In this document: positions 1-64,000 of the stretch, in pieces
Numbering within the stretch: the stretch's first letter is position 1
Layout: the number at the start of each line of letters is the position of its first letter
From: Rebecca billardiae RCC1528
Lineage: Eukaryota; Protista; Haptophyta
Direction of reading: 5' to 3'
Length of the DNA: 64,000 nucleotides
Assembly: GCA_965240325.2 (NCBI GenBank)
Contig: OZ251224.1
Span: forward strand, 2,294,001-2,358,000
Notes under the pieces: generated by a model
What the model was told of the DNA's origin: nothing
Database searches by the model: none
The model's input: only the letters and a program-made list of their open reading frames with translations
Position numbers and translations under genes: made by a program

Positions 1-708
1 AGCGTCAGCTCCGGCGCGCGCGTCATTGTGTAGGTTGCGGTTCACATCGCATACTTGACAACAACTTTGAGCGGCGTGCTGGCGTGCGCCGTGGGCTGCG
101 CATGCCGGCGCACATCAGCTACTCGATGCGTGACTGCGCCCTCGTCATGCGTGACTGCGCCCTCGTCCAGAACGCCATCGTCGCCCGCCACTGTGCTGCC
201 GCTGCTGACGTCCTCTCGGCAGACTCGGTCAGCAGTGAGACAGCACGGCCTAGTCGTATAGTACTGACTACTGCGCGCACGGCACGCGGCCTGCACGACA
301 TAGGCCATATGAGTGTCAGACTGGGCACCAGTCCTCGGTGAAACCGTTCCACAGGAGTCGCGGGTAAGTTTCCGCGCATCTACCCGTACGTATACTGGCC
401 CGCGGTGCAGGGCGGAGCGCGTAGCGTGGAGCCCCGCCGGGGGCCCTCACTACGTTGTCAAAAAGATCTTTTGATCAAAGAAAAGGGGACGGGGGACGAT
501 TTTGAGGGCTGTTGGAGGGTGAGTTTTCGCTTTTTCGAGGGGTACATTGGCCCATTGCTTTGCATTAGCAAGACTCGATTGACGAAATAGCCGCGCCCGC
601 TCCAATTCCGTATCTACGGACGGACGTGAGCCTGTGGACGTGCATTTGTCAGTATATCTGGGTGAACGAATCTGCGATTTGTTGTAAATCTTCATACGAC
701 CATAATGT

Positions 709-948
709 TGCCAAATAGGACGATGACCCAAGCGCGTGCGATGGAGGTCCTGGGCTCCTGGCAAAAAGTCTCGTCAAGTACTCAACTTTACTAACGACGA
801 ACCTTTGCGCGCTGCCAAATTACTCAACTTTACTAACGACGAACCTTTGCGCGCTGCCAAATGGGACGAGACCCAAGCGTAGTGATGCATGGAGGTCCTA
901 CCAAAAATCCGTCAAGTACTCAACTTTACTGACGACGAACCTTTGCGC
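709..948. repeat. Nested tandem duplication inside element copy 1
   Basis: Exact 42-bp unit TACTCAACTTTACTAACGACGAACCTTTGCGCGCTGCCAAAT at 779-820 and 821-862; a diverged ~100-bp duplication covers 709-810 vs 855-948. Confidence 0.85.
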
Positions 949-1079
949 TCCCGGCGAGTATGATGCGTCGCATCCGATTACCGATTGGCCGAGTCTGAAC
1001 TATGACGAACGGCACCCGGTATTGGATGGCGGCCCGAGGGCCGAGGCCGAACGCAGCAGGTTTTTTACCCGGGCGCGGG

Positions 1080-1900
1080 CCCTGCCCGCGCGGGCGCGTT
1101 CGTCCTCGAGGAGGAGCGCGCAAGGGCGAGCCGAGTCCGGAGCACTACGCGTAAGCTCGTTCGTTGCTAGAGGAGGAGCGCGCCGCGAGCACGCAACGGA
1201 TGCGCCCGGAGCTAGCGCGGCTGAAGGGCGAGCTCGAGCACGCGAGCTCGCTCCTCGTGACGTCGAGCGCGAGCTCCTCCTTAGCAACTCGGTCGACGGC
1301 GGCGTGGAGGTGCAGCAGCGTGAGGACAAGCAGGAGCAGTGACAGTCGTGGAACGCGCGCCGGTTCCCGTTCGGTCGCGCAGCCGGGCGCCCAGCTGACT
1401 CGGGCCGTGCATCGGAGCACGTGCGCGCGCAGGCGCTGGGCGCCGAGCTGGCCCGGAAGCGCGGCGCCGAGCTCGACGCGCTGCGCCGTGCGCGACGCGG
1501 CGACGGACGCGCTGGCTGGGCGCGCGCGGCGCCCTCGTCGCGACGCCCCGTGCAGCAGCTCGAGCAGCCAGCTGTGGAGTAGACGGCCGTCGACTCGAGG
1601 GCGCCACCGCGCCGGGTGAGTGAGCACGCACGGGCTCAGCCTCGGTCGGCTGGCTGGCCGCCGCTGCTTCGAGGCCGACGCGGCGGAGGAGGCGGCGGGC
1701 GAGCACGCTGCACGGTGGCGCGGTGGAGCAGGCGCGCACGCGCGGCGGCAGGCGCGACCCGCCGCTCGCCTCGTTCCACCCCGAGCTCCGCGCTCGGTCT
1801 CGCCTCTCGGTGCGCGGCTGCGCAGCGCCGTGAGTGAGCGCACGGGCCCGGGGGGCGGGGCCGCAGCAGTGGCGCGCGCTCTCGCTCTGCCGGCACGAGG
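1080..1900 (+). pseudogene. Captured, disrupted coiled-coil gene fragment (element cargo)
   Basis: Reads MRPELARLKGELEHASS...ERELLLSNSVDGGVEVQQRE across frameshifts; homologous to ~29100-30070 in element copy 2, with different indels. Confidence 0.5.
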
Positions 1901-2170
1901 CGCAACGGAGGGTGCACCGCGGGCCTCTAACTACGTTGGTTCTACGGAAGGACCGCGGAACGCGGTCATATATACTGTATAATCAGTGATGACGCCATAT
2001 GAGTGACCTAATTCACAAACTTGTCGATGCGATGATGCATGACTATTGACTCGGATGCCATCAAGTACTGCGGCGCCCTACTAGCTGCTACGCTACGGAT
2101 GACCTCGAATGTGATGACTAGTCAATGCGCGCATAGGTGTGTTTTCCGATGATGCTTGTGCTCGTTCAGG

Positions 2171-3394
2171 TCACACGCGATCAGCAGGCTTGACAGTTGT
2201 GGTCGGTGTGGCAGGACCGCGGCCCGGCTGCAGGTGCTCATCGAGGAAGGCCTCGGCTAAGGCCCACATCTTGGGGGTGTCCTGGTGGGCGACCCCAGGC
2301 TCGAGGAACAGCCGGATGTTGCGCTCTGCTCCATAGGCCGCGTACTCGCGCGCAGCGACTTCGTACGCTGCTCGCACGCCCTTTGCGGGGCATCGCGGGT
2401 CGTCCGCGCCGTTCAGGATCAGCAGCGGCCGCGGCGCAATGGCAGCGAGCGTCTCCTCCGCGTCGAATTCGGTGGCCAGGCCGGGCACGATCCTGTCCCA
2501 GACGGCGCGTACCACATCGGTGGTCACCGGTGCACTGTCCACACCGCCGCCGTACTGCGCGCGCGCGAGCTCGGACGCGGCGTGCACGAACACGGACGGC
2601 CGCGCGCCCGCCCCGCCCAGGGAGTCGACGCGCGGTCCCCATGCGGCGTGCTCGAGCGCCCAGCCAAACGACTGCACGCCGATCATCGGGGCGAGGGCGG
2701 CGATGCGCTCGTCTGCGGCCGCGACCAGCCAGGCGTGCATGCCACCGAGCGACACGCCCGTGATGCCGATGCGCGCGCTATCCACGTCCTCCCTCGTGCA
2801 CAGGTAGTCGAGCACGAGCCGAAGGTCGTGCACCGTGTCAAAGAGGAACGGTCGCTCTGCGCGCGCGTATCGCTTCGAGCGCGCGTCGTGCCACGAGCGC
2901 TCCAGCGCCTCGTAGTACGCGGCGAGCTGCTTCTGCTTCCCACCAGGCGCGCCGCGCTCGCCGTGATACCGCGAGTCCACGCCCACCGCCACGTAGCCGC
3001 GGGCGGCGAGGCGCTCGAGCGGCTCGCGGAAGCGCGGCTCGTCTTTGCTGGTGCCGGTGGAGTGCAGCACGATGGCCACGGGGAACCGTGTCGAGGGCTG
3101 GCCTCGCTGCGCCGGCGGGCAGGCGATAAGAAGCGGAGCCTCGTGCTGCGGGACCTCGGGAGCGAAGCACTGACACGCCCCCTGAGCGGGCTCAACCGGC
3201 ACGTACAGTCGCTCCGTGCGGATCCCAGCAGCAGTCAGCTCCTCGCCGCCGAGGCGCACACTCGCGCTGCGCGCAGGCCGCGTGCGTGCCGTCGCTGCGG
3301 CGAGCCTCCGCCGCCGAGCGCGCATCTCGGCGGTGGCTGGGGCGCGCACGGCGCCCCCCTTCACGTGCACCTGCGTCGACGCCGCGCATCCCAT
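2171..3394 (-). CDS. Alpha/beta-hydrolase (esterase), probably N-acylated; likely one in-frame intron near 3270-3350
   Basis: GITGVSLGG nucleophile elbow, ILNGADDPRCP (Asp), EPGVAH (His), DSRYHGER motif; start taken at MGCAAS (3394). Confidence 0.85.
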   Translation of the reverse strand: MGCAASTQVHVKGGAVRAPATAEMRARRRRLAAATARTRPARSASVRLGGEELTAAGIRTERLYVPVEPAQGACQCFAPEVPQHEAPLLIACPPAQRGQPSTRFPVAIVLHSTGTSKDEPRFREPLERLAARGYVAVGVDSRYHGERGAPGGKQKQLAAYYEALERSWHDARSKRYARAERPFLFDTVHDLRLVLDYLCTREDVDSARIGITGVSLGGMHAWLVAAADERIAALAPMIGVQSFGWALEHAAWGPRVDSLGGAGARPSVFVHAASELARAQYGGGVDSAPVTTDVVRAVWDRIVPGLATEFDAEETLAAIAPRPLLILNGADDPRCPAKGVRAAYEVAAREYAAYGAERNIRLFLEPGVAHQDTPKMWALAEAFLDEHLQPGRGPATPTTTVKPADRV

Positions 3395-3635
3395 CCGAGC
3401 ACGCTTGCAAATGAGCGCAGCCACCCTGATCATGAACGGCGGATCATGAACGAACCAGTCGGGTCGATCTCGACTTTGAACGTCCGGACCTCGTCGTGTT
3501 GCGCCGGAATTCCGGAGCATGGGCGCGCTACTTTAGCTACTTTCTATCGTCAGCATGTCCGTCATTCGCTGAGCACTCAGAGGGACGCTCACGTGCGGTC
3601 GGAGCGCCGTGGTGTGCAAGCGCTGGACGCAGCCT

Positions 3636-4271
3636 TCAGTGGGCTCCACAGCCGTGGGTCACCTGCGGCACCTCATGTTCCAGACCCGCATCACGCAGCG
3701 CGTTGAGGAGCATCAAGATGTTCTTGGCATTCTGGCCGGCATCGCCGAGGGCCCCCGCGATATTCGAGATGGAGAAGAAGTCCACGGGAGTCCTTCCGCT
3801 CTTCGTGGCGCCCACCTTCACGTTGACAGTGTCCTTGAAGTGGTAAGCGCCCACTGTCTTGTGGATCGCCTGACAAAGGAACTGGTCCGTCGTCTCCGTG
3901 GCCTGTCGCAAATCGCGGCATCCGCCCTTGTTGAGCTGGAAAAAGTCGCCCCATGTGGTGGCTGGCTCGTACCCGCTGTCAGGCCCACCCTTCGCAAGCT
4001 CCGCCGTGATCTTCTGGCCCACCATGTCCGCATCGGTCGCGAAGGTGATGCGCATCGCGCAACACGCGTTCCCACACGACCCGAGATCCTTTCGTGAGCA
4101 GTCCGGGTCGCTCGTGGGCTTCAGCCCGCACGTGCCAGCCGCGGAGCCGCTGGCTTCGACCGCAGCTGCGGACGTCGGCGAGCTCAGCGTGCTGATCGCG
4201 CCCACGAGCAGCAAGATGGTGACCAGGACTCCGGTGGCCATGCCCGGCCCCGAATTGCCTGCGGGCGCCAT
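3636..4271 (-). CDS. Secreted Cys-rich protein of unknown function (weak DUF1499-like C-terminus)
   Basis: Hydrophobic signal (VLVTILLLVGA), DPDCSRKDLGSCGNACC, C-terminal GALGDAGQNAKNI; normal codon and amino-acid composition unlike the shadow frames. Confidence 0.75.
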   Translation of the reverse strand: MAPAGNSGPGMATGVLVTILLLVGAISTLSSPTSAAAVEASGSAAGTCGLKPTSDPDCSRKDLGSCGNACCAMRITFATDADMVGQKITAELAKGGPDSGYEPATTWGDFFQLNKGGCRDLRQATETTDQFLCQAIHKTVGAYHFKDTVNVKVGATKSGRTPVDFFSISNIAGALGDAGQNAKNILMLLNALRDAGLEHEVPQVTHGCGAH

Positions 4272-4378
4272 GCTGCAGGGCGGGCGTCAGCGCTCCCGCC
4301 CGGTGCAGTGCGTGTGCGTGAGCGTGAGTGCGTCCGACCACCCTGGTCCCCCACCGCCGGCTCCCACGCAGTCCCAAG

Positions 4379-5515
4379 ATGGTGGCCGCCTCCGGCGGGC
4401 GCACGCTGCCGGCCTGGGCTGCCGTCGTGCTCGCCAGTGCTCGGCAGGCGTACTCGACGCTGGCGGCTGGCTCCACAGCGGATGTCTCTGCGCCCGCGCT
4501 CGAACGTGCGCTGCATCGGATGGTGCCAACCCTCGGCGGCCGGCGTTACAAAGGGCAATCTGGCAAAGTCGGCGTCGTCGGCGGCTCGCTCGAGTACACG
4601 GGGGCGCCGTTCTACGCGGCCATGTCGGCGCTCAAGCTCGGCGCCGATCTGAGCCACGTGTTCTGCGACGTGCAGGCGGGCACCGCCATCAAGTCGTACT
4701 CGCCAGAGCTCATCGTGCACCCGGTGCTGCGCAGCGCGGGTGTGGAAGGGGGCGCAAGCGATGCGGGGGCGTGCGCACCGGATGTGGCGGGCTCGGGCGA
4801 GCCCGCGGACGAGGTGATCCGCTGGTTCCGCGCGCTCGATGCGCTGGTCGTCGGCCCCGGGCTCGGCCGCGACCCGCGGCTCCTCGCGAGCTGCGCGCTC
4901 GTCCTGCGCGCCGCGGCGGCGCACGGGCTGCCGACGGTGGTGGACGCCGACGGCCTGCGGCTCGTGCTCGACGAGCCGGAGATCCTGCGCGCGGAGAAGG
5001 CGGTGTTCGTGCTCACGCCGAACCGCGCGGAGCTCGAGCGCATGTACGACCGCCTCGTCCCCGCCGATCAGCGCGGCGCGGCGGAGGGCGACCTGGACTC
5101 GGACACGCGCATGCGCGTGCGCGAGCTGTGCGCTCGGCTTGGCCCGAACGTGACGCTGGTCGCCAAGGGCACGGTCGACCTGATCTTCGACGGCAGCGCG
5201 CTGCTCGAGGTGCGCGCCGCGGGCGCGCCAAAGCGGTCGGGCGGGCAGGGCGACGTGCTCGCCGGCGCGCTCGCCACCATGCTCGCGTGGGGGCGCCAGT
5301 ATGAGTCGGAGTGCGCGGCGGAGGGTGGCGAGCGCCCGCCCACCGCAACGGTGAGCGCGCCCGCGCTCGCCTCGTACGGGGCCTGCATGCTCACGCGCCG
5401 GTTCGCGCGTGCGGCCTACGCGGAGCATCGGCGGTCGATGACGGCCCCGGATCTGATCGCGACGATCGGGCCCGTCTTCGAGGAGTGGCATCCCGCACCA
5501 GAGCTCGACGACTGA
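4379..5515 (+). CDS. NAXD: ATP-dependent (S)-NAD(P)H-hydrate dehydratase
   Basis: KGQSGKVGVVGGSLEYTGAPFYAA, AIKSYSPELIVHP, VVGPGLGR, VVDADGL, LTPNRAE, KRSGGQGDVLAG. Confidence 0.95.
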   Translation: MVAASGGRTLPAWAAVVLASARQAYSTLAAGSTADVSAPALERALHRMVPTLGGRRYKGQSGKVGVVGGSLEYTGAPFYAAMSALKLGADLSHVFCDVQAGTAIKSYSPELIVHPVLRSAGVEGGASDAGACAPDVAGSGEPADEVIRWFRALDALVVGPGLGRDPRLLASCALVLRAAAAHGLPTVVDADGLRLVLDEPEILRAEKAVFVLTPNRAELERMYDRLVPADQRGAAEGDLDSDTRMRVRELCARLGPNVTLVAKGTVDLIFDGSALLEVRAAGAPKRSGGQGDVLAGALATMLAWGRQYESECAAEGGERPPTATVSAPALASYGACMLTRRFARAAYAEHRRSMTAPDLIATIGPVFEEWHPAPELDD

Positions 5516-5946
5516 AGACCAGTCGCGGAGTAGACCTGCCCGGCGTGGGCATCCCTGCGCTGATGCCCAGCATGAGCCTGAGGCAGTGAGGGCTGAGGGC
5601 AGCAGGCAACAGCTCGTAGTCGTAACTCACGCCAGCTAGAGTCTCACGACAGTCGTAGAGCATCACGACTGCTGAATGAAGAGAAATAACCTTGCGCGCA
5701 TGATGCGCCGCGGGCGTACCGTCGAGTCCGTCGATAACTCGATCTAACGCACTCAATACTCATGACGCTCCGATCGTTCATCAGCAACATCAGCAAGATC
5801 GATATAGTCGCGTCGTATAGCAGTGTTCAGCATACGGACTGTAGTAAGACGACAACTATGCTGATAGTCGTGCATGTAGTGCTGCTGACGATGATTATTG
5901 GCGCGGCGGTCGTCGCGCATCTTGCGCCGCTCAAAACTTGCGCGCC

Positions 5947-10868
<4,922 letters not shown>

Positions 10869-11180
10869 TCAGAAAGGTGAGAAAGCAGGGGAGACAACAA
10901 AGCGGCGTGCTCGACGGCAGCCGCAGACTCGCAAGTTCGCCGAAAAAAACACGCAGACGGGTCACGGGCTGCCGGTTCCTGATCATGATGCCGGCCTTTA
11001 TTCCGAGAGAGTGGTGCTGCTGTGTTGACGGCTACTAGTGCGTACCGCAGACTGCTTGTGACAGCGAGCGGCAGCGTCCGTCACAGCTGGTCCACACCAG
11101 CCTCGTCGTCGCTTCAGCTGCTTGCCGGGCTGGTTTGCCACGTCGGAGCCGCGGATCACCGAGGCTACTCCGCTCACGAC

Positions 11181-11945
11181 TCACGCACGGCCGACGAAAG
11201 GCATCTTAGTGGCCATGATCGTCATGCGCAGAACGTTCGACTCTGGCGGCAGCGTCGCCATGAACACCACCGCATCAGCCACGTCCTCGACGGGCATCGT
11301 CGGCTCGACCTTGACCGATCCGTCCGCCTGCGGGATTCCCGCGCGCATGGCGGCCGCCATGTCCGTGTTGGCGTTGCCAATGTCGATCTGGCCGCAGGCG
11401 ATGTCGAACGCGCGTCCGTCGAGCGCGCACGACTTGGTCAGGCCAGTGATCGCGTGCTTCGTCAGCGTGTATGGCGCGGTGTTCGGGCGAGGCGTCTCGG
11501 AGGAGATGCTTCCATTGTTGATGATCCGCCCCCCCATAGGCGTCTGCTTCTTCATCATCCGGAAGGCGTGCTGCGTGCACAGGAACGTGCCTGTCACGTT
11601 CACGTCGCAGCAGGTGCGCCACTGCTCGTAGGTGAGGTCCTCGATCGGCATCATGGGCGTACCCGCACCTGCGTTGTTGAAGAGGATATCCAGCCGCTTG
11701 AAGCGCTCCTCTACCGCGCTGAAGAGGCGGTTCACCGCCTCCGGCTGCGTCACGTCGGTCTCGCACACGAGCGCTGACGCGCCCAGCGCCTCGATGGCCG
11801 CCGCGGTCTCCTCGAGCTTCGCGACGCGTCGGCCCGCGAGCGCAACGTGGCAGCCCTCGCGAGCAAGCGCCAACGCCGCCGCCCGTCCGATGCCCACGCC
11901 CGCGCCCGTCACCACGGCGACCTTGTCAGCGAGGCGCTTCGCCAT
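11181..11945 (-). CDS. Classical short-chain dehydrogenase/reductase, intronless
   Basis: [23 protein letters not shown] catalytic motif, [10 protein letters not shown]. Confidence 0.95.
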
Positions 11946-14833
11946 CCTGCCGTGAATCGGTGAATGACACGCGGTCGCGGACGGTTGATGAGACGAGATG
12001 AGTATGACCGAGCGACCGTCCGGAAGACAGCGACCTACAGGGTCCCCAACAATTGTTCGGACACTGATTTTTGCTGACTACGGCTGCTAACGATGAGATG
12101 GGCCAGAGGCTCGCATGAGCGCCATGGACCTTACTCCTCGGATGACGACAGGGTGTGGGTGCAGCGAGCGGCGCGCTCAGCGTGTGGCCAGGGCTGGCTT
12201 GGATGTACAGCTCAACCGACTAGCGGTTGGCTCTGAACAGGTCCACGGAGCCCCCGCGGGTGGCATGCCTGCTAAAATTCGTATCTGGCGCACGGTTGCA
12301 TTTGGCGGCGGGCGGGTTGGTGCGCGCACTGGTGGGTCTCCAGCGTTCGCTGCGGGTAGTGGCGCCGACTGTAGCCCTTGCCTGCACGGCCAGAGCCGAT
12401 CGATGGGCTGTGCAGCAGCTGTGCAAGCGAGGTGCGCAACTGGTAGGCTGGTCCGATCGAGCCGTATATACTCCTGGTGTAGCGCTACGTCCGGGCTTGC
12501 CCAGGGCTGTCGAGCGCATGCCGCATAGTCATCGACCATGCCACGTAATAATATCTGCGCGGCCTTGAGCGGGCTTGCTGGCTACAGACATGCGCAGAAG
12601 CCACACGGCTGCTTCACGGCCCTCACGACCAGCCTTGTGCCGACTGTCCGCATGACCCAGAGGGGTGCTCCACGCGGGCTGCCCGGCTATGCGCGGTCGC
12701 AGACAGACCTAGTGGGGTGCACACGAGCCGAGCTGGCCGCTCCTGACCCCGCGCGAGGCAGCCACAGGCCGTACGCTGAGCTGCTGCCCAAAGTGTCCAG
12801 TTTAATGTTGGAGACCCTGTAGTTCCTGTGACACACTATATATAAAACTCTGCCCTGGCGGGCGGGGGGGTCGGCGGGCCGTGCCAGTGCTGTCGCAATA
12901 TTTCCCCAGCGGGTTCGCGCTGCTTTTATTTAGCGGTTTGACGGGCAGGATGACGAATACTACAATGCGACACACAGATGATGGTGAGCTACCTGACTCA
13001 CTGACGAATAATAACGCGACAGATGACTCTGGTGATCTCACCGACAGTGTGATTGCGCGTGTATTCGTGCACCCACTCGGCGCTACTCGTCATCCCGGGT
13101 GCCGACAGCCGAGCCGTCGACTGTGCGCACGCACTGGCCAATAACTGATTGGCGTGCGACGGCGGCTTGCTTGTGACGCCTGACGGTGACGGTTCAATGT
13201 CCTCGGAGCTAAACAGTGGTGGCGGAGTGTGATGTCATGTTTCATTTGTTTAGGTCGTCTGGAAGTGCGGTGCGCGCGCGCGCAGTGCGAGAGCGTGTGC
13301 CACTCGCGATCGAGGGTGCCGGCACGCGCTGCTCGAGCAGGCACAGGAAGCGCAGCGCATGTGCCACTGGCTTCACGACGTCGGCCTCGTCCCGCAGCGC
13401 TCGTGACATGGTGGAGGATGGGGCGACAATGTTGCACGCTCGGCGTTTCAGCTCGTCGCGGATGCGCCTCTGGGATCGGTCAATCGGTCATAGCGCTGTG
13501 CGACGAGGGCCGCCGACTCGCCAAGACGCGGTTCCTTCCACGGCTGCAAACCCGGGAGGTGCGTGCGGTGCGCGTCGTACGCCGCTTTGCGCTGCCCCTC
13601 CGTCGCATTGGTCACCGTCGGCGCCATGCAGGCCGGACGTGGGCCCTCGAGCGCCGAGCGATCTTTGGCCGCGAGCTCGCGAGCGCGAAACATGATCGCC
13701 CGCGCTGGAACACCACCGATCGTAGCAAACGGATTTGCATGCGCCCGACCTTGCTGACCACTGGACCGGGGCACGCGACAGTCCGGTGTGTGGATTCCGG
13801 TTATGGTGTTCAGAAGGCCGCGCCAAATCTTGCGTCGCGTGCGATGGCGCTTCCCGCCCGCGAGACGCCTCGTGATGAGGGCCGTTCCGCACCGAGCCCG
13901 ACGCGCGACGGTGAATCGAGCGAGGCGGCCATCGTGCGCAGCGCTTGATGCTATGGCCGGTGCGAGCTTTCGACGTGCACGTCAGGCGAGGATCGCCCCA
14001 GGTCGCACGATCGTGTCGACGCGCCGAGCGTACCGCTCCAAACGCGTCGATTTAGCCCCCGTTCGACCTGCACGCGAGACGACGAGGGCAGCAATCGCGA
14101 ATCGGGCGAAAACACCCCTCGGGAGTCTTCTCACGATGTCCGCTCCGGCGTTGGATTCGGCGCGCGCGGCCCACGCGCTCCGCGCCATCCAGGACTCTCT
14201 TTCGGCCGAGCGTCCCCAGTGGGAGCTGCGAGGGCGCCCGGTAGTGAGCGAAGCGACCCGGCAGTGAGCGAGGCGATTTTCTTTTCTTTGCGAGGCGATT
14301 TTCTTTTTTCCTTTTCTTTTTCTTATCCTTTTCCCGGGCACTACAAGGGGCGGACCTACGGCCCGCCATAGTTCTGTGCAGTACTCAGTAGTGTCTCAAG
14401 TAAGTGTTATCAGCACTGACAGTCTGACTGAGTGCAGCTAGCCTGCTCGTGCTACATGCTACTCTCATCGACTGTCTCATGATACATGAAGTATCGAGTC
14501 GCAGCCGAGCAGCGACCGTCATACCGAGTTACTAGTAGTAGTGCGCGTGCCGACCGCCATGTGACGCCCATGTAAAGTTGCGTCGTGGGCGCGGCCCGCG
14601 CTCCGACGGCCTGTCCGACTCGCGGTCTCGGTGACGAGGGCCGAGGGTGAGGTGCGATTGAAATTGCCACCCGGCATCGGCGGTCGGTCCTGGCCCCGGC
14701 AAATCGGCCGGGGCACGGCACCACCGTCCGCCACGGTCGGGCGCCCACCACGGTCGGGCGCGCGGGCTCGGGCGCGCGTGCGGCGTCGCAGCACCGGCCG
14801 CCGAGCCATCGCAGGCCTACTACATGAGCAGGC

Positions 14834-16888
14834 CTACATGAGCGGCTTGAGCAGCATCGCGTTGAGCGACTGCTGCTGCCGCTTGCGCTCCTCCTGGATG
14901 CGAGTCACCTCGGCCGCCTTGGCATCCTCGGACTTCTGCAGCCGACCCTCAAGCTCCTTGCGCTGCGTCTCAAGAAAGTCGTGCGTAGTGCCCGAGCCGC
15001 CGCTCGCCAGCGTCGACGTGAGGGACGCGCTGCCCGGCCGCGCGCCGCCGGCCGCCGCGGCGCCGTCCGCGGGAGGGCCCGACTTGAAGCCAGCGCCCTG
15101 CGACGCGCTGACCGCGCTCATCGCCTGCTGCCGCTTCTGCAGCAGCAGCAGCTCGCGCTGCCGCCTCATGTGCTCCGCGCGCCGCTTCACCTCAAGCTCC
15201 TGCGCGGTGGCGCGCGCGCGCGCGGCGAGGGAGGGCGGGCGCGACACGGTGCGCGCCGGGTGAGGCCCGTGCCGCTGCGCAGGGGGAGGCGGCACGGCAC
15301 GGTGCGCGGGCCGCGTGCGCGCGCGCACCGCATCCGTGATCTCGCCGCCCTGCATCGACGTGCTCGCGGCCACACCCGCGGTCGGCCCGCGCATCGCGGC
15401 CGACTGCTGCATGGACGACGCGCGCGCGCCGCCGCCGCCGCCGCCCATCAGCTGCGCGTGCTGCTCGCGCTTGCGGATCTCCTCCGCGCGCCGCGCCGCG
15501 TCCTCCGCGCGCTTGAGCGAGTTGAGCTGCGTCTCTGACGCCTTGCGCGGGTCTGCGACGAACATCGTGGGCATGTGCTGGCGCGCAGACTGGCTGACGT
15601 TCGCGGCGGCGCGCGCGGCGGCGGACATGGCGGGCTGCACCTTCGCCGGCTCGAGCGCCTCGTTCGACGCCGCCGCGTCCGCGGCCGCCTGCCGCGCAGC
15701 TCGCACGGAGCTCACCAGGCCGCTCGCGTCTTCGTCAGCCTTGGCGGCGGCGGCGGCGGCGGCGCCTCCGCCGCCGCTCGGTGGCTTGCCCGGGGAGCCG
15801 AGCGGAGCGGCGTCGAACCTGGCCATGGGCGCGATCGGCGTGGGCTCGGGCGGCTGCACCGGCTCCGGCGCGGCCGGCGGCGGCGACGGCGCCGGCTCCG
15901 CCTTCTTGGTCGCCGCGTCGAGGAAGGCGCCCGCCTGTCTCGCCGCCTCCGCCTCCTTGCGCGACGCCTCGAGCGCCGCCTCCAGCGCTGCCTCCTCCTC
16001 CGCCTGCTCGCGCTTGACGGCCTCGTCGTGCTCGGAGCGCTTGGCGGTCTCGAGCTGGAGCGAGAGCGCGAGCACCATCTCCAGCTCCGCCTGCTCGCGC
16101 GCGCGCTGCGCCGTCGCCACGTCGTCGGTGCCGATCGGGCCCATCTCGGTCGTCGCCTCGGCCATCGAGAGCTTCATCGCGCGCTCGAGCTGCTTCTCAA
16201 AGTCGTCGGCGAGGGCGGCGTCAGGGGCGGCGCCGCCGGGCGGCGGGCTGGCGGGCTGGCTGTCAGCCGCGCCGCCGCCCTCCTGGAACTTCTGCAGCAT
16301 GCTCATCGCCTCCGCCTCGAGCTCGGCGTTGCGCTTCACCATCATCTTCTTGAACGAGAGGAAGTCGTCGACGACCAGGAGCTGCTCGAGCACCTGCTTG
16401 GAGAGCGTGGAGGACGGGTTGGAGGCGATGGCCTCGTGGAACTGCAGGGTCGTCACGCCCATCTCGTTCAGGTGGAACTCGAGCAGGTTCTCGACCATCT
16501 CCTTGAACGCCTGCGCGCCCGCCCGCGCGACGCGCGCGGCGCGCGATGGCCTAAGCGCGCGCCCGGCGCCGCACGCGCTGCGCTCGCTCAGGACTCGAAA
16601 ACGAGACGCGCGCGCACATCGTAGATCTCCATGTACGCGAGCTTGTTCTCGTCGTCGCCATCGAAAACGATGCAGTTCTCGTCGATGAATGACTGCCCGT
16701 GCAGCGCGCGATGCGCGGGCGCGCGGGTGGGTGGGTGGGTGCGCGCGCGCAGCCCAGCACGCCTCGCTCTCGCGCAGGGGCGCGCAGGCGCGTCGCGAGC
16801 GGGGACGCACCATCACGGGGAGCGCCCACGAGGGAGACTGCAGAAATTGCTGCACGCTCTCGAACAGCCAGTCCGCGTCGGACGCCAT
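14834..16888 (-). CDS. CFAP36: Cilia- and flagella-associated protein 36 (BART domain), three introns
   Basis: Spliced N-terminus WLFESVQQFLQSPSWALPVM / SFIDENCIVFDGDDENKLAYMEIY / FKEMVENLLE...LLVVDDFLSFKKMMVKRN; UIM-like helices; C-terminal ELEVKRRAEHMRRQRELLL. Confidence 0.88.
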   Translation of the reverse strand: MASDADWLFESVQQFLQSPSWALPVMVRPRSRRACAPLRESEACWAARAHPPTHPRARASRAARAVIHRRELHRFRWRRREQARVHGDLRCARASRFRVLSERSACGAGRALRPSRAARVARAGAQAFKEMVENLLEFHLNEMGVTTLQFHEAIASNPSSTLSKQVLEQLLVVDDFLSFKKMMVKRNAELEAEAMSMLQKFQEGGGAADSQPASPPPGGAAPDAALADDFEKQLERAMKLSMAEATTEMGPIGTDDVATAQRAREQAELEMVLALSLQLETAKRSEHDEAVKREQAEEEAALEAALEASRKEAEAARQAGAFLDAATKKAEPAPSPPPAAPEPVQPPEPTPIAPMARFDAAPLGSPGKPPSGGGGAAAAAAAKADEDASGLVSSVRAARQAAADAAASNEALEPAKVQPAMSAAARAAANVSQSARQHMPTMFVADPRKASETQLNSLKRAEDAARRAEEIRKREQHAQLMGGGGGGARASSMQQSAAMRGPTAGVAASTSMQGGEITDAVRARTRPAHRAVPPPPAQRHGPHPARTVSRPPSLAARARATAQELEVKRRAEHMRRQRELLLLQKRQQAMSAVSASQGAGFKSGPPADGAAAAGGARPGSASLTSTLASGGSGTTHDFLETQRKELEGRLQKSEDAKAAEVTRIQEERKRQQQSLNAMLLKPLM

Positions 16889-19513
16889 GCTACCACAGCG
16901 ACGACACCGACGCCCCCGCGCGCGCACCGCTCTCCCGCCCTTGCTCAGCGATCTAGATCGAGACACTGAGTCCGGGCCGGACGGGGTACAGTAGCCGGAC
17001 GCACGATGGCGGCGCCCACTGTCATGGCGGTTGCAGCCAGCAGTCCATCTTGCCCTCCAAGAGGCACAGTGGCATCTGTCAGCCAGCTGTGCCGTCCGAA
17101 AAGGTACTCGTGCAGCAGCATCGCATGCGCCGCGGATGCGCGAGCGCGCCGCAGAACAGCATCCGCGGCGCGTGCGATGCTGCTGGACGAGTCAGAGTAC
17201 TCGTCGCTAAGTGCTAGTGGTGCGCCGGCCGTGCCGTGTTGCGCTGGGCCAGGGGTGACTATGATCGCACCGCCCTGCAGCCAGCTTGGGCATTGTGCCG
17301 CTGGCATGAGGCGCCGCAGTTTATTGGGACGGCGTCCTGGATGATGAGTGCGTCGCGCTGCTGCGCGCACAGCACCCTGGCCCCAGCCTGCCACGTTCCG
17401 GCGCAGGCGATGGGAGCGTGCCTGCTGGCCGTGTGGCTACCACCGGAGCGGTTGCTGGGCGCACACAACATGACCGGCATGCGCATTGTGCGTCAGTCGG
17501 CCGCGCCATTAGCAGAGCAGCTCTCAGAGCTACTGCTGGCTGCTGGGCACCAGGGTCATGCTCAGGGGAGTGACTCAGGCGCGCACGTCGCGCGAGCCGG
17601 TTGCCCACCGCGCAGCTGCGGGCACGGCAGCTGGCGATCAGTGTCATGGTTTGATGCGCGTGTTGCGCGAGCCGGCTGCCAGCTGGGGCTCGGCGTGCAG
17701 GCCATGTGGGGCAGTGCAGAGACTGCTAGCACCTATTGGATGTGCGGATGTGCGCCGCAGACGCTGCTATATCCACAGCCGAGCGCGCACAGTCCACATG
17801 TGCACGTGTTGGGCGCTGGATCCAAGGGGTCGCAGAGTCTCAAGACTGCCCCCTGGCACGTCCTCTGCAGAGCTGCGCCGGGCATGGCGCGATTGCAGGG
17901 ACGCACCGCCACCGTCGGCCAGTGCGTGATTCCGGTCGTGCGAAGGTGGTCGTGGCAGCCACGTGATACAGTACGGCCCTTGCATGTGAGGCAGTGCCCT
18001 GCGCATGGGGGGCGGACGAGGGCAGGAGTCCGGGAACCAGAGCGGCTGGGTGCGTACCAGCCAGGCCCTGCACGGCTCTCCGGCCGTCGTTTGCATCTGC
18101 ACGGCGCTCCCGCTTGGCCGCTTCCGGATCGGACATCCGGATCTCGGCGCCTGTTGGCCGAGTTGCAGCCACAGGATCTGGCGGCGCATCGGGATTCGGG
18201 AACAGGCCTGTGCTGGTGTGGTCGGACGCTGCGTGCGAGCCGGCAGCGACCGGCTCCGACCACCATGGACTTCGTCAGTGCCGGCCTCGTTGGCAGCCTC
18301 AGAGGTGGTTTCATGCCTCGGGCTCGGCTGTCGTCCCTCCTGAGGGATGGCCAAGCTGCGGCTGCGCCGACAGTATATCGGGCAACTCTGGCTCTTGGCC
18401 GCGGCGGCAGTGTACCAACACAGCCTGCCCTGCTGGTTGACATCAGGTGTCGCACTTCATTGACTACATGAGCGCGCTCACTGGGCAGTGGGCTGATCAA
18501 GGACAGGTGGTCTGACTGATGCCTTCGCTGCCTGCTCGGCAGAGGGACGGGCAGCCGCCGTCCACAGCTGCGCGGCGCGGGCAGGCAGGGTTGCACCACA
18601 GCCGCGAAGGCGCGCCAGCTGGCATGGAATACGCGTTCGACACCGTGCCGGTCGGCACGACGGCACGTCGCCGGCTCTGACTGACAGCAGTGAGCAGCGC
18701 CTGCCGTGCGACGTGCCCGCATGGCCCGTGTCACGTGTGCCCGCCGGGTCACGGGTGGCGGGTGCCCCTCACTCCTCAGGGCCTCGGTTGGTGGGTGGAC
18801 CCAGCTGGACGTTGAGCCCACGCTCCCTCCAGTCGGAAGTCACCCACAGGGCCACCAGCATCGTGCGCGGTAGATAAGCGCACGACGTCCCCGCCCTGTC
18901 AGTTCGGGGAGGCCTCCTCACCGGAAGAGACACTCACAGCTCAGGTGTGCAGCGAGATTGACGCCCTTAATCCCTTATCATCAAGCGACAAGTGATCTCG
19001 GTGATGATTTACCCGCTGCTTGTGCGAAACCTACGACCAAGTTAATTTTTCAAGTTCAGCCGTCGCATTTTGAACTTGAACACATTGTTTTACTATAATC
19101 GTTCCTCCACCGCTGATAAGCGGGTGAGCACGACGCGCTTGGTGCACAGCTTTGGTCGATCACGGGGCGCCCCCGTTATCATACCCCCAAACGGTATTTT
19201 ATCTTTGTGAGAGCTGAGTAGTTGACCGTATGTGATTGACGTAGCTGGATGTTCTCCCTTCCCTCTCGCTTTCGTCGAATATTCTCGATGGTATCCCCGG
19301 CCGGTTGAGGTGTAGGGTGAAAGTACGCGCGAACTTTTGACCGGGTAAGTACCCGGCAACTAACCCGGAACACAGAACCTCTCACCGCTCTGAGCGGTAT
19401 TGTACGACACGACGGTCCAACCCTTTCACACTCCGCGACCCAACCTTCCGGTTGTGTGACGTTGAATTCGGGCACATCACGCCCTCGAGGCTTGAATTCC
19501 CACCGGGGTCGGC

Positions 19514-21765
19514 ATGGCTCCCACCTCGCCTCGCCTCGGCGCAAATGCCAATAAGGTGAACGGCGACCGCGTGGTTGGGCATGCCGACGTTGAGTACCGC
19601 GCCAATGCTTCTGGCCGCGCAGCAGCTGACGACGACGCTGGGCTCGTCGGCGGCAACGCCAACCGCAAAGCTCGTCAGTCGGCGCGACGCACGTGGTCGG
19701 CGGAAGAGGACGCGAAGCTGAGAGAGGTATGCCTTGCTCATTGCAAGAGCCCCGCGCACATCCACGCCGCGTGTAGCCCCGCGGCCAGGGTGCGCGAGCG
19801 GAACCACGGGCGGGCCGGCCACCGCCCGGCGCCGAACGCGCGCAGACACATTTCTTCAGCGGGCGACACGTGTGTGCAGCTCACCTGAGCGCCGGACTCG
19901 CGCCAACCACGCGCTCTTGACGCCGCCGCTCCGCCGCTCCGCCGCGCGTCCGTCGCGTCACTCCCACAACCGCACGCACGTGCGCGCAGGTGGTCGAACG
20001 GCTCGGTGCCAAGCAGTGGGCGCTGATCGCCGAGCACATGGGTGTGCGCCCCGTGCGAGCGCACCGGGTGCATGGGGGTGATTGTTCATGAAACCTTCGG
20101 CCCATCGAGCACTCACGCGTGCGCCCGCGCCTCCCGCTCGCCTCCCGTGCGTGCCGACTGCGCGCTCAGGAGGGAGTCGCAAGGACTGGCAGTGCCGCGA
20201 GCGGTGGCTCAACCATCTCGGCCCAGCGGTGAACAAGGGAGTCTGGTCGGCGGACGAGGACCAGGCACTCATGCAGGCCGTCCAGGACCTTGGGCCGGTG
20301 CGCGCAGGCCCCGCGTCGTGCGGCGCATGGAGGACAATGCGATCGAATCCTCGCGCGAGCAGCGCCGAGCGCGGCGCGCGTGCCCACCATCCCTCCGTCA
20401 TCGTAATCCGATCCGCGCGTCCTCGTCACCCCACGTGCCCGCAGCGATGGGCGCAAATCCGGCTGCTGCTGCCCGGGCGAACGGGGCATGGGGTCAAGAA
20501 CCGATACCATTCGCTCAAGCGGAGCAGCTCCGCCCTTCACGGGCTAGGGGCCCAGCAGGCGAGGGTGCCGATCGCGATGCCACTCGGTGGCGGCGGTGCG
20601 GTCGCGTCCGTCGCTGGCGTGCTCGGAACGGCGGGCGGTGTGGCGGCCGACGCGGCGCAGCCCATGCTCCCCGGACTGGGCGCGATGGGCGTGGCGGCGT
20701 TGCCAGCGGGCGCGGGGCAGCTGTACATGCACGGCGGTGGCGTGGCGGCGGATGCTTCGATCATGCGGAGCAGCGCGTGCGCGCCCGGCGCAGCCACCCA
20801 GCAGGCGCTACACGCCGTCGCCGGCCAGCAGCCGCACGCGGATGGCGCCGCCAACGGCTTGGCGTTGGGCCCGCCCGAGATTATGATGGCGGCGCTGAGG
20901 CAGCAGCAGCAGCTGGTTGCGCTGATGTCTGGCGCATGGTCCCGGCAGATCTCGGGGCCGCCCCAGCAGATGCTGCCGTGTGCTGCCCCGGGGCATCCGC
21001 ATTGTGCCAACAGCCTCTCCTATGCCGCGCAGCAGCTGCCGCGCTGCCCGCGCATCGCCGCGCTGCAGCCGCAGCAGCAGCCACAGCACCACCATGGCGT
21101 GGGTGCAGGTGTCGTGCGCGCGCACGTGCGGACCTCTGTGAACGTCAACTTCTGCGACAGCGTCACGGGGAGCTCAGAGCCGAGCGCCTCGTGGGCCGGG
21201 CCCAACGGGTTGCATGCAATCGGTGGATTCGGTGCGCCGGCCAGTGCGAGCGCGGTGCACGCCACCGTCGTGGCGGCGCCCGGAGCGGGTGCGCATGCGG
21301 GCACGCAGGACGGCGCCTACGCATCGGCCAATGGCAGCGCACATGCCCGCCTGACCAACGTCGCGGCGGCGGCGGTGCAGCAGGCGGAGCAAGCTGCCTG
21401 GGCAGCGCCGTCGCGCGCGACGAAGCGCGGGCGTGCTGCTGAGGACGACTGGGTGGAGCTGGAGCAGTATCCGCGCGCGCAGCCGCCCCGCTCGCTCTCG
21501 AAGTGCACGCAGCTCAACCTGCTCGGGTACACGCTTCCGGGCATGTTCTCGCCTCCCGTGACGTCGACTGCTCACCTTGCTCTCTGCTCGCAGCCCGACT
21601 CTGCGGCTGCAGTGGTCGTGGCGCAGGCTGAACTCGACGGCGCTGAGGGGGATGGCGGGGACACGCGCGAGGGCGGGTGGGGTGGCGGCAGCAGCCGCGG
21701 GGCACACTGCGACGGTGGAATGCGTCCTTCGCCTACGGTGATGCTGCTGCAGGAGCAGCGGCGGC

Positions 21766-21799
<34 letters not shown>

Positions 21800-22124
21800 G
21801 CAGCAGCAGGCGCGTGCGCTTCACCTCTATGCGGACTCCACCAACAGGCCACCTCCGCCCAGGCCACGCACCATCAGCTCGGCCCAGCCGGCGCCGGCAG
21901 GCGCAGCTGCAGGTACACCGCCGCTGCTGCCGCAGGAGAGCTTGCTGCTCGCGCCGGGCGCCAATGTGCAGCGCCAGCGCATTGTCGAGCTCTCATCGAA
22001 GCTGCTTTCGCTCGCTCAGGGGGACGGGCAGCCCCAGGGTGACGAGCTGCTCGAGGATGTGCTCGGCGAGCTACGTGCGGCGGTCGAGCAGCCGCACGCA
22101 GATGCGGACGCGTCGGCCAGCTAG
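19514..22124 (+). CDS. R2R3-type MYB transcription factor (introns 19727-19989, 20042-20169, 20298-20444)
   Basis: Spliced repeats WSAEEDAKLRE/VVERLGAKQWALIAEHMG/GSRKDWQCRERWLNHL and WSADEDQAL...RWAQIRLLLPGRTGHGVKNRY; low-complexity Q-rich tail. Confidence 0.92.
21768..21809 (+). repeat. (CAG)n polyglutamine tract in the MYB gene
   Basis: Ten CAG, one CCG, three CAG. Confidence 0.9.
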
Positions 22125-22595
22125 CCCGCAGCCTCGCTCGGCATCAAAATGTAACGACTCGGTTGCTGCTGCAGGCGCGCGCGCCGCAGTTCGGCCCGCC
22201 CGGCGGCGGCCCGCCGCGTGCGCCCCGCTGAGTCTTCAAAGTTATTGGTCGGCCTGACCGGGACAGCTTGACTCGTGACTGTCTCGAGATTACTGCCACT
22301 TAGCCAACACGCCCGACACGGGCGGCACACGGCAACACTGCCAACAGGCCGATTATTCGTCGGCTGATTCGCACGTCAGATTCAGACGAGCCAGCTGACG
22401 GTATATTATCGGTTGCCGCGATTTAATGATGCCAGCGCACTGCCGTGAGCCGTCTGCCAGTGGCCGCAGGAGCGCTCATCTGGCGTGACTTGGAGTCCGC
22501 CCGAGTCCAGGCTAGACGCGCTGCCGCACCGCGCGCGCCACCCGAGCTGCTGGGCCGGCCGCCACCAGCCGGCGAGGAGCCGAGGACTACGATGA

Positions 22596-23463
22596 TACAG
22601 TTTACTAAGAATAAGAGACGCACACAGCTCAGGCAGGCGAGATTGACGCCCGCCAACTGTCACCGCCCATGAAGCCGTCGCCGATGGTAGCACCGCCGGA
22701 AGATTCGTTCAGCCGGCCTGCGAGGCCTGGATGAGGGCTGCGTATGGAGCGTTCGTTGGAACTTGACGCCGGTTTGGCGCCCGCGCGGCGAGGGCGACGA
22801 CGGGCGTACACTGGGCCCGCGGCGGCGGGAAGCGCGCGGGCGCGGCCGAGAACGGCACGGTCCGGACGCCTCTCGCCAGCCGCGGACGCGCACCGCGCCT
22901 CCTCCTCGCACGCTGCTAACTTGATCCGGGTTAAACGGTGGTTTTGCTGCCGACCAGCTCAAGTTCCACGGCTGGTCAAGGTTCGGCTTGCGACCTCGCC
23001 GCTGGTGCTTGCAAGAAGGTACATGAGTTGGTCGAACTCCCACGCACCCGCTCTGCGCTCGTCGACGCCCTCTGAAGGTGACTCGGGGTGCATGCGGGGC
23101 AGTGGAATGCAGTGGTTCGGCGTTGCCTCTCAGTCGTCCAGCGCGCAGGCCATGTAGCGCGGGTGTGGTGCGCGCATGGCCCGGTAATTCGGTCGCGGCA
23201 TATCTGTCTGGGCTGCCCAAGGCCTGCCGCACCGCGAAGCGAGCGCTCAGGAGCGTGTGCCGACCGTGCCAGCCCCGCCGAGATGGGGCACTTCGCTGGG
23301 AAATGCGGTGTCAAGACCCCCGCTCAAAGTTCCAACGAACGCTCCATACGCCTTTTCTGTAGGCTGTCCGCCTCAGCGGAGGGGGGCCGGACAGGCTGGC
23401 TACCTTTTCTGGAGTACAGTTTACTAAGAATAAGAGACGCACACAGCTCAGGCAGGCGAGATT
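22596..23463. repeat. Composite unit: 49-bp direct repeats enclosing a 612-bp segment with 25-bp terminal inverted repeats
   Basis: Identical 49-mer TACAGTTTACTAAGAATAAGAGACGCACACAGCTCAGGCAGGCGAGATT at 22596-22644 and 23415-23463; GCGTATGGAGCGTTCGTTGGAACTT at 22740-22764 is inverted at 23327-23351. Confidence 0.8.
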
Positions 23464-23732
23464 AAGTGATAAGTCCAGCGAACCAGCCAATAGTCGTCGC
23501 CAGTCTCAGTTTATTGGCCAGATGACCCAGATCCCAGTTGCTTCAATCATCTTATCTACAAGATGCTAGATGATACTTGTCATCGTAGTACTTCACAGTA
23601 CTTTAGTACGTACCCCGGTACCCGTAGCTAGTAGGAATACTGTACAGGGGGCGCCTGGGCGAGTGGGCGCTACGCGGGCGGGTCACGGGAGTTCGCGAGA
23701 GTGCGGGCGGGTCGCGCAGCGCTTGAGCTCCG

Positions 23733-26700
23733 ATGGGGTGGCTGAGGCGAGGTACGCGCGAGCTCGATGAGTATATCCTCGTCACAGATCCGGGGCCAGA
23801 TCCGGACGACGTCAAGGTACGCTCCCGCAAGCCGCGCGCGCGCGTGCGTGCGCGCGCGCCTCTGTGGCGGGTGAGTGCTGACGTGTGCCACCCCCCCTTG
23901 CCGCGCCAGGCACTCTTGGTGCTGGCGATGCTCCACCGCCAGCGCGCGCTGTCGCTGCGCTGCGTGATCGCCAATGGCGGCGCGCAAGCCGAGCGCCGGG
24001 CGGCCCTCGCGCGCTGCATCCTCGACGTGGTCGGCGCGCGAGACGTCCCTGTGGGCGTCGGCTCTGAAGGCTCGCCCACGCCGGCGCAGCCGCACGAGAC
24101 GGCGATGCCAGGCTTCGAGGCGGTGGATCGCTCGACGCTGCGGAGGGGCGCCGCGCTGCTGCGCTCCGAGTTCGAGCGCGCGCGCCCGCGCAGCCTCACC
24201 GTCATCCTGATCTCGTCGCTGCGTGACTTTGCGGACATCTGCCGCGAGGCGCCCGAGCTCGTGCGCGCCAAGGTGGCGAGCGTGGCCATCCAGGGCGGGC
24301 TCGAGCGCGACGAGCGCTCGGCGTCGGGCTGGGCACCGGACGCCGCGGTGAACAACCGCTTCGACATCGAGGCCGCGCGCGAGGTGTACGACTTCGTCTT
24401 TGCCGCCGGGCTGCCGACCAGTGTCACGTCGCGCACCGCGGTGCCGCTGCTGCCGATGCAGCTCGCGCGCTCGTTCGCGGATCGCACGCACTGCCCGGTG
24501 ATGGAGTACCTGGCGAACGCGCAGTTCCTCGGGCTGGAGGGGCTGTGGCGGAAGCTCTGCGCCGGCGAGCTCCCCTCGCGCTGCACCAAGGAGTGGTACT
24601 TCGCCACCTTCTGCGGCGTGGGCCCCGCCGACTTTGAGGCGCGCGGCTACGAGCGACTCGACGCGTCGGCCGACATCGTCTCCCGCCTCAACGGCTTCGT
24701 CAAGCCGTACGACGTGGTGGCGCTGATGACGGTGCTGCCGCACACGCGGCGCTTCTTCACGCGCGCCGCGCTCACCAGCGTGCCCGCCGCCGACGGCACG
24801 CCCGTCGAGCACCTGCTGCTGCTCGAGCCGTCGCACGCGCTCGACGTGCGGCACGTGCTGCGCGTGCTGCGCGACACCTATCACGAGGTGGTCCTCACGA
24901 CGGTCGAGCTGCAGCCGCGCGCGGAGGGCGCGGCGGCGCGCGCGGCGACGCTCGGGGACAAGGCGTCCGTCGCGCGCCAACGGCTGCGCGGACGCCTCAC
25001 GCGCGTGCACGTCGACTCGCTCTCGCAGCCGCGCGAGAGCACCCTCAGCGCCGTGAGCGCCGAGCGCGGCTCGGCGGGGCAGCGCGGCTCGTCCGCGCAC
25101 GGCGGCGCGCCCGCCGACGCCGGCGTGGCCGACGAGCGCCGGACGCGAGGGCGGCGTACGTCGCACGGCATGGCGGCGGGCATGCGTACGCCCGCGACGG
25201 GCGTCATCGACGAGCCCGTCGGCGTGCGCGTCCTCGACGAGGCGGTGGAGGAGGCGCGCGCGTCCTTCTCACGAGCCACCCTCTGCGCCGCGCTGCTCGG
25301 CTTTGCGCTCGTGCTGTGCGCGTCCGGACTCCTGGCCACCGGACTCGCGCTCAAGCACGTGCTGCACGGCTCGCGGAGCAGCGTGGCGCTGGAGTCGACC
25401 GGCGTGCTCCTCATCGCCTTCGCCCTCGCGACCAGCCTGCTCGCGCTCCACCCGATCCGGCGCCACACCCTCGCCATCCGGTGCGGCCACGTCGTGAGCG
25501 CGCTGCTGGGCGGGACGGTCCTTCTGCCGGACGCAGCGTTCGGTCTCGCGTCCGCGTGCGTGCCGACGATCGTGCCGGGGGCGGTGGAGGCGCTGTGCCC
25601 GCTGCCGGGCGCGGCGGCGACGTGGCTGCTCCTCGCGCTCCTCGACGTGCTCTCCCTCCTCCTCTCGCTCCGCGAGCTCGGCTGCCCCGGCCGGCCACTC
25701 AACCAGCGCCGAGCGGTCGCGTTGCTGTGGATTCTCGTCGGCGTGAGTTCGGGCGCGCACGGCGCCGCCTTCGCCGGCCTGGTGCTGGCCGAGCCGGCGA
25801 CGCGCGCGTTCCTGCCCGGCGGCGAAGGGCCCGGCGGCGAAGGGCTGGCGCTGCAGCTCACCATCGCCGTCGTGCTCCTCCTGCTCTGCGCGCTCCTCCT
25901 CACCCCCGGGCAGAGGCGGCGCGGGCAGCTGCTCATGCTCAAGCTCTCGGGCGGCGCCGGGCCGACCGCGGCGCTTGCCCCCATCATTGGGTGGGGCGAG
26001 CAGGAGCCGCAGCAGCTGTGGCACGAGGCGTGCGTGTGCATGCACCCGCTCACGCTGGACGACGCGGGCCTGGCGATCGCGCGCTTCCCGCTCGCCGGCA
26101 GCGAGCGCGGCAGCACCGCCTCCTCCCACTACAGCGCCTTGCTGCGGCGCGGCGTCTCCCCGCACGCCCTCCGGCGGCCCGGCTGGGGCCCGCGGCTGCG
26201 GCTGTTCGCGCTCGTGGCGGCTGAGCGCCTCAGCTTGGCGCTCTCGGACGGGTGGAGGCGCGACCGGTCGGACGTCGACAGCGCGAGTACCTTCTCCTCG
26301 CCCGGCGCCGCCCATGTTCGGCCCCGAGTCCGCACGCTCGCAGCGCCGCACATGCGCGGCATCCCGACCCTGCGGGCGCTCGCGAGCAGGCCGCCGAGCG
26401 GCGCGGACGACGGCGCGCCGGGTGCCGTGTCGGAGCCCGAGCCCACCGCGCCCATCCTCGACTACTACGTGTGCCACGCGGCGGCGGACTCGGCCGCGCT
26501 GAAGACGGAGGCGCTGGCGCGGCACGCCCGCGCGTTCGCCGAGCGCCACGGCCGCCCGCCCGTCGTCTGGCTCGACCACGTCTGCCTCGACCCGTCGCTC
26601 ACGTCGGCGGAGCAACTGTCGCACATGCCGGTACGGCTCGCGCGCTGCCGCAAGCTGCTGCTGCTGTGCGGGCCGGCGGTCACGCAGCGGCTGTGGTGCG

Positions 26701-27241
26701 TGGTCGAGCTCTTCCTGTGGCACCTGCTCGGCGGCAGCACGCACGACATCGAGGTGCTCCTCGTCGCGCAAGGGCAGGACGAGGCGAAGGAGATTGTCGC
26801 CTCCTTCGACAGGTGAGCCGCGCGCGCCTTACTCCGCCCGCGCGCGCGCCTCCCGGCCCGGAGCTCCCACAGCCACCGGGCCGCCGCCGCCGTGCGGCAG
26901 GGCCGCGAGGGCGGGACGGGCGCGCGCGCGGAGTGCCGCGCCCGTGCTGCGCGCGCGCGCGGCCCACTCGCGCCCCCGCCCCGTCGCTCACCACACGCCG
27001 ACGCGCGCGCGCCCCCGCGCCTGCGTGGCCGCGCAGCTTCCACGTCATGTACGCCACCACCAGCAGCCAGACGCGCGCGGACGAGCGCGCTCTGACGCGC
27101 GCGGTCGAGCTGGCGACGGTGTCGCGCGTGAACGAGGTGGTGCGGCAGTGCATGTGGAGCGTGCACTCGGCCGCGGCAGCAGCGTCGAGAGCCGCCGTGA
27201 AGGAGGCAGAGGCGGTGGCTCCATCAGACGACAACTGCTGA
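23733..27241 (+). CDS. Nucleoside hydrolase-like domain + ~6 TM helices + C-terminal TIR-like domain (introns 23817-23909, 26813-27036)
   Basis: VTDPGPDPDD Asp-rich metal motif, LISSLRD, IQGG, NNRFDIEAA, YDVVA; six hydrophobic segments; DYYVCHA...WLDHVCLD...LLLLCGP...RLWCVVEL. Confidence 0.8.
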
Positions 27242-28448
27242 CGACACCGGACGCGGTCATCACTTGGAGTTGGACATCGCGGCGTCAGCCTGTATGCGTC
27301 AGCGAGCGCGTCCGCGGCGAGTTCGGAGTTTGGCCTCGGCGGCGCTATACTTGATGGACGAATCATTCATCATCGCGACTGTCGTCGTCACATCTGATAT
27401 ATGCCATCGGGCTCCAGCCACAGTCAGGGACGTCCACTGACCCTATGTGGGGGGTGCATTTAGACGAACCCCTGGGAGCCAGGGAGCGATGAGGGTACCA
27501 ATCGAAAGATCTCCGGGGCGGCGGACGAAGCCGCAGGTTCAAAACCGAAGCCGCAGACGATTTCGTATGTTTCTTTGTCCTTGAACGCGTCGTCACAGTC
27601 GAACACGGAGGACTCCATCGTGCTGAACTTTTTTTTGGGCTCCCGGACCGGTCTCTCGCACGATGGAGCTCCGCCGAGCGGGCGAGGAGACGAGACGCCT
27701 TGGAGGCCTTGATCCGGGCGCATCCGCTGGTTGGCCGCGGCACCCTGTCGCGCTCGCGCCCCGGGTGCACCTTCGTGCACTGAGAGTCACCGATGGGCGA
27801 GAAGCTGCTCGTCGACTCGAGCAAGCTGCGCGCTGTCCGCGTCGAGCTGCGCGCGCCGGCGGCCACACCTCGCGGCGGTGCGGGCGTGCGCATGAGCTTG
27901 TCGGCTTCTAGCTGCTCGCGCCCCGGGCCGCGCCGTCAGCTCGTGGTGCCACGGGTATGCGCACGAGCTCGTGCTTGGCTGCAGCTCCTCAGAGGACTGC
28001 CACAGCTGGCTGGCTCAGAGCTTGTTCGCGAGTGCTGAGGTGCGGCGTGGCCCGTGCGCGGTGCGCCGCAGCGGTCAATGCGTTGCTCGATCCTGCATTG
28101 CGCTACGTCTTGACTCGCGAGGGAGGCGCCGATATCGGGGCTGTGTGTAATGCGTCATGGCCGCCCGGCGCAGAGCCGACGCCGCACGACGCAGCCCTCA
28201 GCCAACACCAGCGAACACGGTCTGCTATGCGAATTCTGGCGAGTTGGGGCCTTATTGAGGCGTATTTGGTCCTTCGATCGGCTGGGGGGAGCCCCCCCCA
28301 GACCCCCCCAGAGAGTCTGAATGCACCCCTGCTGGACGTCCCGGACAGTGACCGGAGCCATCGGATGATTATTATTGATTAGATGATGCTGAACTGTATA
28401 TTAATATATATATATACATGTCGTCTAGCTTAATATCGACGATAGATG

Positions 28449-28497
28449 AGAGAGAGAGAGAGTCGAGAGAGAGCAGAGAGAGAGAGAGAGAGCAGAG
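28449..28497. repeat. Imperfect (GA)n microsatellite
   Basis: Visible GA run. Confidence 0.85.
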
Positions 28498-28667
28498 ACG
28501 AAAGCAGGCCGTGTCAAGCAGCTGACTTATTGAGACTCTTCATTCTGAATCAACCGCGAGGCGCGACGTCCGCCACCGGTACCCGTACGATTATACGAAG
28601 TACGACGACTAAGTAGCTCTATATATATAGCTTATAGCGCTAGTGAATCGTAACTCGTCGCGTATAA

Positions 28668-30397
28668 TGGCCCGCGGTGCAGGGCTGAGCGCGCAGCGTG
28701 GAGCCCGCTCCGTGGGCACTAACCACGTTTCAAAAAGATCTTTGATCAAAGAAAAAAGGGACGGGGGACGATTTTCAGGGCTGGAGGAGACCGAATTTCG
28801 AATTTTGAGACCGCAAGGAGACATCCATTAGCGAGAAATGGGCACGTCCGGCTTGTTTGTATTCAGAGGAATCAACGAAACCCACGTCCAAGTGTGCGAG
28901 GGTGGGTAATTGTGGGTAGACTGTGGCCATAGTAAATAAGCACATGACCATAGTAAAACAAGCCTCGCTGCCGCTACTAGGCGCGCGCCAGACACGGAGC
29001 GCGCGCACCAGTTGCGTCGCGCTGCGCTCGGCCACGGAGCATGCGCGACGAGATCGCGGCGGGGGCGGCGAGATCGCGGCGGGGGCGACGGGCAACAACC
29101 TGCCCGCGGGCGCGTTCGTCACTCGAGGAGCAGCGCGCAAGGGCGAGCCGAGTCCGGAGCACGCGAGCTCGTCGCTCGCCGCCCGGAGCAGAGCGCGCCG
29201 CTGCGAGCGAGCGGCGCGGGAGAGCTGATGGGCCGGATGCGCCCGGAGCTCGCGCGGCTGAAGGGCGAGCTCGAGCACGCGAGCTCGCGCCTCGACGCCG
29301 AGCGCGAGCTCCTCCTCAACTCGGTCGACGGCGGCGCGGAGGTGCAGCAGCGTGAGGACGAGCAGGAGCATCAGTGAAACGCGCGCCGGTTCCGGGTCGC
29401 AGCGGTGCCCAGCTGCCTGCCACGCGAGCGGCGGCCACGTGGCGCGAGGAGCTGCGTGGGGAAATCGCCGCGCGCGTCGACGCGGCGATCACCGGGCTGC
29501 AGGCCTCGGCAATCGACGCGGTGCGCACCCTCGCCGCCAGCCGCGACGACTCCGCCGTCGAGCTGCAGCAGCTGCGCGCGCAGATGCCAGAAGTGCCGAT
29601 GGGCGGCGGCGTATCACTACTATCAGCAGGCTGACGTGCACGAGCACGTGACACGCGGAGGCGCTAGGCGCCAAGCTGGCGAAGTGCGGCGCCGAGCTCG
29701 ACGAGCTGAGCGACGCGGCAACGGACGCGCTGGGCGCCCGCGCCGCCATCGTCGCGGCGCCCTCCAGCAGCTCGAGCAGCTGTGGATAGTTGGCCGTCGA
29801 GGCGACCGCGGGTGTGACTCACAGTGTGAGTGAGCCGGCGCGTGGCTCAGCCTGCCGCTGGCAGCCGCCGTCTTCGAGGCCGACGCGGCGGAGGAGGCGG
29901 CGGGCGAGCACGGCGGCGCGGTGGAGCAGGCGCGCACGCGCGGCGGCAGGCGCGACGCGCCGCTCGCCTCGTTCCACCGCCCCGAGCTCCGCTCGGTCGG
30001 TCTCGGTGCGAGGCTGCGCAGCCGGCAGGCCGGGGCCAGCAGTGGCGCGCGCTCTCGCTCTGCCGGCACGAGCGACCAGCGGCCCGTCGTCGAGCGCATG
30101 GCGCAGGGCGAGTACCTCAAGCAGGTGCGTCCGCTCGCGCGCACGCGCCGGCTCGCGCCGCGCCAGCGCCTCTCGCCCTGCCTGCGCGCGCGCGCCGGCC
30201 GCTAGTCCCCGCGGCGGCCCGCGGACCCGCGGCGACAGTCCTCGGCCTGCCGGCCCGGTGGGCGGCAGTGACTGAGTTGGCGGTGGCAGCTCGGGCGAAC
30301 TGTTACACATGTCAGACTGAGACAGCAGCCGACGGAGGGTGCGCCGCGGGCCCCGAACTACGTTCGTTCTACGGAAAAAGACCGCGGAACGCGGTCA
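28668..30397 (+). mobile_element. Non-autonomous Helentron/Helitron2-like element, copy 2
   Basis: Same 5' end (TGGCCCGCGGTGCAGGGC, then AAAAAGATCTTTGATCAAAG), subterminal TGCGCCGCGGGCC near 30340-30352, hairpin 30380-30396; shares cargo with copy 1. Confidence 0.7.
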
Positions 30398-30567
30398 TAT
30401 AGCTAGCGCAGCTTAATAGCGTAATACTGATATATGCATACTGATATATGCTGCTGATATCTGCTGTAGCAGCAGTCGTCAGCAGCATCAATGCTGAGCT
30501 CATCGACATCGTAACTCGGTCTCATCATCAGTAGTCAGTATAGCTAGACTCTGGCGGTGACTGTAGC

Positions 30568-30569
<2 letters not shown>

Positions 30570-30626
<57 letters not shown>

Positions 30627-30634
30627 TAGAGAGA
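30570..30634. repeat. (GA)n microsatellite
   Basis: Visible GA run. Confidence 0.9.
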
Positions 30635-30721
30635 GTTACTCCCTCGGTCTCGTCAAGTCGTCGTCTGCTGCTCGCGAATGAATCGCGATGTATCATCGTC
30701 GCGCTTTTTCGTCGCGCGTCG

Positions 30722-32080
30722 TCAGGCCTTGCAGCAGGTGCGATGCCATTCGTTGCAGTGCGGCTTGTGCGCCTTCCACGCCAGCCGCAGGTGGTCGTGC
30801 GAGCAGAAGACAGCCACGTGACACCGGTCGCACTTCTTCAAGGTTCGACGGGCCGACTGTGCGCACACCATGCAGCACTTGGACACCACCTCGCGCTCGC
30901 CCGCAAACTTGGCGGCGAGCACTGCAGCAGGGTCGAGCGTGCTGTCGAGCTCGTGTGCACGGCGCAGCAGCCGCGCACCCTCCTCCACATCGCGCTCCAC
31001 TCCCTTGCCCGAAAGTGTCAGACGTCCAAGCTGTAACGAAGCGGCTGGCCAATCGGCATCTGTGGCCAGCCGGTACCAGCGCACCGCCTCGGCCATGTCC
31101 TGCGGCACGCCCTCGCCCTTCTCGCAGCACAAGCCCAGGTTGTACTGCGCGCCTGCACAGCCCTGCTCGGCCGCCAGCCGGTACCAGCGCGCCGCCTCGG
31201 CCATATCCTGCGGCACGCCCTCGCCCTTCTCGTAGCACAAGCCCAGGTTGGACTGCGCGGCTGCGAGGCCCTGCTCGGCCGCCAGCCGGTACCAGCGCAC
31301 CGCCTCGGCCATATCCTGCGGCACGCCCTCGCCCTTCTCGCAGCACAAGCCCAGGTTGCACTGCGCCCGTGCATCGCCCTGCTCGGCCGCCAGCCGGTAC
31401 CAGCGCGCCGCCTCGACCATATCCTGCGGCACGCCCTCGCCCTTCTCGCAGCACAAGCCCAGGTTGTACTGTGCGCCTGCACAGCCCTGCTCGGCCGCCA
31501 GCCGGTACCAGCGCGCCGCCTCGGCCATATCCTGCGGCACGCCCTCGCCCTTCTCGTAGCACAAGCCCAGGTTGGACTGCGCGGCTGCGAGGCCCTGCTC
31601 GGCCGCCAGCCGGTACCAGCGCACCGCCTCGGCCATATCCTGCGGCACGCCCTCGCCCTTCTTGCAGCACAAGCCCAGGTTGCACTGCGCCCGTGCATCG
31701 CCCTGCTCGGCCGCCAGCCGGTACCAGCGCGCCGCCTCGACCATATCCTGCGGCACGCCCTCGCCCTTCTCGTAGCACAAGCCCAGGTTGTACTGCGCGG
31801 CTGCGTAGCCCTGCTCGGCCGCGAGTCGGTACCAGTGCACGGCCTTCATCAGATCGCGATCTAGTCCGCACTGACCCAGGTGATGAAGATTGCCAAGCGT
31901 GAACTGAGCGTCGGCAAGCCCACGGTCGGCGGCGACGTGCCACAGGCGCATCGCCTCGCTCAGATTCTGAGCGACGCCGTCTCCGCGTGCAAAGCGATCA
32001 GCCAGAATGAGCGTGGCACGCGCATCACCTCGCGCCGATCTGCGCCGAAGCAGCTTGACCGCGGCGCTGCTTTCGTCCAT
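30722..32080 (-). CDS. Sel1-like repeat protein with C-terminal MYND-type zinc finger, paralogue A (7 near-identical core repeats), intronless
   Basis: 36-aa units AQxNLGLCxEKGEGVPQDMAEAxRWYRLAAEQG; CMVC..CDRC..FCSHDH..WKAHKPHC. Confidence 0.92.
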   Translation of the reverse strand: MDESSAAVKLLRRRSARGDARATLILADRFARGDGVAQNLSEAMRLWHVAADRGLADAQFTLGNLHHLGQCGLDRDLMKAVHWYRLAAEQGYAAAQYNLGLCYEKGEGVPQDMVEAARWYRLAAEQGDARAQCNLGLCCKKGEGVPQDMAEAVRWYRLAAEQGLAAAQSNLGLCYEKGEGVPQDMAEAARWYRLAAEQGCAGAQYNLGLCCEKGEGVPQDMVEAARWYRLAAEQGDARAQCNLGLCCEKGEGVPQDMAEAVRWYRLAAEQGLAAAQSNLGLCYEKGEGVPQDMAEAARWYRLAAEQGCAGAQYNLGLCCEKGEGVPQDMAEAVRWYRLATDADWPAASLQLGRLTLSGKGVERDVEEGARLLRRAHELDSTLDPAAVLAAKFAGEREVVSKCCMVCAQSARRTLKKCDRCHVAVFCSHDHLRLAWKAHKPHCNEWHRTCCKA

Positions 32081-32230
32081 CTGCGCGCGCGGCTCCTTCT
32101 TCCCCGTCGAGGCGCCGCACGGCGCGCCGCCGCCCGGCCGCCGTCGACCAGTGGCCAAGTTTGCGCGACGAAAGACGACCGTTGTGCATCCCAAGGTTGT
32201 CCAGTACAATACACTAGGTGTCTCGGTCAG

Positions 32231-32500
32231 TGGTTTGAGGTTGGGTGAGGGTGGTGGTTGGTTGGGGGCTGGCCAGGGTAGGGCTGGAGGCTTCGGCCGC
32301 CAGCCTGATCACCCGGAGCCCGTTATAAAGGGGAATTTAAAAATACGGTTTACTAAGAATAAGAGACGCACTACACGGTTTGAGTCCTTTGGTTTGAGGT
32401 TGGGTGAGGGTGGTGGTTGGCAGGGGGGCTGGCCAGGGTAGGGCTGGAGGCTTCGGCCGCCAGCCTGATCACCCGGAGCCCGTTATTATAAAGGGGAATT
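32231..32500. repeat. ~110-bp direct duplication upstream of Sel1-MYND A
   Basis: TGGTTTGAGGTTGGGTGAGGG...CCCGTTATAAAGGGGAATT at ~32231-32338 and ~32390-32500, interleaved with pieces of the dispersed 49-bp motif. Confidence 0.85.
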
Positions 32501-32896
32501 CAAAAAAAAACAGCGCTCTCAGGCAGGCGAGATTAGTCGCACTACTGTGTGCACGTTAAATCATAGTAAACTGTACAGTGTCTTCGTCCGGCCCGCGTCG
32601 TCGTAGCCTGCCGGCCTCGCTCAGAGTGGGTCAGACCGCTGCACGCACTCACGGACGCAGTTCTAAGTACGTATCAGAGTGGCAGACGGCCTACTCCGTA
32701 CTCGGCCTAGCGTCGTCGTCGGTCTGACTCCATAGTCCATTCCAGCGGCGCATGAAACTTGTCGTCATTACAAACTACTTCTCAGTGGTGCGCGGATGCA
32801 CGCGGCCAGCTTGAGAGTTGAAGCCCTAGTTAGCCTAGGGCCTAGCTCTGCTCATCCACGCTCACTCAGTCACACCTGTACGCGGGCACGTGTGAG

Positions 32897-35061
32897 CTAG
32901 ATGCGCACGATGTGCACGCACGTGTCCTTGGAGATCGTGTTGGGCTGTGGGCCGATCGCGGCCGTCGCGACGGTGCCGTGGTCGGCCTTGGCGGCCAGCG
33001 CGTCGGCGTCGGCGGGCGCTGCGGCCGGCGGCGCGGGCTCCGGCGCGGCCGCGGCCGGCGCGGCCGCCGCCTCCTCGGCGGGAGGGTGCACGTGGAGAAC
33101 TGCGTACGTGCCACCGTTCATCCGCTTCACGAGCCGGCCGGGGTTGACGCAGATGGTGCCGCGCGCCTCCTTGGCGAACTTGTTGAGATCGGAGGGCAGG
33201 ACGAGCACGTGCGGGGTGACGGGCAGCGTCGCGTGCTCCTGCGCGGGGCGCGGGCGCACGGCAGGTGCGCGCGTGAGACGCGTGACGCGCTCGCCGCGGC
33301 GCGCGCGCGCGCCGGCCAGGCTTGGGTGCTGCGGCCGCACCAGCGCGAGCTTGGTGTCCACGGCCAAGTCCTTGGGCGTCGGGTGGCCCGGGAGGAAGAG
33401 GCGCTGGTCGAGCACGTGGCGGCAGAGCCGCGCCATGCGGTCCTCGCGCGTCGACGGCGGGCCGGAGTGCTTGGCGAGCTCGTCGCCGCTGAGGGCCTTG
33501 ACCGCGTCCTCGGAGCACACGCCGAACACGACGCCGCCGATGGCGAAGGTGGCGGGGTTGCGCACGGCGAAGACGGAGGCGTCGCGCTCGCCGTCCGAGC
33601 CTGCGGTCGCACGCGCGCACCGTCGCAGCCACGGCGGGTGCGCGGGGCGGAGGGTCACGGCGGCTTCGGGCGCCGACGCGCGCGCGCGCACGCGCGCCGA
33701 AGCGACGCACCGCCCAGCTCGAGCGGTGCTTGCGGGAAGGTCGGGTGCGCGTGCACGTCCTGCGTGGCGGGGCACATGACGACGGTGGGCGCGCAGCGGC
33801 CCGACTCGCGCAGCTTGGCGAGCCACGCGTGCAGCGTGTCCACCACCTTCTCCTTGAAGATGTGCTCGTACGTGACACCGAGCGTCGCCGGCTCGCGGAT
33901 GGCCGGATGCGCCTCGTCCACAAACGGGCCGCTCAGGATGAGCGCGTGCGCGCCGCGCTGCTCGGCCTCGGCGAGGAGGTCGCGCAGCGGCTCGTACGTG
34001 AGGCTGTCGTCGGTGGTGTACGGCCCCGCGGCCACCATCACGCGCAGCCCGCCGAGCGCGCGCACCGCCGGCTCCGGCATCGGCGGCGGCGGCGCGCGCG
34101 GCACGGTCGTGAAGATGTGTCGGACGGCGAGCGCGTTGCCGCGCGCGTTCGTGCCGCGCACGACGACGACCTGGCCGGGGAAGAGGGCGTACGACGGCAC
34201 CTCGGCGAGGTCGAGGCGGATGCGCACGGCCGAGCTCGAGCCGCGCGTCGTCTCGAGGTACACGGACTGCGCGTTCAGCTTGCCCTCCGCGTCGCACACG
34301 ATGCGGCCGACCGCGCTGATGTCGTCGATCGTCGCTCGCAGCACAGAGCCTGGCTCGTCGAGCCCGGCGTGCTCGCAGATGGCGCGGCCGATGGCGTGCG
34401 TGCGCCGGTCGATGTGTGCGGCCTTCTCGTCCAGCCGCTCCCACATGTGCCGCCCCAGCGGCGCGAGCGCGTGCCACGCCTCGGCGTCGACGGTGACGAC
34501 GCCGTCCGAGTCGTCGGTCGCATGCGGCGGCCCGAGGCCGAGCGCGTCGTTCAGGCACGCCTCCACCTTGCCGACGTCCGGGCGCTGCAGATACTGGGGC
34601 GAAGGGCCGGTGTGCAGCGGGCTCTTCGCCGCGCCGTCGCGCGCGGCGCTCGCGGGCGCCGGCGTGCCGAACGAGTCCGGCGTGCTGGTGCGCCCCTCAG
34701 CGTCGCGCCCCTCGCGGGCGCGCTTCTTGCCGTCGCCGCCCGCGCCGAGCAGGTGGAGCGTGTCCTTGGTCAGGGCCTTGGCGTTGGCGCCCTTGCGGGC
34801 GAACTGCTGCTTCGACAGGTGCGCGTTGCGCGTCGTCTTGTGCAGCGCCTTCGCCTTGAAGTCCTCGAGCGCCGGCAGGCTCATCTGCTTGCTGCCGCCG
34901 CCCGAGAGTGCGTACGCCTCCCACGCGGCGGCGAGGTCCTCCGCGCTCATGCGGTACGTCTCGCACAGGGTGGCGCAGGGCCGCGCCAGCTCGAGCGCCT
35001 GCAGGTCCACCCCCACCTCCGAGAAGCTCGCCGCGAGCTCGTGCTCCAGTCGGTCCATCAT
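32897..35061 (-). CDS. POLA2: DNA polymerase alpha subunit B, two introns
   Basis: VGRIVCDAEGKLN, YALFPGQVVVVRGTN, VAAGPYT, LILSGPFVD, HPTFPQAP, HVLDQRLFLP, PHVLVLPSDL, CVNPGRL. Confidence 0.93.
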
Positions 35062-35205
35062 GGCCCCGCGCTCGTCGCCCGAGGGCCACCGTTGGCCAGC
35101 GCGAAGCCTTGTTCGTGGGCTTATGTACTGGTCGCCGTGTCCGGTGCTCGCCATTGAGAATCCGGCGCCGCAACGACTGAGCGAAGTGCCTCCAAGCAAC
35201 GCAGC

Positions 35206-35529
35206 ATGGCGCTCGCTGGGTTGCTCACGCGTGGATGGTGGGCGCTGACCGAGGCGGGCACGCAGGTCGCATCCTCGTGGTCAGCCCTCACGACGACTCT
35301 GGAGCGTGTTCTTCCGCCATGGCTCTTCGCCACGCTGCAGACCGCCTTCGTCTTCGCGGCCACCATTGTCCTCTTCGTCGCGACCATCTGTCTCGCGTGG
35401 GTGCTGCTGTGGAAGCTCGTCCTCTCAAAGATCCGGTTTGTCGTGGCGCTCAAGAACGAGCTACTGCTCGGGCAGCCCTCGCGTCCAGCGCCGTCGTCGA
35501 AGAGGCGACAGCATGCGCACAGCGACTGA
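35206..35529 (+). CDS. Small integral membrane protein (SMIM13-like)
   Basis: TM segment followed by AWVLLWKLVLSKIRFV..L..ELL, resembling the SMIM13 WxLFLSKFKFLREL motif (from recall). Confidence 0.6.
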   Translation: MALAGLLTRGWWALTEAGTQVASSWSALTTTLERVLPPWLFATLQTAFVFAATIVLFVATICLAWVLLWKLVLSKIRFVVALKNELLLGQPSRPAPSSKRRQHAHSD

Positions 35530-36067
35530 GCGAGACGCCGGCCGGGAGCAAGTACAATACGTGATCGCCACGGCGGGTTGCCTGGGCACCTCTTGATCTG
35601 CTCTGCCACCCGAGGCCGCCGCGCAGTGAGACGCCGCCCCGTCACGGCGCAGGTGTTTCCACTCGCTCTTCTCTGCCTACGACGATCGCTTCAAGGGCTG
35701 AGTCGTTGGCGCAATGCTGCTGAGAGTCCGAATGCTCTTCCGCTGTAAGCATGAACCTCTCCGCGGTGTGCTGGGCCCACGCGCGGCCACGCCGCCCACC
35801 ACCATGTTCCACCAGGCAGCCAGGAGGTCGTGACGAACTGGAGAACGACCGTTGGGCGTTTGGCGCGTCCATCACCCTTTCTTTTTCGATCGGCGCCATT
35901 TTATTCGTCGTCCCACCGGCGTGACTGAGGAAGCCGGGCACCCGCTCGAAGCGCGCGGCCGCGGCTCCCCACCTCCCATCGTCTTCCGCGGCACAGGACA
36001 TCCCGCCGCCCAAGGCTGCCGGGTGACGACGGGCAGACCAGCGCATTTGGTCTGTGGCGCAGCCGCC

Positions 36068-36691
36068 ATGGGCGAGGACTTCGACCTGGACACGGTCGCG
36101 CGCGTCGCAGCGAGGGAACGAGAGGTAGCGCACGCCGAACTGCGCGCAGGCCAGAAGCGTGGCCATTGGGTATGGTGGGTCTTCCCAACGCTCGCAGTGC
36201 GCGGTGGCGACATGTTCTCTGCGCAGCAGTCCCCTGTGGCAGACCTGCTCGGCGTCCAGCACGTAGAGGCGTATGCTCGGCACCCCGAGCTGCGTGTGCA
36301 GCTCATCCAGTCATTCCGCACAGCGTCTGCTGCATTCGCTGCTGCGGAGGGCGACGGCGGGCAGGCGCCCTATCGCGTGCTCGATGCGGGTTTCGGCCGT
36401 TATGCGGATGGGGAGTGGCTGCGTGGCCCGGTGGACTCATTCAAGGCCTTCTGCTCCGCAACCGCGTTCGCCGCAACCGCACACGCCATTGGGGATGCTG
36501 AGCTGAAGCACGCTGCGCTGCAGCTTCTCGCGCACTTTCGGGGCGATGTGGTGTACACAGCCGGCGGCAAAGGAACCAGTGGGTATGTCGCCAGGGCTGA
36601 ACGTCGACGCAATGTGCTCGTCGGCCATGACGTACTAACCCTGGAGCTTGTCGGTGGCGATTGGGACAAGATCGTCAGTCCGATTAGTTGA
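36068..36691 (+). CDS. DUF1810 (Rv1873-like) family protein, intronless
   Basis: FDL...AHAELRAGQKRGHWVWWVFP, EAYARHPELR, GPVDSFKAFCSATAF. Confidence 0.82.
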   Translation: MGEDFDLDTVARVAAREREVAHAELRAGQKRGHWVWWVFPTLAVRGGDMFSAQQSPVADLLGVQHVEAYARHPELRVQLIQSFRTASAAFAAAEGDGGQAPYRVLDAGFGRYADGEWLRGPVDSFKAFCSATAFAATAHAIGDAELKHAALQLLAHFRGDVVYTAGGKGTSGYVARAERRRNVLVGHDVLTLELVGGDWDKIVSPIS

Positions 36692-36756
36692 GCCGAGTTA
36701 GCGGGCGCCCGTATCAGATCTAGCGAGCTATCACTCTTTGCACGGAAGCTAAGCAG

Positions 36757-36929
<173 letters not shown>

Positions 36930-37020
36930 GTCTCTAGGCAAAGATATAACATGATGCTGACAGTGACGATGGCGATGACGAATGAGTGAGTGAATGACGA
37001 TCTTATGAGCGGCGACAGAG

Positions 37021-37062
<42 letters not shown>

Positions 37063-37500
37063 TAGCCGGCTATGAGTAGTGATGTCTGATGAGTTCCGTT
37101 GCCCGGGACGACGGCTGCGGTCGCGAGTGACTCGTGTGAGTGTCCGGCCCCGGGCGCAGGCGCGACGACAAACTGCTGCTACCGAGTATTCCGTAAGCAG
37201 CTAGGCGCTAGCAGCAGTCTACGGCGCGCCCCGGCGCCGACGCGGGCCTACCGGCGCCGTTTACGTTACGCGACTCCGCATGTATGTATCTGCAGCTGCT
37301 GACGACAGTACTTTATTACCGCCGTACTAGTTTGATGACACTGACTACTGTATCATAGTACGATTCATACGTCGTCGCAACCAGTGAGCGCGCGCGCAAC
37401 TCCGAAGTGAAAGTCAGATGAACGATTACGTGGCGGACTGGCGGCGGATTGCGTCGAGGCATGTCGTAGTAGCTCAGTGGTAGATGAAGCCGGCGCGACG

Positions 37501-38355
37501 TCACGAGGGCAGTGTACTTGCAAAGAAGCTTGTCGAGCGCGCGACAACGTCGCGGATGTTCGCCAATGACAGCGCATCGGACAGGTTCCCCCTCGCCGAG
37601 AAGAAGCCGTGCGACACCTGCGTGTACTTGTGATATGCGCAGCGTGGACCGAAGGGCCGCGTCTCTAGAATCGCCTGCAGCGGCGCAATGCTCGGGTCGG
37701 TCTTCGTCGGGAAGAGGGCCACTGGCACACGCGCCGCCTGCGCCATGGCCGGAGTGAGGCGAGCGCCGTGCACCGAGACAGTCGCGGCGATAGCGGTTGG
37801 CTCTGAAGCGAGGAGCATGGCGATTAGGCCGCCCCAGCAGGTGCCGATCGCGCCGATCGAGGGCGAGTGGTAGCGTTCGCGCAGGTATGGCACCAGTCCA
37901 TCAATGACGTCCTTGTGCGCCGCGTCTTCGTCGGCAAACGCCTTCCACCATGTCTGCATCTTGGTGCCGTGATTTTTGGCGGCCTGCCATGGGACACCCT
38001 GGAAATGGTCGGCCATGACGACCACGTATCCTCCGGCGGCGGCGAGGCGATCAACCGAGTGAAAGACATGGCGGTTGGGCGCGCCCGTCCAGCCGAAGAT
38101 GTCGTGGATGAACACGAGTGCGTGCGGAGGCGGTGCGCCCTCAGCAAGCGTGTGCAGCACGAGGTCGTTTACGTACACCTTCAGCGGCGCATTTCGGTGT
38201 GGCGCGGGCACGCTCGTATACGTGCCGAGCGGTGTGTACGGCGTGCAATCGAAACTGGGTGCCCCGTCCTCCTCGCATGCGAGCACAGCCGCGACCACGC
38301 CCAAGAACGCGGCGAGCGTGCTGGACCGCCGAGAGCCCACGCGCGAGCCCGCCAT
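37501..38355 (-). CDS. Dienelactone hydrolase family protein with signal peptide
   Basis: IHDIFGW, GAIGTCWGG (Cys nucleophile), VSHGF; hydrophobic N-terminus. Confidence 0.88.
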   Translation of the reverse strand: MAGSRVGSRRSSTLAAFLGVVAAVLACEEDGAPSFDCTPYTPLGTYTSVPAPHRNAPLKVYVNDLVLHTLAEGAPPPHALVFIHDIFGWTGAPNRHVFHSVDRLAAAGGYVVVMADHFQGVPWQAAKNHGTKMQTWWKAFADEDAAHKDVIDGLVPYLRERYHSPSIGAIGTCWGGLIAMLLASEPTAIAATVSVHGARLTPAMAQAARVPVALFPTKTDPSIAPLQAILETRPFGPRCAYHKYTQVSHGFFSARGNLSDALSLANIRDVVARSTSFFASTLPS

Positions 38356-38406
38356 CGTTGCTGTGCACAGTTTCGGCACCGGCCATCCGAGTTCCGACCT
38401 GCATCA

Positions 38407-39285
38407 ATGGCGGTCGTCCTCGCGAGCACGGCCGTCCTCGTGGCCGCCCTGGGCTTTGCTGCTCCAGCGACAATCGCGGTGGTGACCAGGTCCCGTGTTC
38501 CGCGTGGCGCGCCGAGCGTTTGTTGCGCCGCCAGAGACGATGCCCTTGCTGCATCCACACGCGAGCTCGCCGAGCTGAGCGATCTACTGGCGGGCGACGA
38601 CGACGTCAGCGATGCCGAGCTCGAGGCAGCCCTCGCCGCGGCGGTGGCGGCGGCGGAGTCCGTCGAGGCGCTCGATGGCCTCGACGATGACAACACCGAT
38701 GTACTCATCATCGACTCTGCGCCGGAGTACTCCGTCGACCACGAGCGGCTACTCATGCAGAGCCAGGTCGTGCTGCGCGCAGCCGGGTGCGACGGCTGGG
38801 GCGTCAACATCTGGCTGGCAGGGGACGAGGAGGTGCGCGAGCTGAACCGTGAATACCGTGGAAAGGACGCGCCCACGGATGTCCTCTCGTTCCCGCCGGG
38901 CAGCGCCGAGCTCCGCGCCCCATCCGGCACGGCGAGCGCCGAGAGAGGCACTCGGCGCGCGCTCGGTGATCTGGCCATCTCGCTGCCGTACGTCCAGCGG
39001 GCAATCGAGGCTGACGCGGGGCTGAGCGAGGCGCAGCTCGCGGAGGACATCGCGCGGGGCGGCGCGTACGGGCGGCTCCCCGTGCTGCGGGACGTCAGCG
39101 CCCGCCTCCCGCTCCTCGTCGTGCACGGCGTGTGCCACCTGCTCGGGCACGACCACGAGGACGATGCTGAGCATGCCGCGATGCTCGAGGCCGAGGAGAA
39201 GCTCGCGCGCGCGCTCGACGACTGGGCGCGCCGTGAGGGGGGCGGCCGGCCGGCGCACGACGCGCCGCCACGCGCACCCGGCTGA
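38407..39285 (+). CDS. ybeY: Endoribonuclease YbeY, probably plastid-targeted
   Basis: VRELNREYRGKDAPTDVLSFP, LGDLAIS, HGVCHLLGHDH; N-terminal signal ending ALG-FAAP plus an Arg-rich transit-like segment. Confidence 0.92.
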   Translation: MAVVLASTAVLVAALGFAAPATIAVVTRSRVPRGAPSVCCAARDDALAASTRELAELSDLLAGDDDVSDAELEAALAAAVAAAESVEALDGLDDDNTDVLIIDSAPEYSVDHERLLMQSQVVLRAAGCDGWGVNIWLAGDEEVRELNREYRGKDAPTDVLSFPPGSAELRAPSGTASAERGTRRALGDLAISLPYVQRAIEADAGLSEAQLAEDIARGGAYGRLPVLRDVSARLPLLVVHGVCHLLGHDHEDDAEHAAMLEAEEKLARALDDWARREGGGRPAHDAPPRAPG

Positions 39286-39667
39286 CGAACGGGGATCGTC
39301 CGTGGATCGCCCGTGGATACGACCGGGTGGATGCGAGCGGCGGCGGCTGAACGCAGTCACGACTGGGCAGACTGGCCTGTCGTGAGTGTCGTCTGAGTGT
39401 CGTCAACGGTCACGGCAGGGGGCTCAGCCGCCAGCTGGCTCACCAGACTGCTTCGTGCGGCGGTGTCTGGAGGCGACACCTCGCAAGCTCGGGCTGGAGG
39501 ACTAGTAGGACTACGGCTTGGTAGCCAGCGTGCTGGGCGCGCCGCCCCCCGTCCAGCTCCTCAGACGGCCCCCTCACCGCCTGGCGGCATCGGCAGCCGA
39601 GCCGCGCAGGCTGTCGCAGGCAAGCCGACGTACTGGCCGGCGCTGGCCCTGAGCCGGCGAAATACGG

Positions 39668-39720
39668 CATGTCAGACAGTGGCACTGGCAGCAGACGGAG
39701 GGTGCACGACCGTGGGCCCC
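39668..39720 (+). mobile_element. Degenerate orphan 3' subterminal fragment of the Helentron-like family
   Basis: CATGTCAGAC...GACGGAGGGTGCACGACCGTGGGCCCC matches ~30308-30354; the terminal hairpin is missing. Confidence 0.5.
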
Positions 39721-39774
39721 CAAAGGCAAAGAGCTCTGATGATAGCTTACACGTTGACTCATTGATCTAGTCAC

Positions 39775-39780
<6 letters not shown>

Positions 39781-39815
<35 letters not shown>
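39781..39815. repeat. (TA)n microsatellite (another at ~40213-40255)
   Basis: Visible TA runs. Confidence 0.9.
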
Positions 39816-39818
<3 letters not shown>

Positions 39819-40390
39819 TGCACATGCATCATTAGATGACTGATGCTGATACCATAGCTTAAATGTCGCCTCGACGACATCGTCATCATCGTCTACTGTC
39901 TGTCATCGAGCCATCGCCATCACGGCATCAGACGTAAGCTAGTGCGCGCCGAACGATCAACGAAGCCCAAAAAATCGCGCGACCCGCAAATCATATATCG
40001 GAAGCCGCTCGGCCGCGGCGGCATCTTGCCATCTGCAGTCGCCGCCGCGTGCCCCAGGCCGAGGCGGTGTTCCATCCCGGCCCCGCTCCCGTAAGGGGAC
40101 AGGGCTGCGGGTGCGTGGCGCACTGCCTGACCTGGTCGGAAAGCGCGGACGCATTCTATGTGTCTGCTGCACTCTGAGCCTGACGCTTGCCCAATGCATG
40201 CCACGTCGTTAAATATATATATATATAGCTATATATATATTGCTTAATATATATAGCTAATGCCCCGAGCAGGGTCCTGAGCCGCCTGCCGCCTGCGGAT
40301 GATGACGGCAGTGGGATGAGACTACGACTGCGTGCTGATGACTCGGACGACGCAGAGGATCGACGACACTTATACTCAGAATTAGCCATG

Positions 40391-42076
40391 TTATGCGTCT
40401 TGATGGTCTTCGGAGCAGGTCGTGCGCCACGTGCGACAGTGCGGCCTGTGCGCCTTCCACGCGAACCGCAGGTGGTCGTGCGAGCAGAAGACAGCCAAGT
40501 GACACCGGTCGCACTTCTTCAGACCACGACCCGTCTGTGCACACACGATGCAGCACATCGATACCACCTCGCGCTCCCCAGCAAACTCGGCGAGAGCTAT
40601 GCTTGGCTCCAGAAAGGTGTCGAGCTCAGACGCACGGCGCAGCAACGCTGCACCCTCCTTCACATCGCGCTGCACTCCTTTGCCCGCCACCAGCAGCCGC
40701 CCAAGCCCGAAGTGGCCCCGGGCGTCTCCAGCGTCCGCTGCCAGCCGGTACCAGTGCGCCGCCTCGGTCATATCCTGCGTCACGCCCTCGCCTTTCTCGC
40801 AGCACCGGCCCAGGGTGAACTGCGCCCCTGCTTGGCCCTGCTCGGCCGCCAGCCGGTACCAGCGCGCCGCCTCGGCCATATCCTGCGGCACGCCCTTGCC
40901 ATTCTCGCAGCACACGCCCAGGGTGTACTGTGCCCATGCGTGGCCCTGCTCGGCCGCCAGCCGGTACCAGCGCTCCGCCTCGGACATATCTTGCGGCACG
41001 CCCTCGCCCTTCGCGCAGCACGCGCCCAGGTTGGACTGCGCAACTGCGTGGCCCTGCTCGGCCGCCAGCCGGTACCAGCGCACCGCCTCGGCCATGTCCT
41101 TCGGCACGCCCTCGCCCTTCTCGCAGCACAAGCCCAGGTTGCACTGCGCCCGTGCATAGCCCTGCTCGGCCGCCAGCCGGTACCAGCGCGCCGCCTCGGC
41201 CGTATCCTGCGGCACGCCCTCGCCCTTCTCGTAGCACAAGCCCAGGTTGGACTGCGCGGCTGCGGAGCCCTGCTCGGCCGCCGGCCGGTACCAGCGCACC
41301 GCCTCTGCCATGTCCTTCGGCACGCCCTCGCCCTTCTCGCAGCACAAGCCCAGGTTGCACTGCGCAACTGCGTGGCCCTGCTCGGCCGCCAGCCGGTACC
41401 AGCGCGCCGCCTCGGCCGTATCCTGCGGCACGCCATCGCCGTTCTTAAAGTACAAGCCCAGGTTGCACTGCGCCCATGCGTGGCCCTGCTCGGCCGCCAG
41501 CCGGTACCAGCGCACCGCCTCGGCCATGTCCTTCGGCACGCCCTCGCCCTTCTCGCAGCACAAGCCCAGTTGGCACTGCGCATCTGAGAAGCCCTGCTCG
41601 GCCGCCAGCCGGTACCAGCGCGCCGCCTCGGCCATATCCTGCGCCACGCCCTCGCCCTTCTTGCAGCACGCGCCCAGGCTGTACTGCGCAACTGCGTGGC
41701 CCTGCTCGGCCGCCAGCCGAAACCAGCGCATCGCCTCAGCTAAGTCCTGCGGCATGCCCTCGCCCCCATGGTAGCACAGGCCCAGTCGGCACTGCGCCTG
41801 CGCAAGGCCCTGCCTGGCGGCCAGCCGGTACCAGTGCACTGCCTTTGCGATATCCTTGGCCAGAGACAGCGCCCCTGCTCGATACATGTCGCCAAGCATG
41901 AGCTGAGCATCCGCCAGCCCGCGCTCGGCGGCAACGTGGTACAGGCTGGCCGCCTCGCGCTCATTCTTGGCGACACCGTCCCCCAGCGCGAGGCGCTCGG
42001 CGAGACGGAGCGAGGCGCGCGCATCGCCCCGCGCAGATGCGCGCCGAAGGAGCTTCACCGCAGCGCTGTTCTCCAT
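40391..42076 (-). CDS. Sel1-like repeat protein with C-terminal MYND-type zinc finger, paralogue B (10 core repeats), intronless
   Basis: Same N-cap (SAAVKLLRR.SARGDARA), 36-aa repeats and CIVC..CDRC..FCSHDH..WKAHRPHC as paralogue A. Confidence 0.92.
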   Translation of the reverse strand: MENSAAVKLLRRASARGDARASLRLAERLALGDGVAKNEREAASLYHVAAERGLADAQLMLGDMYRAGALSLAKDIAKAVHWYRLAARQGLAQAQCRLGLCYHGGEGMPQDLAEAMRWFRLAAEQGHAVAQYSLGACCKKGEGVAQDMAEAARWYRLAAEQGFSDAQCQLGLCCEKGEGVPKDMAEAVRWYRLAAEQGHAWAQCNLGLYFKNGDGVPQDTAEAARWYRLAAEQGHAVAQCNLGLCCEKGEGVPKDMAEAVRWYRPAAEQGSAAAQSNLGLCYEKGEGVPQDTAEAARWYRLAAEQGYARAQCNLGLCCEKGEGVPKDMAEAVRWYRLAAEQGHAVAQSNLGACCAKGEGVPQDMSEAERWYRLAAEQGHAWAQYTLGVCCENGKGVPQDMAEAARWYRLAAEQGQAGAQFTLGRCCEKGEGVTQDMTEAAHWYRLAADAGDARGHFGLGRLLVAGKGVQRDVKEGAALLRRASELDTFLEPSIALAEFAGEREVVSMCCIVCAQTGRGLKKCDRCHLAVFCSHDHLRFAWKAHRPHCRTWRTTCSEDHQDA

Positions 42077-42513
42077 CACCCTGTGCGCAAAGCGTCGAGG
42101 CCAGGCGATCGAGAGCGGGTTGAGTGGTTGACCGTTGTTCTATGTTCATCCAAGGGCGTTCCCGGGATCCTGCCACACGCTCCCGAAAGCAATGCCCCCC
42201 CTGGGGGGGGCATTGCTACCGGACTGGCGCGGGCCGTAATCAAATGTACCCGCTTGAAATGGAGGAAGCCCATTTCAATAGGAACGCGGTTCGATTTGGC
42301 GTATGACCAGTGCGGGGAACGCCCCTGACTTGTCACTGGCTCCGGACGCACGCCGGCTACTGCACCGGACTTGATTGCGACAATTCGTCATCAGATGGAA
42401 AAGGAAACTCGCGTGAAAATCACGGCGGATTTTCTGAATTCGCTTTTTCGCGCGTGTCGGTTTTGCGGAAAGCCGCTCGAAGCGCTGCTGCCTGCTGCGG
42501 TTACAGCATCAGC

Positions 42514-44351
42514 ATGTCGCAGGCGCCGCCGGCGCACCTGACCGACGCGGTCAATGACGCGAAGAGCAAGCTGATGCGGGCCGACGCCAACGGCGTCAGC
42601 CTGCACGACCACCTCTCTGCGACGCTCGCCAAGATCATCACCGAGGATCCGGACGACGCGCTCGCCATGTTCGAGCAGATCTCGATGAACGTGAAGAGGC
42701 AGAGCGTGCTGCCGCGCAAGGAGTACCTGCAGGTGCGACTCGGCGGAGGCGTGCGGCGGGGCGCGTCGACGCGAGTGGTGCGGGTGGGAGGTTGATCCAA
42801 CTGAGGCGCACGTCCGCCCCCGGCTGTCTCCGCTCGCTCACCTCCATCCCCGCGCGCCACACGCCTCGGTCGCGCAGGCTGTGCCGGAGCCCGCGCCCCC
42901 ATCAGTCGTCGCAAAGCGCGCTCTCCTGCGGGTGCGTGCCCCACCCAGACCTCTCCCGCTCGCGCGCTGCATCGCGCCACCTCGGCCCCTGCCGCGCCAA
43001 CCCGCGCCGTCGCGCACCGACCCCCGCCGCGCCGCGCAGGCCAAGCCCGAGCTGCCGGAGGACGCAGAGTTTCCAAACGTGGTCGAGGAGTTGGGCTTCT
43101 TCGAGCAGGCGGGGCACAGCCTCGTGCGGGACGAGGGGTTCCTGCTGCGCGCGGCGATGGCGAAGCTGACGGCGGAGAAGCAGCTCAAGACCATCCGCTT
43201 CTTCGGCAAGATCCTCGGCACCACCGCCGACTACTACATCCTGGAGGGTGCGTTTGCTGATGAGCCCGAGGAGGAGGAGGGCGCCGCGCCGCCGGACCCG
43301 AAGGCGATCCCGGCCGAGGAGGCGGGGACGGGGACGAACAAGTTCAGGTACTGGGTGTGCTCCGAGCTCGGGGAGGAGTGGACAGAGCTGCCGGCCGCCA
43401 AGCCCGAGGCCATCGTCGCCGCGCGCACCATCAAGAAGTACTTCACCGGTAACCTGGACGCCAAGGTTGTGGCGCACCCGCCCTTCCCGGGCACGGAGCG
43501 GGACTACCTGCGCGCGCAGATCGCGCGCATCCTGCACGCGACGTACGTGGCGCCGGGGGGGATGTTCAGCTTCGACGAGGACACGGACGAGGAGCCGAAG
43601 CCGATCGCGCCCACCGAGGAGTGGGAGGCGCCCGCGCCCGACGAGATGGCCGACCCGGCCGCGTGGGTGCACTACTACTCGACGATCCTCAAAGTGGGCC
43701 GCGTGACCAAGCCGCCCAAGCCGGACGACGAGGAGGAGGGGGAGGAGGTGCGCGGCGGCGCGCGCGCGCGCGGCCGACGCGCGCGGCCGACGCGCGCGCG
43801 TCAGCCGAGCCCCGCCGCCCACGCGCGCGCGCGCGCACTCGGCGCGCAGGACGCGGAGGCGGAGGAGGAGGAGCCGGAAGAGGACCAGCTGCTCAACGAC
43901 CTGAGCGCCGACCCGCCGGTGGTCGACTCGGAGGAGACGCCGGTGCCGGCGTGGACGGTGCGCACGTCGGGCGCGGGCGAGTACATGGTCGCGTACGCCG
44001 TCTCGGCGTCGTGGCCCGGCGCCGTCGCCTTCTGCTCGACCAAGCCGTCGGTCAAGTTTGCAAACGTGTACATCGGGAGCGGGCTGGAGAACACGGGTGC
44101 GCGCGCGCGGCGCGGCAGGGCGGGTGCGCGCGCGCGCGCACGGCGCTCACTCGCGCGCGCGCCCGTGCGCCGCGCCGCGCGCAGGCAAGAGCTTCACGCC
44201 CAAGCCGATGCCGGAGATCTCGAAGGAGCCGGACGAGGTGGCGGAGCAGGAGGACGTGCCGCTCGACGAGGAGAACGCCGAGCTGAAGGCGCTCGAGGAG
44301 AAGCGCATGATCGAGGAGGCGGAGGAGGAGGAGGAGGAGGAGGACGGCTGA
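42514..44351 (+). CDS. RSPH4A: Flagellar radial spoke head protein RSP4/6 family, about four introns
   Basis: SLHDHLSATLAKII..ALAMFEQIS, RFFGKILGTTADYYILE, GTGTNKFRYWVC, IKKYFTGNLDA, PPFPGTERDYLRAQIARI, SASWPGA, FANVYIG. RSP4 vs RSP6 not resolved. Confidence 0.92.
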
Positions 44352-44819
44352 GCGCCGCGCCTCGCTGGCGGGCTGCGAGATCGCGCCGCGCGGCCCGCGC
44401 GGGCGCGCGGCTGGGCTCGCTGCGCGGAGGAGCTGCAGATCGCGTGCGGCCGTGCCCTGTGGCTGTGGGAGACAGCAGCGCTGAGTGCGCTGACTACAGA
44501 CTAGTGACTGCTGCGAGTTCTGGCTCCGAACAGCCGAGTTCGGACCGCCCGGGGCAGCTGGGTGTCAAGGCACTTGTAGCACTGCTAAGGCCCACTTCGA
44601 TTGCCGCCGGGGGTCACTGACTAGCTGTGGAACACGCCTTAGCAGCAGCTATCAAGATGCTAGCTGCTGAGTCTGACTGACATGGTCCGGCTCGGCAACA
44701 AACGACCTTCCCCTTTTGGCTGTTGGTGAATGTTGAGTTTGTCCGGGAACTTCGGGTCCGGGTGGCATACAATTTTGCCCCGGCGCGCCGCCGCGCGCCC
44801 GTCCCTCTCGGGAAGCACC

Positions 44820-47800
44820 ATGGTCGGCTACGCGACGACGCGCTTCCCGGAGCCCCCCGAGGAGCTGACGCTCTGTCCGTACTGCTCGGACGTGCTGCGC
44901 GATCCGCGCCAGCGCCCCGAGTGCGAGCACGCCTACTGCTGCGACTGCATCACGCAGTGGATCACGGCGCACCCCGAGGCGGGCTGCCCGACGTGCCGGC
45001 AGCCCATCGCTGCGAATAAGCTCGTGCAAAGCCCCCGGATCCTGCTCGAGCTGATCGGCCGGCAGCGCATCACCTGCGACTTCGCCGGAGACGGCTGCCC
45101 GGCGGTCGTCGCGCTCAACGAGCTCGCGGCGCACATCCGCTCGTGCGAGTACCGGCACACGCGCCGGTGCGCAAGCATCGGCTGCGATGCGCGTGGGCGC
45201 TTCCGGTGCAACGGGCGCTGCAAGATCGCGCGCTACTGCTCGGAGGCGTGCTTCCGCGTGCACTGGAAGGAGGCACACCGGCGCGAGTGCGAGCTGCTCG
45301 CCACCGGCGCGCTCATCGCCGATGCGGCGCAGGCGAGAGCTGCGGCCAGCGTGGGCGCGGAGCTGACCGGCACGGTGGCCGCGCCGGCCGCGGCCGCCTC
45401 CGGCGCGGGCTCGGACGCGGGCTCGGACGCGGGGTCTGAGGCCGGCCTCGATGACGCGGCTGGGGCCAACCGCCCGGCTCTCGTCGCGGAGGTGCAGCGG
45501 TCCCGCCTCATGCTGCTGCTCTGCGCGACGCTCGCCTGCTGCATGGCGCCGGTGCGCGCGCTCGGGGCGCTCATTGGGGCGAGCGTGGCGCACGCGTGCG
45601 ACACTGCTCGGCGGTGGCTGCTGGAGGTGCGCGCGGCAGCAGTGTGCTGGGCGGCAGCGATGGCGGCGGCGCTTCGCCGCCAGCGCATCGCCGCCGCGCG
45701 CCGGCTCGTGCCACTACGAGGCGCAGTGCGCGACGCGTGCGCGTGGGCCGGTGCGCTGCTCGCGCCTCGCGGCGGCGCGCGTGGCGGCGCACGCGGCGGT
45801 GGCCGCGGGGCGCGGGGCCGCGGTGGCGTGAACCGGCGCGAAGACCGCACGCTGGCGGTCGTGTGCGGGCCCATAGCGGTGGTCGTGCTCGCGGTGATCG
45901 TGCTGACCCTCCTCTCGTCAGGCGAGCTCGACGGCGGCGGTGACGGCGGCGATTACGGCGGCCGCCGCGACGGCGGCTGCGGCGGCGTCCGCGGCCGCGG
46001 CCGCGGCGACACCGGCGCTCGGCCAATTCGTGCCGTCGTGGACAGCTTGCGTCAAATTGACGAGGGGGATAGGTCCGAGATGGACGCGGCCGCCGAGCGC
46101 GTCGTCAGCCTGTTCGGCTACATCCGCGACAACGACGACGGCGCTGATCACGACGACGAGGTGCCCGACGGCATCGACCAGGACGTGCTCGCTCTCTCCG
46201 GAAGCTTCAGCTTGGGGTTGGCGCGCACGCTGGTCGAGTGGCAACGGGCTGGCTTCAGCCCGTTCCGGCTCGGCCTCGAGTTCGAGGTGGCGATGAGCGA
46301 CCCGGACGTGCGCACGGACCTGGGCCAAGAAGCAGCCACCGTGTCCGAGCTCCTGTACGGCGCGGCGAAGCAGCTCGGCGACCCGCACGCGCGGCTCGCG
46401 CTCGGCGAGCCGGCTGACGTGGAGGCGGCGCGCAAGCTGTGGGCTGTGGTCCACGGCAAGGACGTGCCCGCGGAGAGCCTGCGCGGACTCGATCTGGACG
46501 AGACGTTCGAGCGCTTCGCGCGGCTGCGCACGGCCGCCGAGAAGCGCGGCGTGCGGATAGACGCGCTCGCGGACCCTTATGAGACGAGCGGGTACAGGCT
46601 GTCAGTTGGCCCGCTGCAGCCCGACGGCGGCGGCGCGCGTGCCGCCAAGCTGCGCGGCCGGATGAGCGAGGGGGAGATGCTCAGCCTCGTCTGGTACATG
46701 GCCTCGGTCTTGCTCAAGGACACGGCGTGCACGCGCGTGCTCGGCGTGCACCTCGCGCGCTACCTCGTCGGGCAGCGCTTCCTTGTCAAGGCGGCGAGCA
46801 GCTTCAACCCGTTCCCGCTGTGCGGCGGGCCGCTCATGCACGTGCCGAGGAAGGAGTGCCCGCCCGCGCACATCGGCGCGGCCGCGGTCAGGCTGCTGCT
46901 GGAGGAGACCTTGCGGTTGGACGACTCGCGCTCGGACCGCGCGCGCTGGGACCTCTCGCTGCTGCTCGCCGGCTGCCCGGAGCTGCACAAGAAGGCGGAC
47001 ACCGAGCTCGACAGGGACCTCCCGACATGGATGCATCTCAGCTTGCTGGGCGATCTGATCGACGTGGACAAGAGCGGCGCCGAGAAGATGCCCCGCTGGC
47101 GCACGAGCTACTACCCGCGCGCCCTCGAGCGGGTGACTGTGCTGCTGCTCGCGCGGCAAACCGGCGCGATCGAAACGATTCACAACCCGCTCGGCGACGA
47201 GCTGATCACCTTCGACGTGACGCACTACCACGACTACGACTATCACGAGAAGCAGCCCGCCTGGACCACCTCCGGTGCGCCCAGCCGCCTCCGCTATGCG
47301 TTCATGCGGCACACCGTGCGGGGCTTCGAGATGGGGCTGCCGAAGGACGGGCTGGTGCCGAGCTGGCTGCGCAAGACGTGGGCGTTGGAGAACTTCATGC
47401 ACATGTGGAAGCGCGTCGACACGGTGGCCGCCGAGAACGCGAAGGGCATCTCCGAGCTCAAGCGGTTCATCACCATCTGGGCGCACGCCGCCAAGGTGAA
47501 GGACGCGGACGCGGAGGTGCTCGTTCTCTCGGGCGCCACGTTTAAGCTGAAGGACAGCCGGAAAGGCCGCCAGCTGTCGCCCGCGACCACATACAGGTCG
47601 ATCGCGCGAGTTTTCGAGGCTCTGCTGCCTCAGACGTGGAGGGTGGTCCTGGGCGCGGAGGACTGCGAGGTGCGCGAATTCGACACCCTGACGGACGACG
47701 ACTTCTTCCAAGATGACGAATACAAGTCTCTGGTGGACCCGCAGACTATGGCTGCCATCGAGCGTGTCGCAAAGTCGCTGCAGCAGCCGCTGGAACCTGG

Positions 47801-47846
47801 AGTCCTTGACGGCCTCATCGACATCAGCACCGATGACGACGACTGA
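44820..47846 (+). CDS. RING (C3HC4) + TRAF/Sina-type zinc finger + MYND + TM protein with a large unknown C-terminal region, intronless
   Basis: CPYC..CEHAYCCDC..CPTCR; CDFAGDGC..LAAHIRSC; CASIGC..CNGRC..YCSEAC..HWKEAHRREC; TM LAVVCGPIAVVVLAVIVLTLLS. Confidence 0.82.
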   Translation: MVGYATTRFPEPPEELTLCPYCSDVLRDPRQRPECEHAYCCDCITQWITAHPEAGCPTCRQPIAANKLVQSPRILLELIGRQRITCDFAGDGCPAVVALNELAAHIRSCEYRHTRRCASIGCDARGRFRCNGRCKIARYCSEACFRVHWKEAHRRECELLATGALIADAAQARAAASVGAELTGTVAAPAAAASGAGSDAGSDAGSEAGLDDAAGANRPALVAEVQRSRLMLLLCATLACCMAPVRALGALIGASVAHACDTARRWLLEVRAAAVCWAAAMAAALRRQRIAAARRLVPLRGAVRDACAWAGALLAPRGGARGGARGGGRGARGRGGVNRREDRTLAVVCGPIAVVVLAVIVLTLLSSGELDGGGDGGDYGGRRDGGCGGVRGRGRGDTGARPIRAVVDSLRQIDEGDRSEMDAAAERVVSLFGYIRDNDDGADHDDEVPDGIDQDVLALSGSFSLGLARTLVEWQRAGFSPFRLGLEFEVAMSDPDVRTDLGQEAATVSELLYGAAKQLGDPHARLALGEPADVEAARKLWAVVHGKDVPAESLRGLDLDETFERFARLRTAAEKRGVRIDALADPYETSGYRLSVGPLQPDGGGARAAKLRGRMSEGEMLSLVWYMASVLLKDTACTRVLGVHLARYLVGQRFLVKAASSFNPFPLCGGPLMHVPRKECPPAHIGAAAVRLLLEETLRLDDSRSDRARWDLSLLLAGCPELHKKADTELDRDLPTWMHLSLLGDLIDVDKSGAEKMPRWRTSYYPRALERVTVLLLARQTGAIETIHNPLGDELITFDVTHYHDYDYHEKQPAWTTSGAPSRLRYAFMRHTVRGFEMGLPKDGLVPSWLRKTWALENFMHMWKRVDTVAAENAKGISELKRFITIWAHAAKVKDADAEVLVLSGATFKLKDSRKGRQLSPATTYRSIARVFEALLPQTWRVVLGAEDCEVREFDTLTDDDFFQDDEYKSLVDPQTMAAIERVAKSLQQPLEPGVLDGLIDISTDDDD

Positions 47847-48799
47847 TGACGAGTCGGTGTCGGACGCCGATGGATCGTATATCTGATCTCGACTGAACAG
47901 TTAGATCTGTGCCAAATGATATATATGACCGCGTTCCGCGGTCCTTTTCCGTAGAACGAACGTAGTTCGGGGCCCGCGGTGGCGGTGCACCCTCCGTCGC
48001 AGTCGTCTATTGACAGACCAGTTGCATGCCCGTACAACTAGACTCCAGCGGCGCGCCGCTGCGCCCCGGCGCCGGCGCCGCGGGCGCGGGCCCATCGCAG
48101 CCGCCGGCGCGGCGCCCGGATTGTGTACAGGCGGATGCGACGAGGCGTGATCGACGAATGAGCGCGACTCCACGTGCACGCCAGGCCACGTGGAGCTGAC
48201 AGCCAGGGAACACTGTGCGGGGCCGCGGATTCGTTCGGGCCGCTGCTGCTGACCGCGCTGTCTGTCGACAGTGTCGTCACCGCGCGCCGCGGCAGCGCCA
48301 GGAGTAGTCAGTAGATGATTTGCACTGGTCCGAGTAGGGTTCGACCAGCGCCTGCGCGACGGCCGACAGGCGGGCGCGAGGCGTGATCGACGCATGAGCG
48401 CAACTCTATCTACGCGGAGCTGACAGCCAGAGGGAGCACTGTGTGTGCCGAGGTGCGAGGGCACCGGTGATCGTTATTTCGCGCGCCGCGCGTGCACTGC
48501 ACGGGGTCACGGGGTGACACACCTCGGTCGGGCTCGGCACGCGTCGCAGAGGCACGGCCAGCTCTGGGGACGTCGCGCACCACCGTCGCCCGCGCCGCAG
48601 CTCGTCCTCCTAGGTCCGCCCGTCCAGCGCTGCAGACAGACTCGCCGGCGCGGGCCGAGAGTGAGTGCCGCAAAGCGGCTGCCAGCTGTTGGGCCGGGTG
48701 AGGAGGAGGGAGGGAGCTGGCCTGCGGGGCGCGTGGTGAAGTCGGTGATCAGCCGCGCCGCGCTCCCCCTGCCGAGTGCGCCATCGTCCTCCAGCACGG

Positions 48800-49010
48800 T
48801 GCGGACCTTGCCAAGGATGTTGTAGATCGATCGGCGCGGCACGCAGTACTTCACCGCCGCAGAGCCCACGTCATGCTTGCGCCTCACGACTGAGATGGCA
48901 GCAGCAATGCTCGAGAGCGTGTTATTGCCCCCTTTCGTCGTCACTGCCCCTGAGTCGCGCAGCATGTTCAACACGCGGAGAGCGCAGTCCTGGTCTGTGT
49001 CGCCCATCGA
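48800..49010 (-). pseudogene. Psq/CENP-B-type helix-turn-helix fragment
   Basis: SSIAAAISVVRRKHDVGSAAVKYCVPRRSIYNIL fits the HTH_psq pattern (AL.AV......AA.KY.VPR.TL). Confidence 0.45.
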
Positions 49011-49081
49011 TGTGCGTCGCAAGGCACTCCCTTGGACAGGCTCCGCAGTTGACGACCTCTTTCACCTCGGCACGTGCCTGT

Positions 49082-49395
49082 TGTAGCTCTCTGATCAAGA
49101 ACTAGTGCCTTGCGTGCCGGGTAGCTCTCTGATCAGTAGGTTACGACGCGGTGGATTCATTCTCCTGATGGCTCATTGATGAATACCATTTGTCGTCACG
49201 AAGCGGTGGATTCGTTCTCCTGATGGCTCCTTGATGAATGTAGCTCTCTGATCAAGAACTAGTGCCTTGCGTGCCGGGTAGCTCTCTGATCAGTAGGTTA
49301 CGACGCGGTGGATTCATTCTCCTGATGGCTCATTGATGAATACCATTTGTCGTCACGAAGCGGTGGATTCGTTCTCCTGATGGCTCCTTGATGAA
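49082..49395. repeat. 157-bp tandem duplication with internal sub-repeats
   Basis: 49082-49238 repeated at 49239-49395; each unit has two GTAGCTCTCTGATCA and two GCGGTGGATTC.TTCTCCTGATGGCTC.TTGATGAA. Confidence 0.9.
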
Positions 49396-50030
49396 TACCA
49401 TTTGTCAGATGGCGACGATCAGGTAACGAGTGGTATGATAAAGAGTCCGGTCACACGCGACCCGCTTCCTCTGCAATCCCAGCTTTCGGCATACGCGGGT
49501 ACGATACATTATGGCCCGCGGTGAAGATAAATACGATGAGAGTCGTTGCGGCGGCGGCCGGCGAGGCCATATTTATTTTACTATGGTCACACATGAACGA
49601 GAGTCTACCCACAATTACCCTGCCTGGCACACTTGGGCGCGGGTTTCGTTGATTCCTCTGAATACAAAAGAGCCGGGCGCGACCTTTTTCGACGAGGATG
49701 CACCTGTAAGGGAGTCTCAAAATTCGAAACTCGGTCTCCTCCAGCCCTGAAAATCGTCCCCCGTCCCTTTTTTCTTTGACGATCAAAGATCTTTTTGAAA
49801 CGTGGTTCGGGCCCGCTGGTGCGGGCTCCACGCTGCGCGCTCCGCCCTGCACCGCGGGCCATCAGCATCATCACAGCAACGACTTCTTTTTTAAAGCGGC
49901 CGTTAGCATGTCCAGCGGCCAGATTAATTTTCGAAAAATTGCTATGCGCTGCGCGCGCGCCCCTAGGGGGCGACGCGCGCGCGCGGCTGGTCATCCCTGC
50001 ATGCCCGCACCGTCAGCTGCCTGATTGCCG

Positions 50031-52111
50031 CTACCCAGCCCCGCTACCGTCGCGCGCAACATCCGCGCCGTAAATCACCGTCACCGAGCGGTCCGAGCGC
50101 GCCGCCATCAATTTGCTCCTGAGTGCCGAAAACTCCTTCTCCGGAAGCCCAGCCTCCTCGCGCAGGAGCTTGCGCGCCGTGATGCACTCCGCGATCAGGT
50201 CGATCGCGTCGGTCTCCACCCTGCGCTGCCATTCGCGCTGCCGCTTGGCGTACTTCGTCAGCCAGAGCCGCCGCACCTTGTCGCCGAACTCCTCTGCCCA
50301 CGTCGCAAGCGACACGCGGCGCACGAGCTGCGCGACCGTCGAGATGTGCGGCTCCGCCGTCGACTTCTTTCCCTCGGCGTACTCGCGGACGAATGAGTCG
50401 AGTGACTTGCGCGCGTGCACGAGCGGCATCGCACGCTTGGTCACCTGCACGAAATGCCCCTGCACCTGCTCGTCCGCGAGCTGCACGAGGCGCCCCCGCC
50501 GCCTGAGGCGAGACGCCGTCTGCGCCCGCCTCCGTGACCGCCCAGACGTTGAAGCGGAGCGGTGGGACGTTGTGCGAGCCCTGGCCGGCGAGGCTGGCGA
50601 GGCTGACGTAAGCGCCGGTGTACGCCACGATGGCCTTCTGCTCCTCCGCGTAGTCGGCCGCCTCGGCGCCGCCGCCAAAACCGCCGCCGGCCGCGCTGCC
50701 GCCTGCCGAGGCAGTGCTGCCACCGAGGCCGCGCTGCTGCGCGCCGCCGCCGGCCGCGCTGCCGCCGGCCGCGCCGCCACCAGCCGCACAACCACCCGCA
50801 CTGTCAGCCGCGCCGCTGGCCGCGCCACATGCCGCGCCACCGGCCGCGCGGACGCCAGCACCGGCTGTGCCGCTAGCCACGCCGCTGCCACTGCCGGCCG
50901 CGCCGCCCACGCCGCCGCCCGCGCCCGCGCCCGCGCCCGCGTTGCCAGCCGCGCCGCCGGCCGCGCCGCCGGCCGCGCCGCCGGCCACGCCACCGGCCGC
51001 GCGGACGCCAGCGCCAGCGGTGCCGCCAGCCACGCAGCTGCCACCAGTGCTGCCACCAGTGCTGCTGCTGCCGCCCGCACCGGCCGCGCCGCCGCCGGCC
51101 GCGCCAACGCCGGCCGCGCCGCCGCCGGCCGCGCCGCCGCCGGCCGCGCGATCGCCAGCGCTGTCAGCCGCGCCGCTGTCCGCGCCGCCGGTCCGGCCGC
51201 GCCTCCAGCCGCGCGGACGCCAACGCCAGCTGTGCCGCCAGCCACGCCACTGCAGCTGCCGCCCGCGCCGCCCGCGCCGCCGCCAGCACCCGCGCCCGCG
51301 TTGCCAGCCGCGCCGCCGGCCGCGTCCGGCCGCGTCGCCGGGCGCACCGCCGCCTGGCGCGCAGTTGTCGGGCGTGCCGCCGTCGGGCGCGCCGCCACCG
51401 GGCGCGCCATCGCCCGCGCTGTCAGCCGCGCCGCCGGCCGCGCCGCAGGCCGCGCCACCGGCCGCGCGGACGCCAACGCCGGCTGTGCCGCCAGCCACGC
51501 CGCTGTCGCTGCAGCTGCCGCCGCCGCCGCTGCTGCTGCCGGCCGCGCCGGCCGCGCGCGGCCGCGCCGCCGCCGGCCGCGCCGCCGCCGGCAGTGCCGC
51601 CGCCGGCCGCGCCACCGCCCGCGCTGTCAGCCGCGCCGCTGGCCGCGCCGCCGGCCGCGCCACCGGCCGGACGGACGCCAGCGCCGACTGTGCCGCCAGC
51701 CACGCCGCTGCCGCTGCCGCTCGCGCCGGCCGCGCCGCCGGCCGCGCCGGCCGCGCCGCCGCCCGTGCCCGCGGACGCGCCCGCGTTGCCAGCCGCGCCG
51801 CCCGCCGCGCCGCCGGCCGCGCCGCCGACCGCGCAACCGGCCGCGCGGACTCCAGCGCCGGCGGCACCGCCAGCTACGCCGCTACCGCTGCCGCTGCCGC
51901 TGCCGCTGCCGCTGCCGCTGCCGCCGCTGCCGCCGGCCGCGCCGCCGGCCGCGTCGCCCGGCCGCGCCGCCTGCAGCGCCGCCAGCCGCGCCGCCCTGCC
52001 GCGCTGGCCACGTGCAGCGGCGGCAGCTGGCGGCGCCGGTCGCGGTGGGAGCCGGCCGCTCCGGATCACGTCATTGATCCCGTCGGCATGCGCACTCCAT
52101 AGCTCGGGCAT
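50031..52111 (-). pseudogene. Gly/Ala/Ser-repeat protein with a globular C-terminus, two apparent frameshifts
   Basis: ORFs 51422..52111, 50044..51867 and 50031..51476 join into MPELWSAH...(GVAGGTAGAGVRAAGGAA...)n...EEQKAIVAYTG...LVQLADEQVQGHF...; shifts near 51555 and in a G5 run near 50495. Confidence 0.55.
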
Positions 52112-52538
52112 GTCCGAGTCCGGCCGCTCCGAGATGGCGATCGCCTCCGACGACGCGAGCGCAACACTTTATGGGAGCGGATCGGGTCGTAGAAAAGCGT
52201 CAACAAATATAGGTGAGAATCGCAACGACATACCTATGAGGTGCGCTCAAAAAGGTAACGACATGCGTTCTCGATTTCCGAGGCGTGCCTAATCAAAAAA
52301 CGTTCGAGGCCCCATTCTTCGTATTCCTGCTCCGGTATTACTTTGGAAGGCAGTACTTTAGATGACAAGGGGTCGGAGCTGGGCAGGGCTTTGTCACGAA
52401 TTCAAATCATTTAAAGCTGTGTTCACCAGCCGATGACGCTGAACGTCATCACGCCTGCCCATCATGAAGCACTCGTCTTGGCCGATTGCGGCGGGGCGAA
52501 CGACACAGGGCCACGGGTCGGTCCGTAGGTCGAGCACG

Positions 52539-55359
52539 ATGCGGCTCGTCTCCGTTCGCGCCGTGGTGTGCGCGTGCCTTCTCGCCGCGCTCGAGGTGCC
52601 CGCCAAGACGGTGAGCGACGAGCTCGCCTCCCACATGAAGGGCGTCGGCTCAACCGACTTCACGTCATGGTTTGCGCGCACCGCTCGAGCGCGTGTTGTT
52701 CGGGGCAGCCGACGCGCCGAGCGCGCGATGCGTTCGCAGCAAGCGGGTTCGGCGTGTATCTTCACTCCCTCGCGTCGCTGCTCCCGCCCGCAGCTGCTCC
52801 AGGCACCGCGCGTGACCTGTCGTGGGCGCGCCCCTTGATGTGTGCGTGTCTGTCGCGCAGGCATAGCGTCTGGTCGAGCATCGAGGGCTCCATCCCGACG
52901 TGGATCGGCGACGCGACGCAGCTGCGGAGCATCTTCGTCTGCTCCAACTATGAGACGATGACGGGCCCGCTGCCCTCGGAGATTGGCCGCCTCACGCGCC
53001 TGCAGTTTGTGAAGCTCATGACCACCGGACTCGAGAACGGGCCCGTGCCCGTGCGCGCGCGTGGAGCGCCGCGCACGTGCAGCTCGTGCCCGCGCGCGCG
53101 TTGCCGTGTAGCTCGTGTCCGTTTCGGGTTCGCCGACTCCCGCGCTCGCTCACCGCGCGTGCGCCCCGCCCCACGCGTCGTGCGGCACGCGCGCGCCTCA
53201 GACGGAGCTTGGCCTCCTCACCGGTGTGAGCTATCTCAACGTCCTTGGCAACCGGCTGAGCGGCGAGGTGCCGACGGAACTGGGTCGGCTGTCACTGCTG
53301 GAGGGGCTCATGCTCGGCCATGGCAACCAGCTGCACGGCAAGATGCCCACCGAGCTCGGCGCGCTCGGCCCCACGCTGCGAACGCTCAGCATGTACGGCC
53401 AAAAAGTGGAAGGCACGGTGCCGACTGAGCTAGGGCTGATCACGCACGCGACCAAGATCGAGCTCGTCGGGACGCTGCTGTCAGGCACGCTGCCCGTGGA
53501 GGTGCTCGAGATGCCCAACCTGGACGCCTGGTGCGCTGCGCGCCGCACGCGCGCGCGGCGCGCCGTGGCTCGGCCCAGAGGCGGCCGCCGGCCTGCCGTC
53601 GCTCGGGGGGCGCGCCCGCGCTCACGCGCCCGCGCCCGCCGCCCTCCGGTCTGCCCGCAGGGATGTGTCGTACACGCCAGTGCAGCTCCACTACTTGTGC
53701 GCAACAGCGCGCCCCCGCGTCGCGGCGCGCGGCGCGTGGCGCGCGAGCTGACCCTCGGCCGCCCCGCACACGCGCCTCGGCCACCGCTGCGGCTTTACTC
53801 CCTTGGCTGGCTGCGCGGGCCGGCGGGACGCCGCGCTGCTCTTGCCCCCACGCCACTCGCCAGCAAGGGACAGCTGCCCACCGAGATCGGCACGACTTAC
53901 CCGTGGCAGCTGTTCGACATGCGGAAGGACCCGGTCACGGGCACGCTGCCGACCGAGATCGGCCTCCTCAGCACCCTCACGAAAATCTCGCTGCACCAAG
54001 GCCGCGACCAGCGGCTGATGCGGCTCGACACCACACTGCCCACCGAGATTGGCCGGCTGACTGCGCTGGGCCTCATGCAGATTGGGTCGAACAATGGGTA
54101 CTCAACGTTCCGAGGCACGCTGCCGACGGAGATCGGCGCGTGCGCCAGTCTGGCCGACTTGTGCGCGCACGCCGCTCGGCGCGCACCGCCCGCCCCTCGC
54201 GCGCAGCATCACCCCGCCTGCCGTTGTGCTCATACTGATATGTGTGCTGCGCGTGCGTGGCTGCTTTTCTGCATGCCACGGCTCCCCTCGGCCGCGCGGC
54301 CGCGTCCTTGATGGATTGTCCCGCTGTGGCCTTCCCCTCGCAGCTCGGCAGAGGTAGTTGACATCTCGGGCTCGGTGCCAACCGAGCTCGCCAAGCTGGA
54401 CCACCTGAGCTATCTGTGCGGGCACCGTGCACCGCGCGCGCGTGCCTCGAATGTGCGCGTGCGACGGGTCGAACCGTGCGCCCCTGCCCTCGCGCAGTCG
54501 CCTGATCCATTCCAACTTCGAAGGCACCATCCCAACTGAGCTCGGACTGCTGCGCTCGATGACGGACATCATGTGCGCGCGTCTGCGCCCGCGCGCCGTG
54601 TGCGCGCGCGCGGGTGCGAGTGCGCGCAGCCGAGCACCGATGCCGTCCGGCGCCCGCTGCCGCGCGCGCGCCCGGCCGGTTGCGTGCGCGCGGCTTGGAC
54701 GCATCAGTGAGCTGAACGACAACTCGCTCGTGGGCACGGTGCCGAGTGAGCTGGCGCTGCTGGATCGCGACGACTTCCCCGGTCAGAGGTCCGTCAGCCG
54801 CGTCGGCCTGTGGGGCAACTCGCTCACCGGCAAGCTGCCCCTGGCGGCATTCGAGCACGACAACTGGAAGGACTTCTTGTGCGGCGCACGCGACGACGAC
54901 GCGCGAGCGCGTGGACGCGCCGCGTTCGGGGCGAGGGCGGGAGGGCGGCTGCGCGCGCGCCCCGTGCGCGGGCAGTCCCTGCGGCCGCGCGCTCACCTGT
55001 GCACACACCCGGTGCGCCCTTCCATCCCGCGTGCGCTGCGCCCTAGCCTCGTGTGCTCCCCGTGGGAGTATCGCAGCTGCTCCGTGAATCTCCCGCCGGC
55101 AGATTGGAAGCCCCCGCGCCGTGCGCGGGGCGAGCCGGGGGCCCGTGCGCAGATGCACGAGGCTGCGCCAAGCACCGACCAGCCGAGCTCGGGCGCCGTG
55201 GCGTCTGGCGTTGCGCTTGCGGTCGGCTCCCTCGCGCTGATCCTGCTGGCTGCGGGTGCGGCACTCCGCCGCGTGCGTGCGACAGCGACCACGCGCGTGC
55301 TGGCAGGCCACGTGGCGGGCGGCGGGCTGGTGTCAGAGACCGGCATGCCGATGATGTGA
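52539..55359 (+). CDS. LRR receptor-like protein (signal peptide, plant-specific-type LRRs, TM, short tail), ~8 introns
   Basis: Repeated G.(L/I/V)PTE(L/I)G.L units across exons; introns e.g. 52670-52860, 53051-53201, 54161-54343, 54416-54497; TM VALAVGSLALILLAAGAAL followed by RRVR. Confidence 0.85.
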
Positions 55360-56950
55360 ATAATGAATTGTGATGCGCGACGCGGGTCACTGACAGTTGG
55401 CCCGCTGCACTGACGGCCCGACGACGGGACGACGGCGGTGCGCTTCAGCCAGCGGGCGTGAAGCCGCACTGTGCGTCGCTTCAACGGTATTGTCCTGCAC
55501 GTTGTTGCCTCAAACCGTATAGTTACCTGGCGCTATGCTATCACGCCAATGAAGCCTCTGATTGGCCGATCGGCACTGCGCCTGAAGGGGGGGGTTCCGA
55601 CGAATTGGTCCCTCGACGCGAGCTCGACTGCACACTGCCGCACGTCAGTGTGCCTTGTTGTGTGTACATGCACTGCGGTAGCGGCCTAGGGCGTCCCGAC
55701 AGCGAGGGCAGGGTGGCGTAGATGGTCTCGTGGGAGGTGCATCCGTGTGTCGGAGACGCCTCGGCACCTCGGTGGCGTGCCCACATCTCTCCTTGTCGCT
55801 GCTTGCTAGCTGTGTGCTCGGCCAGCAGTTTGGATTGAAGTGCACGCCTGCACGTGCATGCATGCGGCCAGTGTTGGCCGGATCGATATATATATATATG
55901 TGTCCTCCTGCACAAAGATTGAAGCGGCGCCAATCGATGTGTGTATATATACTTGTGTGAGGTGGGGATTTGTCCCTGGATGACGGGAAGAGCGACTGAG
56001 CCGACGGTGCCAAAGCTGCGCGCAGACTGCGCCAGCGTGTGGCAGCAAGGTCCCTGGCTCAGGCGAGCATAGCACTCACAGGCCTGACAACAGCAAGCTC
56101 GTCAACCACAACGGAGGCTGCAGGGGCGGATGGCGGGTTGAGCGACGAGCGAGCGAGCACGAGCAAAGAAGCACGCGACGGCGAAGGAGATGGGGCCTCG
56201 TTTGCTGATGATGAGGCAAGGGGCCGACTGGCAGTAACTGATGAGCAGCTTGTGAGCTCGGCGCGAAAGGTCGTAAAGTGCCGATTTGTGTGAGCTCGAC
56301 TGGTTAGTTGCTTGATGAACTGGAAAGCTGCCACTCGGATGACTGCAGATGATCTTGGATATGATCTCGAGCGCCGTACCAGCACGAAGCAACTACCTGC
56401 AGGATCAGGTAGACGATGGAGGCCCTTGGCCTTGGCTGTCACGACACTGCGACGCATCACCTTCCAGCCTCCCGACACATTCGGTTATAACTGCGTTATA
56501 ACGCCACGTGTCCTCCTGCACAAAGATTGAAGCGGCGCCAATCGATGTGTATATATACTTGTGTGAGGTGGGGATTTGTCCCTGGATGACGGGAAGAGCG
56601 ACTGAGCCGACGGTGCCAAAGCTGCGCGCAGACTGCGCCAGCGTGTGGCAGCAAGGTCCCGTTTGTGAGCAGGAGAGATCCCGTTGAGGATGAGGGCGCT
56701 GCAGCGAGATGCTGGAGGCGAGCGACACGGAGGAGGCCGAAGGTGGCGAGGTGGCACGTCCTCGTGTTTTTTTTGGTTTTTTTTTTGGGGTAGGTTGTGT
56801 GTGTCCTGTGCGCGCGCGCGCGCACGCGCGCGCCGGTGCGTTGGGCAGAAAAGCCAGAGGCAGCAGCCCCAGCCAGACGGGCAGAAAAGCCTGCAGCAGC
56901 TGGATGGGGCAGCTGCTTTCCGCCGAGCATTTGCATGCTCCACTGAACAG

Positions 56951-58508
56951 GAACAAAACAAAGTCACCTGGGCAGAAAAGCTCGGGCCAGTAGGGCAGAA
57001 AAGCCTGGGGCAGCTGCGAAGGGGCCGCCCCCCGCCGAGCATATGCATGCTGCGGAACTGGAACAAAACAAAGTCACCTGGGCAGAAAAGCCCGGGCCAG
57101 TCGGGCAGAAAAGCCCGGAGCAGCCGCGGAGGGGCCGCCCCCCGCCGAGCATACGCATGCTGCGGAACTGGAACAAAACAAAGTTACCCGGGCAGAAAAG
57201 CCCGGGCCAGTCGGGCAGAAAAGCCCGGGGCAGCCGCGAAGGGGCCGCCCCCCGCCGAGCATACGCATGCTGCGGAACTGGAACAAAACAAAGTTACCCG
57301 GGCAGAAAAGCCCGGGCCAGTCGGGCAGAAAAGCCCGGGGCAGCCGCGAAGGGGCCGCCCCCCGCCGAGCATATGCATGCTGCGGAACTGGAACAAAACA
57401 AAGTCACCCGGGCAGAAAAGCCCGGGCCAGTCGGGCAGAAAAGCCCGGGGCAGCCGCGAAGGGGCCGCCCCCCGCCGAGCATACGCATGCTGCGGAACTG
57501 GGACAAAACAAAGTTACCCGGGCAGAAAAGCCCGGGCCAGTCGGGCAGAAAAGCCCGGGGCAGCCGCGAAGGGGCCGCCCCCCGCCGAGCATATGCATGC
57601 TGCGGAACTGGAACAAAACAAAGTTACCCGGGCAGAAAAGCCCGGGCCAGTCGGGCAGAAAAGCCCGGGGCAGCCGCGAAGGGGCCGCCCCCCGCCGAGC
57701 ATACGCATGCTGCGGAACTGGAACAAAACAAAGTCACCCGGGCAGAAAAGCCCGGGCCAGTCGGGCAGAAAAGCCCGGGGCAGCCGCGAAGGGGCCGCCC
57801 CCCGCCGAGCATACGCATGCTGCGGAACTGGAACAAAACAAAGTTACCCGGGCAGAAAAGCCCGGGCCAGTCGGGCAGAAAAGCCCGGGGCAGCCGCGAA
57901 GGGGCCGCCCCCCGCCGAGCATACGCATGCTGCGGAACTGGAACAAAACAAAGTTACCCGGGCAGAAAAGCCCGGGCCAGTCTGGCAGAAAAGCCCTGGG
58001 CAGCCGCGAAGGGGCCGCCCCCCGCCGAGCATATATGCATGCTGCGGAACTGGAACAAAACAAAGTCACCCGGGCAGAAAAGCCCGGGCCAGTCGGGCAG
58101 AAAAGCCCGGGGCAGCCGCGAAGGGGCCGCCCCCCGCCGAGCATACGCATGCTGCGGAACTGGAACAAAACAAAGTCACCCGGGCAGAAAAGCCCGGGCC
58201 AGTCGGGCAGAAAAGCCCGGGGCAGCCGCGAAGGGGCCGCCCCCCGCCGAGCATACGCATGCTGCGGAACTGGAACAAAACAAAGTCACCCGGGCAGAAA
58301 AGCCCGGGCCAGTCGGGCAGAAAAGCCCGGGGCAGCCGCGAAGGGGCCGCCCCCCGCCGAGCATATATGCATGCTGCGGAACTGGAACAAAACAAAGTCA
58401 CCCGGGCAGAAAAGCCCGGGCCAGTCGGGCAGAAAAGCCCGGGGCAGCCGCGAAGGGGCCGCCCCCCGCCGAGCATACGCATGCTGCGGAACTGGAACAA
58501 AACAAAGT
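56951..58508. repeat. 110-bp tandem satellite, ~14 full copies plus degenerate flanks
   Basis: GAACAAAACAAAGT(C/T)ACCCGGGCAGAAAAGCCC... at 110-bp period (two units 112 bp). Confidence 0.95.
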
Positions 58509-58557
58509 CGCCAAAACCAAGTGCCAGTCAGGCAGAGAACGTCGCTGACTGAGCAGT

Positions 58558-60798
58558 GTCGAGGCAGGAGCGCTGCGGCAGCGAGCGCGCCGGCGGGGCG
58601 GCCGCAGGCCGTTGTTGAGCTGCGCGAGCGCGCGCTCGCCCTGCTGCGGGCGAGCGGCAGCGAGCGGCGGTGCGAATGGAGCGTGCGGCGAGCACGGCCA
58701 CGCCGAGTGCGAGCGGCACCGCCACCGCGCGCCGAGGAGGCAGCAGCGGGCGGCGAGCTGTCGAGGCCGGAGCGCGGCGGCGGCGAGCGCGGCGGCGGCG
58801 CTGCAGCAGGCTGTGTCGAGCTGCGCGAGCGTGCGCTCACCCTGCTGCGGGCGAGCGGCAGCAAAAGCGAGCGGCGGCGCGAATGGAGCGTGCGGCGAGC
58901 ACGGCCACGCCGAGTGCACGCGGCACCACCACCGCGTGCTGTGGCGGCAGCAGGCGCAGCGGGCAGCGAGCCGTCGAGGCAGGAGCGCGGCAGCAGCGAG
59001 CGCGGCGGCAGTGTGGCAGCAGGCTGTTGTTGGGCTGCGCGAGTGCGCGCTCGCCCTGCTGCGGGCGAGCGGCAGCGAGCGGCGGCGCGAATGGAGCGTG
59101 CGGCGAGCACGGCCACGCCGAGTGCAAGCGGCACCACCACCGCGTGCTGTGGCGGCAGCAGGCGCAGCGGGCAGCGAGCCGTCAAGGCAGGAGCGCGGCA
59201 GCAGCGAGCGCGGCGGCAGTGTGGCAGCAGGCTGTGTCGAGCTGCGCGAGCGTGCGCTCACCCTGCTGCGGCCGAGCGGCAGCAAAAGCGAGCGGCGGCG
59301 CGAATGGAGCGTGCGGCGAGCACGGCCACGCCGAGTGCAAGCGGCACCACCACCGCGTGCTGTGGCGGCAGCAGGCGCAGCGGGCAGCGAGCCGTCGAGG
59401 CAGGAGCGCTGCAGCAGCGAGCGCGGCGGCAGTGTGGCAGCAGGCTGTTGTTGGGCTGCGCGAGTGCGCGCTCGCCCTGCTGCTGGCGAGCGGCAGCGAG
59501 CGGCGGGGCGAATGGAGCGTGCGGCGAGCACGGCCACGCCGAGTGCAAGCGGCACCACCACCGCGTGCTGTGGCGGCAGCAGGCGCAGCGGGCAGCGAGC
59601 CGTCGAGGCAGGAGCGCGGCAGCAGCGAGCGCGGCGGCAGTGTGGCAGCCGGCTGTTGTTGGGCTGCGCGAGTGCGCGCTCACCCTGCTGCGGGCGAGCG
59701 GCAGCAAAGGCGAGCGGCGGCGCGAATGGAGCGTGCGGCGAGCACGGCCACGCCGAGTGCACGCGGCACCACCACCGCGTGCTGTGGCGGCAGCAGGCGC
59801 AGCGGGCAGCGAGCCGTTGAGGCAGGAGCGCGGCAGCAGCGAGCGCGGCGGCAGTGTGGCAGCAGGCTGTTGTTGGGCTGCGCGAGTGCGCGCTCGCCCT
59901 GCTGCGGGCGAGCGGCAGCAAAAGCGAGCGGCGGCGCGAATGGAGCGTGCGGCGAGCACGGCCACGCCGAGTGCAAGCGGCACCACCACCGCGTGCTGTG
60001 GCGGCAGCAGGCGCAGCGGGCAGCGAGCCGTCGAGGCAGGAGCGCGGCAGCAGCGAGCGCGGCGGCAGTGTGGCAGCAGGCTGTTGTTGGGCTGCGCGAG
60101 TGCGCGCTCGCCCTGCTGCGGGTGGGCGGCAGCGAGCGACGGCGCGAATGGAGCGGGCGGCGAGCACGGCCACGCCGAGTGCAAGCGGCACCACCACGGC
60201 GCGCCGTGGCGGCGGCAGCAGCGACGACGAGCACGAGCAAACAAGCACCACCACCATCGCGCGCCTGTTGCGTTGTGCGGGCGCGCGCTCGCCCTGCTGC
60301 GGGCGAGCGGCAGCGAGCGGTGGCGCGAATGGAGCGTGTGGCGAGCACGGCCACGCCGAGTGCAAGCGGCACCACCACCACGCGCCGTGGCGGGCCGAGT
60401 GCAAGCGGCACCACCACCGCGCGCCGTGGCGGCGGCAGCAGCGACGACGAGCACGAGCAAACAAGCACCACCACCATCGCGCGCCTGTTGCGTTGTGCGA
60501 GCGCGCACTCGCCCTGCTGCGGGCGAGCGGCAGCGAGCGGCGGCGCGAATGGAGTGCGCGGCGAGCACGGCCACGCCGAGTGCAAGCGGCACCACCACCG
60601 CGCGCCGTGGCGGCGGCAGCAGCGACGACGAGCACGAGCAAACAAGCACCACCACCATCGCGCGCCTGTTGCGTTGTGTGGGCGCGCGCTCGCCCCGCTG
60701 CGGGCGAGCGGCAGCGAGCGGTGGCTCGAATGGAGTGTGCGGCGAGCACGGCCACGCCGAGTGCGAGCGGCACCACCACCGCGCGCCTTGGCGGCAGC
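58558..60798. repeat. ~202-214-bp tandem satellite (~7-8 copies) grading into three variant units
   Basis: GTCGAGGCAGGAGCG anchors at 58558, 58760, 58973, 59181, 59394, 59602, 59816, 60030; variant GCACGAGCAAACAAGCACC units at ~60220, 60440, 60620. Confidence 0.92.
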
Positions 60799-61426
60799 AG
60801 CGACGAGCGAGCGAGCACGAGCAAAGAAGCACGCGACGGCGAAGGAGATGGGGCCTCGTTTGCTGATGATGAGGCAAGGGGCCGACTGGCAGTAACTGAT
60901 GAGCAGCTTGTGAGCTCGGCGCGAAAGGTCGTAAAGTGCCGATTTGTGTGAGCTCGACTGGTTAGTTGCTTGATGAACTGGAAAGCTGCCACTCGGATGA
61001 CTGCAGATGATCTTGGATATGATCTCGAGCGCCGTACCAGCACGAAGCAACTACCTGCAGGATCAGGTAGACGATGGAGGCCCTTGGCCTTGGCTGTCAC
61101 GACACTGCGACGCATCACCTTCCAGCCTCCCGACACATTCGGTTATAACTGCGTTATAACGCCACATATAGTGAGTGTGCTTGCGGGTACTCCCACCCGA
61201 TGCGGCTCTCTGCCGCTGTCGTAGTAGCTCTAGTGCATGAATCCCAAGCAGTGCACTCCAACCCACGACGTGTGCGACGTTATCATGGCGGTAGACCACA
61301 TGCTGGCCATGTTCATTTCCAAATAGCGCATTTCTGATGCGCGATTCCTAGGCAATTGAATTAGCGAGCATGTTGGGCGCATGGCCGACTAGATTCGACA
61401 GGTTCCAGGACTCGCGCGAGGGCTTG

Positions 61427-61685
61427 CGACAGCGGCAGAGAGCCGCATCTGGTGGGGGTACTGTGCCAGCAAGCACACTCACTATGGCTCGATCCGGCCA
61501 ACAGGCAACACTGGGCAGTGCACGTGCAGGCGTGCACTCCAAACGGCTGGCCGAGCGCAGCTGGCAAGCGGCGAGAAGAAGAGGAGTGGGCACGCCACTG
61601 AGGTGCAGAGGCGTCTCCGACACACGGATGCATCTCGCACGAGACCATCTACGCCACCCCGCCGCCTCGCTGTCGGGACGCCCTA
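61427..61685. repeat. Intact right arm of a ~260-bp inverted repeat whose left arm (55687-55886 + 61168-61221) is split by the 55900-61165 element
   Basis: The reverse complement reads ...GGCCGGATCGAGCCATAGTGAGTGTGCTTGC..., matching the left flank (GGCCGGATCGA) and right flank (ATAGTGAGTGTGCTTGC) of the element. Confidence 0.8.
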
Positions 61686-61972
61686 CCGTGCACGTATACG
61701 CGCGAGGCACGCACGTGCGGCAGCCAATAGCCATCGAGCCTGCGTCGGGCCCGGCCGCGGGGACCCATTCGGACCCCCCCCCCCCCCCCCCCCGACGACG
61801 ACGCTGCAGGCGCAGTGTCAATTCCACCTTATTGCCACCGCCTTCTAAACGGCCGGCGGGGCCGCCGCACCAAGGAGTCTTTAGGTTATTTGTAAGACCC
61901 CTTGGTCGCACACCTCGCACAGCGAGGGGTGCTCGACCGTTACAGGACGGGAGATTAGATGCACCTGCCTTA

Positions 61973-62960
61973 TTGACCAAGCGGAAGGGCGCGAGAGGGG
62001 GTCGCTCGCTAAGCCCCACCCGCCCCGGCCAGCATGGCTGCCTGGCCGGCGGCGGCGTGCTCAAGCGAGCGTAGGCCGGGAATCCACGCGCTGGCGGTGC
62101 GGTTTTGGCGGCGCAAGGCCTCGCAGGTCGCCTGCAGGTATGCTCAGAGCCTTAGGACAGCTTGGTGGCCCGCAACCCCAGGCTCCTTGTCGCTGCTTGC
62201 CGACTGCTGAGACTGCAAGCGATCACGTGTCGACCGTGCAATCCCGCGTGCACGCGGCCCAACGTAGGGTGCTGCACATGCTAGCAGATGGTGAAGGGGG
62301 GTCGCCCGCTACGCAGACGTCCTCGGAGAGGACGTCGACCCCCGTGCGTCGTCTCGATCCCGACCTCTCCAGCCCAGGCTTGCGTGCTTCCTAATGCAAT
62401 GACATACGAACAACCATAGGCATTTCAAAATGTTATCTCGACTTTTGGGCTAGAACTTCACATTGTCCGTGTCTCTCTGGGCAGCAGGCCTTCAGCGACT
62501 CCTTGCGGGACAACGCCCAATCAAGGCGACGCACGGGGGTCGACGTCCTCTCCGAGGACGTCTGCGTGGCGGGCGACCCCCCTTCACCATCTGCTGGCAT
62601 GTGCAGCACCCTACGTTGGGCCGCGTGCAACGCGGGACCGCACGGTCGACGCGTGATCGCTTGCAGTCGGCAAGCAGCGACAAGGAGCCGGGGTTGCGGG
62701 CCACCAAGCTGTCCTAAGGCTCTGAGCATACCTGCAGATGACCTGTGAGGCCCCCTGCGCCGCCAAAACCGCACCGCCAGCGCGTGGATTCCCGGCCTAC
62801 GCTCGCTTGAACACGCCGCCGCCGGCCAGGCAGCCATGCTGGCCGGAGCGGGTGGGGCTTAGCGAGCGCCTTGGCGGCCGGAGGAGGCCAGGAGTCCGGG
62901 AGCCAAGGCGGCTGGGTGCGTACCAGCCAGGCGAGCGCCCCCTCTCGCGCCCTTGGTCAA
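61973..62960. repeat. Long inverted repeat (~385-bp arms, ~160-bp spacer)
   Basis: 61973-62358 is the reverse complement of 62520-62960 with scattered substitutions and a ~60-bp extra segment in the right arm. Confidence 0.9.
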
Positions 62961-63728
62961 TTGCCGAAAGCCCGACGAGTACAGGGGGGTCCAGATGGTG
63001 GGCCCCACTTTGGCGGTGGCTGGCCAGGTAGTGCGGCACGTCCGTGCCTCTGGACGGGCATTGAGCGGTGGCGAGGTCGCCAAATGGCGTGGCGTGGTCC
63101 CAGACAAGGTTGTTACTAGTCCTGATCAGCTTGCTAGCCATGCCGGTCGTTGATCACCCTGCCGTTGACAGGCGCGCACACGCTAAACGTATTCGCACGG
63201 CAGCCGTGTCGGACGGCGGTCGCACGACTACCGCGCAGCCAACCTTGCTGGTCCGATCCACGGCTTGTAGGGTCAGATGGACCATTGCCAGGCATGCACC
63301 GTCGCAATGCATGCTCCAGAGGGCAGTATGACCGTCAGAACGGTGATCCTGGCCGCTACCTGCCCATCCTTCTCATGCGCAACCTCACCGGCGCGCCGGT
63401 CGTACGGGGTCGTGGACGTGGACGTGAGAGTGGTCGAAAAGTCGGAAGGGAAGCTGTCACTCACGCACACGCGCTCGTACGGCGACGCCGACCTGCCTAC
63501 GCCACGCCCCAGTGACCGGGCCGTGGCGCTGGGGCCTTAGATCGCGTTGGGACGGGCATTCACGCCCGCCATGGCTTCCCTTCCGAAGTGGGAAACTTCA
63601 TCTGGCCCCCCCTGTAATAACCACGTCCGCGGCGAGCGTCGGGCTGGGGGGCGTACGCAAGGGCGTACGCACGACCCCCTTGGGGGCGAACGACACAGGG
63701 CCACAGGTCCGTCCGTAGGTCGAGCACG

Positions 63729-64000
63729 ATGCGGCTCGTCTCCGTTCGCGCCGTGGTGTGCGCGTGCCTTCTCGCCGCGCTCGAGGTGCCCGCCAAGACG
63801 GTGAGCGACGAGCTCGCCTCCCACATGAAGAGCGTCGGCTCAACCGACTTCACGTCATGGTGTGCGCGCACCGCTCGAGCGCGTGTTGTTCGGGGCAGCT
63901 GACGCGCCGAGCGCGCGATGCGTTCGCAGCAAGCGGGGTCGGTGTGTATCTCCACTCCCTCGCATCGCTGCTCCCGCCCGCAGCTGCTCCAGGCACCGCG
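63729..64000 (+). CDS. Second copy of the LRR receptor-like gene (exon 1 and part of intron 1; truncated by the window end)
   Basis: 63683-64000 is near-identical to 52493-52810, offset 11190 bp; MRLVSVRAVVCACLLAALEVPAK. Confidence 0.75.

Follow-up and report, generated by a model that had tools for sequence, protein, structure and literature searches.

A gene of the haptophyte Rebecca billardiae RCC1528 appears to encode a polytopic membrane protein, in which two enzyme-type domains, both predicted to be cytosolic, flank a six-helix module: an N-terminal domain of the nucleoside-hydrolase fold that falls into the clade of the bacterial effectors XopQ and HopQ1, and a C-terminal domain modelled as a TIR. 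That this protein both makes and cleaves a signal of the 2'cADPR type is, in our judgement, an evenly balanced proposition; both activities, the nature of the signal and the biological role of the protein are putative. Cyclic ADPR isomers made by TIR domains are central to immune signalling in plants and in bacteria, and to our knowledge the means by which a host itself switches such signals off are largely unknown.

The gene occupies positions 23733–27241 (+ strand) of a 64,000-nt stretch of contig OZ251224.1 (2,294,001–2,358,000; assembly GCA_965240325.2), which was analysed as a whole and is referred to here as the window. Read from the sequence, it has three exons and two GT-AG introns (Table 1). 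The three parts named in an earlier, sequence-only reading are all present: a hydrolase-like domain with TDPGPDPDD, six hydrophobic helices and a C-terminal W-C-V-V-E. The neighbouring genes encode BART-domain and Myb proteins and provide no functional context.

Table 1. Features of the gene, in positions of the window
Feature	Position	Strand	Content
Exon 1	23733..23816	+	Start codon and first 28 residues, including T-D-P-G-P-D-P-D-D (23784-23810)
Intron 1	23817..23909	+	93 nt, GTACGC...CAG, in frame, without stops
Exon 2, first part	23910..24950	+	Rest of XopQ/HopQ1-like nucleoside-hydrolase-fold domain
Lid region, the family's most conserved block	24456..24716	+	Near-invariant columns of the family alignment
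Low-complexity linker	24951..25196	+	Length varies among paralogues
Six-helix membrane module and juxtamembrane segment	25197..26129	+	Hydrophobic cores ~25281-25901; AF2, hydropathy
Exon 2, last part: TIR strands/helices A to D	26439..26812	+	W-C-V-V-E 26694-26708, Glu codon 26706-26708
Intron 2	26813..27036	+	224 nt, GTGAGC...GCAG; splits the codon AG/C, after A-S-F-D
Exon 3: last TIR strand and helix, short tail	27037..27241	+	F-H-V-M-Y-A...V-E-L-A-T-V-S-R-V-N-E-V-V-R; stop 27239-27241

The N-terminal domain had been read as a hydrolase of the inosine/uridine kind; the nucleoside-hydrolase (NH) fold stands, whereas the generic inosine/uridine type does not, and PDB, profile and NCBIfam searches all place the domain in the XopQ/HopQ1-like clade instead. 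Exon 2 of the window matched only XopQ chains in the PDB (E 1.2e-23, residues 19–303), and the NH family profile aligned to XopQ over the full domain (314 residues, E 1e-37), as against ~175 residues of the N-terminal half only for classical nucleoside hydrolases (4e-10). The XopQ model NF041355 was the sole NCBIfam match (E 1.6e-22), and its 79.8 bits, set against an equivalog cut-off of 500 bits, mark a distant member of the clade rather than a XopQ orthologue, so that substrate specificity may differ. Pfam PF01156 (IU_nuc_hydro) scored 28–30.5 bits on the window, under its cut-off of 34.2, but most homologues carry a precomputed match to it. It is by HMM searches that the domain is connected to XopQ; when the NH domain by itself was used for a word search, only pavlovophyte or unnamed proteins came back, and XopQ was not reached.

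Residue conservation agrees with this placement. The calcium/ribose motif aligns to T-D-P-N-K-D-P-D-D of XopQ, and the modified T-D-P-x-x-D-P-D-D form, in place of D-x-D-x-x-x-D-D, has been described as specific to HopQ1-like proteins (HLPs; PMC6019455). In the alignment to 7jlu_B (chain index = residue + 13; X. euvesicatoria numbering), the equivalents of D120, L345 (24543–24545), W361 (24594–24596), F366 (24609–24611), Y398 (24708–24710) and the catalytic D399 (24711–24713) are conserved and near-invariant in the family, residue roles being those assigned to XopQ (10.1101/2020.08.13.246413; 10.64898/2026.06.15.732069). Four of the five ADPR-contact residues are kept, XopQ Y311 lying in an insert with no clear match, and an NN-FD-AA block is also conserved. 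As the XopQ-site residues form the most invariant columns of the family, they argue for one common small ligand.

In a preprint of June 2026, XopQ was reported as a specific 2'cADPR hydrolase of pathogens, a Ca-dependent enzyme that converts 2'cADPR to ADPR and is dead as the D120N/D399N mutant; characterised bacterial members of the clade cut the ribose–ribose O-glycosidic bond of this TIR product (10.64898/2026.06.15.732069), and XopQ binds ADPR in its closed state (10.1101/2020.08.13.246413). The same hydrolysis of 2'cADPR to ADPR is putative for the algal domain, the activity being known for bacterial XopQ only. With the XopQ/HopQ1-like identity, the earlier idea of a unit that makes and processes an NAD-derived signal becomes much more specific. 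The algal domain has in common with XopQ/HopQ1 (PDB 4KL0, 4P5F, 7JLU; NF041355) the fold, TDPxxDPDD, both D120/D399 equivalents, and the adenine and phosphate contacts at L345, W361, F366 and Y398, and differs in lacking a clear Y311 equivalent. XopQ and HopQ1 are secreted effectors, whereas the algal domain stands at the N-terminus of a eukaryotic membrane protein with a TIR, without a type III signal or 14-3-3 region. An algal HLP clade of PF01156, haptophytes included, was noted in 2018, in a study that cut the sequences to the NH domain and did not mention the TIR and membrane parts (PMC6019455).

Since an intron splits the TIR domain of the window, its fold was modelled on P0012 (residues 848–1030), a natural paralogue from another species that shares 44% of its residues with the window's exon 2 piece and 37% with the exon 3 piece, and the window exons were searched separately. 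The AF2 model of this homologous domain (pLDDT 87.4, pTM 0.83) returned TIR domains as all of its best 50 Foldseek matches in the PDB, led by plant RPV1 and RUN1 (E 2.9e-4 at best), while VIA gave Z 10.7 over 143 residues to the RPP1 TIR, 10.2 to RUN1 and 9.7 to SARM1. Judged by this model, the C-terminal domain is of the flavodoxin-like TIR fold, and the likeness first read from the letters is confirmed, on the homologue, by AF2, Foldseek and VIA alike. The 126-sequence family profile matched the TLR15 TIR (E 0.016) and the SIGIRR TIR (E 0.026) in the PDB, both marginally, its segments DafvvhS and WCvvEL aligning to DAFISYS and WCQYEL of TLR15; the matches of the first, 16-row profile, dominated by designed helical repeats on the last helices, were set aside as noise. 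In the model, W-C-V-V-E opens helix alphaC after strand C, and its Glu, recorded earlier as retained, sits in the canonical WxxxE position, the motif of catalysis and cyclisation (10.1101/2022.05.07.491051); NAD+ cleavage or cyclase activity is a putative property of the domain. In exon 3, F125 and N154 are near-invariant in the family.

The domain shares with the enzymatic TIRs (RPP1, RUN1, Roq1, SARM1, AbTir, ThsB, SPARTA) a common fold (Z about 9–10.7), the order of strands and helices, a WxxxE in helix alphaC with Glu at the catalytic position, and an N-terminal strand motif, D-x-[FY]-[VI]-x-[HS]-S, that resembles their D-[VA]-F-[IL]-S-[FY]. In contrast to them, it is missed by Pfam TIR models, has no conserved BB-loop glycine and lies C-terminal to a six-helix module, whereas the known domains are carried on NB-ARC/LRR, SAM/ARM or Argonaute proteins. 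Pfam gave no TIR match on the window pieces, and a lax Pfam scan of 16 members gave a single TIR_2 match (E 0.052); PADLOC produced a weak ThsB match (E 0.069), beyond which neither PADLOC nor NCBIfam was informative on the TIR or on the membrane module, and no curated TIR sequence model in Pfam or PADLOC matched significantly.

The fungal HET domain is a proposed distant relative of TIRs, and the W-[LI]-D-x-x-C-x-D that follows algal strand B is reminiscent of it: the algal and HET (PF06985) domains are alike in their motif pattern, W-I/L-D-x-x-C-I/x-D/N and a hydrophobic strand with R-x-W-x-x-x-E after it. Both groups form large lineage-specific expansions, and Atlas neighbours of the algal domain bear automatic names as HET-domain or TIR-domain fragments. 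As no Pfam HET match was found at E <= 10 in the 16 rows scanned, membership was rejected and the likeness is one of motif only.

The module between the two domains was modelled by AF2 as six long helices (pLDDT 83.8), in agreement with hydropathy, and is accompanied by a conserved juxtamembrane segment of consensus LAPLLGFGS..E..P..L..EA. K+R are enriched in alternate loops, a positive-inside bias, and no signal peptide was found. Together with the six helices, these features would place both ends of the protein, and both domains, on the cytosolic side, in line with the earlier expectation that the two enzymes face the same compartment. Foldseek against the PDB gave no convincing match for the module (best E 0.08, GPCR-like noise), and the best match of a wide VIA search (Z 8.9, designed bundles) is under the meaningful level for helical proteins. 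The sole good Atlas match was another haptophyte cluster (TM 0.73). As the Foldseek and VIA matches are at noise level, no known channel or transporter family was assigned, and novelty of the fold is not claimed.

The protein belongs to a large family. At least 44 loci for the hydrolase domain were found in the 72-Mb R. billardiae genome, where the TIR profile gave 158 matches at more than 100 loci, many without an NH domain; in the protein library, this type of TIR accounts for 2354 representatives. The whole arrangement was seen again in 19 word-search matches and, with two protein searches pooled, in 57 of 161 relatives (the membrane module in 75 of 161), a recurrence far beyond chance. Every relative with an organism name is a pavlovophyte haptophyte, most library matches carrying no name. 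Paralogue identity is ~40% overall and ~20% in the membrane module. Repertoires for immunity or non-self recognition typically take the form of very large families such as this pavlovophyte one. No description of a hydrolase-membrane-TIR fusion was found in the literature, in keeping with the earlier remark that the architecture was unfamiliar from characterised proteins.

In the mechanism we favour, the TIR domain, once clustered or activated, would cut NAD+ to a cyclic isomer of ADPR linked ribose to ribose, for which the 2'cADPR type is the most likely; the aromatic-xxx-Glu motif of the algal TIR is typical of cyclase-type TIRs. The XopQ/HopQ1-like domain would then hydrolyse this cyclic product to linear ADPR, so that, with a maker and a breaker present in each molecule or oligomer, the signal might rise at the membrane as a local pulse that limits itself or is subject to a threshold. 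The lineage-specific membrane module could serve as the input, whether sensor or oligomerisation platform, or as the output. Unless the two are regulated, a protein that both makes and breaks its signal could run a futile cycle. A comparable pairing is found in type VI Thoeris, in which the TIR protein ThsB signals through 2'cADPR to the effector ThsG/DUF6650 (PF20355) (10.64898/2025.12.03.692087). In both systems a TIR that produces a signal goes together with a membrane-associated component, and both are tied to the 2'cADPR–XopQ axis; however, the algal parts are all in one eukaryotic polypeptide, and the hydrolase is integral to the algal protein, whereas against type VI Thoeris XopQ is a counter-measure of the enemy. 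Membership of the ThsG family was rejected, as Pfam gave no DUF6650 match when the whole ORF and its middle part were scanned. The type III CRISPR ring nucleases likewise provide a built-in signal-degrading enzyme, by analogy only.

More broadly, and more tentatively, the pavlovophytes may run an endogenous signalling system of the 2'cADPR type, with more than 40 receptors or effectors that each combine a synthase, a previously unseen module and a XopQ-type off-switch. That nature has fused a XopQ-like domain with a TIR, in dozens of copies in an alga, constitutes independent ‘Rosetta-stone’ evidence that the two act in one shared pathway. It also predicts that signalling of the 2'cADPR type takes place in haptophytes, marine algae of ecological importance that are attacked by giant viruses and bacteria. 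If pavlovophytes do run such a system, plant pathogens would not have invented XopQ-type 2'cADPR hydrolases but would have later deployed as effectors what were ancient, native regulators of TIR signalling, the fusion suggesting a possible origin of such effectors, and TIR cyclic-ADPR signalling would extend to a third eukaryotic supergroup. The two soluble domains, for which point mutants and analytical standards are known, make a compact testable system, and the new membrane module offers a role open to probing.

A different division of labour, which we regard as unlikely though worth serious consideration, would make the protein a receptor. The XopQ-like domain would be mainly a high-affinity sensor of (c)ADPR-type ligands, slow or inactive as an enzyme, with the ligand made in trans by other TIRs; binding would gate the six-helix module, causing permeabilisation or ion flux, and/or activate the TIR as an NAD+-depleting or amplifying effector, by analogy with Thoeris effectors or TRPM2. 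The NUDT9H domain of TRPM2 binds ADPR, and TRPM2 chanzymes likewise carry an enzyme-derived nucleotide-binding domain on a membrane module, a resemblance of concept only, with no kinship of sequence or fold. Such a receptor would fit the closed-state binding of ADPR by XopQ and the conservation of the contact residues, the ligand-lid block being better conserved than any other part of the family, the possibility that signals come in trans from the TIR-like loci, which number more than 100 and in many cases lack an NH domain, and the use of membrane-associated effectors by bacterial 2'cADPR systems. However, both catalytic aspartates of XopQ are kept, though a pure sensor could do without them, the membrane module showed no similarity to known channels or pores in Foldseek and VIA searches, and Pfam found no ThsG/DUF6650 domain.

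It is distinctly improbable that the protein instead serves housekeeping, as a membrane enzyme of two-step NAD+-to-ADPR (or nucleoside) metabolism, for calcium or redox signalling or for nucleotide salvage, outside immunity, with the large family made up of organelle- or condition-specific isoforms. Many eukaryotes use ADPR and cADPR as messengers that mobilise calcium, the genes alongside are ordinary ones (BART-domain, Myb), and Pfam found no NLR-type sensor domain attached, all of which would suit this role. The extreme divergence of the paralogues and their more than 40 copies nevertheless fit a diversifying repertoire better than metabolic isoforms, and the NH domain belongs to the immune-linked XopQ clade rather than the classical salvage clade.

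Should the TIR be non-enzymatic, serving only for homotypic scaffolding in the manner of animal TLR adaptors, the N-terminal domain would function independently of it; this we consider very improbable. The sequence matches of the family profile are to the TLR15 and SIGIRR TIRs. Aromatic-xxx-Glu is kept in 72 of 142 family members, therefore many paralogues may be non-catalytic. Furthermore, the BB-loop Gly that SARM1 (G601), AbTir (G174) and Roq1 (G52) need for the active conformation is not conserved between strand B and helix B, where the columns read D-x-x-C-x-D-P-S-L-x-P-x-E. Against these points, which a scaffold would explain, W-x-x-x-E is complete in the window copy, the nearest structures are enzymatic plant TIRs, SPARTA and SARM1, and scaffolding alone would hardly account for fusion with an enzyme whose relatives cleave a TIR product.

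The earlier claim of one spliced ORF is backed by homologues at both introns. From the ATG at 23733, the + strand ORF extends to 26816 (1027 aa, 31 residues of which are intron-encoded), the unspliced frame reading across intron 1 because that intron is in frame. These 31 residues are absent from homologues, transcripts included, which begin 15–35 residues ahead of the TDPxxDPDD motif. At the first junction, homologues pass from DPGPDPDD-I/V-K at once to (A/T)-I/L-L-I/V-L-A-M-L, and at the second they are unbroken (A-S-F/V-D-x-F-H-V/L-M; A-S-F-D-x-F-H-V-M-Y), transcript-derived ORFs included in both cases. That two or three adjacent genes were misread as one is scarcely credible, as a single unbroken frame runs from the hydrolase through the membrane module and on across the greater part of the TIR, low-GC intergenic DNA occurs only outside 23733 and 27241, and complete full-length MMETSP transcript ORFs from other strains (P0001, P0027) hold all three parts in one protein, in an order repeated by dozens of paralogues.

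The window carries on its forward strand a single gene in three parts, with the site residues of the XopQ clade in its N-terminal domain, a six-helix membrane module, and a C-terminal TIR fold with a WxxxE motif; it belongs to a very large lineage-specific family. Fusion of a TIR signalling protein with a XopQ-like hydrolase and a membrane module is previously undescribed, its component kinds being known, and a literature search found no description of a hydrolase-membrane-TIR architecture.

The gene stands out as a GC-rich block (0.70–0.80) in DNA of approximately 0.50–0.60 GC. The ORF call gave a 1027-codon frame from the ATG at 23733 to a stop at 26816, and reading the DNA directly revealed two introns, both canonical. 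Relatives, including transcript-derived ORFs, confirm both junctions: they pass from ...D-P-G-P-D-P-D-D-[IV]-K straight to the helix opening exon 2, and from ...A-S-[FV]-D-x into F-H-[VL]-M... of exon 3. The sequence-only reading of one spliced gene is thus borne out, with a gene-model artefact being less likely. Position 23733 is a credible start, since homologues begin 15–35 residues ahead of the aspartate motif. Exons were searched singly, with natural homologues substituted wherever a whole domain was needed. Intron 1 keeps the frame and contains no stop codon, so the six-frame ORF call runs straight across it and silently adds 31 spurious residues around the calcium-binding motif, an error that automated annotation of this GC-rich genome may share.

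Features of the fusion gene and its surroundings (window coordinates)
Feature	Position	Strand	Details
Long ORF with ARL2-binding BART domain	14837-16966	-	E 3e-16
Long ORF with Myb DNA-binding repeats	20082-22121	+	E 5e-10
49-nt sequence, first copy	22596-22644		perfect
49-nt sequence, second copy	23415-23463		perfect
Fusion gene	23733-27241	+	GC-rich block
Intron 1	23817-23909	+	GTACGC...CAG, 93 nt
Conserved block of the N-terminal domain	24456-24716
Membrane module	25197-26129		six helices
WxxxE motif of helix alphaC	26694-26708		W-C-V-V-E
Intron 2	26813-27036	+	GTGAGC...GCAG, splits a codon
Exon 3	27037-27241	+	stop codon 27239-27241
49-nt sequence, third copy	32344-32373		diverged

The N-terminal domain, on sequence comparison, is XopQ/HopQ1-like and not a generic nucleoside hydrolase. 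It had been read as inosine/uridine nucleoside hydrolase-like, of which the hydrolase kinship stands and the generic type falls, following structure, profile and NCBIfam searches. Pfam IU_nuc_hydro scored a sub-threshold 28–30 bits (cut-off 34.2). Searched against all solved structures, the exon-2 part matched XopQ only (4KL0, 4P5F, 7JLU; E 1.2e-23), with no classical hydrolase at E below 0.01, and a 12-row family profile matched XopQ over 314 residues at E 1e-37, whereas classical enzymes reached 4e-10 at best, in the N-terminal half only. The XopQ model was the sole NCBIfam match (E 1.6e-22); its 79.8 bits fall far under the equivalog cut-off of 500, therefore the domain is a distant clade member rather than an orthologue. 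The T-D-P-G-P-D-P-D-D of exon 1 has exactly the spacing of T-D-P-N-K-D-P-D-D in XopQ, and is the 'modified calcium-binding motif' by which HopQ1-like proteins are defined (PMC6019455). Residues were mapped through an alignment to 7JLU (chain index = residue number + 13), with roles taken from the Roq1-XopQ structure paper (10.1101/2020.08.13.246413) and a preprint of June 2026 (10.64898/2026.06.15.732069). The domain keeps equivalents of D120 and D399, both of which are changed in the inactive XopQ mutant (10.64898/2026.06.15.732069), and of the adenine contacts L345, W361 and F366 and the phosphate contact Y398; Y311, alone among the mapped residues, has no clear counterpart.

HopQ1-like proteins are known from fungi, mosses and algae, including haptophytes, in a study that treated the hydrolase domain alone, with TIR and membrane parts unmentioned (PMC6019455). 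The preprint describes XopQ and HopQ1 as calcium-dependent O-glycosyl hydrolases that convert 2'cADPR, a TIR product, to ADPR with an efficiency near the diffusion limit, with no action on 3'cADPR, cADPR, pRib-AMP or nucleosides; through this linearisation they suppress plant TIR immunity and the bacterial 2'cADPR-dependent type VI Thoeris system (10.64898/2026.06.15.732069). Eukaryotic homologues or fusions are unmentioned there.

Curated sequence models barely detect the C-terminal domain (Pfam TIR_2, E 0.052 in a single member of 16; PADLOC ThsB, E 0.069), and clear structural evidence for a TIR fold comes from modelling. AlphaFold2 was run on residues 848–1030 of a Diacronema homologue, P0012, with a 16-row alignment including both window pieces, and gave a confident model (pLDDT 87.4, pTM 0.83). 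All top 50 Foldseek matches in the PDB were TIR domains, with RPV1 and RUN1, both plant enzymes, ranking first (E 3e-4), followed by SPARTA, RPP1 and SARM1; VIA-align gave Z-scores of 10.7 for the RPP1 TIR (143 residues), 10.2 for RUN1, 10.1 for MyD88 and 9.7 for SARM1. Matches of a 126-sequence profile to the TIR domains of TLR15 (E 0.016) and SIGIRR (E 0.026) were marginal yet in register, placing D-a-f-v-v-h-S over D-A-F-I-S-Y-S and ...L-l-v-L-a-G-P-...-W-C-v-v-E-L over ...V-L-F-V-L-S-P-...-W-C-Q-Y-E-L. In WxxxE motifs such as AbTir W204/E208, SARM1 W638/E642 and Roq1 W82/E86, the Glu is catalytic and the aromatic is needed for ADPR cyclisation (10.1101/2022.05.07.491051). The TIR-like domain retaining this Glu, as first read, is therefore upheld by model and motif. 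Strand B is followed by a W-L-D-x-x-C-x-D motif reminiscent of HET domains of fungi, which are proposed TIR relatives; the domain was not filed as HET because a Pfam scan of 16 members gave no HET match.

Hydropathy and an AlphaFold2 model (pLDDT 83.8, 44-row alignment) agree on six long membrane helices, as anticipated, with a conserved juxtamembrane segment after them. Of 161 relatives examined, 75 have a homologous module. Comparison with solved structures returned nothing convincing (best Foldseek E 0.08), and the best Z in the wide VIA search, 8.9, was to designed bundles. The ESM Atlas gave one good match only (TM 0.73), another haptophyte cluster, of 576-aa proteins. Because C-type lectin domains occur in 22% of its members, the module may also be joined to extracellular carbohydrate-binding domains in other proteins. 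The gene product lacks a signal peptide, and lysine plus arginine average 2.9, 2.3, 2.6 and 4.1 in predicted inside loops and 1.2, 2.5 and 1.3 in outside loops, from which we infer that the hydrolase and TIR domains both face the cytosol, in keeping with the single compartment first proposed.

A word search found 19 relatives, those named being all Pavlovales (Diacronema lutheri, Pavlovales sp. CCMP2436, MMETSP transcripts). An exhaustive TIR-domain profile search returned 2354 cluster representatives with E no higher than 1e-3 and, at the stricter limit of 1e-30, 126; ten further proteins looked up were pavlovophyte or nameless, and UniRef automatically names one of them 'TIR domain-containing protein'. 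XopQ-like and TIR domains occur together in 57 of the 161 proteins pooled from both searches, the remainder being mostly fragments. The window's own 72-Mb genome holds at least 44 hydrolase-domain loci, at least 19 of them with a detectable TIR part no more than about 3 kb away on that strand, and at least 158 TIR-profile matches, all lower bounds. Paralogues share ~40% identity overall and ~20% within the membrane module.

We favour, at about even confidence, a reading in which the TIR domain would make a cyclic isomer of ADPR, a 2'cADPR-like one being most plausible, that the XopQ-like domain would cleave, so that one membrane protein would both produce and terminate a signal. This supports the earlier proposal of making and processing an NAD-derived signal, and the XopQ-like identity sharpens it, the activities being predicted. 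The main rival, which we consider rather unlikely, is that the XopQ-like domain serves mainly to sense a ligand and to gate either the TIR domain or the membrane module. In the full-length family alignment, the conserved block of the N-terminal domain (24456-24716) carries the mapped site residues and almost all 'nearly invariant' columns, as would be expected if every paralogue handles one common small ligand. A non-immune metabolic or calcium-signalling role is less likely, as is a purely scaffolding TIR domain. Caution over the C-terminal domain is called for in that no BB-loop glycine is conserved in the family alignment, and the aromatic-xxx-Glu is kept in just 72 of 142 members. Assays and mutants already available allow the make-and-cleave proposal to be put to a direct test.

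Elsewhere in the genome, several TIR-profile matches form tight clusters (C12:124863-133629, C11:494014-498081, C12:950867-969536 and C14:198719-204226, by contig). Some are divergently oriented short frames (about 280–300 aa) without a hydrolase domain, which suggests tandem duplication of stand-alone TIR-like genes.

The neighbours of the window copy are unrelated; those with BART and Myb domains are of ordinary kind and have no evident connection with the fusion. Just upstream of it, a 49-nt sequence (beginning TACAGTTTACTAAGAATAAGAGACGCACAC) is present in two identical direct copies at a spacing of 819 nt, and a diverged third, with 3 mismatches in its first 30 nt, lies ~9 kb downstream. 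Chance would yield none, and the sequence probably belongs to a short dispersed repeat or a non-autonomous element.
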